A stretch of 64,000 bases of DNA, from NCBI GenBank assembly GCA_965208835.1, contig OZ242358.1, forward strand, positions 2,944,001 to 3,008,000. Reading direction: 5' to 3'. The notes under the pieces are model-generated. The model did not search any database and had not been told where the DNA came from. It was given only the letters and a program-made list of their open reading frames with translations. The DNA is from Candidatus Latescibacterota bacterium. Its GTDB lineage: Bacteria; Latescibacterota; UBA2968; GCA-2709665. Position 1 is the first letter of the stretch. Every line of letters begins with the position of its first letter. Positions 1 to 64,000 of this stretch are shown piece after piece. The position numbers were made by a program, and so were the translations under genes.

Positions 1-1
1 A

Positions 2-73
2 CGTATTTCCCTCATCGAAAACGAGCACCGTATCCGACAGGCCGTCAGGAACATCAAGCGGGCATTCTTCTGA
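2..73 (+). CDS. 3' end (partial) of a class I/II PLP aminotransferase, AlaC-like
   Basis: Translates as RISLIENEHRIRQAVRNIKRAFF*, resembling the AlaC C-terminus (xRFALIENxxRIRQAxRxIK). Confidence 0.65.
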   Translation, partial: RISLIENEHRIRQAVRNIKRAFF

Positions 74-84
74 GAGGATCGGCC

Positions 85-1278
<1,194 letters not shown>

Positions 1279-1353
1279 CAGGACCGGGGAAGTGATTGCG
1301 GCGAAGGCATCGCCCGGCGGTTCACGCGAACGCTGTCCGCGGTTTTTCGGAAC

Positions 1354-2574
1354 ATGCAGACACCTATGCCAATTCAGTCGATAAACAGGACCGTCCCTCC
1401 GTTTTCCAATCGTGTGCTCGACGTCAATGAGTCGCTAACGGTAGCCACCTTTGCCAGAATGGGTGAACTGAAACGCGGGGGCGCGGATCTCATTTCACTG
1501 GTTGCGGGCGAACCCGATTTCGATACCCCGGGCAATATCAAGGACGCCGCGATCCGGGCCATTAAGAGAGGGCACACGAAGTACACCGCGCCTGCATCGG
1601 GCCTGCCCGAACTCAAACAGGCAATCGCACAAAAACTGAAAAGCGAGAACAACCTGGACTACGATCCGTCGCAGATTGTCGTTACGTGCGGCGCCAAGCA
1701 AGTCATTTTCGACGCGGTCGTCGCGCTGATCAACCCGGGCGACGAGGCCATTATTCCCTCTCCGTACTGGGTCAGCTATGCTGACCAGGTCAGACTGATG
1801 GGCGGCAAGCCCCTCATCCTGAAAACAACCGAGGAGACGGGATTCCGGCTTACCCCCCGTACCCTCTCGGATGCCATCACGCCGCGTACCAAGTTCATTC
1901 TTCTGAACAGCCCCTGCAATCCCACCGGTGAAGTCTACACGCCCGACGAGCTGGGCGCTCTTGCGGACGTCATCGTGGACGCCGGCATCTATGTAATCTC
2001 GGACGAAATATACGAAAAAGTCATCTACGACCCCGCCGAGCACGTTTCCATCGCCGCTGTACACCCCGGGGCCGGATGCAGAACCTTGCTTGTCAACGGC
2101 TTTTCCAAAGCCTATGCAATGACCGGCTGGCGAGTGGGCTATGGCGCAGGTCCACCCGAACTGATGCGACTGATCGCCAGAGTACAGAGCCAGGAAACCA
2201 CCAACACCTGCACGGTTTCCCAGTATGCGGCCATCGAAGCGCTCACCGGAACCCAGGAGAGCGTGGAAACCATGCGGGCCGCATTTCAGGAACGCCGTGA
2301 CCTGATCGTCGCGCGCCTGAACCGGCTGCAGGGCGTCTCGTGCCGTCTTCCACAAGGCGCTTTTTACGCCTTTCCAAACGTGTCCGATTTATACGGCGAA
2401 CGCGTCAGTAACGACGTCGAACTTGCGAACTACCTGCTGGAAGCGGCCGAGACCGGATGCGTTCCCGGCAGCGGCTTCGGTTCCGGAGACCACCTGCGTT
2501 TCTCGTTTGCCGCGTCTCTGCCAATGATTCACGAGGCCATGGACCGTATCGAGGATGCCGTCAGCAGGATTTAG
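1354..2574 (+). CDS. Aspartate aminotransferase-like PLP enzyme (class I/II)
   Basis: GEPDFDTP, PYWVSY, NSPCNPTG, SDEIYE, SKAYAMTGWRVGY PLP-lysine motif. Confidence 0.92.
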   Translation: MQTPMPIQSINRTVPPFSNRVLDVNESLTVATFARMGELKRGGADLISLVAGEPDFDTPGNIKDAAIRAIKRGHTKYTAPASGLPELKQAIAQKLKSENNLDYDPSQIVVTCGAKQVIFDAVVALINPGDEAIIPSPYWVSYADQVRLMGGKPLILKTTEETGFRLTPRTLSDAITPRTKFILLNSPCNPTGEVYTPDELGALADVIVDAGIYVISDEIYEKVIYDPAEHVSIAAVHPGAGCRTLLVNGFSKAYAMTGWRVGYGAGPPELMRLIARVQSQETTNTCTVSQYAAIEALTGTQESVETMRAAFQERRDLIVARLNRLQGVSCRLPQGAFYAFPNVSDLYGERVSNDVELANYLLEAAETGCVPGSGFGSGDHLRFSFAASLPMIHEAMDRIEDAVSRI

Positions 2575-2759
2575 AAGCTGTTTTAAAATTACCGGTGAGT
2601 TCCCGAGCACGAGCGAAAAAGTGGCGGTCAAGGCGGGAAAATCCGGCTATGAGAGGCGAGCAAGCGCAGCCTCGATCTCGTACCACGGGCGGGTTTGACC
2701 AACGCCGACCGGCGCTCTTGCAGCCGTGCGAAGACCGCTGGGGATTTTAAGACAGCTTC
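2574..2759. mobile_element. MITE (186 bp) with terminal inverted repeats and TTA target duplication
   Basis: Left end GAAGCTGTTTTAAAAT versus right end ATTTTAAGACAGCTTC (15/16 inverted match); TTA at 2571-2573 and 2760-2762; no transposase. Confidence 0.75.
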
Positions 2760-2786
2760 TTAAGCAGCCCGAAAGGACACCCGAGC

Positions 2787-3752
2787 ATGAACGGCAAAAA
2801 GAAGATTTACCTTGATTTCGAACGTCCCATTGAGGAACTGGACAAGAAGATCGAAGATCTCAAGGACCGCGCCGAGTCTGACAATGCGGACGTGACGGCT
2901 GAACTGTCCTCCCTGGAGAAACGGTTGCAAAAGGCGGAGAAGGACATTTACTCGGCTATGAGCCGGTGGCAGATATACCAGTTGGCGGGGCACCCCCAGC
3001 GTCCTCATACGATCGACTATATTCGATTAATTTTCTCCGACTTCATGGAACTTCACGGAGACCGGAACTATCGGGACGATCCGGCGGTGGTTAGCGGCTT
3101 CGCCCGCCTCGACGGACAGCCACTCCTGGTCGTCGGTACACAGAAGGGGCGCAATACGACGGAGAATATTCATCGTAACTTCGGCATGGCGCACCCTGAA
3201 GGGTATCGAAAGGCCCTTCGTGTGATGAAACTCGCCGCCAAATTCAAACGCCCTGTCCTCTGTCTCATCGATACACCCGGAGCCTATCCGGGCATCGGAT
3301 CTGAGGAGCGGAGCGTCTCCGAAGCGATCGCCAGGAATCTTTTCGAGATCTCGCGTCTTCCGGTCCCTGTCATTGTGGTCATAATCGGAGAAGGCGCGAG
3401 CGGCGGTGCGCTCGGCATCGGTGTAGGAGACCGAATCCTGATGCTGGAAAACGCGTGGTACTCCGTGATCAACCCCCAGTCCTGCTCTCTCATACTCTGG
3501 CGGAACCGCGACAAAAAGGAAGAGGCCGCGGAGGCACTGAAGATTACCGCCCAGGACCTCGTCCCTCTGGGGATCGTCGATCGGATCGTACCGGAGCCCT
3601 TTGGCGGCGCACACAGGGATCCGGAAACGGCCAGTCGAAACCTGAAGCGAATCTTACTGGACGAACTTGGGAATTTATCGCGCAAACGGCCGGAAGAGCT
3701 GGTCCGCGAGCGGGTCGAAAAATTCGGTCGCATGGGTGTCTGGGACGAGTGA
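2787..3752 (+). CDS. accA: Acetyl-CoA carboxylase carboxyltransferase alpha subunit
   Basis: [52 protein letters not shown]. Confidence 0.97.
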
Positions 3753-3808
3753 CCCGCGGGCGTCATAATGGCGACCGATCTGCATTAGCGGAACACATCG
3801 AAATAAGC

Positions 3809-3840
3809 AAAAAATGGGCCACAAGTTGCCCGTTTTCTTT
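3809..3840 (+). terminator. Intrinsic terminator after accA
   Basis: AAAATGGGC...GCCCGTTTT hairpin followed by a T-rich tract. Confidence 0.6.
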
Positions 3841-4055
3841 CGTCATGACAGCCCTCGGCCACAGGATTTCACTAACATGCTGTTTACGTGGGAGGTTCCG
3901 TAATCCGACCGAATCTAGGGATTTTTTTTGGTAAAAAAGGGGCCAGGGAGACCGACGGAGCCCAAAAAAAAAAATCTCAACGTGCAGCCAATTGAGTTTC
4001 AGTATCTTATGCGAAAGTTGCCGGTTACGCACCGTCTTTTTTCTCAAATTAGCCC

Positions 4056-4084
4056 TTGACGACTCTACAATCCCCATATATATT
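4056..4084 (+). promoter_or_regulatory. sigma70-type promoter with no downstream + strand protein gene
   Basis: TTGACG-N17-TATATT; the same TATATT -10 occurs at 7261, 17162, 42916 and 50521. Confidence 0.65.
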
Positions 4085-4090
4085 TCAATC

Positions 4091-4572
4091 GTGCTTGCCA
4101 AGAGACCGTCTCCACATAAGATGTTGTCTTGGAGTAAGTTACATCGTCGGATCCGTGTGCGTTTCCCATTGGTTGTCCTTGGCAAAAACACCCGGATTCG
4201 AGTAAGGAACCGGGGGATGGCCGCGGTTCGTTTTGACACTAGCCAGGAACCCGTTCCACACCGGTTCGTTTGGTCGGAGTTTTGAAACTTCGGCACTTCG
4301 CCATCCTGTCAGAAATTGAATGAATGGGCGGTATGGCCGTTACCGGGATTCGCTTCAGCAAGTGATCCAGCCCGGGAGAAGTAAAAGCATCGGCTCTTTG
4401 GTTGGCGGCAGTCTTATTGGGGGAGATAATACTGCCGGCTAGACCTAACATATAGAACTGCTGCTTTTCTTCTTATGCATCGTGGCTCTTTGCTGATTCC
4501 GTATTCCTGTGCGGCTATCCGCCCATTTTAGTTTGATCTGTATTCCCGTCCCGTTCGACCCCGGCCATTCCC
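4091..4572 (+). ncRNA. Candidate large structured non-coding RNA (~480 nt), family unassigned
   Basis: Lies downstream of the promoter between convergent genes. Many stems (4095-4102/4178-4185; 4215-4221/4300-4306; 4273-4281/4286-4294) plus a ~230-nt rod at 4310-4540. G-U pairs favour the + strand. No credible ORF. Confidence 0.6.
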
Positions 4573-4691
4573 GCTTGCGGCCGGTTTCGCGCGTTAAACG
4601 TCTGTATCGCGGTCCTGTCCTCCTCACCTCCCTGCGTCCGGATCCACCTCGCCAGACGACCCCCGCACCGGTGGCGGTTCCGCTTGCTTCG

Positions 4692-7058
4692 TCACGGCGT
4701 TTCAAGCCATCCCCTGGCGTCGATTCCCTGTTCATCGATCCGAATCTCTACAGCGCCCATCTCATCGGTCCGGTAGATAGAAATCCCCATTGTTTCGAAA
4801 CGCCTGATCACCTCGCCGGACGGATGGCGGAATTTATTCCGGACACCGCAAGAGATCACCGCGAGATTGGGACGTACCGCGCCCAGAAAAGCAGCCGTGG
4901 ACGAGGTTCGGGATCCGTGGTGCGCCGCCTTCAATACCTGTGCGCGGAGCCTGTCCCCCCACCGCAGGAGATCCGGATCCGTTTCATGCTCAATGTCCCC
5001 CGTCAGCAGAACGGCCGTCCCTCCAAACGCGAGTCGGATCACCACTGAGCCGTTGTTCAGGCCCAGCGGTGCAGGCCCATTCCGCGAAACGTAATCCGGC
5101 GTTGGATGCAGCACCAGGGCATCCACCTCACCCAGTCCTCCGAACCGGTCACCCGCCTCAATCGCCGTATAACGTATGCCCTTCTCGCGGATCAGCGTTC
5201 GGATCCGGCGAGCGGTCCATGAATCGTAGAACTGCCCTGCGTCGAGGTACCAGCCAACCTCGACCCTCTCCAGGAGTGTCACGAATCCGCCAATATGATC
5301 GCTGTGCGGGTGAGTCGCGACCACGGCGTCGATCCGATTGATTCCCTCAGCCTGAAGGAACGGGATCAGTACCCGTTCACCCATGTCGACGTTCAGCCCG
5401 CGCAACCCGCTGTCTACCAGCAGCGTCTTCCCGTTCGGGAACCTCAGAAAAATTCCATCGCCCTGGCCCACGTCCAGTACCAGCATGCGCAGGTCCGCTG
5501 GACGCTGCCAGATTCCCGACCAGACCCAGAGATTCACAAGTGACAGGCCCACAAGTACCAACCGGCGACCCCATCGACCGGACCTCGCTTCGGGCAGAAT
5601 CAAAGCCGCGGCACAGAGATACAGCCCAATGACGGTCCAACCGGGTCTATCTAGTTCGACGGCAGCCCATGACGGCGCTGCAAACCAGCCCGCGGCCTCG
5701 ATGGCGCCCTTCAGGACGACCCAGTTCGCGCCGTTCAGTAACGACGCCACGGGCGAAAAGACGTGAAAGACAATAGCGCCAAGCAACCCCAGCGCGACGG
5801 CGGCCGCCATCAGGGGTACCACAACCAAGTTGGCAAGGATCGATACGATCGAAAGAAGCCCGAAATACGTCAGCACAAAAGGAAGTGTGGCCACCTGTGC
5901 GGCCACCGACACCGCAAGCGGCGTCCATATCCACCGGGCGAGGCCGCCTGCGGGGCCGCCCGGCAGGCAGGCGCGGATCGGCCGATGGAGAATCAGAATT
6001 CCCCCGGTTGCGGCAAATGAGAGTTGAAAGCCGACGTCGAACAGGTCCAGGGGCCTGAAAATCAGGATGACGAGAGCGGCCAGGCCGAGTGCATTGAGTC
6101 CCTCGCCCTGTCTGTTTCCCAGGCGACCCCAGATGGTAAGCGCGCACATCATGGCGGCTCTGACAACCGACGGCGGCAGCCCGGTAACCAGCGCGTAAAG
6201 CAGCACGGCGCAGACGGTAGTCCAGGCGGTCGCCTTCCTGCCGCATCCCACTGCACCGAGGGCGAAGAACACTACCGCGGCAATCAGGCCCACGTGTAAT
6301 CCCGAAACGGCCAGTACGTGGTTGACTCCGGCTCGGGTAAACGCGGTACGCACGGGGTCGGGAACCCCGCGTTTTTCGCCAAGCAAGATACCGCTCAGCA
6401 GCCCCGCCGGTCCCCCTGAGAGGTTGTGCGCCACGGCGCCGCGTACGCCCCGGCGCACGGGCAGTACCACGTACGTCCACAGCCAGCCTCCCCGTCCCGC
6501 GCGGATCTCCAGGACCTGTTCCCTTCTCGACACGGTGCCCATGGCGTGGACTCCCTTTCGTTCCAGGAATGCGCGGTAATCGAACGCGCCCGGATTCCTC
6601 GCCGGATTCGGCCTGCGCAGGTGCAGACGCGACGACAAACGGTCTCCGTAGTCCACGTCCGGACGGAACCTTCGGAACCGCAGGAGAACCATTCCCTGAA
6701 TCGAATACACCGTATCGCCCACCGCGACCCGCTCGGCGGCCACACGAAGACGCAACCCGTCTTCCATCCATTCAGGATCATCGGCCACGCGCCCGTCAAG
6801 TACGACGGGACGGTCTCGTCCGGTAAACCCCGCTACATGGTCTTCGGGTAACGTCGGCATAACGCTTTCATACCGCATTGCTCCAAGCACAAGCAGCAGG
6901 ACTCCCGGCCACGCGGAACGGCTCTTCAAGCGGATCAGGCACACGATCCAGAGTGCGAAGCCTCCGGGCCATAGCGCCCATGTGGGCACGTCCACGCGAT
7001 GGGCGATGAGCACTCCCGCGGAAAAAAACACCGCGGACAGCAACGCCGGACGCCGCAT
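4692..7058 (-). CDS. comEC: DNA internalization competence protein ComEC/Rec2
   Basis: OB-like region with RNPGAFDY, competence domain HVLAVSGLHV and GFQLSF, metallo-beta-lactamase domain DVGQGD / THPHSDHIGG / HHGSRTS. Confidence 0.96.
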   Translation of the reverse strand: MRRPALLSAVFFSAGVLIAHRVDVPTWALWPGGFALWIVCLIRLKSRSAWPGVLLLVLGAMRYESVMPTLPEDHVAGFTGRDRPVVLDGRVADDPEWMEDGLRLRVAAERVAVGDTVYSIQGMVLLRFRRFRPDVDYGDRLSSRLHLRRPNPARNPGAFDYRAFLERKGVHAMGTVSRREQVLEIRAGRGGWLWTYVVLPVRRGVRGAVAHNLSGGPAGLLSGILLGEKRGVPDPVRTAFTRAGVNHVLAVSGLHVGLIAAVVFFALGAVGCGRKATAWTTVCAVLLYALVTGLPPSVVRAAMMCALTIWGRLGNRQGEGLNALGLAALVILIFRPLDLFDVGFQLSFAATGGILILHRPIRACLPGGPAGGLARWIWTPLAVSVAAQVATLPFVLTYFGLLSIVSILANLVVVPLMAAAVALGLLGAIVFHVFSPVASLLNGANWVVLKGAIEAAGWFAAPSWAAVELDRPGWTVIGLYLCAAALILPEARSGRWGRRLVLVGLSLVNLWVWSGIWQRPADLRMLVLDVGQGDGIFLRFPNGKTLLVDSGLRGLNVDMGERVLIPFLQAEGINRIDAVVATHPHSDHIGGFVTLLERVEVGWYLDAGQFYDSWTARRIRTLIREKGIRYTAIEAGDRFGGLGEVDALVLHPTPDYVSRNGPAPLGLNNGSVVIRLAFGGTAVLLTGDIEHETDPDLLRWGDRLRAQVLKAAHHGSRTSSTAAFLGAVRPNLAVISCGVRNKFRHPSGEVIRRFETMGISIYRTDEMGAVEIRIDEQGIDARGWLETP

Positions 7059-7237
7059 CTCCGCCCCCTCGGTTTCGTGTCGAATACCCTGAAGCCGGAT
7101 GCAAAATCCGTACCGCTTCAGATAACGGCGGATTGACCGGTTTTCGCGCTTTCAAATTGAAAGACACGTTCAACCGATGCATCGAAATGTCCATATGCGA
7201 CGGGTCCAGCAGGGCGGAACGCCACCCGAACAATCCA

Positions 7238-7266
7238 TTGACATTATCCCGTAGAGATGCTATATT
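7238..7266 (+). promoter_or_regulatory. sigma70-type promoter of the truA-htrA-pssA cluster
   Basis: TTGACA-N17-TATATT with extended -10 TG. Confidence 0.7.
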
Positions 7267-7429
7267 TTGCTAGATTCTCGTCGGCTACCGGTCTGCTTTC
7301 TGGCAGGTATCGTGCGATTTGCCACGACGTTGTCGCCGGGATCCGGTTTCATTCCCGGGACACGATTACCTCGCCGAAACGAGGCCCTTTTCCGCGCCGT
7401 CCTCGATAATTCACGCCGATCCCGCAGGA

Positions 7430-8176
7430 ATGCAACGGAATATTCGGCTCCGACTGGAATACGACGGTACCGACTTCAAGGGCTGGCAGGTGCAGCCGGA
7501 CCAGCGCACGGTCCAGGGAATTCTGGAAACCTGTCTGTCTTCGCTCCTGGGACATCCCACCCGCGCCATCGGCGCGGGGCGCACTGACGCGGGGGTTCAC
7601 GCACTTGGGCAGGTGGCCAATTTCTCCACGTTCAATCCACTGCCGCTGCAACGGATCGCCGCTGCACTCAATAGCACGTTGCCGCCCGATGTCGTCGTCC
7701 TCCATGCAGACGAGGTCCCGACGACGTTTCACGCACGGCGATCAGCGCGGCGTCGAACGTACCTTTACCGCATTGCGTACCAGCGCCGGGCCATCGGCCG
7801 CGGTCAGGCGTGGCACCTGCGCAGCCGGCTGAACATCGACGCCATGCGGTCCGCGGCGAGCCGAACACTCGGCTATCACGACTTTACGTCGTTCTGCGTG
7901 GCTTCCGCAGAGAGAGAAAACCGGAACTGCCGCGTATTCGAATGTACATTGGCCGGCATCGACGATGGCGTCCGAGTCGAGATTTCGGCCGACCGATTTC
8001 TGCGGTCGATGGTACGTGGAATTGTCGGTACTCTGGTTCAGGTGGGAAGGGGCAAACGCGCGCCGGAGGCGATCGACGCGATTCTGCGGGCCCGTGACAG
8101 GCAGTTCGCGGGGCCCAACGCCCCGCCCCAGGGCCTGTTTTTGAAGGAAGTCACTTACGAAGACCCGAAAGAATAG
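7430..8176 (+). CDS. truA: tRNA pseudouridine(38-40) synthase
   Basis: EYDGTDFKGWQ, AGRTDAGVHALGQV, FHARRSA, FLRSMVR, APPQGLFL; ATG at 7430 chosen as start. Confidence 0.96.
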   Translation: MQRNIRLRLEYDGTDFKGWQVQPDQRTVQGILETCLSSLLGHPTRAIGAGRTDAGVHALGQVANFSTFNPLPLQRIAAALNSTLPPDVVVLHADEVPTTFHARRSARRRTYLYRIAYQRRAIGRGQAWHLRSRLNIDAMRSAASRTLGYHDFTSFCVASAERENRNCRVFECTLAGIDDGVRVEISADRFLRSMVRGIVGTLVQVGRGKRAPEAIDAILRARDRQFAGPNAPPQGLFLKEVTYEDPKE

Positions 8177-8179
8177 GAC

Positions 8180-9325
8180 GTGCGGCGACCGGTCTGGATC
8201 GTTCTTGCAGGCGTCTCAGCGGCATTGTTTCTGTCACCTGCCGCCGAAGATAAACCGGAAGGGGCGACTCCGGCTTCCGCCGCAGGTCCCGAAATTGACG
8301 CCTCCAGAAGAAACGCCATCGTCCGGGCCGTCGAAAGGGTGGCGCCCTCGGTCGTGGGTGTGACCACGGTTTCCTTCGAACGGGTCGACGTCAGGTATGT
8401 ACATCCGTTTTTCGATTTCCGCTGGTATCCCGGAACCGTCCAGCAGGAAAGGACTGGTATCGGGTCCGGTGTGGTCATCAGATCCGACGGCTACATTCTG
8501 ACCAACTACCACGTCGTCGAGGGCGCGCGGGAAATCACCGTCACGTTCTCCGACGGCCGAAGCTTCAAGGTTCAGGACACGCGCAAAGACGTGATGGTCG
8601 ACCCCGGTGCAGACCTGGCGGTCATACGGGTTAACGCGACAAATCTCGCGGTCCCGGACCTGGGTGATTCCGACGACGTCATCATCGGAGAGTGGGCGAT
8701 CGCCATCGGCAATCCCTTCGGGCTGCTCATCGAAGATCCCCAGCCGACCGTTACCGCTGGCGTCGTGAGCGCGATCAACCGCAACCTGAGGCTGGAACAG
8801 GATGAGGGTGGGCATTCCTATTCGAACATGATCCAGACCGACGCGTCCATCAATCCGGGTAACAGCGGTGGCCCTCTGGTTAATGGCGTCGGACTGGTCA
8901 TCGGCATCAACACCTTCATCTTCACGAAGAGCGGGGGTTCCCTCGGCATCGGTTTCGCAATCCCCATCAGCCAGGCGAAAAAAATCGCCGACCGGCTGAT
9001 CGCGGGGGGCGTTCAGGAGTTCTGGGCAGGTTTCGAGTTGCACCCGAAACTGACGCGAGGGCTGGCGAATGCACTGGGTTTATACACGCATCAGGCAGTC
9101 CTCGTCACCGGCGTCGTCGATAACAGTCCGGCGTCACGTGCAAAGCTGAATCCGGGCGACCTGATCATTGCGGTGAACGGCAATCCCGTTCGAAGCGCCT
9201 ATGACGTGGGGAGGATCCTTGAAAACGCACACGTCGGAGAAATCCTGGCGCTGGACGTCATACGCGGCCGGCTGCGCTTTGCAACACGCCTCGAGCCGGA
9301 GAAAGCGCCTGCCGGGCAGCAATAG
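8180..9325 (+). CDS. HtrA/DegQ-family serine protease with one PDZ domain
   Basis: Signal peptide, GSGV, TNYHVV, DLAV, IQTDASINPGNSGGPL, C-terminal PDZ. Confidence 0.93.
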   Translation: MRRPVWIVLAGVSAALFLSPAAEDKPEGATPASAAGPEIDASRRNAIVRAVERVAPSVVGVTTVSFERVDVRYVHPFFDFRWYPGTVQQERTGIGSGVVIRSDGYILTNYHVVEGAREITVTFSDGRSFKVQDTRKDVMVDPGADLAVIRVNATNLAVPDLGDSDDVIIGEWAIAIGNPFGLLIEDPQPTVTAGVVSAINRNLRLEQDEGGHSYSNMIQTDASINPGNSGGPLVNGVGLVIGINTFIFTKSGGSLGIGFAIPISQAKKIADRLIAGGVQEFWAGFELHPKLTRGLANALGLYTHQAVLVTGVVDNSPASRAKLNPGDLIIAVNGNPVRSAYDVGRILENAHVGEILALDVIRGRLRFATRLEPEKAPAGQQ

Positions 9326-9367
9326 ACGAATGAACGAAGTGTACCCGAATTTCGGAGCCATTCCACC

Positions 9368-10084
9368 ATGAGAAAGAGGGCTGCCGTCCCGAGCATGGTC
9401 ACACTCTGTAACCTCTGCTGCGGTTTCCTCGCGATCGCTTATGCCATGGACGGGAAACTGGTCCCCGCGGCATGGCTGATTGTCATCGCGGGCTTCCTCG
9501 ATGCCTTCGACGGCAAACTCGCCCGCCTGATGGACACGCCCAGCAACTTCGGTGTTCAGTTCGATTCCCTGGCCGACGTGTGCTCGTTCGGCGTGGCTCC
9601 TGCCGTGCTGATGTTTCAATACCTGCAGGGAATGCTGGATGCGGTATGGTTGCCGTTCGCTGCCTGTTTTCTGTTTCTGCTGTGTGGCGCGTTACGCCTG
9701 GCGCGATTCAATGTCCAGGTCAAGGGAGACGAAAAGGACGACTTCGTCGGCCTGCCCATTCCCTCGGCTGCCGCTACCATGGCCGCCTTTATCGTCTTTG
9801 CCGAACGGGTCTGGCAAAGCACACGCGAACCCCACGTGGGCCTTCTATTGTGCCTGGTTCTGGGCCTTCTCATGGTCAGTCAGTTCGGATATCCCGCCTT
9901 TCCCCGGTTCAGCATTGAAACGCGGAGGGACCGTTGGAGACTGGGGATCGCCGTGGCGGCGTTCATTCCCGTCGCACTCTTCCCCGACGAGGCATTTTTC
10001 CCAATCGCGTTTGCATTTTCGATCTCAGGCGCGGTACGGTGGGTGTCGCATCTGATTGTACATCGGGAAGTGGCAGATATGTAA
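9368..10084 (+). CDS. pssA: CDP-diacylglycerol--serine O-phosphatidyltransferase
   Basis: CDP-alcohol phosphatidyltransferase motif DAFDGKLAR...FGVQFDSLADxxSFGVAP; RLARFN; FVGLPIP. Confidence 0.9.
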   Translation: MRKRAAVPSMVTLCNLCCGFLAIAYAMDGKLVPAAWLIVIAGFLDAFDGKLARLMDTPSNFGVQFDSLADVCSFGVAPAVLMFQYLQGMLDAVWLPFAACFLFLLCGALRLARFNVQVKGDEKDDFVGLPIPSAAATMAAFIVFAERVWQSTREPHVGLLLCLVLGLLMVSQFGYPAFPRFSIETRRDRWRLGIAVAAFIPVALFPDEAFFPIAFAFSISGAVRWVSHLIVHREVADM

Positions 10085-10116
10085 GTCGTATTGGAACGGG
10101 AGTGGAGCGGAAGTCG

Positions 10117-10398
10117 ATGAAGAACAAGAGCGTCGGTCACCTGATTGTTGCAATCTTCGTTGGCATTCTTGCCAGCCGGGTTTTCGGTGCGGTATTGAAC
10201 GTGGTCTTCGGCAGCCTCGGCCTGGAAGACAACATGGTGTCCAGGGTGCTCGTGGATCCTCTGGTCGCATACGAATTCTACCCGATGCGCCTGAACCTGA
10301 TGGTCATGACGCTCACTCTGGGCTTTTCGTTGGACTTCAACGTACTGAGCATGATCGGCATCGGAGCGGCGTATTATTACGTCAAGTATTCCTACTGA
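10117..10398 (+). CDS. Small membrane protein, DUF4321-like
   Basis: 93 aa hydrophobic; LNLxVxxLTLGFSLDFNVLSMIG pattern; ATG at 10117. Confidence 0.6.
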   Translation: MKNKSVGHLIVAIFVGILASRVFGAVLNVVFGSLGLEDNMVSRVLVDPLVAYEFYPMRLNLMVMTLTLGFSLDFNVLSMIGIGAAYYYVKYSY

Positions 10399-10530
10399 CC
10401 TGATTTCGTTCCGGTCTGACGGTCCGCGCCGCTGCGTGAAGCGATCGCTGCGAACTCCGGCATCCAGAGTACCATCGCGGGAGCCAACGGGACCATCGGA
10501 CGGCGGTTCTTTTCAAATGTGAGGCAATTC

Positions 10531-10755
10531 ATGCTGGGTGGAATCGGAACGTGGGAAATCCTCCTGATCTTCCTGGTGATTCTACTGCTCTTCGGGGCCA
10601 AACGCATTCCCGATATCGCCAAGAGCGTGGGCAAGGGCGTAACGGAATTCAAGAGAGGCCTCAGGGACATTCAGGATGAAATCGAAACAGGGGTCGATCA
10701 CCCGTCCAAATCCGACGACAAAACACCGGATTCGGAAAAAACCGCGAAACAGTAG
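10531..10755 (+). CDS. tatA: Twin-arginine translocase TatA/E subunit
   Basis: GIGTWEILLIFLVILLLFGAKRIPDIAKSVGKGVTEFK. Confidence 0.95.
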   Translation: MLGGIGTWEILLIFLVILLLFGAKRIPDIAKSVGKGVTEFKRGLRDIQDEIETGVDHPSKSDDKTPDSEKTAKQ

Positions 10756-10764
10756 CCGGGAGGA

Positions 10765-12228
10765 ATGGTGGCAGTTTCCGGGAAGCCACTGAACGAACGG
10801 CCCGCCCACGAACTGACGGCGTCGATTCTGTCGGGCAAGATCACGTCCAGACAGCTTGTCGAGGCCGTTTTTCATTGCATACGAACGACGAACCCCGCGC
10901 TCAACACCTACATCACCCTGAACGAAACCGAAGCAATCCGCAAAGCCGAGGAGATAGACGCCAGAGTATCGGCCGGAGACCCCGTGGGTCCGTTGGCGGG
11001 TATCCCGGTTGCCCTCAAAGACCTGCTCTGCACCCGGGGTCTTCTCACCACCGCCGGCTCCCGCATCCTCGCGAACTTCATTCCGCCCTACGACGCGACC
11101 GCCGTCGCACGCCTTCGCAAGGCAGATGCGGTTATCATTGGCAAACTCAACATGGACGAGTTTGCCATGGGTTCCTCCAATGAAAACTCGGCGTACGGGC
11201 CAGTGCGCAATCCCCACGACCCGACGCGCGTTCCTGGCGGTTCCAGCGGCGCCAGCGCCGCCAGCGTGGCCGCAAATCAGACCGTGCTCGCCCTGGGCAC
11301 GGACACGGGCGGGTCGATTCGTCTGCCCGCCTCGTTCTGCGGCGCTGTCGGCCTTAAGCCCACCTACGGTCGCGTTTCCCGTTACGGCCTCGTCGCCTAC
11401 GCGTCGTCGCTGGACCAGATCGGTCCCGTGGCCCGAAACGTTAGGGATGCCGCCCTCCTGCTGAACGTCATCGCCGGACACGACCCGCGAGATTCCACGT
11501 CCGTGGATTTACCGGTACCGGACTACACGGCAGGACTTGAAACGGGTGTCGCCGGCCTGACCATCGGGCTTCCGGCGGGATATTTCGGGCAAGGCCTGGA
11601 CAACGAAGTGAGAGCGGCGATCATCGAAGGCGTTGGCGTCCTGAGAGAAGCCGGGGCGGAAATCCGCGAGGTCGACCTCCCCGTAGCCTGCCATCCGGCC
11701 TACTCGGTAGCCGCCTACTACATCATCGCCACCGGGGAGGCATCCTCGAATCTCTCCCGGTACGACGGCATCAAGTACGGAAGTCGAGTTGAAGGCGACG
11801 ATCTGATCGACATGTACTGCCGGACACGCAGCACCGGGTTCGGAGAGGAGGTCAAGCGCCGTATCATGCTCGGCACCTACGCCCTCAGCGCAGGCTATTA
11901 CGATGCTTATTACCTGAAAGCCCAGAAGGTACGTACACTCATCAAGCGCGATTTCGAAGGCGCTTTCGAGTCCTGTGACCTTCTCGCCGCGCCGGTGTCG
12001 CCGACACCCGCCTTCCGCATCGGCGAAAAGACCAGAGATCCACTCCAGATGTACCTCTCCGACATCTACACGGTCTCGGTTAACCTGGCCGGCATCCCTG
12101 GAGTCTCCGTCCCATGCGGCGTTTCAGCGGATGGCCTGCCCATTGGACTGCAACTGCTCGGGCCTGCCTTCAACGAAGACCGCCTGCTCAGAGCCGCTTA
12201 CGTGGTCGAACAGGAGTTGACCCGATGA
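10765..12228 (+). CDS. gatA: Asp/Glu-tRNA amidotransferase subunit A
   Basis: Amidase signature [16 protein letters not shown]; SSNLSRYDG; [22 protein letters not shown]. Confidence 0.97.
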
Positions 12229-13691
12229 AGTACGAGCCTGTCATCGGTCTGGAGGTCCACGCCCAGCTCGCCACGCGTACCAAGATATTCTGCGGCTGCA
12301 GCGTATCCTTCGGAGACGAAGCCAATTCGCGCACCTGTCCGGTCTGCCTGGGTTTGCCCGGCGCCCTCCCCGTGCTCAACCGGGAGGCGGTAGAGCACGC
12401 CATACGCATTGCCCTGGCGGTTGGCTGCACCGTCCAGGAACGAAGCCGCTTCCTGAGAAAGAACTACTTCTACCCCGATCTGCCAAAGGGGTATCAGATT
12501 TCCCAGTTTCAGTCCAACGAAGAAATGCCCCTGGCCACCGGAGGAAGTATCGACATCCCCTCCGGTAACGGCACCAAGACCGTGCGCCTCATTCGGATCC
12601 ACATGGAGGAAGACGCGGGCAAGAGCATCCACGACGAGGCTTTTGTGCCCGCCGGCGAATCCATGGTGGACGTCAACCGCTGCGGGGTACCCCTCATTGA
12701 ACTCGTCACCGAGCCCGACATCGCTTCGCCGAACGAAGCTTACCACTTCATGTCCCGGCTGCGCCAACTACTGACCTATACAGGGGTCTCGGAAGGGGAC
12801 ATGGAAAAGGGCCACATCCGCATCGACGCCAACGTGTCGATCCGGCCGGTCGGCGCGAGCGGACTCGGCACCAAGGTCGAGATCAAGAACATGAACTCGA
12901 TACGCAACTGCCGGCGGGCCCTCGAACTCGAAATCATGCGGCAGATCGACTCGTCCGAAACAGGGGGCGAAATCATTCAGCAGACGCTGTTGTTCGATCC
13001 GGACCGCAGCCGTCTGCGCCCGATGCGCGGCAAGGAGTCTTCCGATGACTACCGCTATTTCCCCGAGCCGGACCTGGTTCCGGTCGTCGTCGACCCGGTG
13101 TGGGTCAACCGGGTGCGCGCTACCGTACCCGAATTGCCCCACGCTAGACGCGCCCGTTTCGCATCTGCCTATGGCCTGCGGGCGGACCAGATCGACACCC
13201 TGATCGCGGACCGGAAAGTGGCCGACTATTATGAAGCAGCCGTATCCGCCGGCGCCGAGCCTGCAGCCACCGCAAATTGGGTGCAGGGCGACGTCCTCCG
13301 CACGCTCAACGAGCGCAAGATCGACATAGCGGAACTCAAGGCCACCCCGGAAGGCCTCGCGGCGCTGCTCGAAATGATCGGGGCCGGCACCATCAGTGCG
13401 AACATCGCCAGGGACGTTTTCGCAAAGATGGCTGAAACCGGCGCGTCGCCCGAAGCGGTCGTCGAACGGCAGGGACTCGCGCAGATCAGTGACGCGTCTC
13501 ATGTCGAGGGACTTGTCGACAAGGTGATCGCGGAACACACCGACGTCGTCGACAGATACAGAAGAGGAGACAGAAAGCTGCTGGGTTTCTTCATGGGACA
13601 GATCATGAAGGCCACGAGAGGTCAGGCGAATCCCAAAGTGGCCAACCAGCTGTTGCGACAGAAGCTGGAGGATGGGACCGCCCATGCCTGA
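12225..13691 (+). CDS. gatB: Asp/Glu-tRNA amidotransferase subunit B
   Basis: [46 protein letters not shown]-terminal Yqey domain; start overlaps the gatA stop. Confidence 0.97.
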
Positions 13692-13769
13692 ACCCGCCTG
13701 CGTTCAATGCGGCGCCGGCCTCGAGCCGCGTTTCCATAACGCCCGACAATCCGATCAGACCGCGCAGCC

Positions 13770-14450
13770 GTGACCACCTCTCTCGTTATCTTTGCCAGGA
13801 GCCCCGTACCCGGCGAGGTCAAGACCCGCCTGCTTCCCCGGTACACACCGGCCCAGGCCGCGGCAATCTACCGCGCGTTCATCCTGGACACCGTGAACTC
13901 CGCAAGAAATGCCACCGTTGACCGGCGCTTCGTGGCCTGCGACCCGCCCGGGTCCGAAGCCGAACTATCCGATCTGGCCGGACCTGGCTGGGACCCTTTC
14001 CCGCAGGTTTCCGCCGACCTTGGCGAACGTATGTACCGGGCTGCCCGCCACTGTTTCGAGCTTGGCGCCGGTCGCGTCGTGATCGTGGGAACCGACGTGC
14101 CTTCACTGCCTCCCCGCCGAATCGATCGCGCATTCGAACTCCTGGCAGAAAACGAGATCGTGCTCGGTCCCAGTGTGGACGGCGGGTATTATCTGGTTGG
14201 CCTCTCAACGCCGATCCGGGAAATCTTCCGTGACATTGCCTGGAGCACGGAACACGTGTTCGCTCAAACGCTGGAACGGGCCCGGGCCTTTCGTCTCACC
14301 GCTGGCATCCTGCCGTCCTGGTACGACGTGGATACCCCGGAGCAGTTGGACCATCTCGTCGAAGACGCACGCGCGCATCTCAGGTCTGGGCACGCGGATC
14401 CCATTCCCCACACGCGCGCCTGCCTCTCAACCCTGAACTGTCTCGACTGA
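13770..14450 (+). CDS. DUF2064 / TIGR04282-family nucleotidyltransferase-fold protein
   Basis: FARxPxPGxVKTRL, DLGERM, GTDxP, LGPSVDGGYYLVG, WYDVDT. Confidence 0.85.
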   Translation: MTTSLVIFARSPVPGEVKTRLLPRYTPAQAAAIYRAFILDTVNSARNATVDRRFVACDPPGSEAELSDLAGPGWDPFPQVSADLGERMYRAARHCFELGAGRVVIVGTDVPSLPPRRIDRAFELLAENEIVLGPSVDGGYYLVGLSTPIREIFRDIAWSTEHVFAQTLERARAFRLTAGILPSWYDVDTPEQLDHLVEDARAHLRSGHADPIPHTRACLSTLNCLD

Positions 14451-14480
14451 AGAGAAGGAAGCAGAGGGCAAGGAACCCGG

Positions 14481-15623
14481 ATGAAAATCGATCGCATCGA
14501 ACAGTTTTTTCCAAGGCGGCGCACCCGCCTTTTGAAAATCACAACCGATAACGGCTTCGTGGGCTGGGGCGAAACCACACTGGAAGGCAGGCCGGGAAGC
14601 ACCGCGGCCGCCATCGAGGAACTGGCAGCCTATCTTTGCGGCAAAGACCCCCTCCGAATCCAGCACCACTGGCAGCATATCTACCGTTCCGCGTTCTATC
14701 GGGGAGGCGCCGTCCTCATGACCGCCCTGTCGGGTGTCGACCAGGCGCTCTGGGACATCGCGGGCAAATTCCACGGTGCACCGGTGTACCGGCTGCTTGG
14801 CGGTCCGGTCCGGGACCGGATTCGGGTCTACGCGCACTGGGGAATCCACGGACTTTCAGAAGAGGAACAGGCCGCTTCAAAACAACGCCTGGACATGCTC
14901 CGGAAAGCCGGAGGCTACAAGGCATTCAAGTCCGGGCCCGGAGGAACGTGGCGGGCGCATGAACCCCCGGCCGTCATCGATGAGTTTGTGCGCCGGGCGT
15001 ACCTGATGCGGGAGTGGGTCGGGCCCGACGTGGAGCTCTGTTTCGACTTCCACGGTAAAATGACGCCCGCACTGGCGATTGAAATCTGCCACGAACTCAA
15101 GGGCATGCGCCCGATGTTCGTGGAAGAACCCGTTCCACAGGAGAACGTGGATGCTCTGAAGCGCGTCTCCGACCGGGTCCCCTTTCCCATCGCCACCGGA
15201 GAGCGGCTGCTCAGCAGATGGGAATTCCGGAGGATCTTCGAGAACCAGGCGGCGGCTTATATCCAGCCGGACGTTTCGCACGCCGGAGGCATTTCCGAAA
15301 CCCTCAGGATCGCAAACATGGCCGAAGTCTACTATATGCACATCATGCCCCATTGCGCCATCGGACCCGTCGCATTCACGTCATGCCTGCACGTCGACGC
15401 CGCCGCGCCCAATTTTCTGATTCAGGAGCAGGTCGACTCGTGCCTCGGAGAAGGACTGTTGAAGAACCCCTGGCGGGTAGAGAACGGACACATTCTGCTG
15501 CCCGTCGAACCCGGACTGGGCATTGAGCCCGATGAGCGCGAAGTCCGGAAAAAATGCGCGTACGCAGAGGAACTCGGCGGCGAAACCACCTACGAGTCCG
15601 ACGGGAGCGTGGCTGACTGGTAG
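14481..15623 (+). CDS. Enolase-superfamily acid-sugar dehydratase, galactonate dehydratase-like
   Basis: GWGExTLEG, YRGGAVLMTALSGVDQALWDI, DFHG, FVEEP, ATGERL, QPDVSHAGGI. Confidence 0.88.
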   Translation: MKIDRIEQFFPRRRTRLLKITTDNGFVGWGETTLEGRPGSTAAAIEELAAYLCGKDPLRIQHHWQHIYRSAFYRGGAVLMTALSGVDQALWDIAGKFHGAPVYRLLGGPVRDRIRVYAHWGIHGLSEEEQAASKQRLDMLRKAGGYKAFKSGPGGTWRAHEPPAVIDEFVRRAYLMREWVGPDVELCFDFHGKMTPALAIEICHELKGMRPMFVEEPVPQENVDALKRVSDRVPFPIATGERLLSRWEFRRIFENQAAAYIQPDVSHAGGISETLRIANMAEVYYMHIMPHCAIGPVAFTSCLHVDAAAPNFLIQEQVDSCLGEGLLKNPWRVENGHILLPVEPGLGIEPDEREVRKKCAYAEELGGETTYESDGSVADW

Positions 15624-15676
15624 TCGACGCCGGTCTTGTCGGCGACCGTGTGGGCGATTGCCGCGAACACATCCAA

Positions 15677-16951
15677 TTAACGCCAGTGTCGCCGAATCGG
15701 TACGGGCGTCAACGTCGTCTCCCAGTAGTCATCCGGCAGGTCGTGCCACGACGCGACGGTCCTGGCGTCGCTGTCCCATACCACTTCACCCTTGCGGATC
15801 GTCAGTTTGCACGCCAGGCGCTCACTTCCGTCCATCCGCCCCCAGCCGCAGTCCCGGAAGGAAAACGCACCCCTGAGGTGGGCGAACACCGCGACGTCGG
15901 CCTCGGCGCCGACACCCAGCGTGCCCAGGTCCGGCCGTCGAATCGCCCGGGCAGGCGCCTCCGTCGACCTGTAGACGACCTCCCGCAGGGGCATTCCCAT
16001 CAGAAGGCACTTGGACATCGTGTCGGTCATGCTGACCACGGACCCGCGGATGTTTCCGGTGTGCAGGTCCGTGCTGATCGAGTCCGGCGGAAACCCGTCC
16101 GCGATGGCGCGCACGCCGTTGCGGTACCAGAAACTTGCCGCGCCGTGTCCCAGATCGAACCAGACACCACGTTCTCTGGCCTTAAACATGTAGTCCCGCA
16201 CCCTTCCTTCCGCGTCGACGACGGGAAACTGCCGGGCGAAGACGTGGGTGTGGATGTCGCCCTTACGCAGCTTCCGGAGAATCAGCTCCGGGTAGGACCG
16301 CTCCGGCGGCCGGGGCCAGAAGTCGACCATCACCGGCATCCCGCACAGGTCGCCGGCCGCCACCGCCGCATCGACGGATGCCCACGGAGGGTGGTCGGCG
16401 TCAAACGGCCCTCGCGGCCAGTAGTGGGCCGTCTTGATGCCGACGACCACATCCCTGTTGTCCATCGCGGCTGTGGCGGCGCCTGCGGCGTCGAACGTGC
16501 GGATATCCTGCTCCGAATTTCCCATTCCCGGCGCCGAGATGTTGACAAACGCCAATATCCGGCAGATCTTCTTCTCCATCACGGTCTGTCTGAAATGCGA
16601 GATTTCCTCACATCCTGACGTCCCGGTATCCACGCAGGTCGTCACCCCGTCGCTGAGAAAATGCGCGTCCGCATCCAGGCTGGCCGTGAATTTCCCGGAT
16701 CCCGGATCCAGCCGGTTGTCGTACGCATGGACGTGAATGTCCACCAGCCCCGGCGTGACCAGCAGGCCCGATACGTCGATGACGTGCTCCGCCCGTTCTC
16801 CGGCGATTTCTTCCGAGACCTCGGCGATCCGGCCATCTCGGATACCGACGTCACGAATGCCTTCGACGTCATTGGCGGGATCGATGACGCGACCGGCCTT
16901 CAGCAGCAGATCCAACCGAACATCCTCCGCTAGACTCTTCATTGAACTCAT
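15677..16951 (-). CDS. Amidohydrolase / deacetylase-family metallohydrolase (dihydroorotase-like)
   Basis: PGLVDIHVH, GVTTCVDTG, GDIHTH, DLGHG, ISTDLH; start uncertain (16951 or 16942). Confidence 0.88.
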   Translation of the reverse strand: MSSMKSLAEDVRLDLLLKAGRVIDPANDVEGIRDVGIRDGRIAEVSEEIAGERAEHVIDVSGLLVTPGLVDIHVHAYDNRLDPGSGKFTASLDADAHFLSDGVTTCVDTGTSGCEEISHFRQTVMEKKICRILAFVNISAPGMGNSEQDIRTFDAAGAATAAMDNRDVVVGIKTAHYWPRGPFDADHPPWASVDAAVAAGDLCGMPVMVDFWPRPPERSYPELILRKLRKGDIHTHVFARQFPVVDAEGRVRDYMFKARERGVWFDLGHGAASFWYRNGVRAIADGFPPDSISTDLHTGNIRGSVVSMTDTMSKCLLMGMPLREVVYRSTEAPARAIRRPDLGTLGVGAEADVAVFAHLRGAFSFRDCGWGRMDGSERLACKLTIRKGEVVWDSDARTVASWHDLPDDYWETTLTPVPIRRHWR

Positions 16952-17139
16952 GCTCCCTTCTGTAGATTGTCGCCAACAGCCCGCTCTCCCGTGGCTGACG
17001 GGTTCCGGACGGCCCGGTTCGCGACGCGACACTGGATGGCGATCCGGCCGACCGCGCCCCTGGCAACCAGGCCCATGCTCAGGTTCTGACGGAATGTCCG
17101 GATATATATAACTCCTGCGTTGATCAGACCACTAGAATT

Positions 17140-17167
17140 TTGAAATTGACCCGCCGCATGTTATATT
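17140..17167 (+). promoter_or_regulatory. Putative sigma70 promoter with extended -10
   Basis: TTGAAA-N16-TATATT preceded by TG. Confidence 0.5.
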
Positions 17168-17179
17168 GTAGACCCCTAA

Positions 17180-17339
17180 CAGTCCGTTGATAAAGTCGCT
17201 CTGCAGGCGAGGCCGAGCCATTGTGGCCGAAGACAAGGCGCGCAACCGAGTCCCATCCTGCGATTCGGCGAGGGCGCGCAACGCAGTATTTCGGTCGCAA
17301 GGGCCGGCCGTAGCCCAGATGGGCTTTTTCAACGGGCTG
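17180..17339. mobile_element. MITE (160 bp) with IS5-like ends and CTAA target duplication
   Basis: CAGTCCGTTGATAAAG / CTTTTTCAACGGGCTG (14/16 inverted); CTAA at 17176-17179 and 17340-17343. Confidence 0.75.
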
Positions 17340-17430
17340 CTAAGCCGTCGTTCCCGCATACCCCGGCGCAACCGTCGGCCGGTACGGCAGAATGCGGGAT
17401 TCGACGCCACAAATCTGCCCTGGAGGATCC

Positions 17431-17973
17431 ATGCGGCGGAGAAGACCCGGACTCAACAAACATCAGAAACGCGCCTTCAGAGTCGGTGAAGCGCGCGTCA
17501 GCGGCGAGACCATCACGGGCCTTATAGAACGTTCCCGCAGCAAAGACCCGGAAGAACGAAGGGCCGCCGCGGATCTACTGTGTCCGTGTCACGTCCGCCG
17601 ACGCCGGGAGGACGTCTGGTCCGCGCTCTACCAGCTGCTGGAAGACCCCCACCCGGGTGTACGAAGGGCCGCATGGCACACGCTGGAAGACGGCGGAAGA
17701 CCCGACGACCCCGCTCTGGACGTCATCTTCGAGCGCGCGGCCGAACACGATTCCGACAAAGGGATACGGCGTCAGGCCGCGGCCTATCTGAAGAGCCGCG
17801 GAGGACAGGCCGGATTCGCGCAGGCCGCGCATGCGAGGAACCGTTACCCCGACCGCGGCAAATGCGACTTCTGCGGTTCAACGGAGGTACCCGTAAAGTC
17901 CGACTTTGAAATCGAAATCCCTGACGACGGGCGGATGCGCTTCGGTCTCGTCTGCGAAGCCTGCTCGAGTTGA
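17431..17973 (+). CDS. HEAT-repeat protein with CPCH motif and C-terminal CxxC..CxxC
   Basis: DPEERRAAA / DPHPGVRRAAW / DKGIRRQAA HEAT-like units; CDFC and CEAC pairs. Confidence 0.7.
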   Translation: MRRRRPGLNKHQKRAFRVGEARVSGETITGLIERSRSKDPEERRAAADLLCPCHVRRRREDVWSALYQLLEDPHPGVRRAAWHTLEDGGRPDDPALDVIFERAAEHDSDKGIRRQAAAYLKSRGGQAGFAQAAHARNRYPDRGKCDFCGSTEVPVKSDFEIEIPDDGRMRFGLVCEACSS

Positions 17974-18002
17974 GCCCGGCGTCCGAAACGATGGGGGGAA
18001 CC

Positions 18003-18794
18003 ATGCAGATCATTGTCCACAGCCAGGACGAACTCAAGAAAAGCTGGAACGGCCTTCAGAACTTTCTGATCGACCCGGAGTACTTTCGTTTCGACATGGC
18101 GTTTCCTTCCGCGGAAGAAATCGTGGACATCCTTCGAAAGGATAGCCAGGCGCGAATCAACATTCCCGGCGAACTTTCGGAAGAAGAAAAAAAGGAAAGG
18201 GCTGAGGAATTCAAAACGCTTCCCATCGCCGACGTCATCGACCGTCCCTTCTCGCTCGCCCACTTTCACCTGCAGAACTTCTACGGCGAGGGTCAGTTTC
18301 TGCGCGAATTTCAGAACAAGGTCATGATTCCGTGGCGCACCTTTCTGGCGTCGAACGGCTTTACGTGGCAACGCTGTTATCCCATTATTTTTATTTCCGG
18401 AAAGAACTGCAGTTCGTCATACCACATGGATACATCGCACGTCGTGGCCTGGCAGATCTGGGGTGTAAAATACTTCAATGCATTCAAGGATCCCTACAAA
18501 TACGCACCCCTGTACGACGCCGTCAACAACCGCGAGGCGCTCAGAGGGCGGAACGGCCCGCCAGATCACGATCCCGACGACATGCTTTCGTACAAGATGG
18601 AAAAGGGTGATTTGCTCTGGAATCAGTTGCTCACGCCCCACTGGGTGCCGGCGGGTGACAGCGTTGCCGTGAGCGTCAATATCTCTCACGGCGGCATCGC
18701 GTACGGCGGACAGTTCAGCCCGAATGAGACGGCACTGAGAGAACGCTGGAAATCCCATCCCAAAGAAGCATGGCTTGTGGATACCCGCTACTGA
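18003..18794 (+). CDS. JmjC/cupin-like 2OG-Fe(II) domain protein
   Basis: HMD...WQIWGVKYF and GDLLW...PHWV give an HxD...H triad. Confidence 0.7.
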   Translation: MQIIVHSQDELKKSWNGLQNFLIDPEYFRFDMAFPSAEEIVDILRKDSQARINIPGELSEEEKKERAEEFKTLPIADVIDRPFSLAHFHLQNFYGEGQFLREFQNKVMIPWRTFLASNGFTWQRCYPIIFISGKNCSSSYHMDTSHVVAWQIWGVKYFNAFKDPYKYAPLYDAVNNREALRGRNGPPDHDPDDMLSYKMEKGDLLWNQLLTPHWVPAGDSVAVSVNISHGGIAYGGQFSPNETALRERWKSHPKEAWLVDTRY

Positions 18795-18934
18795 CCAAGC
18801 GCGCGAATAACGTCCCCCGTCGGGTATAGCGCAAACCACGGAACAGCCGTGCGCGACCCTTGCGCGGCGTTCAGCCGCGGTGTGGGACGGACAACGCCGA
18901 CAAAAGGATATAAACGCTTCATTGTCAATTGCCT

Positions 18935-19765
18935 ATGGCAAACGTAAAACAAGACGCGCATCCGTTTTCTGAATTGCGTCTGCGTCTCCGGCGTATCATG
19001 TTCGAATCGGAAACGCCCGCAGGGCGCAGGTTCGCCCTCGTTCTCATTTTCACCATCATACTGAGTGTTCTGACCGTGATGCTGGACAGCGTCGACGCCG
19101 TCCGGAACGACCACGGTGACCTTCTCGACGTCCTTGAGTGGTTCTTTACGTTAATATTTACAATCGAATATTTCTTGCGGCTCGTCTGCTCCGCCCGTCC
19201 TTTACGATACGCGACGTCCTTCTTCGGCATTGTTGACCTGTTTGCCATCATTCCCACCTATATCAGCCTGCTCCTGCCCGGCAGTCAATATCTCGTGGTC
19301 ATTCGTATACTACGTGTCCTGCGCGTCTTTCGCGTACTCAAACTCGTGCAGTACCTGGACGCGGCCCGGATGATGGTCCGTGCAATACGGTCCAGTTACC
19401 GAAAAGTTGCCATATTCGCAGTAACCGTGATGACGGCAGTCGTAATCCTTGGCTCATTGATGTACGTGATCGAAACACCCGAAAACGGGTTTACGAGTAT
19501 TCCCCGCAGCATCTACTGGGCCATCGTGACGATCACCACCGTTGGATACGGTGATATTTCTCCCAAGACCGCGCCCGGCCAGATGCTTGCGACAATCGTG
19601 ATGTTGCTGGGGTACAGCATCATCGCCGTGCCTTCAGGCATCCTGTCGGTTGAAATCTCACAGGCCATGAGAATCCGGGGCGCCGCCCGGACCTGTTCGG
19701 GGTGCAACGCGGAGGCCCGGGATCCCGATGCGAGTTATTGTCAATACTGTGGTACGGAATTATAG
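18935..19765 (+). CDS. 6-TM voltage-gated potassium channel / ion transporter
   Basis: S4 RILRVLRVFRVLK, pore TTVGYGD, C-terminal CxxC..CxxC. Confidence 0.93.
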   Translation: MANVKQDAHPFSELRLRLRRIMFESETPAGRRFALVLIFTIILSVLTVMLDSVDAVRNDHGDLLDVLEWFFTLIFTIEYFLRLVCSARPLRYATSFFGIVDLFAIIPTYISLLLPGSQYLVVIRILRVLRVFRVLKLVQYLDAARMMVRAIRSSYRKVAIFAVTVMTAVVILGSLMYVIETPENGFTSIPRSIYWAIVTITTVGYGDISPKTAPGQMLATIVMLLGYSIIAVPSGILSVEISQAMRIRGAARTCSGCNAEARDPDASYCQYCGTEL

Positions 19766-20738
19766 GCCAGTGGCTGTACTGCTTGCGGTGGCGCTGGCAA
19801 TCGTCTGGTTTCGGCCGGCGTCAGGGACTCCGGAACAGCGGGCCGCCGATCTTTGCATCCGCGCCGAGACCGCGCTGAAACACGGAGACGACGAGAGCGC
19901 GATGACGGCGTTCCGGGAATCCATCGCCATCCACTCGCCCTCCGTGCGTGCCCGGTACGGTCTTGCAGATCTCCTGGCCGCACGTGGACGATTCGACGAA
20001 GCGAAGACGACCCTCGAGGCGATTTCGCCTTATGTGACGAATCCCCGGGAGTGGATAAGATACGCGCGCGCCCTTCGCAACGCACGGTCGGATCGGGAGG
20101 CCGAGGCCGCCTATTTGAGAGCCGTCGAGGGGATGCCGGACAACCCCGCGCACGCCCTGGAGCTGGCCGAATACTATCTCGCGGCCGGAAACCTGGACAA
20201 TGCGGAGACCCATCTCCGGCGCGCCCGGACCTTCGGCGCCGGCCACGCCCGGATTTTCGCAGGACTCGGTCGCGTTCACTTCAGGCGCGGCGAACTCGAC
20301 TCGGCCGCGGCCTGCTTTCGGCGGGCGCTTGAGAAATCCCCGGGAGAAGTCGATTTGCTCTGCGACATCGCCGGTACCGAACTCCGGAGGAAACGACCAC
20401 GCCCTGCACTGTCACATATACGGCGGGCGGTCGAACTGAATCCTCATCATCCTCGCGCTCGGTATGTGATGGGTCAGACCCTGCTCGCCCTCGGACATGA
20501 CGAGGAAGCCGAGGCGCAACTGGCTGTTTTCGAACGCCAGAGCATGCTGGCCGCGCGCATTCGCTATCTGGAACGCAACGCCGCGGAGAACCCGACGGCT
20601 CAACGCTATCAGACCTTGTCGCACTACTATATGCTGTCGGGGCGGGACAGCCTGGCAGCGGCGTGTCAGCAAAGGGCGACGGCGCTCAACCCGCTCGTTA
20701 CTGCGCCCACGGAAGCCATTGGACCCGACCCCTTCTGA
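19728..20738 (+). CDS. Exported tetratricopeptide-repeat protein
   Basis: N-terminal hydrophobic segment; multiple TPRs (e.g. AVELNPHHPRARYVMG); start uncertain. Confidence 0.8.
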   Translation: MRVIVNTVVRNYRPVAVLLAVALAIVWFRPASGTPEQRAADLCIRAETALKHGDDESAMTAFRESIAIHSPSVRARYGLADLLAARGRFDEAKTTLEAISPYVTNPREWIRYARALRNARSDREAEAAYLRAVEGMPDNPAHALELAEYYLAAGNLDNAETHLRRARTFGAGHARIFAGLGRVHFRRGELDSAAACFRRALEKSPGEVDLLCDIAGTELRRKRPRPALSHIRRAVELNPHHPRARYVMGQTLLALGHDEEAEAQLAVFERQSMLAARIRYLERNAAENPTAQRYQTLSHYYMLSGRDSLAAACQQRATALNPLVTAPTEAIGPDPF

Positions 20739-20834
20739 GATGTCCGTCCCCGGGTTTGTTACGGCTGGAGAGTGAGGACGTCTTCCGTGCCGGATGTCGG
20801 GCCCGCACAAGGTCGTTTCAGGAAACGGCAACCC

Positions 20835-22832
20835 ATGTCAATGCCATCGACGAAATCGACGAATTCCGATGCCAGCACGGAAGCAGTGAAGAATCGTGGC
20901 GTGACCGTCCGGTCCATCGTCTACGGGCTCCTCCTTTCGGTAGCCATCGGCATCCTGGGCGATACGGTGCGCTACATCCTCCACGCGTCGTTTATGGCGT
21001 ACAGCCATATGCCCATGGGCAACCTGATCCTGACGCTTCTCTCCATCATCTTCTGTTCGATTCTGGCGTACAGGTTCGGCCGGCGGTTCCTGTTCTCCTC
21101 GTCCGAGTGGATCACGATTTTCTGCATGGGGTTCATCAGTTCTCTGGGGCCGACTTACGGGATCAGCGGTTACCTCGTGGGTATCATGGTCGCGCCGCAC
21201 TATTTCGTCACCCAGGAGAACGAATGGGCGCGATACCTTCACCCCTATCTGCCGGGCTGGCTGATTCCGGAGAACGAAGGCAACGCGATGGCCTGGTTTT
21301 ACGAAGGCCTGCCCCAGGGGGCGTCAATTCCCTGGGGCGTCTGGGCCGTGCCCCTGTTCTGGTGGTTCACTTTTCTCTGCGCGGTCGCTTTTGCCGTCGC
21401 CTGCCTCTCCATCATCTTCCGCAAGCAGTGGTCCGAATACGAGCGCCTCGTTTTTCCCGCCATGGAACCCATCATCGAATTCACCACGCAGGGAGGAACG
21501 GGAAGACGATGGTTCCCCGAATTCATGAAGGGCAAGGTGTTCTGGGCAGGATTCATGCTCACCACGTTCGTTTTCGGCTGGAACATGATTGCCTGGTTCT
21601 ATCCCCAGTTCCCCCGCTTCCCAACCGCTTCCGCCCGCTGGTTCTTTTTCTCGCGCGATTATCCTCCCGGCTTTTTCTTCCTGAGTACGGTTGTCATCTG
21701 CTTCTCGTATTTCGCCAGCCTCGAGATCCTCTTCAGCCTCTGGTTTTTCGATGTCCTGTTCATTCTCGAGGGGGGAATCCTGAGCGGTTTCGGCGTCTCG
21801 GCCATCTCACCCTACTATGGTCGAGGCCGTTACATCTGGCAGACGGCAGGAGGGTTTACAGCCTTCGCGCTCTGGGCGATGTGGGTCGCGAGGCATCACC
21901 TGCGCGACGTCATCAGGAAAGCCCTCAACCCCGATCGACCGACTCCGGACGACAGCAACGAGCTGCTTTCGTACCGGCACGCCGTACTCGGCCTGATTGC
22001 CGGATGTCTCTACATGGCGCTCTGGTTGGCGTGGATCGGCATGCAGGTCAAGATTATCGTCCTTCTCATCCTGTGCATGCTCTTCGTCTATACAACCGTT
22101 TCAAAGATGCTCGCGGACTCCGGAATCGTCTACCTGAACCCGCCCACGTCAGCGTGGGGTCTCGTCAGCCGGTTTCTGGGCGGTTCCCACACGTTTACCG
22201 CACACACCAAGATGGCGCTGAGCATGTCCTCGCGGGCCGTAAACCACTACCGGGGCCTCTCCATGGGTACCATGACCCACATCAATCGCCTGGCGGAATT
22301 CCTGCCGGCGGGCAAACGCCGGCTGTTCGGTGCGGTCTGCGCGGCGTTCGTGGTGGGCATGGTCACGTCCACGTTCTACACGGTGTGGCTGGGTTATACC
22401 ATGGGGGGATACAATATCCAGCCCAACTGGCTGATCATCCACGCCGGCGTCCGACAGATTCAGGGCATCGCCAACTCCATCAAGGCCGTCGACAGCCCGA
22501 TCGAATCGGTCAACTACTGGTTCTTTTTCGCCGGCGCCGCCGTCATGGCCCTGTTGAATCTGATGCGGTATCGCTTCGTCTGGTGGCCGCTGCATCCCAT
22601 CGGATTCGCCCTCTCCGGCACGGCGCTTTCGCGGCTTACAAGCGCGACCATCTTTGTCGCCTGGCTGGTCAAACTGAGTATGCTCAAGCTGGCCGGCGCC
22701 GCCTTCTACCGGAAATCCAGACCCTTTTTCATCGGCATGCTTGTAGGTTACATATTGTCGGTGGCCGCAGGCGTTGTCGTGGACGCCATCTGGTTCCAGC
22801 CGGATGGACACGTGGTACACAAATGGTACTAG
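20835..22832 (+). CDS. DUF6785/DUF6784-like multi-pass membrane protein (putative transporter)
   Basis: Many TM helices; SIPWGVWAVPL, IFRKQWSEYERLVFP, RFVWWPLHPIGF, YRKSRPFFIG motifs. Confidence 0.75.
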   Translation: MSMPSTKSTNSDASTEAVKNRGVTVRSIVYGLLLSVAIGILGDTVRYILHASFMAYSHMPMGNLILTLLSIIFCSILAYRFGRRFLFSSSEWITIFCMGFISSLGPTYGISGYLVGIMVAPHYFVTQENEWARYLHPYLPGWLIPENEGNAMAWFYEGLPQGASIPWGVWAVPLFWWFTFLCAVAFAVACLSIIFRKQWSEYERLVFPAMEPIIEFTTQGGTGRRWFPEFMKGKVFWAGFMLTTFVFGWNMIAWFYPQFPRFPTASARWFFFSRDYPPGFFFLSTVVICFSYFASLEILFSLWFFDVLFILEGGILSGFGVSAISPYYGRGRYIWQTAGGFTAFALWAMWVARHHLRDVIRKALNPDRPTPDDSNELLSYRHAVLGLIAGCLYMALWLAWIGMQVKIIVLLILCMLFVYTTVSKMLADSGIVYLNPPTSAWGLVSRFLGGSHTFTAHTKMALSMSSRAVNHYRGLSMGTMTHINRLAEFLPAGKRRLFGAVCAAFVVGMVTSTFYTVWLGYTMGGYNIQPNWLIIHAGVRQIQGIANSIKAVDSPIESVNYWFFFAGAAVMALLNLMRYRFVWWPLHPIGFALSGTALSRLTSATIFVAWLVKLSMLKLAGAAFYRKSRPFFIGMLVGYILSVAAGVVVDAIWFQPDGHVVHKWY

Positions 22833-22921
22833 CGATCTGCTATCCGGCCGGAAACCCTGCTCAGCAGGTATCGCCCTGACGTCCAATTGACGAAAATCCT
22901 CATTAAGATTCAGGTATTTCC

Positions 22922-25900
22922 GTGAAAACAAAAAACATCACACTCGGCCTGGTCATCCTGATCGCCTTTCTCGCGTTGACCCTGGTCTCCCCTCAGTCGC
23001 TGACCGACCGCCTGTTCGAATGGTTCGACATCCGCTATCCCGATCCGCCGCCCGACCGGGTGGCGACCGGCCAGCAGCAACTGGCCGACAGCATCCGTGG
23101 CCGAATCACTCCGGCTGGAGTCGAGTCCCGTCTGCTCCGGCTCAGCGGATCGGGTTCCCGTGTCGTGGGCTACCCGGGCCACAGCGATGCATCTCTCTAT
23201 ATCCGGGAAGAGTTCGAACGTATCGGACTGGAAAACGTCTCGGTGGAAACCTACGACGTCACGTCGCCGGTCGACAAGGGCGGCGGGCTTCGCATCCTCG
23301 GTGAGCCACGCATCATCCCCATTCATGCGGTCTGGCCCAACCTGGTCCGCACGTCCACGCTGCCGCGCGCCGGACTGCGGGCCCCTCTGATTGACGGCGG
23401 CGCCGGCGAATTCGCCGATTTCAACGGCAAAGAGCCGGACGGGAGCGTCGTGCTGCTGGATTTCAACTCCTGGAACCGCTGGATGAACGCCTCCATGCTG
23501 GGCGCAAGGGCGATCGTCTTTGTCGCGCCGGATTCGACCACAACGGCCGAGGCGGAGCAGAAATTCTTCCAGGTCCCGCTCAACGCGCCCCGCTTCTGGA
23601 TCGGCAAGTCCGCAGGGGAACGTCTCCGGCGCCGACTGGCCGCCGGCGAGCGGATCGAAGTGGAATTGAAGTCCCGGATGGACTGGGAGCGGCATCCGAC
23701 GCAGAACATCATGGGCTGGATTACGGGCGCGGATCCGCAGCTTCGGGAACGCGTTGTCCTGATCGACGCCTACTACGACGCGATGTCGGTGGTACCCGCG
23801 CTCGCCCCGGGCGCAGAACAGGCATCCGGAATCGCCGCCATGCTGGAGATGGCTGAATATTTCAAGGCGCATCCGCCCGCCCACACCGTCCTTTTCCTGG
23901 CCACGTCGGCCCACAATCTCGGCTTTCGCGGCGTATGCGACTTCCTGGGAAGGCATGCGCGGAAAGAGGAACATTTCGCCGCGCTGATGACCGACCCCAT
24001 CGATATCCGGCTGTGGATCTCCCTGGACCTCACCTCGCAAACCGACCAGATGGCCGTATGGAACGGTTCCACCGCGTTCTACTTCCAGCGGTTCTTCACG
24101 CCTCTCGGCAAACGCTTCAGCACCCTCGGCTCGGACCTCGCGCCGGCATTCGGCATGGACGCAAAGCGGTCGCTCGTCGACGGCATCAACCCGCCATCGG
24201 GTATGAGCTGGAACATGTTCATTCCCGGCGGCAATTTGAAGACCGACTCACAGGTCGTACTCACCGCGGGAATGCCGACATTGGCTTTCGTGACCATCAA
24301 CGACGCCCGATTCAGGGTCGATACCCCCTACGACACCGTCGACCACGTCAATCTGACCAACCTGACGAATCAGATCCGGCTGCTGACCGCGGCGCTTAGC
24401 AAGGCCTTCAACGATCCTGGCTTCCTGCCCGATTACCGCGTCAAGATGAAGGACCGGATGCGCGCGTTGAAGGGACGCATCCTCACCTTTCCCCGGCGCA
24501 GCATCACGCCGGACCGGCCCCGCAAGGGCGCGGTGGCGGTATTGCGAATGTCTTCCGAGAAATCGGTCAAGGGCGTACGTGCCATTTTCTACGATCAAGC
24601 AGACGAAAACGGCGAGTTCTACGTTCCCGGTCTCGCCGTGCGCCGGGTTGGACTCGATGCCTTTTATCTTGACCCGCAAAGCGGCGAAATCACCTATGCG
24701 GCAGATCGAGGGCAGGCAGCCCGGATCTACAAGCCTGAATTCGGCATGGACTGGTGGATAACACGCGCCACGCGCATCCTGTTTCCCTGTGTTTCTACGG
24801 ATTTTTACGAAACCGTGGACCCGCGTTACCTCACCAAACTCCCGAGTCTCTCCCTGTACGGTGACGGGAACACCGCCCCTCGGGAATATGGATATACCCT
24901 GGGCTACGGCCCCAACGAGCCGGTGGGGGTCGTGTTCACTCCTCCCGGCACCAGACTCAAGCTCACCATGCATACGCGCGGGATCGGCATCCGCTACCTG
25001 CTGCTGAATGCAACGGATACAACCAGCGTCGAAGCTGCGCATAAAAGCGGATTTGTGGCCGCCACCCACGGCGCAATAACGCACACGGCTTACCAGGCCG
25101 CCAGAGACATGTGGGTCCTGGACCACGCCAGAATGCGCGAACTTCACGCCTTCGGAATCGAAAACGACCGTCTTGCCGATCTGCACAGCAGGGCGAAGGA
25201 ACACCTGGACAAGGCGGACGCCTCCCGGCAGGAATTGCGGTGGGACGATTTCATCAGGCATTCTCGGGCCGCGCTGGGTCTCGAGTCACGTGCGTATCCC
25301 GATGTAAAGGGGACGCAGAACGACGTGATCCGCGGCATCATCTTCTTTATGGCCCTGGTGCTTCCCTGTGCCTTCTTCGGAGAGCGTCTGATTTTCACTG
25401 CGGTGGATATCCGGCGCCAGATTGCGGGTTTTGCAGGCATTTTCGTCGTGATCTGGATCTTCCTGTCGATCGTCCATCCCGCGTTCGACCTTTCCAATCC
25501 TTTCGTAATACTCCTCGCCTTTGTGCTCCTGGCGCTGGCCAGCTTCGTGATCAGTCTGGTATTCTCCCGCTTCAACAGTCAAATGCGCAACCTCCGTACG
25601 GAGGCCGCCGTTATCCACGACGTGGACGTGGGTCGGATTTCCGCCTCTCTGGCTGCCTTTCAACTGGGCATCGCCAACATGAAGCGGCGCAAACTCAGAA
25701 CGCTGCTGACGTTTACCACGCTGGTGCTGCTCACCTTTACCGTCCTTTCTTTCTCTTCCATCAAGTCCCAGCTCAAGTTTCACCAGATCGCGCGCGATAA
25801 TCTGGGCCCGTATCCGGGGATGCTCATCCGCAGCAAGTACTGGGCGCCGCTGGAGGAGTCCGTTCTGGATTATGCGCAGGCCAACTTCGGAAAGGAAGCC

Positions 25901-27460
25901 GTGATTGCGCCGCGCAGCTGGTACGCCTCCAAAGAGAAAAAAGCCATCCAGGTCGTATCGGACAGCGCGTCGGCAAACGCGCTCGGCATTGTGGGGCTGA
26001 CCGCGCAGGAGACCGATGTGATCGGTATCCAGGACTGCCTGTCCGCCGGTCGGTGGTTCCTTCCGGACGAGCGCAACGTTACCGTGCTGTCCCAGGCGAT
26101 GGCTGACCTTCTGAAGATCGGTGAATCCGATATCGGACAGGCGGAGGTACGCCTCTTCGGAGAGCGTTTCAAGGTTGTCGGTCTGATCGACGCCGAACGG
26201 ATGAAAGATCTGGAAGACCTCGATGGCGAGCCGCTCACGCCTGCCGATTTCGTGCTGACCGACGAGAACGTGTTCATGCAGATGGCCCAGCAGGAGAAGC
26301 GGGAGAAGGCCGGACTGGAGGAGACGGACGTCGAAATCATGGAGTTCGAACACCTCGACCCGGCAAACGTGATGGTGGTCCCCTACCAGACCCTGAGGGA
26401 GGTCAACAGCCCGCTCCAGGCAATTGCGGTCCGGTTCAGGGAACCGGCGGTCGTCAAGGCGCGCGTGGAGAGTTTCATCTCGCGGCTGTCCGTCGTCCTC
26501 TTCGCCGGGATCCCGGACATTTCGCCTGAGGGAAAGATCGGGCGGATTGCCGTTTCCGTGTACTCCTCGTACGGACAGGCGTCGCCCCAGGGCCTCGCCA
26601 ACCTCTTCGTTCCCATCGCCATAGCGGCCCTGATCGTGTTGAACACGATGATGGGATCCGTGTACGAGCGATTCCGGGAAATCGGCATCTATTCCTCGGT
26701 CGGTCTGGCGCCCGTCCACATCGCCTTCCTGTTCCTGGCCGAGTCCTGCGTGTACGCGGTGCTCGGCGCGGTCTCGGGCTATCTGCTGGCACAGGGCGTG
26801 TCCAAAGTCGTACTCTGGCAGGGGCTTCTGGAGGGCATAACGGTGAACTATTCTTCGGTATCGGCCATGGCCTCCTCGACGCTTGTCATGCTCGTGGTGA
26901 TCCTGTCCACCGTATACCCTGCACGGCGGGCTTCCCAGATGGCGGTTCCGGATATCACCCGGCGCTGGAAACTCCCAGAACCGGACGGGGACCGCTGGCA
27001 CTTCGAGTTTCCGTTCACCATATCCGGCGGCGAGGTTCTGGGGCTGTTTACGTTTCTCACCCGGTACTTCGACTTCCATACGGAAAGCTCGATGGGCACC
27101 TTCTTTACCCACGGGGCCAACCTGTCCACGTATGACACCGACCGTGGCCGTGGCTATCGTATAGATACGACAATCTGGCTGGCGCCCTTCGATCTCGGGG
27201 TAAGCCAGAACATCAGCCTCACGTCCACGCCCACCGGCGCGTTCGACATCCACGCGCTTGAAATCACCATTGACCGGCTTTCGGGCGATCTCGCCTCGTG
27301 GAAACGATGCAACCAGCGCTTCATGAACCAGATCCGGAAACAGTTCCTCATCTGGCGTACGATTCCCGAAGAAAGTCAGCGTCAATACGCGAGTGAGGGC
27401 GATGAGCTGATCGACAAGGGCCGGGCGGCCAACCTGGCGTCCGCGGTGGAGAACGTCTGA
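22922..27460 (+). CDS. 1512-aa M28-peptidase-like / FtsX(MacB)-permease fusion protein
   Basis: RVVGYPG, PA-like insert, AYYDxxSVVPALAPGA; TM bundle; NMKRRKLRTLLT; SVYERFREIGIYSSVGLAP and YPARRAS FtsX motifs. Confidence 0.8.
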   Translation: MKTKNITLGLVILIAFLALTLVSPQSLTDRLFEWFDIRYPDPPPDRVATGQQQLADSIRGRITPAGVESRLLRLSGSGSRVVGYPGHSDASLYIREEFERIGLENVSVETYDVTSPVDKGGGLRILGEPRIIPIHAVWPNLVRTSTLPRAGLRAPLIDGGAGEFADFNGKEPDGSVVLLDFNSWNRWMNASMLGARAIVFVAPDSTTTAEAEQKFFQVPLNAPRFWIGKSAGERLRRRLAAGERIEVELKSRMDWERHPTQNIMGWITGADPQLRERVVLIDAYYDAMSVVPALAPGAEQASGIAAMLEMAEYFKAHPPAHTVLFLATSAHNLGFRGVCDFLGRHARKEEHFAALMTDPIDIRLWISLDLTSQTDQMAVWNGSTAFYFQRFFTPLGKRFSTLGSDLAPAFGMDAKRSLVDGINPPSGMSWNMFIPGGNLKTDSQVVLTAGMPTLAFVTINDARFRVDTPYDTVDHVNLTNLTNQIRLLTAALSKAFNDPGFLPDYRVKMKDRMRALKGRILTFPRRSITPDRPRKGAVAVLRMSSEKSVKGVRAIFYDQADENGEFYVPGLAVRRVGLDAFYLDPQSGEITYAADRGQAARIYKPEFGMDWWITRATRILFPCVSTDFYETVDPRYLTKLPSLSLYGDGNTAPREYGYTLGYGPNEPVGVVFTPPGTRLKLTMHTRGIGIRYLLLNATDTTSVEAAHKSGFVAATHGAITHTAYQAARDMWVLDHARMRELHAFGIENDRLADLHSRAKEHLDKADASRQELRWDDFIRHSRAALGLESRAYPDVKGTQNDVIRGIIFFMALVLPCAFFGERLIFTAVDIRRQIAGFAGIFVVIWIFLSIVHPAFDLSNPFVILLAFVLLALASFVISLVFSRFNSQMRNLRTEAAVIHDVDVGRISASLAAFQLGIANMKRRKLRTLLTFTTLVLLTFTVLSFSSIKSQLKFHQIARDNLGPYPGMLIRSKYWAPLEESVLDYAQANFGKEAVIAPRSWYASKEKKAIQVVSDSASANALGIVGLTAQETDVIGIQDCLSAGRWFLPDERNVTVLSQAMADLLKIGESDIGQAEVRLFGERFKVVGLIDAERMKDLEDLDGEPLTPADFVLTDENVFMQMAQQEKREKAGLEETDVEIMEFEHLDPANVMVVPYQTLREVNSPLQAIAVRFREPAVVKARVESFISRLSVVLFAGIPDISPEGKIGRIAVSVYSSYGQASPQGLANLFVPIAIAALIVLNTMMGSVYERFREIGIYSSVGLAPVHIAFLFLAESCVYAVLGAVSGYLLAQGVSKVVLWQGLLEGITVNYSSVSAMASSTLVMLVVILSTVYPARRASQMAVPDITRRWKLPEPDGDRWHFEFPFTISGGEVLGLFTFLTRYFDFHTESSMGTFFTHGANLSTYDTDRGRGYRIDTTIWLAPFDLGVSQNISLTSTPTGAFDIHALEITIDRLSGDLASWKRCNQRFMNQIRKQFLIWRTIPEESQRQYASEGDELIDKGRAANLASAVENV

Positions 27461-27552
27461 TGCCGGCCCGACCCCTCCTTCCACGCCCATCGGCGCACCG
27501 GGAACCCCGCCCGGCGTGTCAATGCCGCTACCGGCTACGGAAGCCGTAGACC

Positions 27553-28839
27553 GTGTCTCTCGGCAGACACATTCTGGTTGAGCTTTACGGGGCTCCCGCA
27601 TCCGTACTGAACGACGTCATCCGCATCGAAGCGTGCATGGTTCGCGCGGCTCGAGCGGCGAACGCCACCGTTATCAACACGTCCTTCCATCGTTTTTCGC
27701 CTTACGGCGTCTCCGGCGTCGTTGTCATCCACGAGAGCCACCTCTCCATCCATACCTGGCCGGAGTACGGTTTCGCCGCGGTCGATCTGTTTACCTGCGG
27801 AGATACGATCGACCCGTGGCCTGCGTATGAAGCGCTGAAGTCGGACCTGAAAGCCGCTCACGGCACGACCCGCGAAATCGACCGCGGTCAGTTCGATGGT
27901 CCCGCTCAGGCCGATGCCGCGTCGACGCAGGCAGCCGCGGAAAATCCTCCAGCGCACATCCGCAATCTCTGGTTTACCAGGCGGGAGGAACAGATTGCCC
28001 TCTCGCTCAGGCACGCCGGCGCGCTCTTCCAGCACGAGTCGCCACATCAGAAAATCGAAGTTCTCGACAGCTACGGGTACGGCAAGACGCTGGTGATCGA
28101 CGGGGCGATCGTATGCACGGAACGCGACGAGTACATCTACCACGAGATGATCGTCCACGTACCCATGCAGACCCGCCCCGACGCGAAGCGAGCCCTGGTT
28201 GTCGGGGGAGGCGACGGCGGCGCCCTTCGAGAACTCTTGCGTTACCAGCGGATCGAGGAGGTCGTCGTCGTTGAACTCGACGACGCGGTTGTCAGCGCAT
28301 GCAGAAAACACTTCCCGGCCCTCGCGCCGGCCTTCGATGACCCCAGACTCTCGCTTCACATTGCGGACGGTTTCGACTTTCTGCAAACCTGCCCCGCCGG
28401 GTCCTTCGATCTCGCGATCGTCGATGTCGCCAATCCCGCCGGCGGGCCCCGGCATCTGTTTTCAGAACCCTTCTACGGGCGGGTCCGGGAGAGCCTCGGT
28501 CCCGGAGGCGTAATGGCCGCGCAAACGGAACCGCCCGCGCTCGACAGCCGGACTTTCTCTGAAATATACAGACGCCAGGAAACGGTCTTCGGCACGGGAA
28601 ACGTACACTGCTACCTGGCCTGCATCCCCACGTATGCGACCGGTCTGCTCAGCTTTTCTTATGCCGCAGCCGAGTGTGCGGACCCCCAGAACGACATCGT
28701 TCCGGCGAAAGCCCGCCGATTTGCGGATGCCCAGAACCTGCAATATTACAACGACGAAATTCACAAAGCCGCCTTTGTACTTCCCCCGTACGTCAGACGT
28801 CTTCTGCGAGGTGAAACCCCGATGCCGGCGCGGTCCTGA
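27553..28839 (+). CDS. Fused S-adenosylmethionine decarboxylase (SpeD/SpeH) and spermidine synthase (SpeE)
   Basis: N-term LGRHILVE...[20 protein letters not shown]; C-term [34 protein letters not shown]. Confidence 0.92.
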
Positions 28840-29002
28840 CACCGGCAATATCGCGGATGACCACAACACATTCCCGGCGAATTCGTGTAGGGCCGTCCGA
28901 CGGTGGTTCCTCTGCTTTTTGGTTGACAACGGGCACGCCTGAGCGTAGCTTCAGCGACGACCGCCAGGCAAAATCCGCAGGAAGTGAGTAAAGGAAACAG
29001 CA

Positions 29003-29545
29003 ATGGCCGACGAACCGCCATCCGAGATGCGACCGCTTGACGCCGCTGGCAGAATCGGGTTCAACAGACGGTTCGTCGCGTTCGCAATCGACGTCATCGC
29101 CATCTGGATCCTGACCTCCGTTACGGGCCTTGTCACTGGAGACGACGGCTCCTCGATTCCGTCGAGCCTGAACGACCTCTCTGAACTGACGGCGCTTATG
29201 GCGAGCGTGGGCGTCGTCGTATCCGCCGTCCAGATCCTCTACTGCCTGATCGAGGGTCTCACCGGCGCATCGCCCGGAAAGATGATCGTCAGGATTCACA
29301 TCAGGGACGCCAGCGGCGCGCCGGCAAGCACCGGTACGCTGATTCTCCGCATGATTGTAAAACAGATAAAGGTCTTTGCGACGCTGCTTGTCTCGCTCAC
29401 CGGGAGCCAACTGCTGACGGTTGTCGGGTTGGCAGGGGGCTTGATCGTCTTCTTCGGATGCTTTCTCGCACTGGGCGCCGCCAGACAGGCGCTGCACGAC
29501 CGGTTTGTCCAGACCGCCGTATTCCCTACGGGAACCCGTGCCTGA
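29003..29545 (+). CDS. RDD-family membrane protein
   Basis: RRFVAFAID, GASPGK, RQALHD. Confidence 0.85.
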   Translation: MADEPPSEMRPLDAAGRIGFNRRFVAFAIDVIAIWILTSVTGLVTGDDGSSIPSSLNDLSELTALMASVGVVVSAVQILYCLIEGLTGASPGKMIVRIHIRDASGAPASTGTLILRMIVKQIKVFATLLVSLTGSQLLTVVGLAGGLIVFFGCFLALGAARQALHDRFVQTAVFPTGTRA

Positions 29546-29607
29546 ACCTTTTTTATCCCCGAAATTCTCCCTGAACGCTGCATCCCGGGGGGAATTTTGC
29601 GTAAAGT

Positions 29608-30381
29608 ATGGGAACAGTCAGCGAACTATCGTCGGAAGGAGATAACACCGTTCCCCGGACACATACGCTCGATACGATCGGCCGAGACCTGAGAGCGCTT
29701 GGCGTCGAACCGGGGGATACGCTCTTCATTCATTCGTCCTTCAAGAGCCTCGGACGGGTCGACGGTGGCGCGCTTACCGTCGTTAGAGCCCTTGAGAACG
29801 CGACGAATCCGGGCGGCCTCATCCTGATGCCCTCATTCAATCTCCTGGAGGACAACCGGTTGCGCGCCGAGACCTGGGACCCGGATACCACACCCTCGAC
29901 GGTGGGTTGGCTCACCGAGTTCTTCCGCACGCTGCCCGGTACGTATCGCTCCGACCACTACTCCCATTCCGTCGCCGCCCGCGGCACAAACGCCCGGGCG
30001 TTCGTTGAGGGCCACCGCGAAAGAAGCGGGCGTTCTTCTCCGTGGGACCGTGACCCGTGGGGCAAGACTTACGGCGACAATTCACCTATGGTCCGCGCGT
30101 ATGGGGCCGGCGGCAAGGTGCTCATGCTGGGCGTGACGTACGAAACCTCCACCTACATGCATCTTGTTGAAGTCATCTGCTGGCACCGGCGCCTCGAGAA
30201 CGAACCGGATGCCGCCTATGGAAGGATCAACCGACCGGCGATGGGGGCATTCTGGGAACAAAACGGCGAGCTCAACCGGGGGCCGGTGGGCGATGCCGGA
30301 TGCCGGCTCTTCCCCATCCGGGCCTATGTGGACACGCTTGTCGAGGAGGTGGAAGGACGGCCGGAGGCCTATTTCAAATAG
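29608..30381 (+). CDS. AAC(3)/YokD-family N-acetyltransferase
   Basis: LGVEPGDTLFIHSSFKSLG, LMPSF, GWLTEFFR, RSDHYSHSVAA, TYMHLVE. Confidence 0.88.
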   Translation: MGTVSELSSEGDNTVPRTHTLDTIGRDLRALGVEPGDTLFIHSSFKSLGRVDGGALTVVRALENATNPGGLILMPSFNLLEDNRLRAETWDPDTTPSTVGWLTEFFRTLPGTYRSDHYSHSVAARGTNARAFVEGHRERSGRSSPWDRDPWGKTYGDNSPMVRAYGAGGKVLMLGVTYETSTYMHLVEVICWHRRLENEPDAAYGRINRPAMGAFWEQNGELNRGPVGDAGCRLFPIRAYVDTLVEEVEGRPEAYFK

Positions 30382-30484
30382 GCCGTTTCCGGCCGGGCTA
30401 CACGTCGGTCGAAACAGGACAATCCAATTCCGGGACGAACACCGGACCGAACCAGCCGCAGGCAGGATCCTGAAGGAGGTTTTC

Positions 30485-30730
30485 GTGACGTCAGCACAAG
30501 CTGCATCGCTGAGGAACGCATTGGAAGCGATGATGGAAGCCATTGAAAAAAGGGAACCGATCGCGGACCACCTGCACCATCTGGCTACGCTCCACCGTAA
30601 ACTGGCCCCCTTCACGTCACGGCAACTGGATCACTTCCTGAAGAACAGAAGCTATACCAAGGCGCTGGAATACCTCCGCGACGGTGTCGTCATCGAGGAC
30701 CCGGACCGCCCCGACTGCGACGATACATAA
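30485..30730 (+). CDS. Small hypothetical protein
   Basis: Strong SD AAGGAGG before GTG; LDHFLKNRSYTKALEYL helix. Confidence 0.65.
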   Translation: MTSAQAASLRNALEAMMEAIEKREPIADHLHHLATLHRKLAPFTSRQLDHFLKNRSYTKALEYLRDGVVIEDPDRPDCDDT

Positions 30731-30853
30731 TCCCACCTGTGCGCCACCCGCTGTTCCACCCATCCAGGATCGGTCACGGGAGAACCGGCGCGACGGCCGA
30801 CCGGGTCCCGCCGCGCCCCCACGATCCTCAGCTCCGTGCAGAAAGGCTCCGCT

Positions 30854-31621
30854 ATGGTAAAGAGCATACGCCGACGCGCGCTTGAGCGCGAAGTCGTTGC
30901 AGGGACGTTCCTGAACCTGGGGTCCGCCGTCACGGCCGAGATCGCCGGGAAGAGCGGTCTGGACTGGGTCCTGATCGACATCGAACACGGCGCGTCGGAC
31001 CTGGAAACGCTTCGAGTCCAGCTTCAGGTGGTCTCGGGAACGCCCGCCGTGCCCATCGTGCGTATCGCGGCCAACGAACCCCCCAGATTCAAACGTGTCC
31101 TGGATATGGGCGCTTCGGGAGTCATGGTACCTTATGTGAGTACGGTGGCAGAGGCGGAGCAGGCCGTGGCTTCGAGCCGCTATCCCCCGCGAGGTATCCG
31201 GGGCGTTGCAAAATTGAACCGGGGCAGCGAGTTCGGACGGGACTTCGACGAATATTTCAGTAAGTCCCACGAGTTGCTGACGACGGTCGTGCAGATTGAA
31301 ACCCCGGAAGCCGTGAACGCCATTGACGACATCGCCGCGGTAAACGGCGTGGACGTCCTGTTTATCGGCCCCCTCGACCTCAGCGTCAACCTGGGGATTC
31401 CGCAGCAGTTCGACCATCCCCGGTTTCTGGATGCCAGAACAAGGGTCTCACACGCCGCCAGACGGGCGGGCAAGGCCGCCGGTATACTGCTTCTGGACCC
31501 GGATCATCTCGACGCCGCGGTGCGGGACGGGTTCACCTTTATAGCACTCGGATCGGACGGCGGCCTCGTCGCGGCCGGCATGCAGAACGTCTCGGCCGCA
31601 TTCGATCCGCATACGGCGTAA
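30854..31621 (+). CDS. HpcH/HpaI class II pyruvate aldolase (GarL/RhmA-like)
   Basis: DWVLIDIEHG, LDMGASGVMVP, RYPPRGIRG, VQIET, VDVLFIGPLDLS. Confidence 0.92.
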   Translation: MVKSIRRRALEREVVAGTFLNLGSAVTAEIAGKSGLDWVLIDIEHGASDLETLRVQLQVVSGTPAVPIVRIAANEPPRFKRVLDMGASGVMVPYVSTVAEAEQAVASSRYPPRGIRGVAKLNRGSEFGRDFDEYFSKSHELLTTVVQIETPEAVNAIDDIAAVNGVDVLFIGPLDLSVNLGIPQQFDHPRFLDARTRVSHAARRAGKAAGILLLDPDHLDAAVRDGFTFIALGSDGGLVAAGMQNVSAAFDPHTA

Positions 31622-31670
31622 CGGCGCACGAGGTGTGCATCGACCGGCGCCGGCGCGGAGAACGTCAGTC

Positions 31671-32621
31671 ATGAGCGATAGCGGGACATTGCGAAGGTCG
31701 ACGAACGCACGAGGGGTCTACGTCTTCGTGATGACGCCGATGAAGACCGCCCTGAACCGAAAGGGCGCATATCGGATCGATACGGGGGGCCTGGAGAAAA
31801 ACGCGCGTTATTTTGCAGGGATCAAGGGCCGGAAGACCCTCGTGATCTGCGGCGGATCGGGGGAATTCTACGCCCTGTCGCCATCCGAAGTCAAAGATCT
31901 GGCCGCGGCAGCGGTTGCGGGCGTCCGGGGGTCGTGCAGGATCGTTTGCGGCATCGGATGGAGCACGGGAAAAGCCGTGAAGATGGCGGAAAGTGCGCAA
32001 GACGCCGGCTGCGACGCCCTGCTTGTCATGCCGCACGACCCCGTCGTTGCCCGAGGCGAAGCGGCGATCTGGCGACACCATCTGTCAATCGCGAAAGCCG
32101 TGAATATCGGCATCATCCCGTTCCGGGCACCGCGGCAACTAATCTCAATTGATCTTGTCAGGCGGTTTTCCAGGCTCGCCGGGGTCGTCGCTATCAAGGA
32201 GGAGAGCAATGCCGTCGACTGGGTGCGGACGGGCTGCAGGGCCATCGGCCACCGCGTGCCCATCATCACGGGCGGCGGCGAGAATATGGCGCCCTACTAC
32301 TATCTCGCGGGCGCCAGCGGATTCACAACGGGAATGGCCAACCTTACCCTGCCGATGTCCATCGAGATGCACAATGCCGGTATGCGGCGGCACTGGAAAT
32401 CGGCGATGGAACTCCGGGACTGGTTCGAGCCCCTGACAACCCTGAGGGGCGAACTCGGAACGCCCATGCTCAAGGCCGGTCTGGAGATGATGGGCCTTGC
32501 GGGAGGCCCTATGCGTGGCGAGGCGCAATCCCAACCGGCCGCGACCCCCACCAGCCGTATCCTTGCGGCAAAAGACCGCGCCAGGGTCCGACGCCTGTTG
32601 AAGAAAAAGGGGGTGTTTTAG
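31671..32621 (+). CDS. DapA-family enzyme, 5-dehydro-4-deoxyglucarate dehydratase-like
   Basis: GGSGEFYALS motif, Schiff-base Lys in AIKEE, GASGFTTGMAN. Confidence 0.8.
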   Translation: MSDSGTLRRSTNARGVYVFVMTPMKTALNRKGAYRIDTGGLEKNARYFAGIKGRKTLVICGGSGEFYALSPSEVKDLAAAAVAGVRGSCRIVCGIGWSTGKAVKMAESAQDAGCDALLVMPHDPVVARGEAAIWRHHLSIAKAVNIGIIPFRAPRQLISIDLVRRFSRLAGVVAIKEESNAVDWVRTGCRAIGHRVPIITGGGENMAPYYYLAGASGFTTGMANLTLPMSIEMHNAGMRRHWKSAMELRDWFEPLTTLRGELGTPMLKAGLEMMGLAGGPMRGEAQSQPAATPTSRILAAKDRARVRRLLKKKGVF

Positions 32622-32630
32622 CACCCCCTT
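32607..32630. terminator. Hairpin between convergent genes
   Basis: AAGGGGGTG-TTTTAG-CACCCCCTT. Confidence 0.55.
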
Positions 32631-32695
32631 GCTGACTCCCCCACCTCGGTAAGGGTTGAACTATTCGCATAATCACGTCCGTCCCCGGCCGGTCG

Positions 32696-33958
32696 TCACC
32701 CGGACCGCGGTTCGGACATCGTCAGATTGCCCTCCCCGTCGAAGTCCATTCCTGCCGGTTCGCCTGACACTTCCACCTCCGGCAACGCGGAGAGCTCCGG
32801 AAGCAGCGCCTCGGATGCCCAGAGGTGTTCCAGTTCCAGCGTCGATCGTATCCGCATCACTCTCACGCCGCCGTTCCCGCACGTGCCAAGCGCAATTTCG
32901 ATCGCCTCCCGGTCGTTTTCGCCCACGATGGGTATGTACGCGCGATTCAGGAACGTGCTGGTCATCGCGTTGGCGTACGTCGCCTTGAAGTCGATACGGT
33001 CCACAAGCCGGCGCGTGGTCACGTCAGCAAGGCCGATCCCATTGGCGTTGCCGTGCGTCTCGGGTGTCAGGTTCAGTACGACGATGCGTTCGATTCGCGG
33101 CAAATCCGGCTCCTCGACACCCGACAGCCATATCCGTCCGATGATATTGGGGTCCATTCCCGTTCCGCTGATATTCTTGCCGATCCGGTCCACGATCAGG
33201 AGGTCGATCCGTTCGACGGGTATCCGGGGCATCAGTTCCCGTGCCTCATCCAGCAGTGCCGGTTCGACCGCAGCAAGCTCGTCCGGCTCCACGGCAGCCA
33301 CTTTTGCCGTCTGCTCGCAGGCGTTTTCCAGGATCGCGACGCCGAGCGCGATGGGGGCCTCCCGAAGTATGATCCGCCCCCAGTCAGAGATCATCAGCGG
33401 CAATCCGTCCGCACCCATCGAATGCGCCAGCGTGGCCCCCCTGTGGGACCCCAATCCGATCGTCATCATCTTCATCAATCCGCTTTCGTACGGCCCGCGA
33501 AAGGACGTATGCGGCTTGATCCGGTTCACCAGCACCACCGCGTCGGCCTCTCTTGCCAACCGGTTCAGAACGACCGGAACGCCGTCTTCCGTCTTCCCGA
33601 CCTCCACCACGTCCATCGTGGCATCGACGGGCGCTCCCATCGTGGATTCCTCAATGCCGTACGAAGCGAGAATCGCTATCTGTCCGTCGGCAGTCGCCCC
33701 GCCGTGACTGCCCATCGACGCCAGGATGAATGGATCGCCCCCCAGTTCCCGGACGCAGTCCGCAATCGCCCTGGTCATCTGTGCAATCCGGTGAATACCC
33801 CTGCTGCCGGCCGTAATCGCAACCCGGTCGCCGCGGGAAATGCGTTCGCCCAGCGACGAGTTCAGAACACACGCGCGCGTCACGGCAACGGGGTCGTCCA
33901 GACTCTCCGCGTCAAACGTCTGCCGCAACGGAAACATCCGGGGAAGGTCCATCTCCAC
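32696..33958 (-). CDS. LarA-like (DUF362/DUF2088) putative nickel-pincer racemase/epimerase
   Basis: AITAGSRGI, MGSHGGATADGQ, NRIKPHTSF, ESGLMKM, GKNISGTGMDPN. Confidence 0.8.
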   Translation of the reverse strand: MEMDLPRMFPLRQTFDAESLDDPVAVTRACVLNSSLGERISRGDRVAITAGSRGIHRIAQMTRAIADCVRELGGDPFILASMGSHGGATADGQIAILASYGIEESTMGAPVDATMDVVEVGKTEDGVPVVLNRLAREADAVVLVNRIKPHTSFRGPYESGLMKMMTIGLGSHRGATLAHSMGADGLPLMISDWGRIILREAPIALGVAILENACEQTAKVAAVEPDELAAVEPALLDEARELMPRIPVERIDLLIVDRIGKNISGTGMDPNIIGRIWLSGVEEPDLPRIERIVVLNLTPETHGNANGIGLADVTTRRLVDRIDFKATYANAMTSTFLNRAYIPIVGENDREAIEIALGTCGNGGVRVMRIRSTLELEHLWASEALLPELSALPEVEVSGEPAGMDFDGEGNLTMSEPRSG

Positions 33959-33977
33959 CTTCTTCCATCAGGTCTTC

Positions 33978-34826
33978 CTACGATATCCGGAACACCGATT
34001 CCGCGTTTATGGTCGTGATGCGTTGAAAGGCGTCCTTTGAAAGATCGGCTTTCCGGATGAAGTCCAGCATCGGCGGGATACCGACGATGGAACACGCCGG
34101 CGACGGCCGGGTGTGGATGGTATCCGTGGCGAACATCAGCCGATGCTTCCAGCGCTTCAGGAAACTCAGCCCGAATGCCGGGTCTCGCGTAATGGCGTTA
34201 TAGCCCGACTGCGCCGAGAGGTCGGCATACAGATTCGGGTATTTCCGAAACAACGGGTCCAGACGCCCGCCGGGCGCCACCGGGCCCTCCGGATAGCGCT
34301 CGCCCTGCCCCACCTCACCTGAGATTTCCCGCCAGAAGTATTGCGCGTGGCCCACCCATTTTACGTTCCGGTAGGTCTTTACCATCCGTTCGAATCCCGG
34401 CAGTCCGGTGTCGTCACGGTTGATCCAGTGGTCGATATGCATGACGATTGCCAATCCCAGCCGGTCGCACGCCTCGTACACGCGCTGCTGCATCGGGTCG
34501 TCCACCGGAAGTCCGCAAAGGTTCTCGCCGTATCCCACGCATCCCCTGTCCATATAATGCTCGAGAATCGGGTACGGCTCGAAACTTCCGGGGTATCGAT
34601 GCCTCGGGTCGACGGCGCACAGCGGCAGCAGCCGGTCCCGGTGCGGCCTTGTGAGCCTCAGCAACTCTTTTGTCGTCATGTAGAAGTCGAGCTCTTCGGG
34701 CACCTCCACCGCCATCACAATCCCCTTCTCGATCCCATGGCGGTCCATCCAGCGCAACAGCCTGCCGGGGGTGAGCCCAGGGTCTTCCAGTACGAGTTGT
34801 CCAAGATGCAGGTGCGTATCGATCAT
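33978..34826 (-). CDS. Amidohydrolase_2-family metallohydrolase (paralog A)
   Basis: IDTHLH, YPNLYADLSA, LMFATD. Confidence 0.87.
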   Translation of the reverse strand: MIDTHLHLGQLVLEDPGLTPGRLLRWMDRHGIEKGIVMAVEVPEELDFYMTTKELLRLTRPHRDRLLPLCAVDPRHRYPGSFEPYPILEHYMDRGCVGYGENLCGLPVDDPMQQRVYEACDRLGLAIVMHIDHWINRDDTGLPGFERMVKTYRNVKWVGHAQYFWREISGEVGQGERYPEGPVAPGGRLDPLFRKYPNLYADLSAQSGYNAITRDPAFGLSFLKRWKHRLMFATDTIHTRPSPACSIVGIPPMLDFIRKADLSKDAFQRITTINAESVFRIS

Positions 34827-34881
34827 TGTCTGTTCTCCCGTGCGCACCGGTGGGCTGCCCGAGCACGCTCTCGACAGCCCC

Positions 34882-35703
34882 TCAGATCCGAAATACCTTT
34901 TCGGCGTTCTTCCGCGTGATGCGTTCGAAGGCGTCTTTCGACAGCGGCGCGTTTCTGATGTAGTCCACGATGGGCGTTTCCTGCCCCACTCTTAGGTAGT
35001 CGGTGGCGAACAACAACCGGTGTTTCCAGCGTTTCAGGAACGACAGTCCGAATTCGGGATCCCTCGTAATGGCCCCGTACCCGGACCCCGCTGAAAGGTC
35101 CGCGTACAGATTCCGGTACTTCCGGAAGAGCGCTTCTACCCTGCCGCCCGGGGCCACCCTTCCCCCGGGGTAACCCACCCCCGCATCCACGTCTCCGGAG
35201 ATTTCGCGCCAGAAGTGGGGAGAATGTCCTATGAAGTTCACATTTCTGTAGGTCTTCAGCATGCGTTCAAACCCGGTGAGGCCCGGCTTGTCCCTATTAA
35301 TCCAGGAATCGAAGTGCATCACGATGGCGATGTTCAACCGGTCGCACGCCTCGTAGACGCGTTCCTGCATCGGATCGTCCACGGGCAGACCGCACAGGTT
35401 TTCTCCGTATCCGACGCAACCCTGGTCCATGTAACTCGCGATGATCGGGTAGGGCTGGAAACGGCCGGGATACCGGTGACGCGGGTCTACGGCGCAAAGG
35501 GGTTTCAGCCTGTCGCGATGGGGGCGCGTCATTTTCAGCAGTTCCTTCGTCGTCACGAAGAAGTCCAGCTCCTCCGGAACTTCAACTGCCATCACCACCG
35601 CTTTTTCGATTCCCTGCCGGTCCATCCAGCGAAGGAGTTTGGCGGGTGTCAGCCCTGGGTTGTCGAACAGAAGTTGTCCCAGATGAACGTGTGTGTCGAT
35701 CAT
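34882..35703 (-). CDS. Amidohydrolase_2-family metallohydrolase (paralog B)
   Basis: IDTHVH, NLYADLSAGSG, LLFATDY; close paralog of the downstream gene. Confidence 0.87.
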   Translation of the reverse strand: MIDTHVHLGQLLFDNPGLTPAKLLRWMDRQGIEKAVVMAVEVPEELDFFVTTKELLKMTRPHRDRLKPLCAVDPRHRYPGRFQPYPIIASYMDQGCVGYGENLCGLPVDDPMQERVYEACDRLNIAIVMHFDSWINRDKPGLTGFERMLKTYRNVNFIGHSPHFWREISGDVDAGVGYPGGRVAPGGRVEALFRKYRNLYADLSAGSGYGAITRDPEFGLSFLKRWKHRLLFATDYLRVGQETPIVDYIRNAPLSKDAFERITRKNAEKVFRI

Positions 35704-35770
35704 CGATGTTATCTCCTCTCGAAAGCGCACCGCTACCCCGTCTTCGGCCCGGGTCGCGATTCCCGGGGGC

Positions 35771-36919
35771 CTACCCGCCTTTCGAACCCTTCCGCAGCGT
35801 ATCCATGATCAGAAGCGAAATCGACTGCACGGTCTCGTCCAGATCCGCATTCTCGAATGACGGCACGCCGGCGCCGTCGCCAACATCCAGAATGTGCTGC
35901 TGGATCTTCATGATCTGGTCCAGTGATTTGACGTACCGGTGCCGCGTGCGTCCGAAAGCCTTCTTGCCCCGACTTTCAAATCTGTCCGTAAATTGCTGCA
36001 AATCAGTAAGATATAGATTCAAATGGATAAACAGCGCTTTTCCGGAAAACGCTTCCAGTTCGAGCAGATCGGGCATCAGATGAACGCCGTCGACGATCAG
36101 ACTCACGTTTTCGTCGATCGCCCGTGCGATGGTGGCGCGGACGCCCACGGAGACGCGGGCCGCCTGTTCTCGGAACCCGTAAATGACGGGATCCGGGGCT
36201 TCGTCGGCAGGTACGGGGATCGCCTCCCACGCCGTGTATGACGAGACCTGTAATTCGGGCATGAGGTCGGACGAGATCATCAGTCGCATCACCTGCCGGA
36301 TTTCGTCGGTCGACGCGACGCGCGAAACCCGCAGCAGATTGGCGAGCGCCACGCCTACCGTTGTCTTGCCGACGCCCGTCCCGCCGCCGATCAGCACGAT
36401 CAGGGGCATCGTCCGCCCGCCATTGCGAAACCGGTTCCAGATGCCGTACCGCTCCGCGAACGCGTCGCCTGAATCGCTGCGGAGCATTTTCAGCGTGGCT
36501 TTCAGGATGTCGTCGCGGGAAACCACCGTACTGTCGTTCTGGATGAAATCGCCCTCGATCCGCTCGGCGATCCGATAGGCCTGGCTTTCGTCAACGCCGG
36601 TTATGGCCAGCGAGTCGGAGAGATGGTCCTTTGAAAAAGGCCGGGTACCCAGGTCGTCTTCGACCAGTATCTGCCTGGACCGCGGCGCCCAGAAAACGCC
36701 GTCTCCCACCGGACGGTCGGCGAAGAGTTCGCGCGCGTGGGTATGTACCAGGTCGATCATCTTGCCCGCGGGCACCTTTTTCTGCTTCTGAATGGAACTT
36801 CTGACCCGGTCCGCGACCTGATATGCCTCCCGGAAGGAGAACCCCTGCTCCAGCAGGTAGTGCGTCAGCATTCCTCTCAGGAAGGGAATGCGCCTTCCGC
36901 TATCTACGATAATGGCCAC
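35771..36919 (-). CDS. 2-phosphoglycerate kinase-like protein with two ATP-cone-like N-terminal modules
   Basis: PFLRGML and PFSKDHL repeats; LIGGGTGVGKTT P-loop; STDEIRQVMR; VDGVHLMP. Confidence 0.82.
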   Translation of the reverse strand: MAIIVDSGRRIPFLRGMLTHYLLEQGFSFREAYQVADRVRSSIQKQKKVPAGKMIDLVHTHARELFADRPVGDGVFWAPRSRQILVEDDLGTRPFSKDHLSDSLAITGVDESQAYRIAERIEGDFIQNDSTVVSRDDILKATLKMLRSDSGDAFAERYGIWNRFRNGGRTMPLIVLIGGGTGVGKTTVGVALANLLRVSRVASTDEIRQVMRLMISSDLMPELQVSSYTAWEAIPVPADEAPDPVIYGFREQAARVSVGVRATIARAIDENVSLIVDGVHLMPDLLELEAFSGKALFIHLNLYLTDLQQFTDRFESRGKKAFGRTRHRYVKSLDQIMKIQQHILDVGDGAGVPSFENADLDETVQSISLLIMDTLRKGSKGG

Positions 36920-37029
36920 GATAGTCCCTCGGACGCCGCATTTTTCGCATACAAAACGAGCTGGAATCGAGCAGTGCAGCGGCGAAACACGCTTCCGCCA
37001 GTGTTCTGTCCCGGAAATAAGTTGCCTAA

Positions 37030-37158
37030 ATTCGGCCGCTGAGTCGCCCGTCTCGCATCCTTCGACAGGCTCAGGAACCAGCGCCTGAGCACAGGCGACC
37101 TGCGAATGGTCGGCGAGCGAGGGGAACGTAGCGAGACGGGATGAATCGCCGGCCGAAT
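37030..37158. repeat. Palindromic REP/MITE-like element
   Basis: ATTCGGCCG/CGGCCGAAT and CCCGTCTCGC/GCGAGACGGG nested arms, enclosing CCTTCGACAGGCTCAGG. Confidence 0.6.
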
Positions 37159-37289
37159 GGTGAGGAATTTTTGGGACAGGACACTAAAATTAGGCCGGTC
37201 GGCGAATGGAAGTCAACCGAAATTGTACGCGACCGAGTTTCGACCCCCATCCCGGATTCGTCGTCCGACGCATCCGTTCACCGGGATTT

Positions 37290-38429
37290 TCACCCCTTGA
37301 AAGGCATGATTTCCAGCGGATATTCAGATAGGGTTTCCACGCCGGTGGGGGTGATCACGAACGTGTTTTCCAGACGGATTCCCGCGCGCAGTTCGTCACT
37401 GTATGCCCCAGGCTCGCAGGAGAACACATCGCCAACTTCAAATACCGCGTCGCGGTCGCGGTTGATGTCCGGCGCCTCGTGCGCCCGCAGCCCCACGCCG
37501 TGGCCGCCGTGGTGGATCAGGCCGGCTTCGGACAGATGCGCGTGCTCGCGAATGCGCGCGTCGATCGTCTTCCACAGCGCGGATGCGCGCTCTCCGGGCC
37601 TCACCAGGTCCGGAACGTCGCGCAGAATGCCGGCAAGGTGCTCGTAGACAGACATCTGCAGGTCGGTGGGCGCCCCTCCCACCGCGAAGGTTCGCGCCAG
37701 ATCGGACCAGTACCCGCGATACGTGGACTGGGCGTCTATGATGTAGAGTTCGCCCGCCTCAATCGTTCGGTCCCTCGCGGTCCCTCCGATGACACCGGCC
37801 TGATAGTCGCCGCCGTGATAGACGACCTCCCCCGCCGCCTTCATTGCCGCCTGCTGCGCCTCCGCCAGCACGTCGAGCTCGTTCACCCCGGGTTCGATCA
37901 CTTCCCGGGCGCGCGTATAGGCTGCCAGGTCGACCTCGACGCTCTTTCGCAGCAGCGCCAGTTCGTCGGCGTCCTTACGCTTGTGGAGGCCCGCCAGCAA
38001 GTCATCGACCGGCACCCAGGCATCCGGCGCCAGCCGTGCGTCCACCGTTTCCGCCAGCAACCGGTCGAGCCCCTCCTCCTGCCACCCGACGCGGGAGACC
38101 GGTATCCCGCCGCTCAACCTTGAAGACACCGCCTCATTGAGCTGGCGGACCGGATCGGGATTCATCGTGCTCATGACGTGCCATTCGTAGGTGATCCGGT
38201 CGTCCACCAGCGCTTCGCCATCCTCCGTATGTGCCGCCAGCCAGGAACCGCCATCCGTCTCGAAGAACAGGAAAGCCGGGAACTGGAACGCGGGGTATCC
38301 GCACAACAGCACGCCGGTCAGATAGTATATCTCGAGATGGTCCGTCAGGACGACCGCGTCAACACCTTCCGCATTCAGTCTGGCACGCAGCCTTTCCTGC
38401 CGGTCGCTGCAGCCTTCCAGCGTCAACAT
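37290..38429 (-). CDS. Xaa-Pro peptidase (M24) family protein
   Basis: DAQSTYRGYWSDLARTF, HHGGHGVGLRAHEAP, EPGAY, GIRLEN; ATG at 38429. Confidence 0.9.
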   Translation of the reverse strand: MLTLEGCSDRQERLRARLNAEGVDAVVLTDHLEIYYLTGVLLCGYPAFQFPAFLFFETDGGSWLAAHTEDGEALVDDRITYEWHVMSTMNPDPVRQLNEAVSSRLSGGIPVSRVGWQEEGLDRLLAETVDARLAPDAWVPVDDLLAGLHKRKDADELALLRKSVEVDLAAYTRAREVIEPGVNELDVLAEAQQAAMKAAGEVVYHGGDYQAGVIGGTARDRTIEAGELYIIDAQSTYRGYWSDLARTFAVGGAPTDLQMSVYEHLAGILRDVPDLVRPGERASALWKTIDARIREHAHLSEAGLIHHGGHGVGLRAHEAPDINRDRDAVFEVGDVFSCEPGAYSDELRAGIRLENTFVITPTGVETLSEYPLEIMPFKG

Positions 38430-38573
38430 GAAATGGACTCCTTTCCCTGTCAGCCGTGTTTTGCTGTTCAGACTTCCGTCTTTTTCGTATGATAACAGGA
38501 CCTGAGGCGGCCAGTCAAGCGAATTGGCCGCCAGAGATTTGGACACGGTAGCGATCAACCGGAAAGGAACGCT

Positions 38574-39608
38574 ATGGCATCTTTTCGTGCCGGTGTGGCA
38601 GGCGCAGGAAGCATCTCCCGAAGACACATCAGTGCGTGGCAGGCCCATCCCGACGTGGACCTGACCTGCATTGCGGACATCAGCGAGCAGGCCGTGAACA
38701 GCCGCGCGGATGAATTCGGCATCCGGAACCGCTATACCAGCCTTATGGACATGTTCAGCGAGGAACATATCGAGATCCTCAGCATCTGCACGTGGATGAA
38801 TACGCACGCGGACATCGCGGTTGCCGCGGCAGAGGCCGGAATTGCCGCCATCCTGTGCGAAAAACCGCTGGCCGGCAGCCTGGAGGAAGTGGACCGCATC
38901 ATCGATGCCGCAAACAGAAGCGGTACGCGCATCGCCGTGGGCCACCATCACCGGTTCCGTGCCGCCTGCGAAAATGGACGGGAACTCGTGCTGAGCGGCG
39001 CGATCGGGCAGCCCGTACTCTTTTACGTCCACACGACCGGCGGCCTGCTCAACAACGGCACCCACTTTGTCGACATTGCGCGGTACCTAATGGACGATCC
39101 CGATCCCGCGTGGGCGATCGGCCAGGTGGTGCGGCACACCGACCGGCACGAACGTCACGACCCTATCGAAGATCTTTGCGCGGGCATCGTCGCGCTGGAA
39201 AACGGCGCGCGCATCCAGATCGAAAGCGATATGCCCGAACCGGCGCCGCCGGACGGCGCGATGACGCTGCAGGGAACGGAGGGCACCCTGGTCGTCACAT
39301 CCAAAGGCGCGCGACTGCTCAACCCCGCCGGGGGGCAGGACGTCGACGCCGCGCAGGAGACGGACGTCGGGGTCCTGCAGGCCGCGGAACTGGTGGACTG
39401 GCTGGAAGGCCGCGTGAACGAGCACCGCAACGCCATCCGGACAAACCGCGGGACCATCGAAATCCTCATGGGCATCTACGAATCCGCCCGGATCCGCGAC
39501 ACGGTCACCTTCCCCCTCGAATCCGGACCCTCGCCGCTGCACCGGATGATCGACAGCGGAGACCTGCCCGTGACCGTGCCCGGGAAGTATGATATACGGA
39601 TAAGGTAG
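38574..39608 (+). CDS. Gfo/Idh/MocA-family oxidoreductase
   Basis: GVAGAGSIS, ILCEKP, GGLLNNGTHFVD. Confidence 0.92.
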   Translation: MASFRAGVAGAGSISRRHISAWQAHPDVDLTCIADISEQAVNSRADEFGIRNRYTSLMDMFSEEHIEILSICTWMNTHADIAVAAAEAGIAAILCEKPLAGSLEEVDRIIDAANRSGTRIAVGHHHRFRAACENGRELVLSGAIGQPVLFYVHTTGGLLNNGTHFVDIARYLMDDPDPAWAIGQVVRHTDRHERHDPIEDLCAGIVALENGARIQIESDMPEPAPPDGAMTLQGTEGTLVVTSKGARLLNPAGGQDVDAAQETDVGVLQAAELVDWLEGRVNEHRNAIRTNRGTIEILMGIYESARIRDTVTFPLESGPSPLHRMIDSGDLPVTVPGKYDIRIR

Positions 39609-39644
39609 ACTTTCCCGCCGACGTAAAACAACAGAGGAGCCATA

Positions 39645-40874
39645 ATGGCAACCAATCGTCGAACCCCCACCGTTACCGTGGGTTTGTCCGATGCCGATAT
39701 AACCGGGAACGACAACCGTGCGCTCCAGGCGGCCGTGGATTATATCGCGGGTCTGGGCGGCGGGACCGTGGAGATCGGCCCCGGGACCTATACGATGCGG
39801 GACTCGCTGCACCTTAGAAACCGGGTCACCATCCGCGGACAGGGTCCGGAATCCGTTCTCCTCAAGGCGGATGCCGTCGAGAGCCCGCTCACGCTCGACG
39901 GGGACTACGGCGAGGAACAGATCACGGTTGCCGACCCTGCGGGCTTCGCACCCGGTGTCGGAGTCAGCGTGACCGACGACAACTCGGGCGGATTTCACAC
40001 CGTCGTCTGCACGCTGATCTGGGCGGGCGGCAACACGTTCGGCGCCAGCAAGCCCATGCTGGGTGACTATCTCGTTTCCCGAAACGCCCGCGCGGCAACC
40101 ACGTTTCCGGTCATCAGCGGATATGGCGTCGCGGGCGCAGGAATAGAACGTCTGACGATCCAGGGCAATAAGAAAAACAACCCGTACCTCAACGGCTGCA
40201 GGGGCGCGGGCATTTTCCTGTACCGCAGCCATGGGACCAGCATCACCGGCTGTACGGTCGAAGACTACCATGGCGACGGGATCAGCTTCCAGCAAAGCAA
40301 CGATGTGTCGGTGGAAGGCTGCGTCTGCCGCGGGAATACCCACCTGGGCCTGCACCCGGGCAGCGGAAGCGGCTCGCCCGCCATCCGCAACTGCCGGTCG
40401 ACCGGAAACGGGCGCATCGGCCTCTTTCTCTGCTGGCGGGTCAGAAACGGGATCTTCGAGAACAACCGTCTCAATGACAACGGCGAGTCTGGAATCTCCA
40501 TCGGCCACAAGGATACCGACAACACGTTTCTGAACAATGAGGTCAACGGAAACGGAAGTGAGGGCGTGCTTTTCCGCGATGAATCCGAACCCATGGCGGG
40601 GCATCGGAACACCTTCGAGAGGAATGAAATACTGGACAACGGAGAGGGGTCTGACGGCTGCGGAATCCGTATCCTGGGCGAGACCCGCGACCTGACCTTC
40701 GTCGACAACCGCATCGGCAATTCATCGAAGGGCAAGCAGCGAACAGGCATCGTAATCGGCGAGAAATCAGGACGTATCGAACTCAGGGCGAATGATTTAT
40801 CTGGAAATGTTGATCGAGAGATCGAAGACCGGCGCGAGGGGAAACAAAACCGGACCAGGATTAAGCAGGATTGA
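39645..40874 (+). CDS. Right-handed parallel beta-helix (pectate lyase-like) protein
   Basis: ALQAAVD..GGGTVxIGPGTY cap; repeated GI...N stacks. Confidence 0.85.
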   Translation: MATNRRTPTVTVGLSDADITGNDNRALQAAVDYIAGLGGGTVEIGPGTYTMRDSLHLRNRVTIRGQGPESVLLKADAVESPLTLDGDYGEEQITVADPAGFAPGVGVSVTDDNSGGFHTVVCTLIWAGGNTFGASKPMLGDYLVSRNARAATTFPVISGYGVAGAGIERLTIQGNKKNNPYLNGCRGAGIFLYRSHGTSITGCTVEDYHGDGISFQQSNDVSVEGCVCRGNTHLGLHPGSGSGSPAIRNCRSTGNGRIGLFLCWRVRNGIFENNRLNDNGESGISIGHKDTDNTFLNNEVNGNGSEGVLFRDESEPMAGHRNTFERNEILDNGEGSDGCGIRILGETRDLTFVDNRIGNSSKGKQRTGIVIGEKSGRIELRANDLSGNVDREIEDRREGKQNRTRIKQD

Positions 40875-40905
40875 CTATGATTAAACAGGATTAACGGCTG
40901 ATTAA
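40856..40905. repeat. Degenerate 10-bp tandem repeat (CAGGATTAAn)
   Basis: GATT at 40859, 40869, 40879, 40889 and 40900. Confidence 0.6.
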
Positions 40906-41000
40906 GACCCGGTGAAAGACTCTGTTTGGCGTCTTTGGAACGAATGAGCAACCAGTAGTTTACATTATTTCACATCTTTGGCCTTGGATCCAGAGCCGCT

Positions 41001-41056
41001 CCCTGAGCTGCCACCCTGAGCCTGCGGTCCCTGAGCTTGTCGAAGGGTCGAAGGGT
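41001..41056. repeat. REP-like CCCTGAGCTTGTCGAAGGG cluster
   Basis: Three CCCTGAGC and two TCGAAGGG units; inverse of the motif near 37059. Confidence 0.6.
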
Positions 41057-41261
41057 GCCCCCCAGGCCGACGAAGGATCTACTGCAGCATCGGATCATCC
41101 CGGTGCGATTTGCACGTGTCGATAGCTGGGAGGCAGCACGTCCGCCTGCACCGCAGACGCATTTTGCGACACTTACGCACTTCTTCTTGGTTTTGCCTAC
41201 GTGAATTCTAAACGGTTCCTGAGGAAGAACTTGCTTCGTTTTATTCCAGAGGAAATTGAAT

Positions 41262-41786
41262 ATGAAACCGCGAGTCGTATTTGTTGCTGCGCTGGTCGCG
41301 ATTGCTGCGGGTGTATGTGCGGCGTCGGATAGTCCGCCGAAAACCAGGGGTTCGATCGAAGAATTCAAACTCTATACAAAATGCCTGGGTGTTTCACCCG
41401 TGGTTGAGTACCGGTCTCAGAATGCGGAGGAAACCGGCTTAAAAAGAAAAGAGATAGTCGCCGCGGTGGAATCCAGATTGCGTTCCGCCGGGTTGCATCA
41501 GTCCAGTTTCTTTGAGTTCTCCGAGGGGTCGGTCGTTTTCCTGCCGCACCTGTACATGCACGTCAATGTGATTGGACAGTCGTACTTCGTACTGCTTGAG
41601 CTGAAAAAGTGGGTCCATGAACCCTTGTCCGGGCAATTGAACTATTCCCAGACCTGGCGGGCCGAGACGTCGGGTATCCACGGGACGAGCAGCCGGCGCA
41701 TTATGGCTTCCGTGCACGATCTGACAGATCAGTTTGTCGAGGAGTGGCTCAAGGTAAACAAGCCGGACGGGAAGTGCGCGGAGTAA
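41262..41786 (+). CDS. Secreted hypothetical protein
   Basis: SD GAGG, signal peptide MKPRVVFVAALVAIAAGVCA; C-terminus duplicated at 48347-48440. Confidence 0.75.
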   Translation: MKPRVVFVAALVAIAAGVCAASDSPPKTRGSIEEFKLYTKCLGVSPVVEYRSQNAEETGLKRKEIVAAVESRLRSAGLHQSSFFEFSEGSVVFLPHLYMHVNVIGQSYFVLLELKKWVHEPLSGQLNYSQTWRAETSGIHGTSSRRIMASVHDLTDQFVEEWLKVNKPDGKCAE

Positions 41787-41855
41787 AACCGTCCGCGAAA
41801 CCGGTGCGACTCCAGATTTGAGTTTGGCTGATCGGTAGCAAAGAGGAGGGGCGAA

Positions 41856-42599
41856 ATGCGTTTACTTATCGTGATGTTGTGTCCGTTATTTGTCCCAACG
41901 CTAGTCTTCGGTGATCATCATTTTTCGGACCCGGTAATTGGACATATACCGATAACCCCGGTCACGCAAGCTGAACTCGATTCCATAGCACATGGTGATT
42001 GTCAGGCTTCAAGTCGCGTGATGGCTCGACTTGCTATCGTTTTGCAGGAAAAGGGCATTGAATCCGTTCGTGTGGCTGTTCCAGCCATACACGCTCACCT
42101 TTCGTCCATCATGGACAAAGAAGGACGGTCTGGTGAATGTGAAGTAGAATATGCCCTTGGACTGGCAGGATTCCTGGGGAGGATTGGAGACCCCAGATCC
42201 AGGTCGATTCTATTGACAGCGATTCGAAACAACATTGGGTCTGCGCACATTGGCTTGGCCAAAATGGATTCTGCAGTTGACAGCGTGATAACTTACCTGC
42301 AACACGATCAGTTACGGACACGCGGCACAGCGGGTCACACGCTGGTCAGAATGTACAGGAGTAAACCGTCTCTGTTTGGTGAATCACAGATCAAGTTGAT
42401 AAGACGGATGCTTTTGGAAAATATAGAACGATATGAGTATAAGGGCACATATTGCTTTGCCCTGGCGACGTTTGGCGATTCGACGGCCATACCTGTTTTG
42501 AGTCAAATTGCAAATAAAGATACATTAACCGGGTTAGGTGGAAGATTTCCAAATCGACGCATGGCGCGGTACGCGATTGATCAGATTCGTGCACGATAA
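41856..42599 (+). CDS. Secreted HEAT-repeat-like protein
   Basis: SD GAGGAGG; signal peptide; LGRIGDPRS and LATFGDSTAIPVL HEAT-like units. Confidence 0.75.
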   Translation: MRLLIVMLCPLFVPTLVFGDHHFSDPVIGHIPITPVTQAELDSIAHGDCQASSRVMARLAIVLQEKGIESVRVAVPAIHAHLSSIMDKEGRSGECEVEYALGLAGFLGRIGDPRSRSILLTAIRNNIGSAHIGLAKMDSAVDSVITYLQHDQLRTRGTAGHTLVRMYRSKPSLFGESQIKLIRRMLLENIERYEYKGTYCFALATFGDSTAIPVLSQIANKDTLTGLGGRFPNRRMARYAIDQIRAR

Positions 42600-42602
42600 C
42601 AG

Positions 42603-43045
42603 TTCAACAGAACCGGCACCACGAGCACGGTGACGCGCTCGCACAATGATGTCAAAGGTCACAACCGAACGGGAGCCATCATCCGCGATGATGGCTCCCG
42701 TTTTTTTTTAGCGTATCCGCGGCGATGGAGGAGTTCGAGCAACTGCTCTTCTGCCGACGGTACCTCAATTTATGTTAATTGGAGTTGTGGAAATCCACAC
42801 CTGCGATTGGTCGGGTTATCGACTGACAAGCGGAATTGGTCGCAAAAATGGCATTTTTCATTAAAAAATCAACGAAATCAGCCGAAATTTCAAAATTAGA
42901 TCATCCAATAATTGTTATATTTCCTGGTAATAGAAAAACGAGGTATGGAAATCTTCAGAGGAGATTTACGGTCAGAGGAACACCAAACCGAGATTGTGGC
43001 TTCACCCTCGATCTGGAATCCTGACACCTGACGGAAAGTCGATCC
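42603..43045 (+). repeat. Non-coding module, copy A (terminator + phased TCA array + extended -10)
   Basis: Collinear with 50209-50655; hairpin AACGGGAGCCATCATC-CGC-GATGATGGCTCCCGTT plus T-tract; TG-T-TATATT at 42913-42921. Confidence 0.75.
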
Positions 43046-43146
43046 GCTCTCCATCGGCACGCAGGGTTTCAGTCAGAGACAATACCGGTATTGGTCTGGT
43101 GATTGGATGTGAAACTCGCAATCGTTCGAGTCAAGAGGTGGCAGTG

Positions 43147-44202
43147 ATGAAAGGACTGATTGCTTTCCTTTGGGTGTTGAGTTCAAGTGCTCTTGGACAA
43201 GGTTCTTTTACTGTGAATTTGCCTATTTCCCACAATGAAAGACTCGGTGCGCCTGTACTGGCCGATATTGACGGAGACGGCGAACAGGAACTATGTGCCC
43301 GCGTCCGGAAATCAGACGACGGGCCTCGATGGCTGGTAGCATATGACCTGAAGTCAGGACGTGAAATGGGACGTATTCCAATTATCTATCGCGAATCATC
43401 TATCTATACTACGGATTTAGATGGCGATGGCGCTGAGGAGCTGGTAGCAATCAATTCTGTTATATGGGGCAACAGACCTGGATTCATCATCTATCGCTGG
43501 GAGCGAGGCAGGCTAACTCGCACTGAGTATGACTCGTTTTTGGGTGACGGTGGCCGCGTGGGTGATATCGACGGTGACGGTCGGGATGAGATTGTCTTTA
43601 ACCATCTGCCCCAGGGCTTTACGAATTCCGGTGGGACAGGACCGGTAGAGATTCAGGCTATTTCCTGGAATGGCGTAACTTTCGATCTGAAGGCCCGAAC
43701 TGCTTTACCGCAAACATATCTCCAAATGCATGTGGGTGACTTAAATGGGAACGGCAGGGCTGAGATCACGATATTGCGTTCCGGTTACAAGCGTCCGGGT
43801 CTATCCGTTTTTGGTTACACACACAGTCGAGATCTAACACTCCTGGATGAGTGGGAATCTTCAAGGGTCTATAACGATAATATGACTCGATTGTGGAGTG
43901 AACCGCTCCCAGGTAACAGGCAACGGATTATTATCCCTATCCCGGAACAATATTGGGAAGGTATGAATGGTCAGGCACGCATACAGTTTTTCGGGTTCCA
44001 ATTAACGCCACAAGGGATACTTCACGAACCGGAGCTAATCTTGTTTGATGAATATCGAGATCACACGCACCATGGCTCATTACCCTTAGTCCTCCGACCG
44101 GATTTTCAGCGGATCGACATTGACAGGGATGGCCGAGCGGAGGTATTGAATTTCGCGAATCGCCGCATCAGGCTTATTCGGCAGATGGGACCAACGCGCT
44201 AG
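43147..44202 (+). CDS. Secreted FG-GAP/VCBS repeat protein (paralog 1)
   Basis: Signal peptide; DIDGDGEQE, DLDGDGAEE, GDIDGDGRDE, GDLNGNGRAE, DIDRDGRAE Ca-binding motifs. Confidence 0.88.
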   Translation: MKGLIAFLWVLSSSALGQGSFTVNLPISHNERLGAPVLADIDGDGEQELCARVRKSDDGPRWLVAYDLKSGREMGRIPIIYRESSIYTTDLDGDGAEELVAINSVIWGNRPGFIIYRWERGRLTRTEYDSFLGDGGRVGDIDGDGRDEIVFNHLPQGFTNSGGTGPVEIQAISWNGVTFDLKARTALPQTYLQMHVGDLNGNGRAEITILRSGYKRPGLSVFGYTHSRDLTLLDEWESSRVYNDNMTRLWSEPLPGNRQRIIIPIPEQYWEGMNGQARIQFFGFQLTPQGILHEPELILFDEYRDHTHHGSLPLVLRPDFQRIDIDRDGRAEVLNFANRRIRLIRQMGPTR

Positions 44203-44333
44203 CAGTTCTCTCCGTACGATAAATCTGCCCCGGGCGCATAGTCCCGGGGCTTTGACATGTCGCCGAGCGCTGCATATTCATCCAATACGTACCTTGACCC
44301 TGCGAAAATTGAAAAAAACAGTGGAGTGCTATT

Positions 44334-45338
44334 GTGAGGTTTTAAGTTCTTGTAACCGGCCTCATCCTGGGTGCATTGCAACTGACATCTGCCCAAGTGC
44401 GAACCTTTACGGGTCCGGAACTCAAGGGCATTCGCAAGGCAGTGTTAGAGCAATTGCCAAACGGAACAGAACGGGTGATCGGTTTTTGGAAATATCAACT
44501 TACACCTGTTCACACGGGAGGCGTCATTGCAATAGATATTGTAAACGGACAACTCAAAAAGGTGTGGGAAGATAACGAGACCTTTTCCAGCACTAACAGC
44601 TATGATGCCAATGACTTAAATGGGGATGGTCGGTTAGATTTCGTCGTGGCTGGAATCGGCCTTGCTGAGTTAGGGGATAGGCTTTCCCGTTACTTTGCGA
44701 TTTATCTGAGCGAAGGGTCAGATCAGTATCAAAGGCACATTGTCCCTCGCGAAACCTTAACGCATCACATTGCAATAGGCGACATTGACGGCGATCGACA
44801 GAACGAAGTTGTGTTCACAGAACAATATGATTCCTATTCCGATTCTGAAGAAATGGGATGGCTTGAACTGGAAATGAAAATTGGCCGATGGCAGAACGGT
44901 ATTTTTCACGTTCAGGGAACAGGGGTCACACTCGACTCAGGGGATCACTGGTTTCAATTGATCCTTGGCGACATTGACAACGACGGCAGAGATGAGGCCC
45001 TCATTCACCAGGACGATAGCGATAACGATTTGGGTCGGTCGGTATTGGTCTATGATCTTGACGGCCGCGTGGCACTGGCTCACACGCTGGGAAATTTGGA
45101 CAATAGCCTTACACCAATTCCAAAACTGTCGGTTAGTAAAGGCCAACTACTACAGTTCGAATCAGGAAGCATAAACCCAACGGTTCTCCCTCTCGGTAGC
45201 GGCTTCTCCAAGATAGCTCCAATAGAGTTACCGGAAACCGACTTGGCTAATTGGGAGCCCGTACAGGTATCTACAAATCTGATCCTTAGCCAGCCGCGTG
45301 ATTCCAATAGTAATGAGCGACAGCTTATTCTCTACTAG
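44334..45338 (+). pseudogene. FG-GAP/VCBS repeat protein with in-frame TAA at codon 4 of the signal peptide
   Basis: GGAG-N7-GTG AGG TTT TAA GTT CTT... reads MRF*VLVTGLILGALQLTSA-Q; DLNGDGRLD, GDIDGDRQNE, GDIDNDGRDE downstream. Confidence 0.65.
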
Positions 45339-45525
45339 CTGATCGAGCAGACCTGGCCCGTATGCACATCCAGGATGCGTGGACCGGCGCCAAAATCCAC
45401 GCGCGCAACGTCGCCGGGAGAGAAACCCAGAACCGTCGTGACCCGCGGATGGGTCTGTTCCAACCCCTGCAGAAAACGGCGGATGGATGAGTAACTGCCG
45501 GAAGAACCGTACTTGCGAACCAGCG
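45339..45525 (-). pseudogene. IS21-family transposase IstA internal fragment
   Basis: LVRKYGSSGSYSSIRRFL...FSPGDVARVDFGAGP, matching the IstA Y-x-x-V-R-R and PGxxAQxDFG motifs. Confidence 0.8.
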
Positions 45526-45790
45526 TGTTAATCATCGCCCACATGCAGCCATTTCAGGATCGGCTTAATCAGGCCAGTTGAAGATCGGCCCAATTGGGCC
45601 ACCTGAGATACGATTGAGGTTTCGGACTTTCCGGAAACGTCTCTACCTTATGAGTGTCTCCCCGACAATCAGGACGGAAACACATGGCAAACCGGAGTTT
45701 CGAGATCATTCAGTGTCGCCAGGTATTGGCGCAAATGCGGTTGGGCGAGTCGGGTCGTGCGATTCCCCGTTTCGAAAATGGGACGTCGGA
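45526..45790 (+). mobile_element. Decayed IS21-family left end with 5' istA stub
   Basis: Starts TGTTAATCATCG; ~24-bp repeats GATCG..GGCCA; stub MANRSFEIIQCRQVLAQMRLGESGRAI from 45684; homologous to 49678-49945. Confidence 0.75.
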
Positions 45791-46873
45791 ATGAAACTGC
45801 TCATCGCAATTGTTGCCTTGTGGCCGACAATTGTCTTTTCTCAGGCCTCCTTTCTCTATTCTGTTAGCCCAGGAGAGCGTATTCAGGAGACCTTTCTCGC
45901 GGACTTCAGGGGAACTGGCCAACAGCAAGTGTTGATGAGAGTGTGGGAGCGCGAAACCCATACACCATATCTTGTTATTTTTGATGTTACAACACGGCAG
46001 GAAGTGGGCAAGTTCGCGATAAACCTGCGCAACCCGAGCGGTTGGCTCAAAGCCGATTTGAACGGCGACAAAGTTTCAGAACTCGTAATTGTCAATGAAA
46101 TATACGACAGTTCAACAAGTGTGGACAATCCAGGCTTGGTTGTCTATCAGTGGAAGGACAACATTCTTAGGCAGACAGAAGTTTCAGACTTTTCTGGCAT
46201 ATGGGGACAAACCGGAGATGTGACCGGCGACGGGCGAGACGAAGTTATCCTCTGTTCCCTGCCAATAGGTCATACAAACCCCGGCGGGACTGGCCCAATA
46301 GATATTGAGGTACTGTCATGGAACGGGCGAGACTTCGAACTAATTACCAAGACGAGTATGCGAGAAACCTATCTTCGAACAAAAGTTATCGACCTTAACG
46401 CCGACGGTCGAGATGAAATCGTGGCATTTAGATCCGGTCAGTGGGACGAGGACTACACTGTTGAATTGGACCCACAGCTGGGTGTCTATCGGTATAATGA
46501 AACTTCAGAGTTGGAGCTTATCGACGAAGTTACGTTTCCAGTGGTCCAAGACTGCAATTTAAATCGCCTATGGACTCAGCCATTGGAAAACGGTGAGCAT
46601 CGCATTGTCATTCCACTCCCGGTAGAGTTCACAGAGGATCGAAACGATTGGCCGATTCTTCGTTATCAGGGTTTTCGACTGGAAGAAAACCAGTTAATGC
46701 TTGAAACGGAATTGCTGTCGTTTGAATGGGACGATTACAATAAAGCTCCCTTAACCTATCCTCCCGCGCCAGCAATGACCTTGCGTGCCAGCGATGGTTC
46801 ATCGGAGGTTATACAAGTTGAAGATAGACGACAGCTAAATCTGAAAGAGTTGCCTTCGGCACTTCCCAAGTAG
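45791..46873 (+). CDS. Secreted FG-GAP/VCBS repeat protein (paralog 2)
   Basis: Signal MKLLIAIVALWPTIVFS-Q; DLNGDKVSE, GDVTGDGRDE, DLNADGRDE; shares the TNxGGTGPxxI..WNG block. Confidence 0.88.
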   Translation: MKLLIAIVALWPTIVFSQASFLYSVSPGERIQETFLADFRGTGQQQVLMRVWERETHTPYLVIFDVTTRQEVGKFAINLRNPSGWLKADLNGDKVSELVIVNEIYDSSTSVDNPGLVVYQWKDNILRQTEVSDFSGIWGQTGDVTGDGRDEVILCSLPIGHTNPGGTGPIDIEVLSWNGRDFELITKTSMRETYLRTKVIDLNADGRDEIVAFRSGQWDEDYTVELDPQLGVYRYNETSELELIDEVTFPVVQDCNLNRLWTQPLENGEHRIVIPLPVEFTEDRNDWPILRYQGFRLEENQLMLETELLSFEWDDYNKAPLTYPPAPAMTLRASDGSSEVIQVEDRRQLNLKELPSALPK

Positions 46874-46947
46874 AATGGCCAGCGGAACAACAGTTGCCCT
46901 GCTTATTTTGGATCCACAAGCCTTGGAATTGTCTTTAGTCACCGCTT

Positions 46948-47095
46948 TGTTATTGATCGCCCATATCCGCGGCCACTGCAGGATCGCTTTAGTCAGGCCT
47001 GTCGAAGATCGCCCTAATGCGGCCATTGTATGATCGGCTGAACAGGCCACCCAGTGGCCTAAGGCGGTTCGGGTCGCCGGCAGGGCCGCGCGCTA
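46948..47095 (+). mobile_element. Decayed IS21-family end (four transposase-binding repeats)
   Basis: TGTTATTGATCG start; four GATCG-N-GGCC repeats; 5' half resembles 49678, 3' half resembles 51590. Confidence 0.7.
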
Positions 47096-47190
47096 TGTGA
47101 GGGAACATATCTATCCAGCTGTCCCGACCTATGTACCGTGGAAACAGACAATTGCTCACGGCGGAGTTCCAAAGATAAAGTAGGCTATGT

Positions 47191-48237
47191 ATGAAACTCT
47201 CAACTCTGCTGCTGTTGTTACCGACGGCTGTCTTTGGTCAACAGTCGCTTTATTCTGTAGATCCCAGTGAAAGATTAAGCCCCCGAATTATCCCCATTGC
47301 TGATTTTAGTGGAGATGGGCAGGATGAATTGCAACTCCAGATATATAATCGAGAAACAGACAAGCACCGTCTTGTATTCCTTGATGCTCATACCTACCAA
47401 GAAAAGGCTGTCTATCACATCGGTTTGCGATTTGGTTATGGGGTAACGTCGGGAGATATTGACGGGGACGGCATCACAGAAACAATTATTATCCCCGAAG
47501 TTGATACCGTTCGCCCTCGGCGCGGCCAACCGGGTCTTGTGATCGTGCGCAAAGTTGGTGAGGGTTTTCTACGAACTGAGTTCACTGAGTTTTGGGGCGT
47601 TTGGGGAAACGTGGGCGACTTGAACGGTAACGGACGGGACGAGTTAATATTGTTTGGTTTTCCTCGGGGGATGACCAACTTAGGGGGGACCGGGCCCATA
47701 GATATACAGGTGTTTGAGTGGAACGGTTCCGGCTTTGACCTGACTTCGGTCGTGTCGTTACCGGTGATGTATTTAAAGACTGAAATTAAGGACTTGGATG
47801 GTGACCAACGCGCCGAACTTATCGTACTGAAGTCCGGTGGCCGGGACAATGGCGTTTTATCACCACGTCGGTTAGCTATTTACTCCTTTACAGATGACTC
47901 CCAACTAACGCTTACAGATGAAGTCATCGTCTCAACCCAGTATGAAGACAATATGACTTTGATGTGGACACAACCCACAGGGGAGGACAAACGACGCGTC
48001 ATTGTTCCAATTCCTGAAAAATGGGAAAGTCATATGGACGATATGCGAATACTCCATTATGAAGGGTATCAGTTTGTGGACAAGCGGTTGGTTTTGGAGT
48101 CAGAACACTTGCCCTTCAAATGGAAGTATTATAACGATGCTCCATTGTCCCTGCACAACCATCTTGCCGGACTGGAAATAAAGGATTACCAACACCTGCA
48201 GCCTGGAAAGAGACTACCCGATCTACTACCACGTTGA
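47191..48237 (+). CDS. Secreted FG-GAP/VCBS repeat protein (paralog 3)
   Basis: Signal MKLSTLLLLLPTAVFG-Q; DFSGDGQDE, GDIDGDGITE, GDLNGNGRDE, DLDGDQRAE; TNLGGTGPIDI..WNG. Confidence 0.88.
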   Translation: MKLSTLLLLLPTAVFGQQSLYSVDPSERLSPRIIPIADFSGDGQDELQLQIYNRETDKHRLVFLDAHTYQEKAVYHIGLRFGYGVTSGDIDGDGITETIIIPEVDTVRPRRGQPGLVIVRKVGEGFLRTEFTEFWGVWGNVGDLNGNGRDELILFGFPRGMTNLGGTGPIDIQVFEWNGSGFDLTSVVSLPVMYLKTEIKDLDGDQRAELIVLKSGGRDNGVLSPRRLAIYSFTDDSQLTLTDEVIVSTQYEDNMTLMWTQPTGEDKRRVIVPIPEKWESHMDDMRILHYEGYQFVDKRLVLESEHLPFKWKYYNDAPLSLHNHLAGLEIKDYQHLQPGKRLPDLLPR

Positions 48238-48348
48238 ACCATGACAAAGACCCAGGTCGAGCAGACCTGACCCGTATGCACGCCCTGGATGCGCGGACCG
48301 GCGCCAAAGTCCATCTGCGCGCCGTCGCCCGGAGAGAAACCTGGAACC
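48238..48348 (-). pseudogene. IS21-family IstA fragment
   Basis: Reverse strand reads FSPGDGAQMDFGAGPRIQGVHTGQVCSTWVFVM, paralogous to 45339-45435. Confidence 0.75.
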
Positions 48349-48440
48349 GGCGCGTTATGTCTTCCTTACACGATCTGAGGGATCGGTCTTTCGATGAGTG
48401 GAACAAGGTGAACAAGGCGGACGGGAAATGCATTGAATGA
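48347..48440 (+). pseudogene. 3' remnant of a paralog of the 41262 gene
   Basis: RRVMSSLHDLRDRSFDEWNKVNKADGKCIE* versus RRIMASVHDLTDQFVEEWLKVNKPDGKCAE*. Confidence 0.8.
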
Positions 48441-48474
48441 CTGTTTTACCTGTTGTCAGAAGGAGGCCAATACG

Positions 48475-49560
48475 ATGACCACGGATGTTGGAAGCCTAAG
48501 AAAAAAACTGGACGACTTCATGGCCCTGGTAGACGGCGACCACTCGATTACTGATGATGGTCCGCTTCGAGAAGTATGCCGAGACGTTGAAGCTTTGTTG
48601 TCAAAGGGTCTGTCTCCGGAACTCGTACATCTTGCGGATCGCGTTTTCAGGTATCTCGGACAAGAAGGTCTCAAGAAACGCATACCATTTCATCGAGAAT
48701 ACATGGAAGTCGCCCCTGACCCTGATGAGCGCTTCTGGTCTCATTGGCATCTTGTTGATTCGCTTGCAGTACTGCGCCTCAACCCCGAAGCCGTGGAGGA
48801 ACAAATCAAGCTCTATCGATGGACCTGTGAGAACCAGTCGGATGAACACATTCTGAGAGCCCTCGAGGATACAACCCAGGCGCGGTGTTGGCTCATGGAG
48901 GGTCGGATTGATGAATGGTACGAACTCTATGAGGAAGCGTCAAATCGATTGGAAAGTCCAGACGTAAGTCATTACTGGCGTTGTAACTTCCTCCGTGCGG
49001 GGGCAGCCGTCTATGCATTGGCTGACAACCTGGACAAGGCCTTGATTGAGCTCTCGAAGCTTGACGCCTGTATTCAAAATAAGGCCCACTGGAAGCACTA
49101 TCGAGTTTTCTGGCTGGCAAGCGTAACAAGCCGGCTGGAAATCTTCCGTAAACAGAAGAAGTGGGGCGAGTTCGATCTCACTGCTAAAAACGGAGTCTCG
49201 TTTGTGGAAGTTGAATTGGAGAAGTTGACGGTTGGGAAACTAACCGATGTCGGTACATTGGCGTGGGTTGCCCATGATCTTGGATGTTGTATGTTTTGGG
49301 CTGAAAGGTACGAGGCAGCTGAGAGCCTCCTGCAGGCGGCGATAAGCGCTAAAGATGATGCAGGGCACCATTTCTTTCTTTCGGCTTGCATATGGGCTGG
49401 GAGAAAGGACCGCAAACAAACGCTTTTCCATTTGAGAACTGCGCAGAGTTTCATACGAAATTCCCTCAACCGAGGACGATACTACCATTACTTCCTTGAA
49501 ACACCGGAGTTTTCGGATGTATGGGAAGATACGGAATTCCTGGCCGCTCTCGGACACTGA
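48475..49560 (+). CDS. Hypothetical alpha-helical (TPR-like) cytoplasmic protein
   Basis: SD AAGGAGG; 361 aa; helical repeats such as AHDLGCCMFWAERYEAAESLLQAAI. Confidence 0.75.
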   Translation: MTTDVGSLRKKLDDFMALVDGDHSITDDGPLREVCRDVEALLSKGLSPELVHLADRVFRYLGQEGLKKRIPFHREYMEVAPDPDERFWSHWHLVDSLAVLRLNPEAVEEQIKLYRWTCENQSDEHILRALEDTTQARCWLMEGRIDEWYELYEEASNRLESPDVSHYWRCNFLRAGAAVYALADNLDKALIELSKLDACIQNKAHWKHYRVFWLASVTSRLEIFRKQKKWGEFDLTAKNGVSFVEVELEKLTVGKLTDVGTLAWVAHDLGCCMFWAERYEAAESLLQAAISAKDDAGHHFFLSACIWAGRKDRKQTLFHLRTAQSFIRNSLNRGRYYHYFLETPEFSDVWEDTEFLAALGH

Positions 49561-49677
49561 TGGCTGTCCTGCCAGCGAACTGCTGAAAAAGACAAATAAC
49601 TCGGTCCTTCTCCAATTTTTGCGAATATCCTATCTGGTAGGCTTTGACGAAATAAATCAGAATTGTCGGGCTCCAGA

Positions 49678-50153
49678 TGCCAATTATCGCCAAAATTGCG
49701 GCCACTGCAGGATCGTCTTAATCAGGCCAGTTGAAGATCGACCTAATCCCGCCGCCTGGGATACGATTAAGGTTTCGGACTCTCCGGCAACGTATCTACC
49801 TTCTGAGTGTCACCCCGACAGTTAGGAGGGAAACACACGGCAAACCGGAGGTTCGAGATGTATCGGTATCGCCAGGTATTGACGCGTATGCGGTTGGGCG
49901 GGTCTGATCGTGCGATCGACCGTTCAGGGATGAAGGGCCGTCAGAAGGCCCGCGCCTGACCGGGTGCGGACGCGTCGGCGCTTCTTCAATTGGCATGCAG
50001 TGAGAGTTAGTTGGAGGCTTCCAGCGCATTGCCCGATGATGCGACTCTGGCGCAGGTTCTGCAGGTTCCTCGGTCGTGGCCTCCGTCGGCGTCGTGAGTC
50101 CAAGCCTACATGGACAATGTCGTGTCCTTGTGACGTCAGATCCATGGACGGCG
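49678..50153 (+). mobile_element. Decayed IS21-family left end with inactivated 5' istA
   Basis: TG-initiated end repeats; SD AGGAGG with ACG in place of ATG; (T)ANRRFEMYRYRQVLTRMRLGGSDRAI...LPDDATLAQVL with internal stops. Confidence 0.75.
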
Positions 50154-50208
50154 TAAGGAGGTTTGTCAGAAACGAACAGACGCTCACCCCCCCTTTTTCA
50201 GGGATCGT

Positions 50209-50655
50209 TTCAAGCGAACCGGCGCGACGAGGAGTTGACGCGCTTACAAAGAGAAGCCAAAAGTAACAACCGAACGGGAGGCATCATCGCGGATGATGCC
50301 TCCCGTTTTCTGTCGCCGGAACGGTGGCGATGGAGGAGTTCGAGGAACCGCTCTCTTTTGGACGCAAACTTGATTCGCGTCCGTTGGAGTCCCGGCAATC
50401 CACAGCTGTGCTTGGTCGGGTCATCGACTGACAAACGATTGTTGTCCTAAGAATGCAACTCTTCATCATAAATTCATCAATTTCATTCGAAATTTCAACT
50501 ATAGTTCATCAAATATTAGTTATATTTGGTACCAGACGACAAAGGATGCATCGTAATTCATGGACAGAATGACGGTTTAATGCGCATCAGGTCGAATTCG
50601 CGGCTTCTTCGCCTTCGATATGGTTCCTATAGCACCTTAGGGGACCTCGACTTGC
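50209..50655 (+). repeat. Non-coding module, copy B
   Basis: Collinear with 42603-43045; hairpin AACGGGAGGCATCATC-GCG-GATGATGCCTCCCGTT; TATATT at 50521. Confidence 0.75.
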
Positions 50656-50820
50656 GAATGGAGGCACATACGGGATACGGAAGCAGATAGTCCATGCAGA
50701 GGAAAATGCGGAATCTGAAATTGACTTGATACCCAAAACCTCGCGCCGAATGCTCAGCGATGGAGTGTCTGTCCTGGGCCCTGTGACTTCACGTCCTAAA
50801 CCTATGTATGGAGCTAAGGT

Positions 50821-51351
50821 ATGTTCACCAATCGGAACCTTAAGGTCACCCTGATGATACTCTCAATATTGGTGCTCGTATTTATTCTGTGGTTACTGGG
50901 CACGGTTGCCTGGAAAATATCCACGTTGGAACTCGCACCCTTTTCACCAACAAGAGCTGTTGTGGGGATACTAAAGGGTTCGGCCAATGATGAAAACGGA
51001 GAAAAAGCCCGCTTAAAAGACGAAATAGACATCCTCAAATCCGAACTTGCCTACCTGTATAGCGACTCCGGGAGTATCGAGGAAAAGAAAAGAGCTATTA
51101 GAGACCTAATTGACATCCAAGCAGAATACAAAGAACATTGGCTTACCGTGATGGGGCAAATCAAGGATGAATTGAAAAGAATCGAGAAGATCGAACTCAA
51201 TAGAAAAAGTTACTCGTTTCAAAAATTATCAACGGGTATGGGCAGGCAAATGGTACACACGGCGAAGATCCAGAAACATACTGGCGAATTATACAACACA
51301 CTCAAATTCTCGAGGCAGAGAATAAATCAGATTCTGAAGGGTGAGAAATAG
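50821..51351 (+). CDS. Membrane-anchored coiled-coil hypothetical protein
   Basis: SD GGAG; N-terminal TM helix; heptad-rich C-terminal part. Confidence 0.7.
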   Translation: MFTNRNLKVTLMILSILVLVFILWLLGTVAWKISTLELAPFSPTRAVVGILKGSANDENGEKARLKDEIDILKSELAYLYSDSGSIEEKKRAIRDLIDIQAEYKEHWLTVMGQIKDELKRIEKIELNRKSYSFQKLSTGMGRQMVHTAKIQKHTGELYNTLKFSRQRINQILKGEK

Positions 51352-51572
51352 GTCAACGGAAACTAAACGAGGGGGTGCGGGAACCCCCTGGGCTTTGAAA
51401 TATGGAAGTATAAAATCACTTGTCCGGGTAACCCTACGTGCCAATATAGAGTGAGGCAACTCCCCCTCCGAGTCTAATGTCGAAAATCGGGAAGAGAGGA
51501 GAGCACGAGGTTCGGGCAAGAACCGATATCTGTATAGCAAAGCTCGCTCCCGTCCACTCGTTGGGTGTCGAT

Positions 51573-51672
51573 AGTCAATAATCGGACTTATGTGCCCATT
51601 GCGTGATCGGCTGGACAGGCCACGTGGTGGCCGATGAGGTTTCGGGCTGACAGATGGCGCGCTTCGCGAGAT
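51573..51672 (+). mobile_element. Decayed IS21-family end (second type)
   Basis: AATCGG..GCCCATTG and TGATCGGCTGGACAGGCCAC repeats, homologous to 47020-47095. Confidence 0.6.
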
Positions 51673-51718
51673 GGACGGTCGAAGGCGGTGGCCTCGCCAT
51701 CCATTTCATTATTGACTA

Positions 51719-51747
51719 TTGACTTCCCTATAACTTGTGCTTAAAGT
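51719..51747 (+). promoter_or_regulatory. sigma70-type promoter of the small Cys-rich ORF
   Basis: TTGACT-N17-TAAAGT. Confidence 0.55.
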
Positions 51748-51771
51748 TGGATTAGACAAAGGGGGTCTCCG

Positions 51772-52008
51772 ATGAATCATCAATTCAAGTGGTGGTGCTG
51801 TCGGTATCTGTTGCGGGTCATTTTCGTCCGGGACAATAAAGCCTCAGGGAACAAACCGAATCCAGCGATTATTGTCCACCGGTGCAGGGATCTGAAATAC
51901 AGGCCGGAAAGACTCAATATGACCTGCGAAAAGGAAGATTGCGAGAACTGCCGTCAGAAGCACGGACGGCCGCGGACCGTCTTGCATTATTTGACCGAGG
52001 GTATGTAG
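51772..52008 (+). CDS. 78-aa Cys-rich small protein
   Basis: Own promoter, SD AAAGGGGG and terminator; CC, C, CxxxxCxxC plus His. Confidence 0.55.
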   Translation: MNHQFKWWCCRYLLRVIFVRDNKASGNKPNPAIIVHRCRDLKYRPERLNMTCEKEDCENCRQKHGRPRTVLHYLTEGM

Positions 52009-52025
52009 CCTCGATTGACGGTCTG

Positions 52026-52070
52026 AAGACAAGAGCCGAGGGCGATTGAATCGCCCTCGGCTCTTGTCTT
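52026..52070. terminator. Perfect palindrome with 22-bp arms, likely a bidirectional terminator
   Basis: AAGACAAGAGCCGAGGGCGATT-G-AATCGCCCTCGGCTCTTGTCTT between convergent genes. Confidence 0.75.
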
Positions 52071-52237
52071 TGGTGTCGGCAGAACAGCGTCAATGCCCGG
52101 GAAGCCCGAATTTGGGGTCCTTACGCAGGAGGGAGAATCGCTATAAGCCGCAATTTCGGAGCCTGAGGACGATATGCATCTTTTTCCAGGCTCGGACGAA
52201 AAGCAGTCTCATTTCTGTTGGCACGACGGTGATACGT

Positions 52238-53734
52238 CTATTGTGCCCTGACGGCCGAAACCATAGTCGAAATTTCTTCGAGATTCACCGCGATATCGAA
52301 CGAGCCTAGGGCTTCCTTGTGTTTCCTGGTTAGATCGTCGATTACCTTCGCGATCTTTTTCTGATCTGCATCCTCGATCTCACCGGTGTTTTCCTCAAAC
52401 ACACGAACCAGAGAAGCGTGATATTGTATGAATGCGCCTCGGTATGTCCTTACCGAAGACTGCAATTGCTGGGCGATGCCAACGATCTGATTCTGCGCGA
52501 GGAAAGGCGTCTGAAGCGTTGCATCGAGAGCCAGGGTTCCATAGTCCGGCTTGCCTTGATCCCCCAAGGTGATTTCAGCAATTCTGGCATCCAGGGAGTC
52601 GGCGGAATATGGACCACGTGAGCCGAGCAGATTGTTGGTCGTCTCCGGACTCGCTGCGATAGCGTCCAGATTATCGGGTAGCTCGCTTATTATTTCCAAT
52701 TGGTTCATTCTCTCAAAAATCCAGTTGTTCATTGACACCCGGACCGAGCGCGACTGAGCCTGGATTACCGTCAAGTCGGTCCCCAGCCGTTCGTTGGCAA
52801 CATCGAGACGTGCATAGAACGCCACGTAAGGCTCGAGGGTATCGTTAAAAATCACCAAATCCCCGGGTGACACGTTTTTTTCGCGAGCCGCTAGACTGGT
52901 AAGGAACGACGTAACACTTGAAAGGCCGGCTGAGATGGAGGAGATCCCCGTTGCAGATGCCAGTGGTGACTTCAATGTTTGAGTGACGAATCCTGCCAAT
53001 CGACTGAACTTCACGCCACCGAGCTTCCTTACCCTCTTCTTGTTCAGTTCTGTCTCGAGAGAATGCAACGCTCGCCTGGCCCCCGTCAAGATGGAGAAAC
53101 CGAGCGAGGAGTCGCTTACGGGGTTTGTAAACTGGCGAACCGCGGACGCATATGCTTCCTGCTTAATCGCATTTTCGAGGGTATTGAGTGTTTCTCGCAT
53201 CGCATCCAGGAGCTTTTGATGAGCGCGCAGGAGTCGCACATCGTAATCATACTTTGCCTTTCCTTCAGCAAGTTGCTTATTGGTAATGGTCGTGATCTTT
53301 CGGTCGAGATCGTCAGATTTGCCCCCGATTTTCTTGATCTCTCCTTCAAGTCGTCTGGATTTGCCCCGGATCTTCTCAACGTTTTCCAATATTGTCTTTA
53401 TCTCGTTGTGCAGAGCGTCGAGGCGGCGCTGATCCTTTGCCAGGCCTGTCTTGACTTCTTCGTACCGACCCAGCAATAAAATTACCCTGCCGTTCAGATT
53501 TCTGAAATCGGAGGTGGTCGCAAGTTCTCCGACGTCATTGCGAAGTGACTCCAGTGCGCCCTTAATCCGCTCGATGTCAATCACGACACTATCTATCCGG
53601 ACACCGCCTTGGGAAAGGGCCGAGTCATTGGAAGTCGCTTCAGGCTCGTGTTCTTCGGCGATGACCGGTCGTGCCGGATCGGCAGCAGCAAATGCTGCCA
53701 GCGCGATAACAAACCTGATCACGTTGCCTCTCAT
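52238..53734 (-). CDS. Secreted long coiled-coil / helical hypothetical protein
   Basis: SD GAGGG; signal peptide; heptad repeats; central Ser/Ala/Gly-rich apolar stretch. Confidence 0.8.
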   Translation of the reverse strand: MRGNVIRFVIALAAFAAADPARPVIAEEHEPEATSNDSALSQGGVRIDSVVIDIERIKGALESLRNDVGELATTSDFRNLNGRVILLLGRYEEVKTGLAKDQRRLDALHNEIKTILENVEKIRGKSRRLEGEIKKIGGKSDDLDRKITTITNKQLAEGKAKYDYDVRLLRAHQKLLDAMRETLNTLENAIKQEAYASAVRQFTNPVSDSSLGFSILTGARRALHSLETELNKKRVRKLGGVKFSRLAGFVTQTLKSPLASATGISSISAGLSSVTSFLTSLAAREKNVSPGDLVIFNDTLEPYVAFYARLDVANERLGTDLTVIQAQSRSVRVSMNNWIFERMNQLEIISELPDNLDAIAASPETTNNLLGSRGPYSADSLDARIAEITLGDQGKPDYGTLALDATLQTPFLAQNQIVGIAQQLQSSVRTYRGAFIQYHASLVRVFEENTGEIEDADQKKIAKVIDDLTRKHKEALGSFDIAVNLEEISTMVSAVRAQ

Positions 53735-54012
53735 GTGAATCCCTCGGTCTATAAAGTTAACTTACGTACGGACGCATTGGATCTGTTCGGCGTTTGACAG
53801 GAACGGTCGAATTCCTGACCCATCCAGCGGTTTAGAGTTGGGCACCACGGTCCGGGTTATGGCGTAATCACGACGGCCGGCAACGCTCCCTTTCAGGCTT
53901 GTTGACGCTTGTGTAGACTGTCCAGTGTTTCAGCGTTGACGCAACGGGCTAACCGAATCTGACGTCCGTCTGCGCCTGAAAACACTCAGCCCTCGGGCAT
54001 CGGCCAACCACG

Positions 54013-55107
54013 CTATAGATTTCCCTGGCCGGTCTTCAGGCGGGCTTGGCGATCCGCCTCCTCAACCAGATCCACGCCGAATTCCGCCCCGATTTCGCAC
54101 ACCGTTTCCCACGTCCGGTCGTCCACCTCGATGCCTTCCCTCGCGCGGCGCTCGGCCGTACTGAACTCCGGTTCGCCCGGGGCGAGGATTTCTTCGAATC
54201 CAGGTGCGAGGCGGCTGGATTTCACGTGGCGCATCAGCCCCTCCACTTCGTCGTAGAACGTCTCCATATCCGTGAAGTGTTCGATATCGTAGGCAATGAT
54301 CAGCACGCCGTTGCTGATCATCTCACGGTCCCCCGCCGCGCAGCCCTGGCCGCTCAGCGCCCCGCCCAGCAGCTCGACCATGATGCTCAATCCGTATCCC
54401 TTGTGACCCGCGCCGCCTCCCAGCGGCAATATGGCGCCCGGCGGGTCATCCTTGAAGTCGTTCGGTTCCGTGGTGGGCTCACCGTACCCGTCGATCAGCC
54501 ATCCTTCGGGCACCTGTACGCCCTGGTTGATCGCCAGCCGGATCTTGCCCTCGGCCACGATCGACGTCGTCATATCGACGAGGATCGGATCCGCGTTACG
54601 CCGCGGCGCCGCGAACGCGATCGGATTCGTACTCAGCCGGCCGTCGATGCCGCCGAACGGCACGATCTGATATCCCAGCCTGCCCGCGTTCACGAAGATC
54701 TGCCCGATCATCCCCCCCCTCGCGACCATCAGCGGATACGCGCCCACCCGCCCGATGTGGCTCGTGTTGCGCAATGCCACGGTCGCCACGCCGCTCCGGC
54801 GAGCTTTTTCCATCGCCAACCGGGTCGCGAACGTCGCCCCCACCTGCCCCATCGCGCCGCGGCCGTCGACCACGGCGGTACATGCGCGCTCGCTTATCAC
54901 CTCGGGTGACGCATCCGGATTGAACCGGCCGTCCTGCACCGCCTTCGCGTACTCGTAGAAACGGATGGCACCGTGGGAATCGTGCCCGAACAGGTTGGAG
55001 TCCACCAGGTGGTCCACAACCGTACGCGCGTCCTCTTCGCGGCACCCTGCCGCACGAAACAACGTATACCCCACCCTGCGCAATACATCGGGCTTGAACT
55101 TTGGCAC
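54013..55107 (-). CDS. Ldh_2 (malate/L-lactate/hydroxycarboxylate dehydrogenase) family oxidoreductase
   Basis: GHDSHG, SHIGRVGAY, TNPIAFAAP, GKIR, GHKGYGL, PGEPE; SD GAAGGAG before GTG at 55107. Confidence 0.92.
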   Translation of the reverse strand: MPKFKPDVLRRVGYTLFRAAGCREEDARTVVDHLVDSNLFGHDSHGAIRFYEYAKAVQDGRFNPDASPEVISERACTAVVDGRGAMGQVGATFATRLAMEKARRSGVATVALRNTSHIGRVGAYPLMVARGGMIGQIFVNAGRLGYQIVPFGGIDGRLSTNPIAFAAPRRNADPILVDMTTSIVAEGKIRLAINQGVQVPEGWLIDGYGEPTTEPNDFKDDPPGAILPLGGGAGHKGYGLSIMVELLGGALSGQGCAAGDREMISNGVLIIAYDIEHFTDMETFYDEVEGLMRHVKSSRLAPGFEEILAPGEPEFSTAERRAREGIEVDDRTWETVCEIGAEFGVDLVEEADRQARLKTGQGNL

Positions 55108-55338
55108 CTTAACTCCTTCCGTTAGAACGTTTAATGTCGCGCCTGTCATCCGCGCCGGGCCCAGATCTTCCACAACAATCGACCCGCCCTTCGTGTTCCA
55201 CCAGATACGGCCGAACGATACGCCTTGTCCCGCCTGGAATCAAGGATAAAACGACAGTATTGGCAGGACTATGAACAATCGTGGTACAAAGCACACAGGG
55301 CTCATCTGACGGCGGCGAGCCAATCGAAGATTCAAATG

Positions 55339-55375
55339 AAAACGCCGTCTCACTTCCATTGTGGGTGAGACGGCG
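55339..55375 (-). terminator. Intrinsic terminator after the small sigma54 activator
   Basis: CGCCGTCTCAC/GTGAGACGGCG stem with a TTTT tail on the minus strand. Confidence 0.7.
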
Positions 55376-55430
55376 GCGGGTAGTTCTGTGACCGGACACA
55401 GGATTCAAGGGCTTTGGTTTCATATACGTG

Positions 55431-55450
55431 AGCAGACAGGAATGTCCGCT
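55431..55450. repeat. REP-like short palindrome
   Basis: AGCAGACA-GGAA-TGTCCGCT. Confidence 0.4.
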
Positions 55451-55558
55451 CCGCCCTGAAGGCGGCGATGGCCCGATTTTGGATCCGCGACCTGTTGACA
55501 GAGGAGGCGGGTTGGAACACTCCTTTCAAGTCTGTATTGGTGGAATCGCTTGAGCGCG

Positions 55559-56605
55559 TCAGTCAGACTGATCCACCGGCGCATTATCTCCCGCGTCCGC
55601 ATGGGCATCGTACAATCGCTTTCTGTATTGCGCGGCGGTCATTCCGTGTTCCGACATCCGGTATTGAAAATACTGGCGCCCGATGCCGCTCTTTTGGGCA
55701 GCCCGGGACACGTTTCCGTCCGTGCTGACGAGCGCGCGGTGCAGGTACTCCTTTGTGAACCGGTCCATGCAAACCCGCCGCGCGTCCTTGTAGGGCAGAC
55801 TGTAGATACCGCGGTCCGGCCTGATCTCTGCATCCTGGACCTCGGACGGAAGGTCATCGGGCGTGATTACGTCCCCCGTCGTTAGCGCAAGTGCGCCCGC
55901 GATGGTATGCGCGAGTTCTCTGATGTTCCCGGGCCAGTCATATCCCTCCAGCAGGGCGCATGTTTCCGGCGAAATCCGGCAGGCTGCTTTGCCAACGTCG
56001 GCGAACCGGTCCAGAAAATGGGCAATGAGCAGCGGAATGTCACTTCTGCGCTCCCGCAGTGCGGGCAGATGCAGTTGAATAACCCGAAGACGGAAATACA
56101 AGTCGTCACGAAATCGCCCGGCTTCAACTCCCTTCTTCAGGTCTCTGTTTGTCGCCGCGACCACCCGGACGCCTGCCCTCTTCCATCGGTGATCGCCGAC
56201 CATACGGTATTCGCCCTCCTGAATCAGCCGCAGCAACTGCCGCTGAAGCGGTTCATCGAGTTCACCCACTTCATCGAAAAAGAGGGTTCCGCCACGCGCA
56301 ACCCCGACAAGCCCCGGGCGAGACTCAGTGGCGCCTGTGAACGCGCCCCTGACATGTCCGAACAGTTCGCTCCGTCCCATTTCCTTTGCAAGGATGCCAC
56401 AATCCACGACCACGAAAGGCGCAGCGGCGCGGGGGCTGCGGTCATGCACCTCCCGGGCGATGAGCTCTTTCCCGGTTCCGGACTCACCCGTGACCAGCAC
56501 CGGCAGTTCACTCTCGCCGGCGCGGCGCGCAAGTCTTCGGACCGCGCCGAAGGCGGGATGAACGCCCACCATCGCAACGTTCCTGCAGCGGGAGCTTTCG
56601 GGCAT
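55559..56605 (-). CDS. sigma54-dependent activator (AAA+ and Fis HTH) lacking a regulatory domain
   Basis: GESGTGKE, SELFGHVRGAFTGA, FFDEV, FRDDLYFRL, WPGNIREL, GNVSRAAQKSG; start uncertain. Confidence 0.92.
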   Translation of the reverse strand: MPESSRCRNVAMVGVHPAFGAVRRLARRAGESELPVLVTGESGTGKELIAREVHDRSPRAAAPFVVVDCGILAKEMGRSELFGHVRGAFTGATESRPGLVGVARGGTLFFDEVGELDEPLQRQLLRLIQEGEYRMVGDHRWKRAGVRVVAATNRDLKKGVEAGRFRDDLYFRLRVIQLHLPALRERRSDIPLLIAHFLDRFADVGKAACRISPETCALLEGYDWPGNIRELAHTIAGALALTTGDVITPDDLPSEVQDAEIRPDRGIYSLPYKDARRVCMDRFTKEYLHRALVSTDGNVSRAAQKSGIGRQYFQYRMSEHGMTAAQYRKRLYDAHADAGDNAPVDQSD

Positions 56606-56705
56606 GTTTCGAAACCGCGACCGCCCGTCCGGGCGCGCGGGGGAATGGATTTCGGATCGAAATATGACTGTGATACGCAGATGTGCGCAACGGGATTTCC
56701 AATCG

Positions 56706-56720
56706 GCAAATTTCGTACCG
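56706..56720 (-). promoter_or_regulatory. sigma54 -24/-12 promoter
   Basis: Minus strand CGGTACGAAATTTGC fits YGGYACG-N4-TTGC. Confidence 0.7.
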
Positions 56721-56760
56721 GTGAACCAAAAAGCGCCGCGATTCATCGCAGGCGCTTTCA

Positions 56761-56926
56761 AAACAACGGTTTGAGCTCTTAGTCTTCAATCGCAATCAAT
56801 CTGTCTACATCCGTTCGGGTGTCAACTTGCGTAGACACGCTCACAACAAGGAAGGACGGGAATCCTGATTTAACGCATAACCTTTTGTAAACCTTGATTA
56901 TATCACCTGTATACTCGAGTGGACAC
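56761..56926. promoter_or_regulatory. IHF-like site and palindromic upstream activator sequences
   Basis: AAACAACGGTTTG (56761); half-site TGTCTAC (56802); GTGTCAAC-N4-GTAGACAC (56819-56838); TGTATAC-N4-GTGGACAC (56908-56926). Confidence 0.6.
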
Positions 56927-56959
56927 TCGTATCAGAATGTGCACGCCCGTCAACCGGCG

Positions 56960-59839
56960 TCAACCAGCGCGCCTGAGACCATGGCGCTCCAGCTTTTTAT
57001 ACAGACCCGAACGCGTCAGGCCCAGTTCCCGGGCGGACAGGGTGATGTTCCAGTCGTTCCTTTCGAGTACCTGGGAAAGATACCGCCTTTCGACCGACTG
57101 CAGAAACGCTCGCAAAGTACCTGAAGAATCATCAATCCTACCCGTTTTGTCGCGTATGCCCTCAGACAGCAAGTCCGCATCCAGAATGCCGCCATTCTCC
57201 GCCAGGGCCACAGCGCGGCGTATCTCGTTATCCAGTTGACGTACATTACCCGGCCAGTCGCAGTTCACCAGTGCCTTCAGCGCACCTGCAGTGAAACCTG
57301 TCATGGTTTTTCCGGCTTCACGCGCGGCACGGCGCAGCAGATGGCCTGCCAGTGGCGGAATATCGTCCTTCCTGTCCCTCAGCGCCGGCATATTTATGTT
57401 CAACACCTGGAGCCGATAGAAGAGATCTCTCCTGAATGCCCCCCTTGTTACCGCCTTCTCCAGATTGGTATTCGACGCCGCTATGATGCGGACGTTTACC
57501 CGGCGCGGTGTACTCTCACCCAGACGTCGGAGTTCACCGTTCTGCAGGACCCGGAGCAGGCTGGCCTGAACCTGCGGCGACGCGTCCGCGATCTCATCCA
57601 GAAAGACAGTACCGCCGGTTGCTGTCTCGAACAGCCCAGCTCGATCCGATGCCGCGCCCGTAAACGATCCTTTCTTGTGGCCGAATAACTCGCTATGGAT
57701 CAACTCTCCGGACAGCGCTCCGCAATTCTGCGACAAAAACAAACGATCCTTGACGGCGCTGTTATCGTGAATCGCGCGGGCCGCCAGTTCTTTTCCCGTT
57801 CCCGTATCGCCCTGTATGAGCACAGGTAAATCTGTAAGGGCAGCCCGCTCGATGAGGCCATAGACCTCCTGCATCGCATGACTGGCGCCGAACAGCCCGC
57901 CCATTCCCTTCCTTCCGGTCGGGTCGCGCTCCCGATACAGCGTCCGTTCCTCCAGTCTGCTTATCATCCGAGCCTGAACCACGCCCACCGACAGAAGGCC
58001 GGACAGCGCGACCAGGAACCTGCGGTCCGCCTTGGAAATGGCCCTGTCCTTACTGCAAAGGTCAAGATACAATGCCCCCTGCGCCCCCGATTCTGAACAC
58101 TGTAGTGGTATACATGCCACGGAGCGGCGGCCGAAGTCGAATACGCGCTGCCGTTTCTCGAAAAGCATCTCCGCCTCGGCTTCTGCGCCATACAACGGTT
58201 TGTTTCTCGCGATCACACAGCGCGTCGCGTCCTGGACAATGGCCTTCGACGCGCAGCTTTCGCCCTCTCGGGACCGTACCGCTACGGTCCGCAGTGCTCC
58301 AGACGCGGCATCCTTCAACACGACGGCGGCAGATTCAGCGCCCACGACCTCCATACAGATGTCTACCGTCCTGTTCACCAGTTGCGTCAGCTCGAGACCC
58401 CGCCCCAGATCCGCTGCGAGATCGGAGAACGCCGTGACTCTGTCCTGGGCCGGCTGATGCGCCGGCGAAGCCGCCGATCCTGGTCGGTCCTCCAACAGGG
58501 ACAACCCCTCAACGAGTTTCGACGCCTGACGGGCATAGTAGGGTGTCTGCAGCGCAGTCGCCGTGCGCGCCGCCGTCTCGAGCCGCATCCGCGCCAAATC
58601 CGGATTGCCATACTCAAGATTGAACCGACCGGCCGCCAGCAGCGAGCGACACCATTCAAAACGTTGGACCGTCCGGTTACCCGCGATGGACCGCTTGAAC
58701 GCTTCTTCGGCCTCGCCAGGTCGATTTGCGGCCGCCAATGCAACCCCGATCCCCCGCCACGCCACGATGGGGGTTTCGCCGGCCGTACGCGTACCGGGCC
58801 GGGCTCTGTCCGCCCACTTCATCGCCTCGTCTGCCTTTCCCAGGGCCGAGCAGACCTCCGCCATCAGACCGAACGCCCAGTACAGCTGATGCGCGTCCCG
58901 TACATGAGACAGATACTCCACAGCATTTCTTCCATAGGCCATCGCAGCTTTCGCATCGCTCTTTTCCAGTGCGATCGAGCCGAGGTAAAACTGGCTCACG
59001 CCTTCTGTCGCGGTTCGCCTCCAGTCGCGGTTTGACTCCAGCTGTGCGCGGAAGATGTCCTCTGCACGTTTGAAATTTCCTGTTTGAAAGGCGGCCGTTC
59101 CGACCAAGTTCATATCGCCGACGAGTCCGGGCCGACCTACATCTTTGTCCGATCGTTCCAGAGCAGATTGGAATCCAGCATGCGCATCTCCAAGACGTTC
59201 GTCCAGATGTGCGATACAAGCCCTGAAATAGCTGGCTTTCGACCTGTTCACTGCTTCATCGGCCCGCTCGTAGTATTCCGATATGAGCCTCAGTTGCGCC
59301 CTCGCTTCCGACCGCCGCTCCATCCGTACATACAGGTCGGCCAGCCACCCCCTCGCTTCTGTTTCTTCTTTCGCCGGTCCGAGCTTGCTGTAGATTGCAA
59401 TCGCATCCAGGAATGCCCGTTCGGCGTCGTCGTACAAACGGGAACGGGCATTGAGCATACCGACCTGGCTCAGAACCAGCGCCTTCTCACCGGGAGTGTC
59501 GGCTGAAACCAGCGACCACGCATCCTGCGCCTTGTTCCTGGCCTCCTTGAGATTGCCCCGCAAAGACAGCGCATTGGAATAGTCGCACAGAAGCCTTACC
59601 GCGGATCTGACGCTGCCGGCAGGAACAGTTTCCGAATCATCTCTCTTAAGACACGGCTTCGAAACGTCCTCAAACACCGTTAACGCGCGGTCTGCGTCTA
59701 GTACACTGAGCGCCCGCCTGCCCGCCTGGATAAGGTACTGATCGGCCATTTCGACATCTCCGGACTTCTCGTGTAATGGTACGCCGGGGTCCCGACAGGC
59801 TGAGGGGTCGAGTCGGAACGATGGACCTCCAGCGTACAA
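56960..59839 (-). CDS. TPR-GAF-sigma54 activator, probably 5'-truncated
   Basis: TPR array, GAF (RSVACIPL...GALYLD), [25 protein letters not shown]; real start unclear (ATG at 59749 possible). Confidence 0.85.
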
Positions 59840-59863
59840 ACTGAAATATTGCTAATCCGGAAA

Positions 59864-62008
59864 TCATCCCGCCTCGCCCTGCTCCATCAGCAGTTCCAGC
59901 GGATGGATGACTTTGATGCCGGTGCCCTCGCGCAGGTGGATGGCGCACACGCTGCTTTCGGTGACGATGGTATCCACATTCGCCTCCTGAAAGGCCTGGA
60001 ACAGCGGTTCTCCCACGGCCTGCGAGAGCTCGTATCCCAGCATTCCCTTCTTCATACCGAAGGTCCCCGCCATGCCGCAGCAAGTCCCCGTCTCAACCAG
60101 TTCGACCTGGGCGCCTCGGCGCCTCAGATAGTCCATCGCCTGCCTGCCGGCATCCAGGGGACGCTGGTGGCACGAGACGTGGAATCCGAAGCGGCGGCCC
60201 TTGTACAGACTCGTCTCTTCGCGGCCGCCGGCGAGCGTTTCGAGCATTTCCAGGTAAGCGAACAGTTCGTACGTCCGATCGGCCACCGCCACGGCATCCG
60301 AACGTCCGTGGAGCAGCTTGGGGTATGACACCTTGAGACAATAGGCCGCCGTCGGCTCCGTGGCCACCACATCGTAACCGGCCTCCACGTGGGGCATCAT
60401 CAGGCGGACGTTCTCGTCGGCCAGCTTCTCCGCCCGTTTCAGGTCGCCGTACCCGATGTAGGGATAGCCGCTGCCGCGCTGCCTTGGCAGAATGACCTCG
60501 CATCCGAGCGCTTCCAGCGCCCCAACCGCCGCCCGGCCCAGTTCCGGCGCATTGTAAGCCGCATATATATCCGCGAAGAATAACGCCTGGCGCACCGGGT
60601 CCTTCGACCGTTGTACCGCGCCCCGTTTCCTGAACCATTTCGGCAGCGTCTGGCGCGTGAACGGGGGCAACGCCCGTCTCCGGTCCACACCCGTAAACGC
60701 CTCCATCGCCCACCGGAACAACCCGTTCTTCATCATCCAGTTGGAGATGGGCGCCGTGGCGCAGCCGAACTTCGCCATCCCCTCCGCCGCCATCAGAATC
60801 CGGTTTACCCGGGGATGCCCGTTCTGCTCCCCGTCCCGGTCCTTCACGCCGGCGATCATCATAGGAATATCGATTCCGGCCGGACAGATCTCCTTGCAGA
60901 GCCCGCAGGAAACACAAAGCGGCGCGAATTCGGCGGCCTTATCCAGTCCGTGCACTTCCGACGTCCACGGGATCCCGATCGGCCCCGGATATATGTAGCC
61001 AAAAGTGTGCCCGCCCACCACGCCGTAGGTGGGGCAGATATTCATACAGGCGCCGCAGCGGATGCAATTCAACGCATCCTTGAACAGGGGATCTTCCCGC
61101 ATCCTGCTGCGCCCGTTGTCGAGTACGATGATATGCGACTCCCGCGGACTCCGACCGTCACCCACGCCAAGCGGAGACCTCCCCCCCATCATCGTCACGT
61201 ACGTCGTCAGATGCTGACCCACCGCGCTGATGGGATGCGCCAGCATCATCTGCAATGCATCCTCCACGGTGTCCACGATTTTCTCCCGACCCATGATGCA
61301 AATATGCACGTCGGGAATGCTGGACACGAGGCGCGCGTTGCCCTCGTTCGTCTCGATCACGATCGCGCCGGTCTCGGCCACCCCCACGTTCGCGCCTGTC
61401 ATCCCGATATCGGCATTCAGAAAAATCGGACGCAGATATTTCCGCACGATCCGCATGATGGCGTCGACGTCGTTCGGCACGTCCTGCTGCGTCACCTCCC
61501 GGAAGATCTCCGCCACCTCAACCGCAGTTTTGTGCACCGCGGGGAAGACGAGGTGAAAGGGTTTTTCATTCACCTTCTGTATGATCAACTCGCCCAGGTC
61601 CGTCTCGATTACATCCACGCCGGCCTCTTCCAGCGGATGATTCACTTCGATCTCCTCGCTCGTGAGAGACTTGGACTTGGCCACGGTCCTGGCGCCGCGT
61701 TTCTTCACAATGTCCAGAATGTATGAAATCGCGTCGGGGCCGTCGTTCGCCATGAATACACTGGCGCCGCGTTCCCGCACCTTCGTCGCAAACCGGTCCA
61801 CCAGCTCGTCCTGCTGCTCGAGACACCGGACCTTTACGGAGCGAACCTCATTCCGAAACCCCTCGCCTCCCGGCAGCGCGCCAACCGCCTTGTGCCGGCT
61901 GTCCCTCCCGCGCTTCATGGCGCGGTAGAGCGCCGACCGGCTGGATCGCTCTTTCAGCGCGCGATCGATCTTGTCTTCCAGTTGCTGATACCGGCCCTTC
62001 AACATCAT
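59864..62008 (-). CDS. LutB/LldF-type LUD + 4Fe-4S protein fused to C-terminal CCG domains
   Basis: KSKSLTSEEI, ETDLGELI, TNEGNARL, CIRCGACMNICP, CVSCGLCKEICP, CCGMAGTFG. Confidence 0.9.
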   Translation of the reverse strand: MMLKGRYQQLEDKIDRALKERSSRSALYRAMKRGRDSRHKAVGALPGGEGFRNEVRSVKVRCLEQQDELVDRFATKVRERGASVFMANDGPDAISYILDIVKKRGARTVAKSKSLTSEEIEVNHPLEEAGVDVIETDLGELIIQKVNEKPFHLVFPAVHKTAVEVAEIFREVTQQDVPNDVDAIMRIVRKYLRPIFLNADIGMTGANVGVAETGAIVIETNEGNARLVSSIPDVHICIMGREKIVDTVEDALQMMLAHPISAVGQHLTTYVTMMGGRSPLGVGDGRSPRESHIIVLDNGRSRMREDPLFKDALNCIRCGACMNICPTYGVVGGHTFGYIYPGPIGIPWTSEVHGLDKAAEFAPLCVSCGLCKEICPAGIDIPMMIAGVKDRDGEQNGHPRVNRILMAAEGMAKFGCATAPISNWMMKNGLFRWAMEAFTGVDRRRALPPFTRQTLPKWFRKRGAVQRSKDPVRQALFFADIYAAYNAPELGRAAVGALEALGCEVILPRQRGSGYPYIGYGDLKRAEKLADENVRLMMPHVEAGYDVVATEPTAAYCLKVSYPKLLHGRSDAVAVADRTYELFAYLEMLETLAGGREETSLYKGRRFGFHVSCHQRPLDAGRQAMDYLRRRGAQVELVETGTCCGMAGTFGMKKGMLGYELSQAVGEPLFQAFQEANVDTIVTESSVCAIHLREGTGIKVIHPLELLMEQGEAG

Positions 62009-62070
62009 CCCCGTCCTTTCGTTCCTGGCCTTTCACGTGTCCTTCCGAAACCCGTCCTGCAAATGGTGCT

Positions 62071-62637
62071 CTACTGGTCCAGGATGACCGCATGGGCCAT
62101 CTCCGGTCCGTGCACACCCAGCGTAAGCCGCATCTCGATATCCGCGGTGCGGCTCGGACCTGATATGAACGTTACCGTGGCGTTCTCCGGCTGCGCGGCC
62201 ATAAACGCCCGGATCCGCGGTCCGGCGTCCATCAAGGACTCCTGGATCTCCTCTGCGCGAACGATTCCCAGATGTATCCTCGGCAACGTGGATACCAGGC
62301 GTGTCGCGTCGTTTGTCGCGAATTCGACAAGCGCGCCGGCCTCCGCCACCGCGAACTCCGCCCATGACACCCCCACGTGGGCGGCGTCGATGGCGCCGGG
62401 AAGCGCGCTGCCGTCGTAGGGCGGCTTCAACAGGTCGACCCCAGCATCGACGCACCGCCCCTCCAGCGTCTTCATCAGCGCATCCGGGAGTTCGGCTGCG
62501 GCGAGGCGCGTGCCGCCGGCGTCGTGCAGGACGGCAAGCACCGCCTCGGCGACGGATTCCGTGCTGTCCGCCATGTGCACGCGTCCTGACAGCGTTTCGT
62601 ACTTTGAAACGAACCGTTCGATCACGTCTTCCGCCAT
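62071..62637 (-). CDS. LutC/YkgG (LUD domain) protein
   Basis: AVAEAGAL, RLVSTLP, FISGPSRTADIEMRLTLGVHGP. Confidence 0.92.
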   Translation of the reverse strand: MAEDVIERFVSKYETLSGRVHMADSTESVAEAVLAVLHDAGGTRLAAAELPDALMKTLEGRCVDAGVDLLKPPYDGSALPGAIDAAHVGVSWAEFAVAEAGALVEFATNDATRLVSTLPRIHLGIVRAEEIQESLMDAGPRIRAFMAAQPENATVTFISGPSRTADIEMRLTLGVHGPEMAHAVILDQ

Positions 62638-62983
62638 ATCCCCGTCCCCTTTCAATAATTCGTGGAAAATGCCCGGATCGGGCGCCATCAAGGTAATCGC
62701 AAAACGGCCTCCGGTCAACCGTCTCCCGGACGGACTGATCACCTTTTTCATTTGGCGCGATTCCCGCGGAAACGTATATTCATCAGACCTTGTTTTTCGC
62801 CGTCACCAGGCGATATCGTTCCGGCCGGCGCCGGTCGATTCGGTTCTTCCAGTCCGGCGAAAACGACCACGCCGCGAACCGGTTTTCCGCGCTGCGATCC
62901 GTTGGCTTCAGGATGCCGGACGGCCTGTAGATAAATCCACGAGCAGGCTCTTTTCCCAGCAAAGGATACAGGGAGCAATCCCC

Positions 62984-63979
62984 ATGTCGAATCCCATTCG
63001 TATTGTGCACATCGGACTCGGGCCGCTCGGCCAGATGCTCGGTCCCTATCTCACGGAAAAGGATCATTTGCAGGTTGTCGGCGCCGTCGACGTGGACCCC
63101 GAAAAGGCAGGCCTGAATCTGGGAACCGCGTACAACCTGGAGCGCCCCCTTGACGTCGCCGTCGCGGGATCACTGGACGCCGGAATGATGAAGGACGCCG
63201 ACGTGGCCGTTGTCACGACGGTGTCCGACCTCCAGGCGCTGCTCCCCACGCTCGAACAGGCATTGAACGGCGGCCTGGACGTCGTTTCAACCTGCGAGGA
63301 ACTGGCGTATCCCTGGGTTGCGGAGCCGGAACTCGCCCGGCGCGTCGACGATCTCGCGAAGGCGAACCGCGTGTCCGTACTGGGCACGGGCGTGAATCCG
63401 GGCTTTCTGATGGATTTTCTGCCCGCGGCAACGACGGCCGTATGCCGGAACGTGGAATCCATCTTGATCGAACGCATCCAGGACGCATCCCTGCGGCGTC
63501 TCCCCTTCCGTCAGAAGATCGGCGCCGGACTCTCCGTCGAAGCATTCCGGAAGCGCATCAAAAGCCGCCGGATCCGCCACGTCGGATTGACGCAATCCAT
63601 GCATATGGTGGCATCCAGACTCGGCTGGCGCCTTGAACGAACCGAGGATATCGTGGAACCGGTCGTCGCGCGAACGGACGTGCGGGGAACGGACTGGTCC
63701 GTTCAGGCCGGCAGGGCCACGGGTGTGAACCAGACGGGAAGGGGTTTTGTGGACGAGCGGGAGGTCCTCACCCTGGTGTTTCGCGCGACCGTGGGCGAAA
63801 CGCAACCCAGAGACCACATCCGCGTCTTCGGGACCCCTGAAATCGACCTTACGGTCAACGGTGGTATCAACGGAGACGTGGCCACGTGTTCGATCGTTAC
63901 CAATGCGATTCCGGTCATCCATCGGTCCCCGCCCGGCCTGCGCACCATGGTCGACATCGCCCCGATATCGGCGTTCTAG
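62984..63979 (+). CDS. 2,4-diaminopentanoate dehydrogenase-like / DapB-N NAD(P)-dependent oxidoreductase
   Basis: GLGPLG, VVSTCEELAYP, LGTGVNPGFLMD, KIGAGL, GDVAT, PGLRTM. Confidence 0.85.
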   Translation: MSNPIRIVHIGLGPLGQMLGPYLTEKDHLQVVGAVDVDPEKAGLNLGTAYNLERPLDVAVAGSLDAGMMKDADVAVVTTVSDLQALLPTLEQALNGGLDVVSTCEELAYPWVAEPELARRVDDLAKANRVSVLGTGVNPGFLMDFLPAATTAVCRNVESILIERIQDASLRRLPFRQKIGAGLSVEAFRKRIKSRRIRHVGLTQSMHMVASRLGWRLERTEDIVEPVVARTDVRGTDWSVQAGRATGVNQTGRGFVDEREVLTLVFRATVGETQPRDHIRVFGTPEIDLTVNGGINGDVATCSIVTNAIPVIHRSPPGLRTMVDIAPISAF

Positions 63980-64000
63980 GCCGAACGCGGACAGCCGTTT

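Follow-up and report, generated by a model that had tools for sequence, protein, structure and literature searches.

A non-coding spacer with its own promoter

In this Candidatus Latescibacterota genome (5.18 Mb, a single contig, 97.8% complete) accA and comEC face each other with their 3′ ends, and we asked what occupies the DNA between them. A sequence-only reading of the window, by which we mean the whole 64-kb stretch of DNA that was analysed, had described a gap of ~940 bp that holds a promoter, no credible open reading frame and a densely paired RNA of ~480 nt with several domains. We measured the spacer at 939 bp and assigned the following features, numbered from the first letter of the window.

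2787-3752, plus strand: accA, on the 5′ flank of the spacer
3763-4296 (minus strand), 3992-4285 (plus strand) and 4445-4735 (minus strand): open reading frames of the spacer
3806-3842, plus strand: hairpin 3′ of accA with A-run and T-run flanks (AGCAAAAAATGGGCC...GCCC-TTTT), an invariant block in 15 members of the genus
3985-4015, plus strand: upstream promoter element GAGTTTCAGTATCTTATG (AGTTTCAAGAnnTTA in other genera), ~60 nt before the -35
4038-4055, plus strand: UP-like A/T-rich element TTTTTCTCAAATTAGCC (TTTnTCTCAAATAA across genera), abutting the -35 on its upstream side
4056-4084, plus strand: sigma-70-type promoter TTGACG-N17-TATATT, with the -35 at 4056-4061, the -10 at 4079-4084 and the extended form ATATATATT
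4091-4322, plus strand: genus-specific 5′ leader of ~232 nt, with a structure from RNAalifold
4323-4527, plus strand: conserved core rod of ~205 nt, folded as a single long, imperfect hairpin with AAUGGGCGG/CCGCCCAUU as its closing stem
4419-4425, plus strand: apical loop GGGGGAG of the rod, invariant in 39 aligned sequences that represent 8 genera
4474-4481, plus strand: self-complementary octamer UAUGCAUC in a 3′-side bulge or internal loop, with the 6-nt palindrome AUGCAU
4526-4532, plus strand: U-run UUUUAGU past the closing stem (in the genus, 4-7 T come after CCGCCC)
4692-7058, minus strand: comEC, convergent with accA

The spacer does contain open reading frames, of 177 aa on the minus strand and 97 aa on the plus strand, and to that extent the earlier description was too sweeping; its substance nevertheless stood, and the spacer is non-coding. 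Neither frame nor strand is preserved in 14 other species, the substitutions lack 3-base periodicity (0.63/0.62/0.62, compared to 0.81/0.21/0.13 in accA) and no Pfam match was obtained, which together ruled out a protein-coding reading. Frame-shifting indels are also present within the RNA element. Read by eye, a frame stays open past the apical loop in some sequences of genus g6, and 1-nt indels break it in others.

The hairpin that follows accA is unique in the genome and lies 250 nt upstream of the promoter. It is probably a bidirectional accA terminator, outside the RNA gene proper; an 18-mer from it is also found 3′ of accA in genus g4 and is present in genus g3. The promoter itself, which the sequence-only reading had picked out, matches 10 of 12 consensus positions. 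Its hexamers are invariant among 15 species of the genus while its spacer varies, it recurs upstream of the rod in all 17 loci compared, covering every one of 8 genera, and its extended form is unique in the genome. Transcription is predicted to start near 4091. The element at 3985-4015 is conserved within the genus, keeps the same spacing in g3, g4, g6, g10 and g11 and is unique in the genome; a DNA-bending protein or an activator may bind there. The A/T-rich stretch next to the -35 may act as an UP element.

A covarying rod is the conserved core of the predicted transcript

All complementary segments listed in the sequence-only reading exist at the coordinates it gave, and its rod helices coincide with the minimum-free-energy structure. 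The stretch 4085-4572 folds better than shuffled sequence (z = -4.15 on the plus strand and -2.57 on the minus strand), and the rod alone reaches -91.2 kcal/mol on the plus strand (z = -5.52, 0/200 shuffles as stable) compared to -71.0 kcal/mol on the minus strand (z = -3.95). Many pairs are G-U on the plus strand, as had been noted before, and these pairs and the lower energy show that the plus strand is favoured.

Covariation among homologs, on which the idea of a structured RNA had been staked, is strong in the rod. In an alignment of 30 sequences that was fitted to the model structure, 88.0% of cells at the 68 model pairs were paired (38.8-50.4% in slid controls), 56/68 pairs carried double changes (23-29 in slid controls), and the covariation score was 0.514, compared to 0.085-0.130 for slid controls and with 0/500 shuffles as high. 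The main irregularity of the rod lies ~40-55 nt from its 5′ end, and the internal-loop strand with the highest conservation is the 3′ strand. The g8 form of the rod measures 176-181 nt.

The leader gave a different picture. Within the genus, two hairpins are conserved, one at 4094-4138 and one at 4198-4236 with the loop GGGGGAU, and a long-range helix 4157-4161/4292-4296 is possible. Pairs of the RNAalifold structure were paired in 92.9% of cells vs. 37-47% in slid controls, with double changes at 10 pairs, when tested on the same sequences from which the structure came; on its own, this 5′ half folds with z = -1.89, and 8/200 shuffles were equally stable. The closing helices of two leader domains and the inner hairpin, as drawn by the sequence-only reading, were paired in 59.6-65.8% of cells among 15 genus members, with almost no covariation. 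Across lineages, the distance from promoter to rod ranges from ~60 to ~570 nt, being short in g6, and leader sequence also differs between genera; only the g2/g4 alignment is convincing. Leader homology across genera was rejected, as the recurrent GGGAGGGAA..GGGGAU motif could not be aligned reliably. The multi-domain architecture of ~480 nt was therefore not upheld as a conserved feature: the drawn 5′ helices are not conserved and the rod alone is common to the order.

The transcript probably ends at the U-run at 4526-4532, with the rod serving as terminator hairpin; an RNA contig from a relative extends to 4564. A weaker hairpin with UUU at 4561-4589 offers an alternative 3′ end.

The RNA is single-copy, detected in one order and found in RNA libraries

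The region 3793-4535 is conserved in 14/14 species of the genus, with column identity of up to 99% at 4393-4422. The element has a single match in the host genome, and a covariance model found exactly one copy in each of 49/49 sampled genomes of the order, including 18/18 of family f1 and 30/30 of family f2 (a first model had reached 22/30 in f2). There are no dispersed copies of the kind that the sequence-only reading had named as the mark of a MITE. The model returned 0/102 genomes from 12 other families of the phylum and, as far as detectable, the RNA family is restricted to one order of Candidatus Latescibacterota.

The order accA, RNA, comEC, with comEC convergent, is retained with both neighbours in 18/21 loci; the remaining three are cut short by the end of the locus or contig, two of them showing comEC alone and one accA alone. 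A diverged homologue downstream of accA was sought in family f3, but the 1.1 kb examined at each of 28 loci contained neither comEC nor GGGGGAGA nor a promoter of this kind. A pattern scan of genome contigs returned 21 loci, of which 16 carry the rod (12 titled Latescibacterota, three Gemmatimonadota bins and one uncultured bacterium); the other five were discarded as chance matches.

Five contigs from four sponge metatranscriptomes of one study, which belong to a close relative (~90-98% identical), cover 4099-4564, and two of them span leader and rod; RNA libraries can contain DNA, and in that study no contig fell on 3500-4098 or 4565-4900. A plus-strand RNA with its start near 4091 had been foreseen, and the contigs agree with such an RNA over 4099-4564 but fix neither its ends nor its strand nor its abundance.

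An invariant loop and a self-complementary bulge

At the tip of the rod, the run GGGGGAGAUA is invariant in 39/39 sequences while the stem below it covaries, with 19-25 double changes in neighbouring pairs. The octamer at 4474-4481 is mostly unpaired by prediction, a statement that rests on the overall trend of the unpaired probabilities, as the motif was misplaced in a few rows (the apical loop in g4/g2 and two g6 octamers). Elsewhere in the order the octamer reads GAUGCAUC, GGUGCACC or AGUGCACU, and it is fully self-complementary over 8 nt in 23/39 sequences. This genus retains a palindrome of 6 nt only (AUGCAU), with positions 1/8 mismatched in 14/14; one of its species has UUCGCAUC.

The register of this symmetry is specific, with a mean of 3.54 of 4 mirrored pairs compared to 0.03-2.23 at ten other offsets. 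Positions 2/7 pass from A-U through G-U to G-C, positions 1/8 from G-C through G-U to A-U, and the central positions include wobble variants. As judged from these aligned changes, which are few events among related sequences, the octamer covaries so that its self-complementarity persists. Self-duplex energies for most 8-nt forms range from -7.3 to -14.5 kcal/mol. The rod RNA may form homodimers. The octamer pattern also fits a two-pair mini-hairpin, a symmetric site at which a protein binds the RNA, or a palindromic DNA site.

Our preferred explanation, which we put forward tentatively, is a free-standing gene for an undescribed, stable, trans-acting structured RNA that is not 6S RNA and whose rods dimerise through the bulge. 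The promoter, with its UP-like element and upstream site, would drive a plus-strand RNA from ~4091 to ~4530, the first ~230 nt of which would be a lineage-specific leader and the rod the functional core. The rod would present a nearly continuous helix that displays the G-rich apical loop and an 8-10-nt 3′ bulge; through the self-complementary bulge two rods would join as a symmetric dimer, whose G-rich loops would contact a cellular partner, either a protein or a C/U-rich RNA. More doubtful is the fuller proposal of a housekeeping-type symmetric homodimer of ~200-nt rods with an 8-nt bulge and Shine-Dalgarno-like loops, in a role unlike that of the described classes.

Comparison with known RNAs

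None of the 4227 families of Rfam 15 reached its gathering threshold in the 64-kb window. At E up to 10, SraG alone appeared within 3700-4750 (E = 8.8, on the accA terminator), and six loci of other genera gave terminator-type noise only. The families that had been named for comparison (6S, OLE, GOLLD, ROOL, raiA, tmRNA and RNase P) were all without a match there, and the Rfam models of HEARO and other described large non-coding RNAs gave none either. RNase P and tmRNA, both already set aside by the sequence-only reading, are encoded elsewhere in the genome (298.1 bits to RF00010 and 208.6 bits to RF00023).

SRP RNA, which it had likewise excluded, lies outside the window, at positions 3029608-3029875 of the contig. 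This RNA matches the large model with 176 bits and also the small one with 69.7 bits (RF00169 and RF01854 were tested), and neither model matched the spacer. Like SRP RNA, the rod is a long hairpin in which internal loops and the apical loop are conserved, and its 5′ end may be released from the leader at the closing stem. Within the rod, GGUCCGGGAGGAAG locally resembles the SRP helix-8 sequence; an SRP-like local hairpin was rejected here, since covariation assigns the 3′ strand of the rod as the partner of this strand.

The rod RNA shares with the large 'ornate' RNAs OLE, ROOL and GOLLD a lineage-restricted distribution and extensive structure, and its conserved self-complementary element suggests symmetric RNA-RNA contacts. 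RNA-only homo-oligomers are reported for these three RNAs (PMC12286853); the rod RNA is far smaller and simple, and its oligomerisation is proposed from sequence. With CsrB/RsmZ and Y RNAs, which titrate or tether proteins, it has in common a stable fold with G-rich, GGA-containing loops and a conserved closing stem. It lacks a tRNA-like module, and its G-rich motifs number just two or three, where CsrB/RsmZ-type sponges have many GGA loops. CsrA binds GGA loops. Neither CsrA (PF02599) nor TROVE/Ro60 (PF05731) was found in the 97.8%-complete genome, and the CsrA sponge and Y RNA readings were dropped on that ground.

The closest comparison is with 6S RNA, for which we took definition and features from PMC8876501. 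That the rod is the functional 6S RNA of this order, a decoy of the sigma-A holoenzyme trimmed from its precursor and diverged past the Rfam model, appears rather unlikely to us, and yet much speaks for it. A rod of ~180-200 nt with a terminal closing stem and an apical stem-loop is what we found at 4323-4527. Its 5′ and 3′ ends close it, and every genome of the order has it once; it has a strong sigma-70-type promoter and possibly a longer precursor, RNA-only contigs were recovered, and it is probably abundant. Its irregularity lies about midway along the rod, and its most conserved internal-loop strand is the 3′ one, where 6S RNA carries its '-10-like' element; small 3′-bubble hairpins are described for Bacillus 6S-1 (PMC8876501). 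RNase P, tmRNA and SRP RNAs were all located elsewhere in the genome and 6S RNA was not, and a divergent 6S RNA would be expected to look just like this: a rod of ~200 nt, universal and single-copy, where 6S RNA is otherwise undetectable. A search of the complete genome with RF00013 at E up to 1 was negative, as were all f1 (0/18), f2 (0/30) and f3 (0/64) genomes; this model detects 6S RNA in only 4-5/14 control genomes, so non-detection is common.

What separates the rod from 6S RNA is its centre. The Rfam consensus has an unpaired central bubble of 16 x 13 nt and a second loop of 12 x 13 nt, whereas the central loop of the rod has 0-7 nt on the 5′ side (none in g8) and 8-10 nt on the 3′ side in clade consensus folds, and pairs within this region covary (60:196 and 64:192). 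The large two-sided bubble that defines 6S RNA is missing, which speaks against membership in that family. Nor did RF00013 appear in the listed matches at E up to 10, either for the window or for six loci of other genera. The bulge of the rod is self-complementary and its apical loop invariant; an invariant apical loop is not a known feature of 6S RNA. Families f9 and f12 do have weak 6S-like matches (43.2 bits at best) that look canonical; they were rejected as orthologues of the rod, as they share no sequence with it and accA and comEC are not adjacent to them. The sequence-only reading had offered a divergent 6S-like rod in a longer precursor as one of two outcomes: shape, copy number and the lack of a detectable 6S RNA agree with it, and the missing bubble does not.

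Other explanations for the element

The apical loop GGGGGAG resembles a Shine-Dalgarno sequence. Worked out by hand, it forms seven contiguous pairs (four Watson-Crick and three G-U) with the 16S 3′ end of this genome (...CACCUCCUUUCU), and further GGGGGA-type motifs are present on the rod's 5′ strand as well as in the loop of the leader hairpin at 4198-4236. These pairs and motifs, and a loop that stays invariant while its stem covaries, speak for a base-pairing or titrating regulator that works mainly through this loop, with the rod as a stable scaffold that forms no dimer. Its targets would be C/U-rich, e.g. the 16S anti-Shine-Dalgarno tail or C-rich sites in sRNAs or mRNAs. We consider this regulator improbable: the conserved self-complementary bulge is left unexplained, the extra G-rich motifs are paired in the rod and absent from the short g6 leader, and CsrA was not found.

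Still less probable is an element that acts in cis, as an elaborate terminator or insulator between accA and comEC or as an antisense RNA that regulates comEC at its 3′ end. The position between the two genes is fixed across the order; members of this genus lack a further terminator beyond the rod, and one RNA contig runs on to 4564. Against this, the element is preceded by a strongly conserved promoter and its upstream elements, a terminator-like hairpin belonging to accA lies well before that promoter, a separate hairpin with a U-run lies between rod and comEC in 14/17 loci (by eye), and conservation that reaches 99% in parts is far above what a terminator needs.

That there is no RNA gene here at all, the repeats being a MITE, a DNA palindrome or protein-binding site, or a small protein gene, is largely refuted and hardly credible, for although the inverted repeats also score on the minus strand (including reverse matches of model R1) and ATGCAT and GTGCAC are palindromes in DNA, the element occurs once per genome, energy and G-U pairs favour the plus strand, codon periodicity, kept frame and Pfam match are missing amid frame-shifting indels, and the RNA-library contigs are confined to the predicted transcript.

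Implications

In conclusion, the element between accA and comEC is a new RNA family, as the sequence-only reading had proposed with its new non-coding RNA: sequence conservation, covariation, a promoter shared across genera and contigs from RNA libraries all support it, and no Rfam family matches. We know of no cultured members of Latescibacterota and of no non-coding RNAs described from them, and a literature search for 6S or structured, covarying RNAs in Latescibacterota found no such paper.

In conservation the rod RNA exceeds the essential gene next to it; its universal single copy, strong conserved promoter and conservation above that neighbour make a central role likely. The covariance model is ready to annotate genomes and metatranscriptomes of the order. 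Should the rod prove to be 6S RNA, it would show how far that family can drift, with the open-promoter bubble nearly closed. If it is not, it would represent a new class of abundant bacterial RNA, and its bulge gives a simple, bench-testable hypothesis of natural RNA dimerisation, a topic recently opened by cryo-EM on OLE, ROOL and GOLLD. The dimer, if true, would be a small natural example of RNA quaternary assembly.

An RNA gene between accA and comEC

We find a real, expressed gene for a strongly structured RNA. The gene represents a new family that one order of Latescibacterota (families f1 and f2) carries universally and in single copy. Its conserved core is a 205-nt rod, instead of the ~480-nt multi-domain RNA that the sequence-only reading had proposed. 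The window belongs to a genome of 5.18 Mb that is assembled as one contig and is 97.8% complete (G000; window at G000:C1:2944001-3008000). The features of the locus are as follows.

2787-3752 (+): accA, AccA carboxyltransferase alpha subunit (474 bits)
3806-3842: hairpin about 55 nt past the accA stop codon, A-run before and T-run after (AGCAAAAAATGGGCC...GCCC-TTTT)
3873-3892: conserved motif CACTAACATGCTGTTTACGTG (ACTAACCTGTTGT in genera g3, g4 and g11), between the putative accA terminator and the RNA promoter
4056-4084 (+): promoter
4091-4322 (+): leader
4323-4527 (+): rod
4419-4425: apical loop of the rod, GGGGGAG
4692-7058 (-): comEC, ComEC/Rec2 (307 bits)

The flanking genes are convergent, as had been read from the sequence, and enclose a spacer of 939 bp with a G+C content of 51.9%, against 58.7% over the whole window. 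The element is present in one copy in the genome, which argues against a dispersed MITE. The earlier claim that the gap lacks a credible open reading frame holds in part: the region does overlap two frames (177 aa on -, 97 aa on +), but neither is conserved, periodic or matched in Pfam. Open frames in the element change strand and frame among 14 other species of the genus, and the 3-base periodicity of variable columns seen in accA (0.81/0.21/0.13) is absent from the element (0.63/0.62/0.62). By DNA search, the spacer was found in 16 of 41 relatives, G000 included. It is 72-91% identical over about 740 nt in all 14 species of the genus, and a second genus gave a 110-nt match only. Within the genus, conservation extends over 3793 to about 4535; it peaks between 4363 and 4482 at a column identity of 0.92-0.99, exceeding that of the accA end.

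The conserved core is a rod

All complementary segments named by the sequence-only reading were found, and the rod helices form the minimum-free-energy fold. Taken whole, 4085-4572 gave z = -4.15 on the + strand and -2.57 on the - strand. This excess stability sits in the rod, which alone reaches -91.2 kcal/mol on + (z = -5.52; 0/200 shuffles equal) and -71.0 kcal/mol on - (z = -3.95); the 5' part alone is unexceptional (z = -1.89, with 8/200 shuffles equally stable). The G-U pairs expected on the + strand are seen in the rod and, together with the energy gap between strands, assign it to that strand.

Covariance model R1, built from 16 rod sequences and run on 151 genomes of the phylum, gave full-length matches in 41 (f1 18/18, f2 22/30) and none in 102 genomes of 12 other families. 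Each positive genome holds one forward match; two (G003 and G008) also show a weak opposite-strand match at the same site. A further model, R2, drew on 30 matches from 8 genera and gave one match per genome in f1 (18/18) and f2 (30/30), and again none in the 102 genomes of the 12 other families. The predicted covariation was borne out: in a model-fitted alignment of 30 distinct rods, biased to structure by construction, 88.0% of cells were standard pairs, compared with 38.8-50.4% when partners were slid by 1-3 columns. Double-sided changes occurred in 56 of 68 pairs (23-29 in slid controls) and the covariation score was 0.514 (0.085-0.130); 0/500 shuffles matched any observed value. When 39 sequences were aligned independently with MAFFT, the closing stem and apical hairpin were recovered too, each pair carrying 11-25 double changes.

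The domain closures and inner hairpin drawn earlier in the leader did not fare as well. Across 15 genus members, 66.6% of their cells were paired overall (59.6-65.8% for helices 1, 3 and 4), and double changes occurred in only 7 pairs, a count that one slid control equals. The RNAalifold consensus, unlike that fold, places hairpins at 4094-4138 and 4198-4236 plus a possible long-range helix; 92.9% of its cells are paired (37-47% when slid) with 10 double-change pairs, the fold being derived from the same sequences. Since the earlier closures are weakly paired and the consensus differs, we infer genus-level structure in the leader that is neither the one first drawn nor order-wide. Leaders are alignable between close genera only.

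Promoter, transcript and ends

The promoter TTGACG-N17-TATATT is present as described, and its hexamers are invariant and their spacer variable among genus members. The same promoter (CTTGAC[G/T] ... ATATATATTC) precedes the rod in 17/17 loci from 8 genera, at -264 in the window, -422 in g4, -554 and -604 in g2, about -375 in g3, -381 in g11, -346 in g10, -367 in g8, and as close as -93 to -98 in g6. Upstream of it (3985-4055) lie an A/T-rich UP-like element and a conserved AGTTTCAAGAnnTTA-type motif, some 60 nt upstream of the -35 hexamer, both conserved in two families. The motif, which bears a loose likeness to the IHF site consensus, is unique in the genome in its window version (3996-4009). 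With 99 occurrences of TTGAC-N16-20-TATATT in the genome, TTGACA/TATATT seems to be this organism's common promoter form; the extended version ATATATATT is confined to this locus. Outside the window, at G000:C1:622504-625786 (-), a promoter-like string (TTGACCGC..GTATATT) is present seven times in near-identical form at intervals of about 276-1090 bp, which suggests a tandem repeat, probably within a gene rich in repeats.

Expression was assessed in four metatranscriptome runs on sponges, all from a single study and picked for holding the stretch, which carry a close relative of the element. Five contigs (161-365 nt; 90-98% identity to the element) span 4099-4425, 4116-4236, 4166-4503, 4203-4564 and 4335-4531; two bridge the leader-rod junction, and none in these runs falls on 3500-4098 or 4565-4900. 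The contigs, confined to 4099-4564, fit a transcript that begins near 4091 and holds leader and rod; strand, ends and level are beyond what contigs convey. Two candidate 3' ends are the U-run 4526-4529 and a site farther on, near 4589. By eye, a separate hairpin and U-run follow the rod in 14/17 loci, and in the window and two g3 loci the rod 3' strand passes directly into the U-run. The hairpin at 3806-3842 looks like a bidirectional terminator. Its first 18 bases are identical in g4, and g3 likewise retains the block; the 5' half of the hairpin is much better conserved than the 3' half.

Comparison with known RNAs

At gathering scores, Rfam 15 families gave no match in the 64-kb window, and at E up to 10 nothing in the spacer save a chance SraG match on the accA terminator; homologous loci of six other genera gave nothing beyond terminator-type noise. 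RNase P RNA, tmRNA and SRP RNA, already set aside by the sequence-only reading, are all encoded elsewhere in the genome (298, 209 and 176 bits). The last is a large SRP RNA (G000:C1:3029608-3029875), about 21 kb past the window end, in a stretch reaching to 3031180 that also contains an adjoining cluster of tRNA-like matches. CsrB-type and Y-RNA readings were removed because CsrA and Ro60/TROVE were not found in the genome. A full-text search found no literature linking Latescibacterota to 6S RNA or structured RNAs.

A divergent 6S-like rod within a longer precursor had also been suggested. As defined in PMC8876501, a 6S RNA is a rod close to 200 nt long whose central bubble is relatively unstructured; the 3' strand of the bubble carries a '-10-like' element, and the apical arm a '-35-like' region. 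The consensus line of the Rfam 6S family leaves 16 (5' side) x 13 (3' side) positions unpaired and has a second 12 x 13 loop. In clade-wise consensus folds, the rod's central loop is a 3' bulge of 8-10 nt against 0-7 nt on the 5' side (6 in this genus, 3 in g2/g4, 7 in g6, 5 in g11, 0 in g8), and some pairs inside the central region covary. The rod thus shares the overall shape of 6S RNA but not its defining large two-sided central bubble, and we do not file it as 6S RNA. The Rfam 6S search detected no 6S RNA in G000 or in any f1, f2 or f3 genome, which is weak evidence since it was positive in just 4-5 of 14 control genomes. With shape in its favour and the bubble against it, a 6S-type polymerase decoy is rather unlikely. 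Canonical-looking 6S candidates in the small-genome families f9 and f12 (loci L078-L083) are sub-threshold (best 43.2 bits, cut-off 46.4); unrelated to the rod in sequence and gene context, they were rejected as its relatives.

A possible trans-acting RNA

The 3' bulge of the rod holds a self-complementary octamer: GAUGCAUC in g8, g10 and g11, GAUGCAUU in g2 and g4, GAUGCGUC in g3, [U/A/C]AUGCAUC in this genus, and GGUGCACC, GGUGCACU, AGUGCACU or GGUGCAUC in g6. With G-U counted, it is self-complementary at all 8 positions in 23/39 sequences. Mirrored pairs average 3.54 of 4; at ten neighbouring offsets the mean is 0.03-2.23, and not one sequence there shows full self-complementarity. Changes follow RNA-helix-like paths (A-U, G-U, G-C at positions 2/7; G-C, G-U, A-U at 1/8), and two of the three central variants are wobbles. 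For most 8-nt forms the self-duplex is predicted at -7.3 to -14.5 kcal/mol; the 6-nt form found in this genus comes to about -6. A single octamer folds on itself to two pairs at most, so pairing between two molecules is the simplest reading of these sequences. The octamer may instead form a mini-hairpin of two pairs, or serve as a symmetric site for a protein or as a palindrome in the DNA; few independent change events underlie the comparison. PMC12286853 and PMC12990946 describe OLE, ROOL and GOLLD as natural RNA homo-oligomers.

At the apical loop GGGGGAG, the run GGGGGAGAUA is invariant in 39/39 sequences; the loop sits on a stem that covaries. An RNA acting through this loop alone, by base-pairing or titration, would leave the bulge octamer aside and is improbable. 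The transcript holds three GGGGGA-type G-runs, at 4210-4216 (leader hairpin loop), 4371-4381 (rod 5' strand) and 4419-4425; comparable G-rich motifs occur where leaders are long (g2, g3, g4 and g11) and are absent from the short g6 leader.

The order accA -> RNA <- comEC is kept across the order, with both genes in 18/21 loci and the other 3 ending early at a locus or contig boundary. A cis element of these neighbours is very improbable. Downstream of accA in family f3, comEC and the locus motifs were found in 0/28 loci.

We favour, ahead of the 6S-type decoy, the loop-mediated RNA and the cis element, a tentative reading as a trans-acting RNA. Two rods would dimerise via the bulge, the dimer itself being doubtful, and the G-rich loop would contact a partner.
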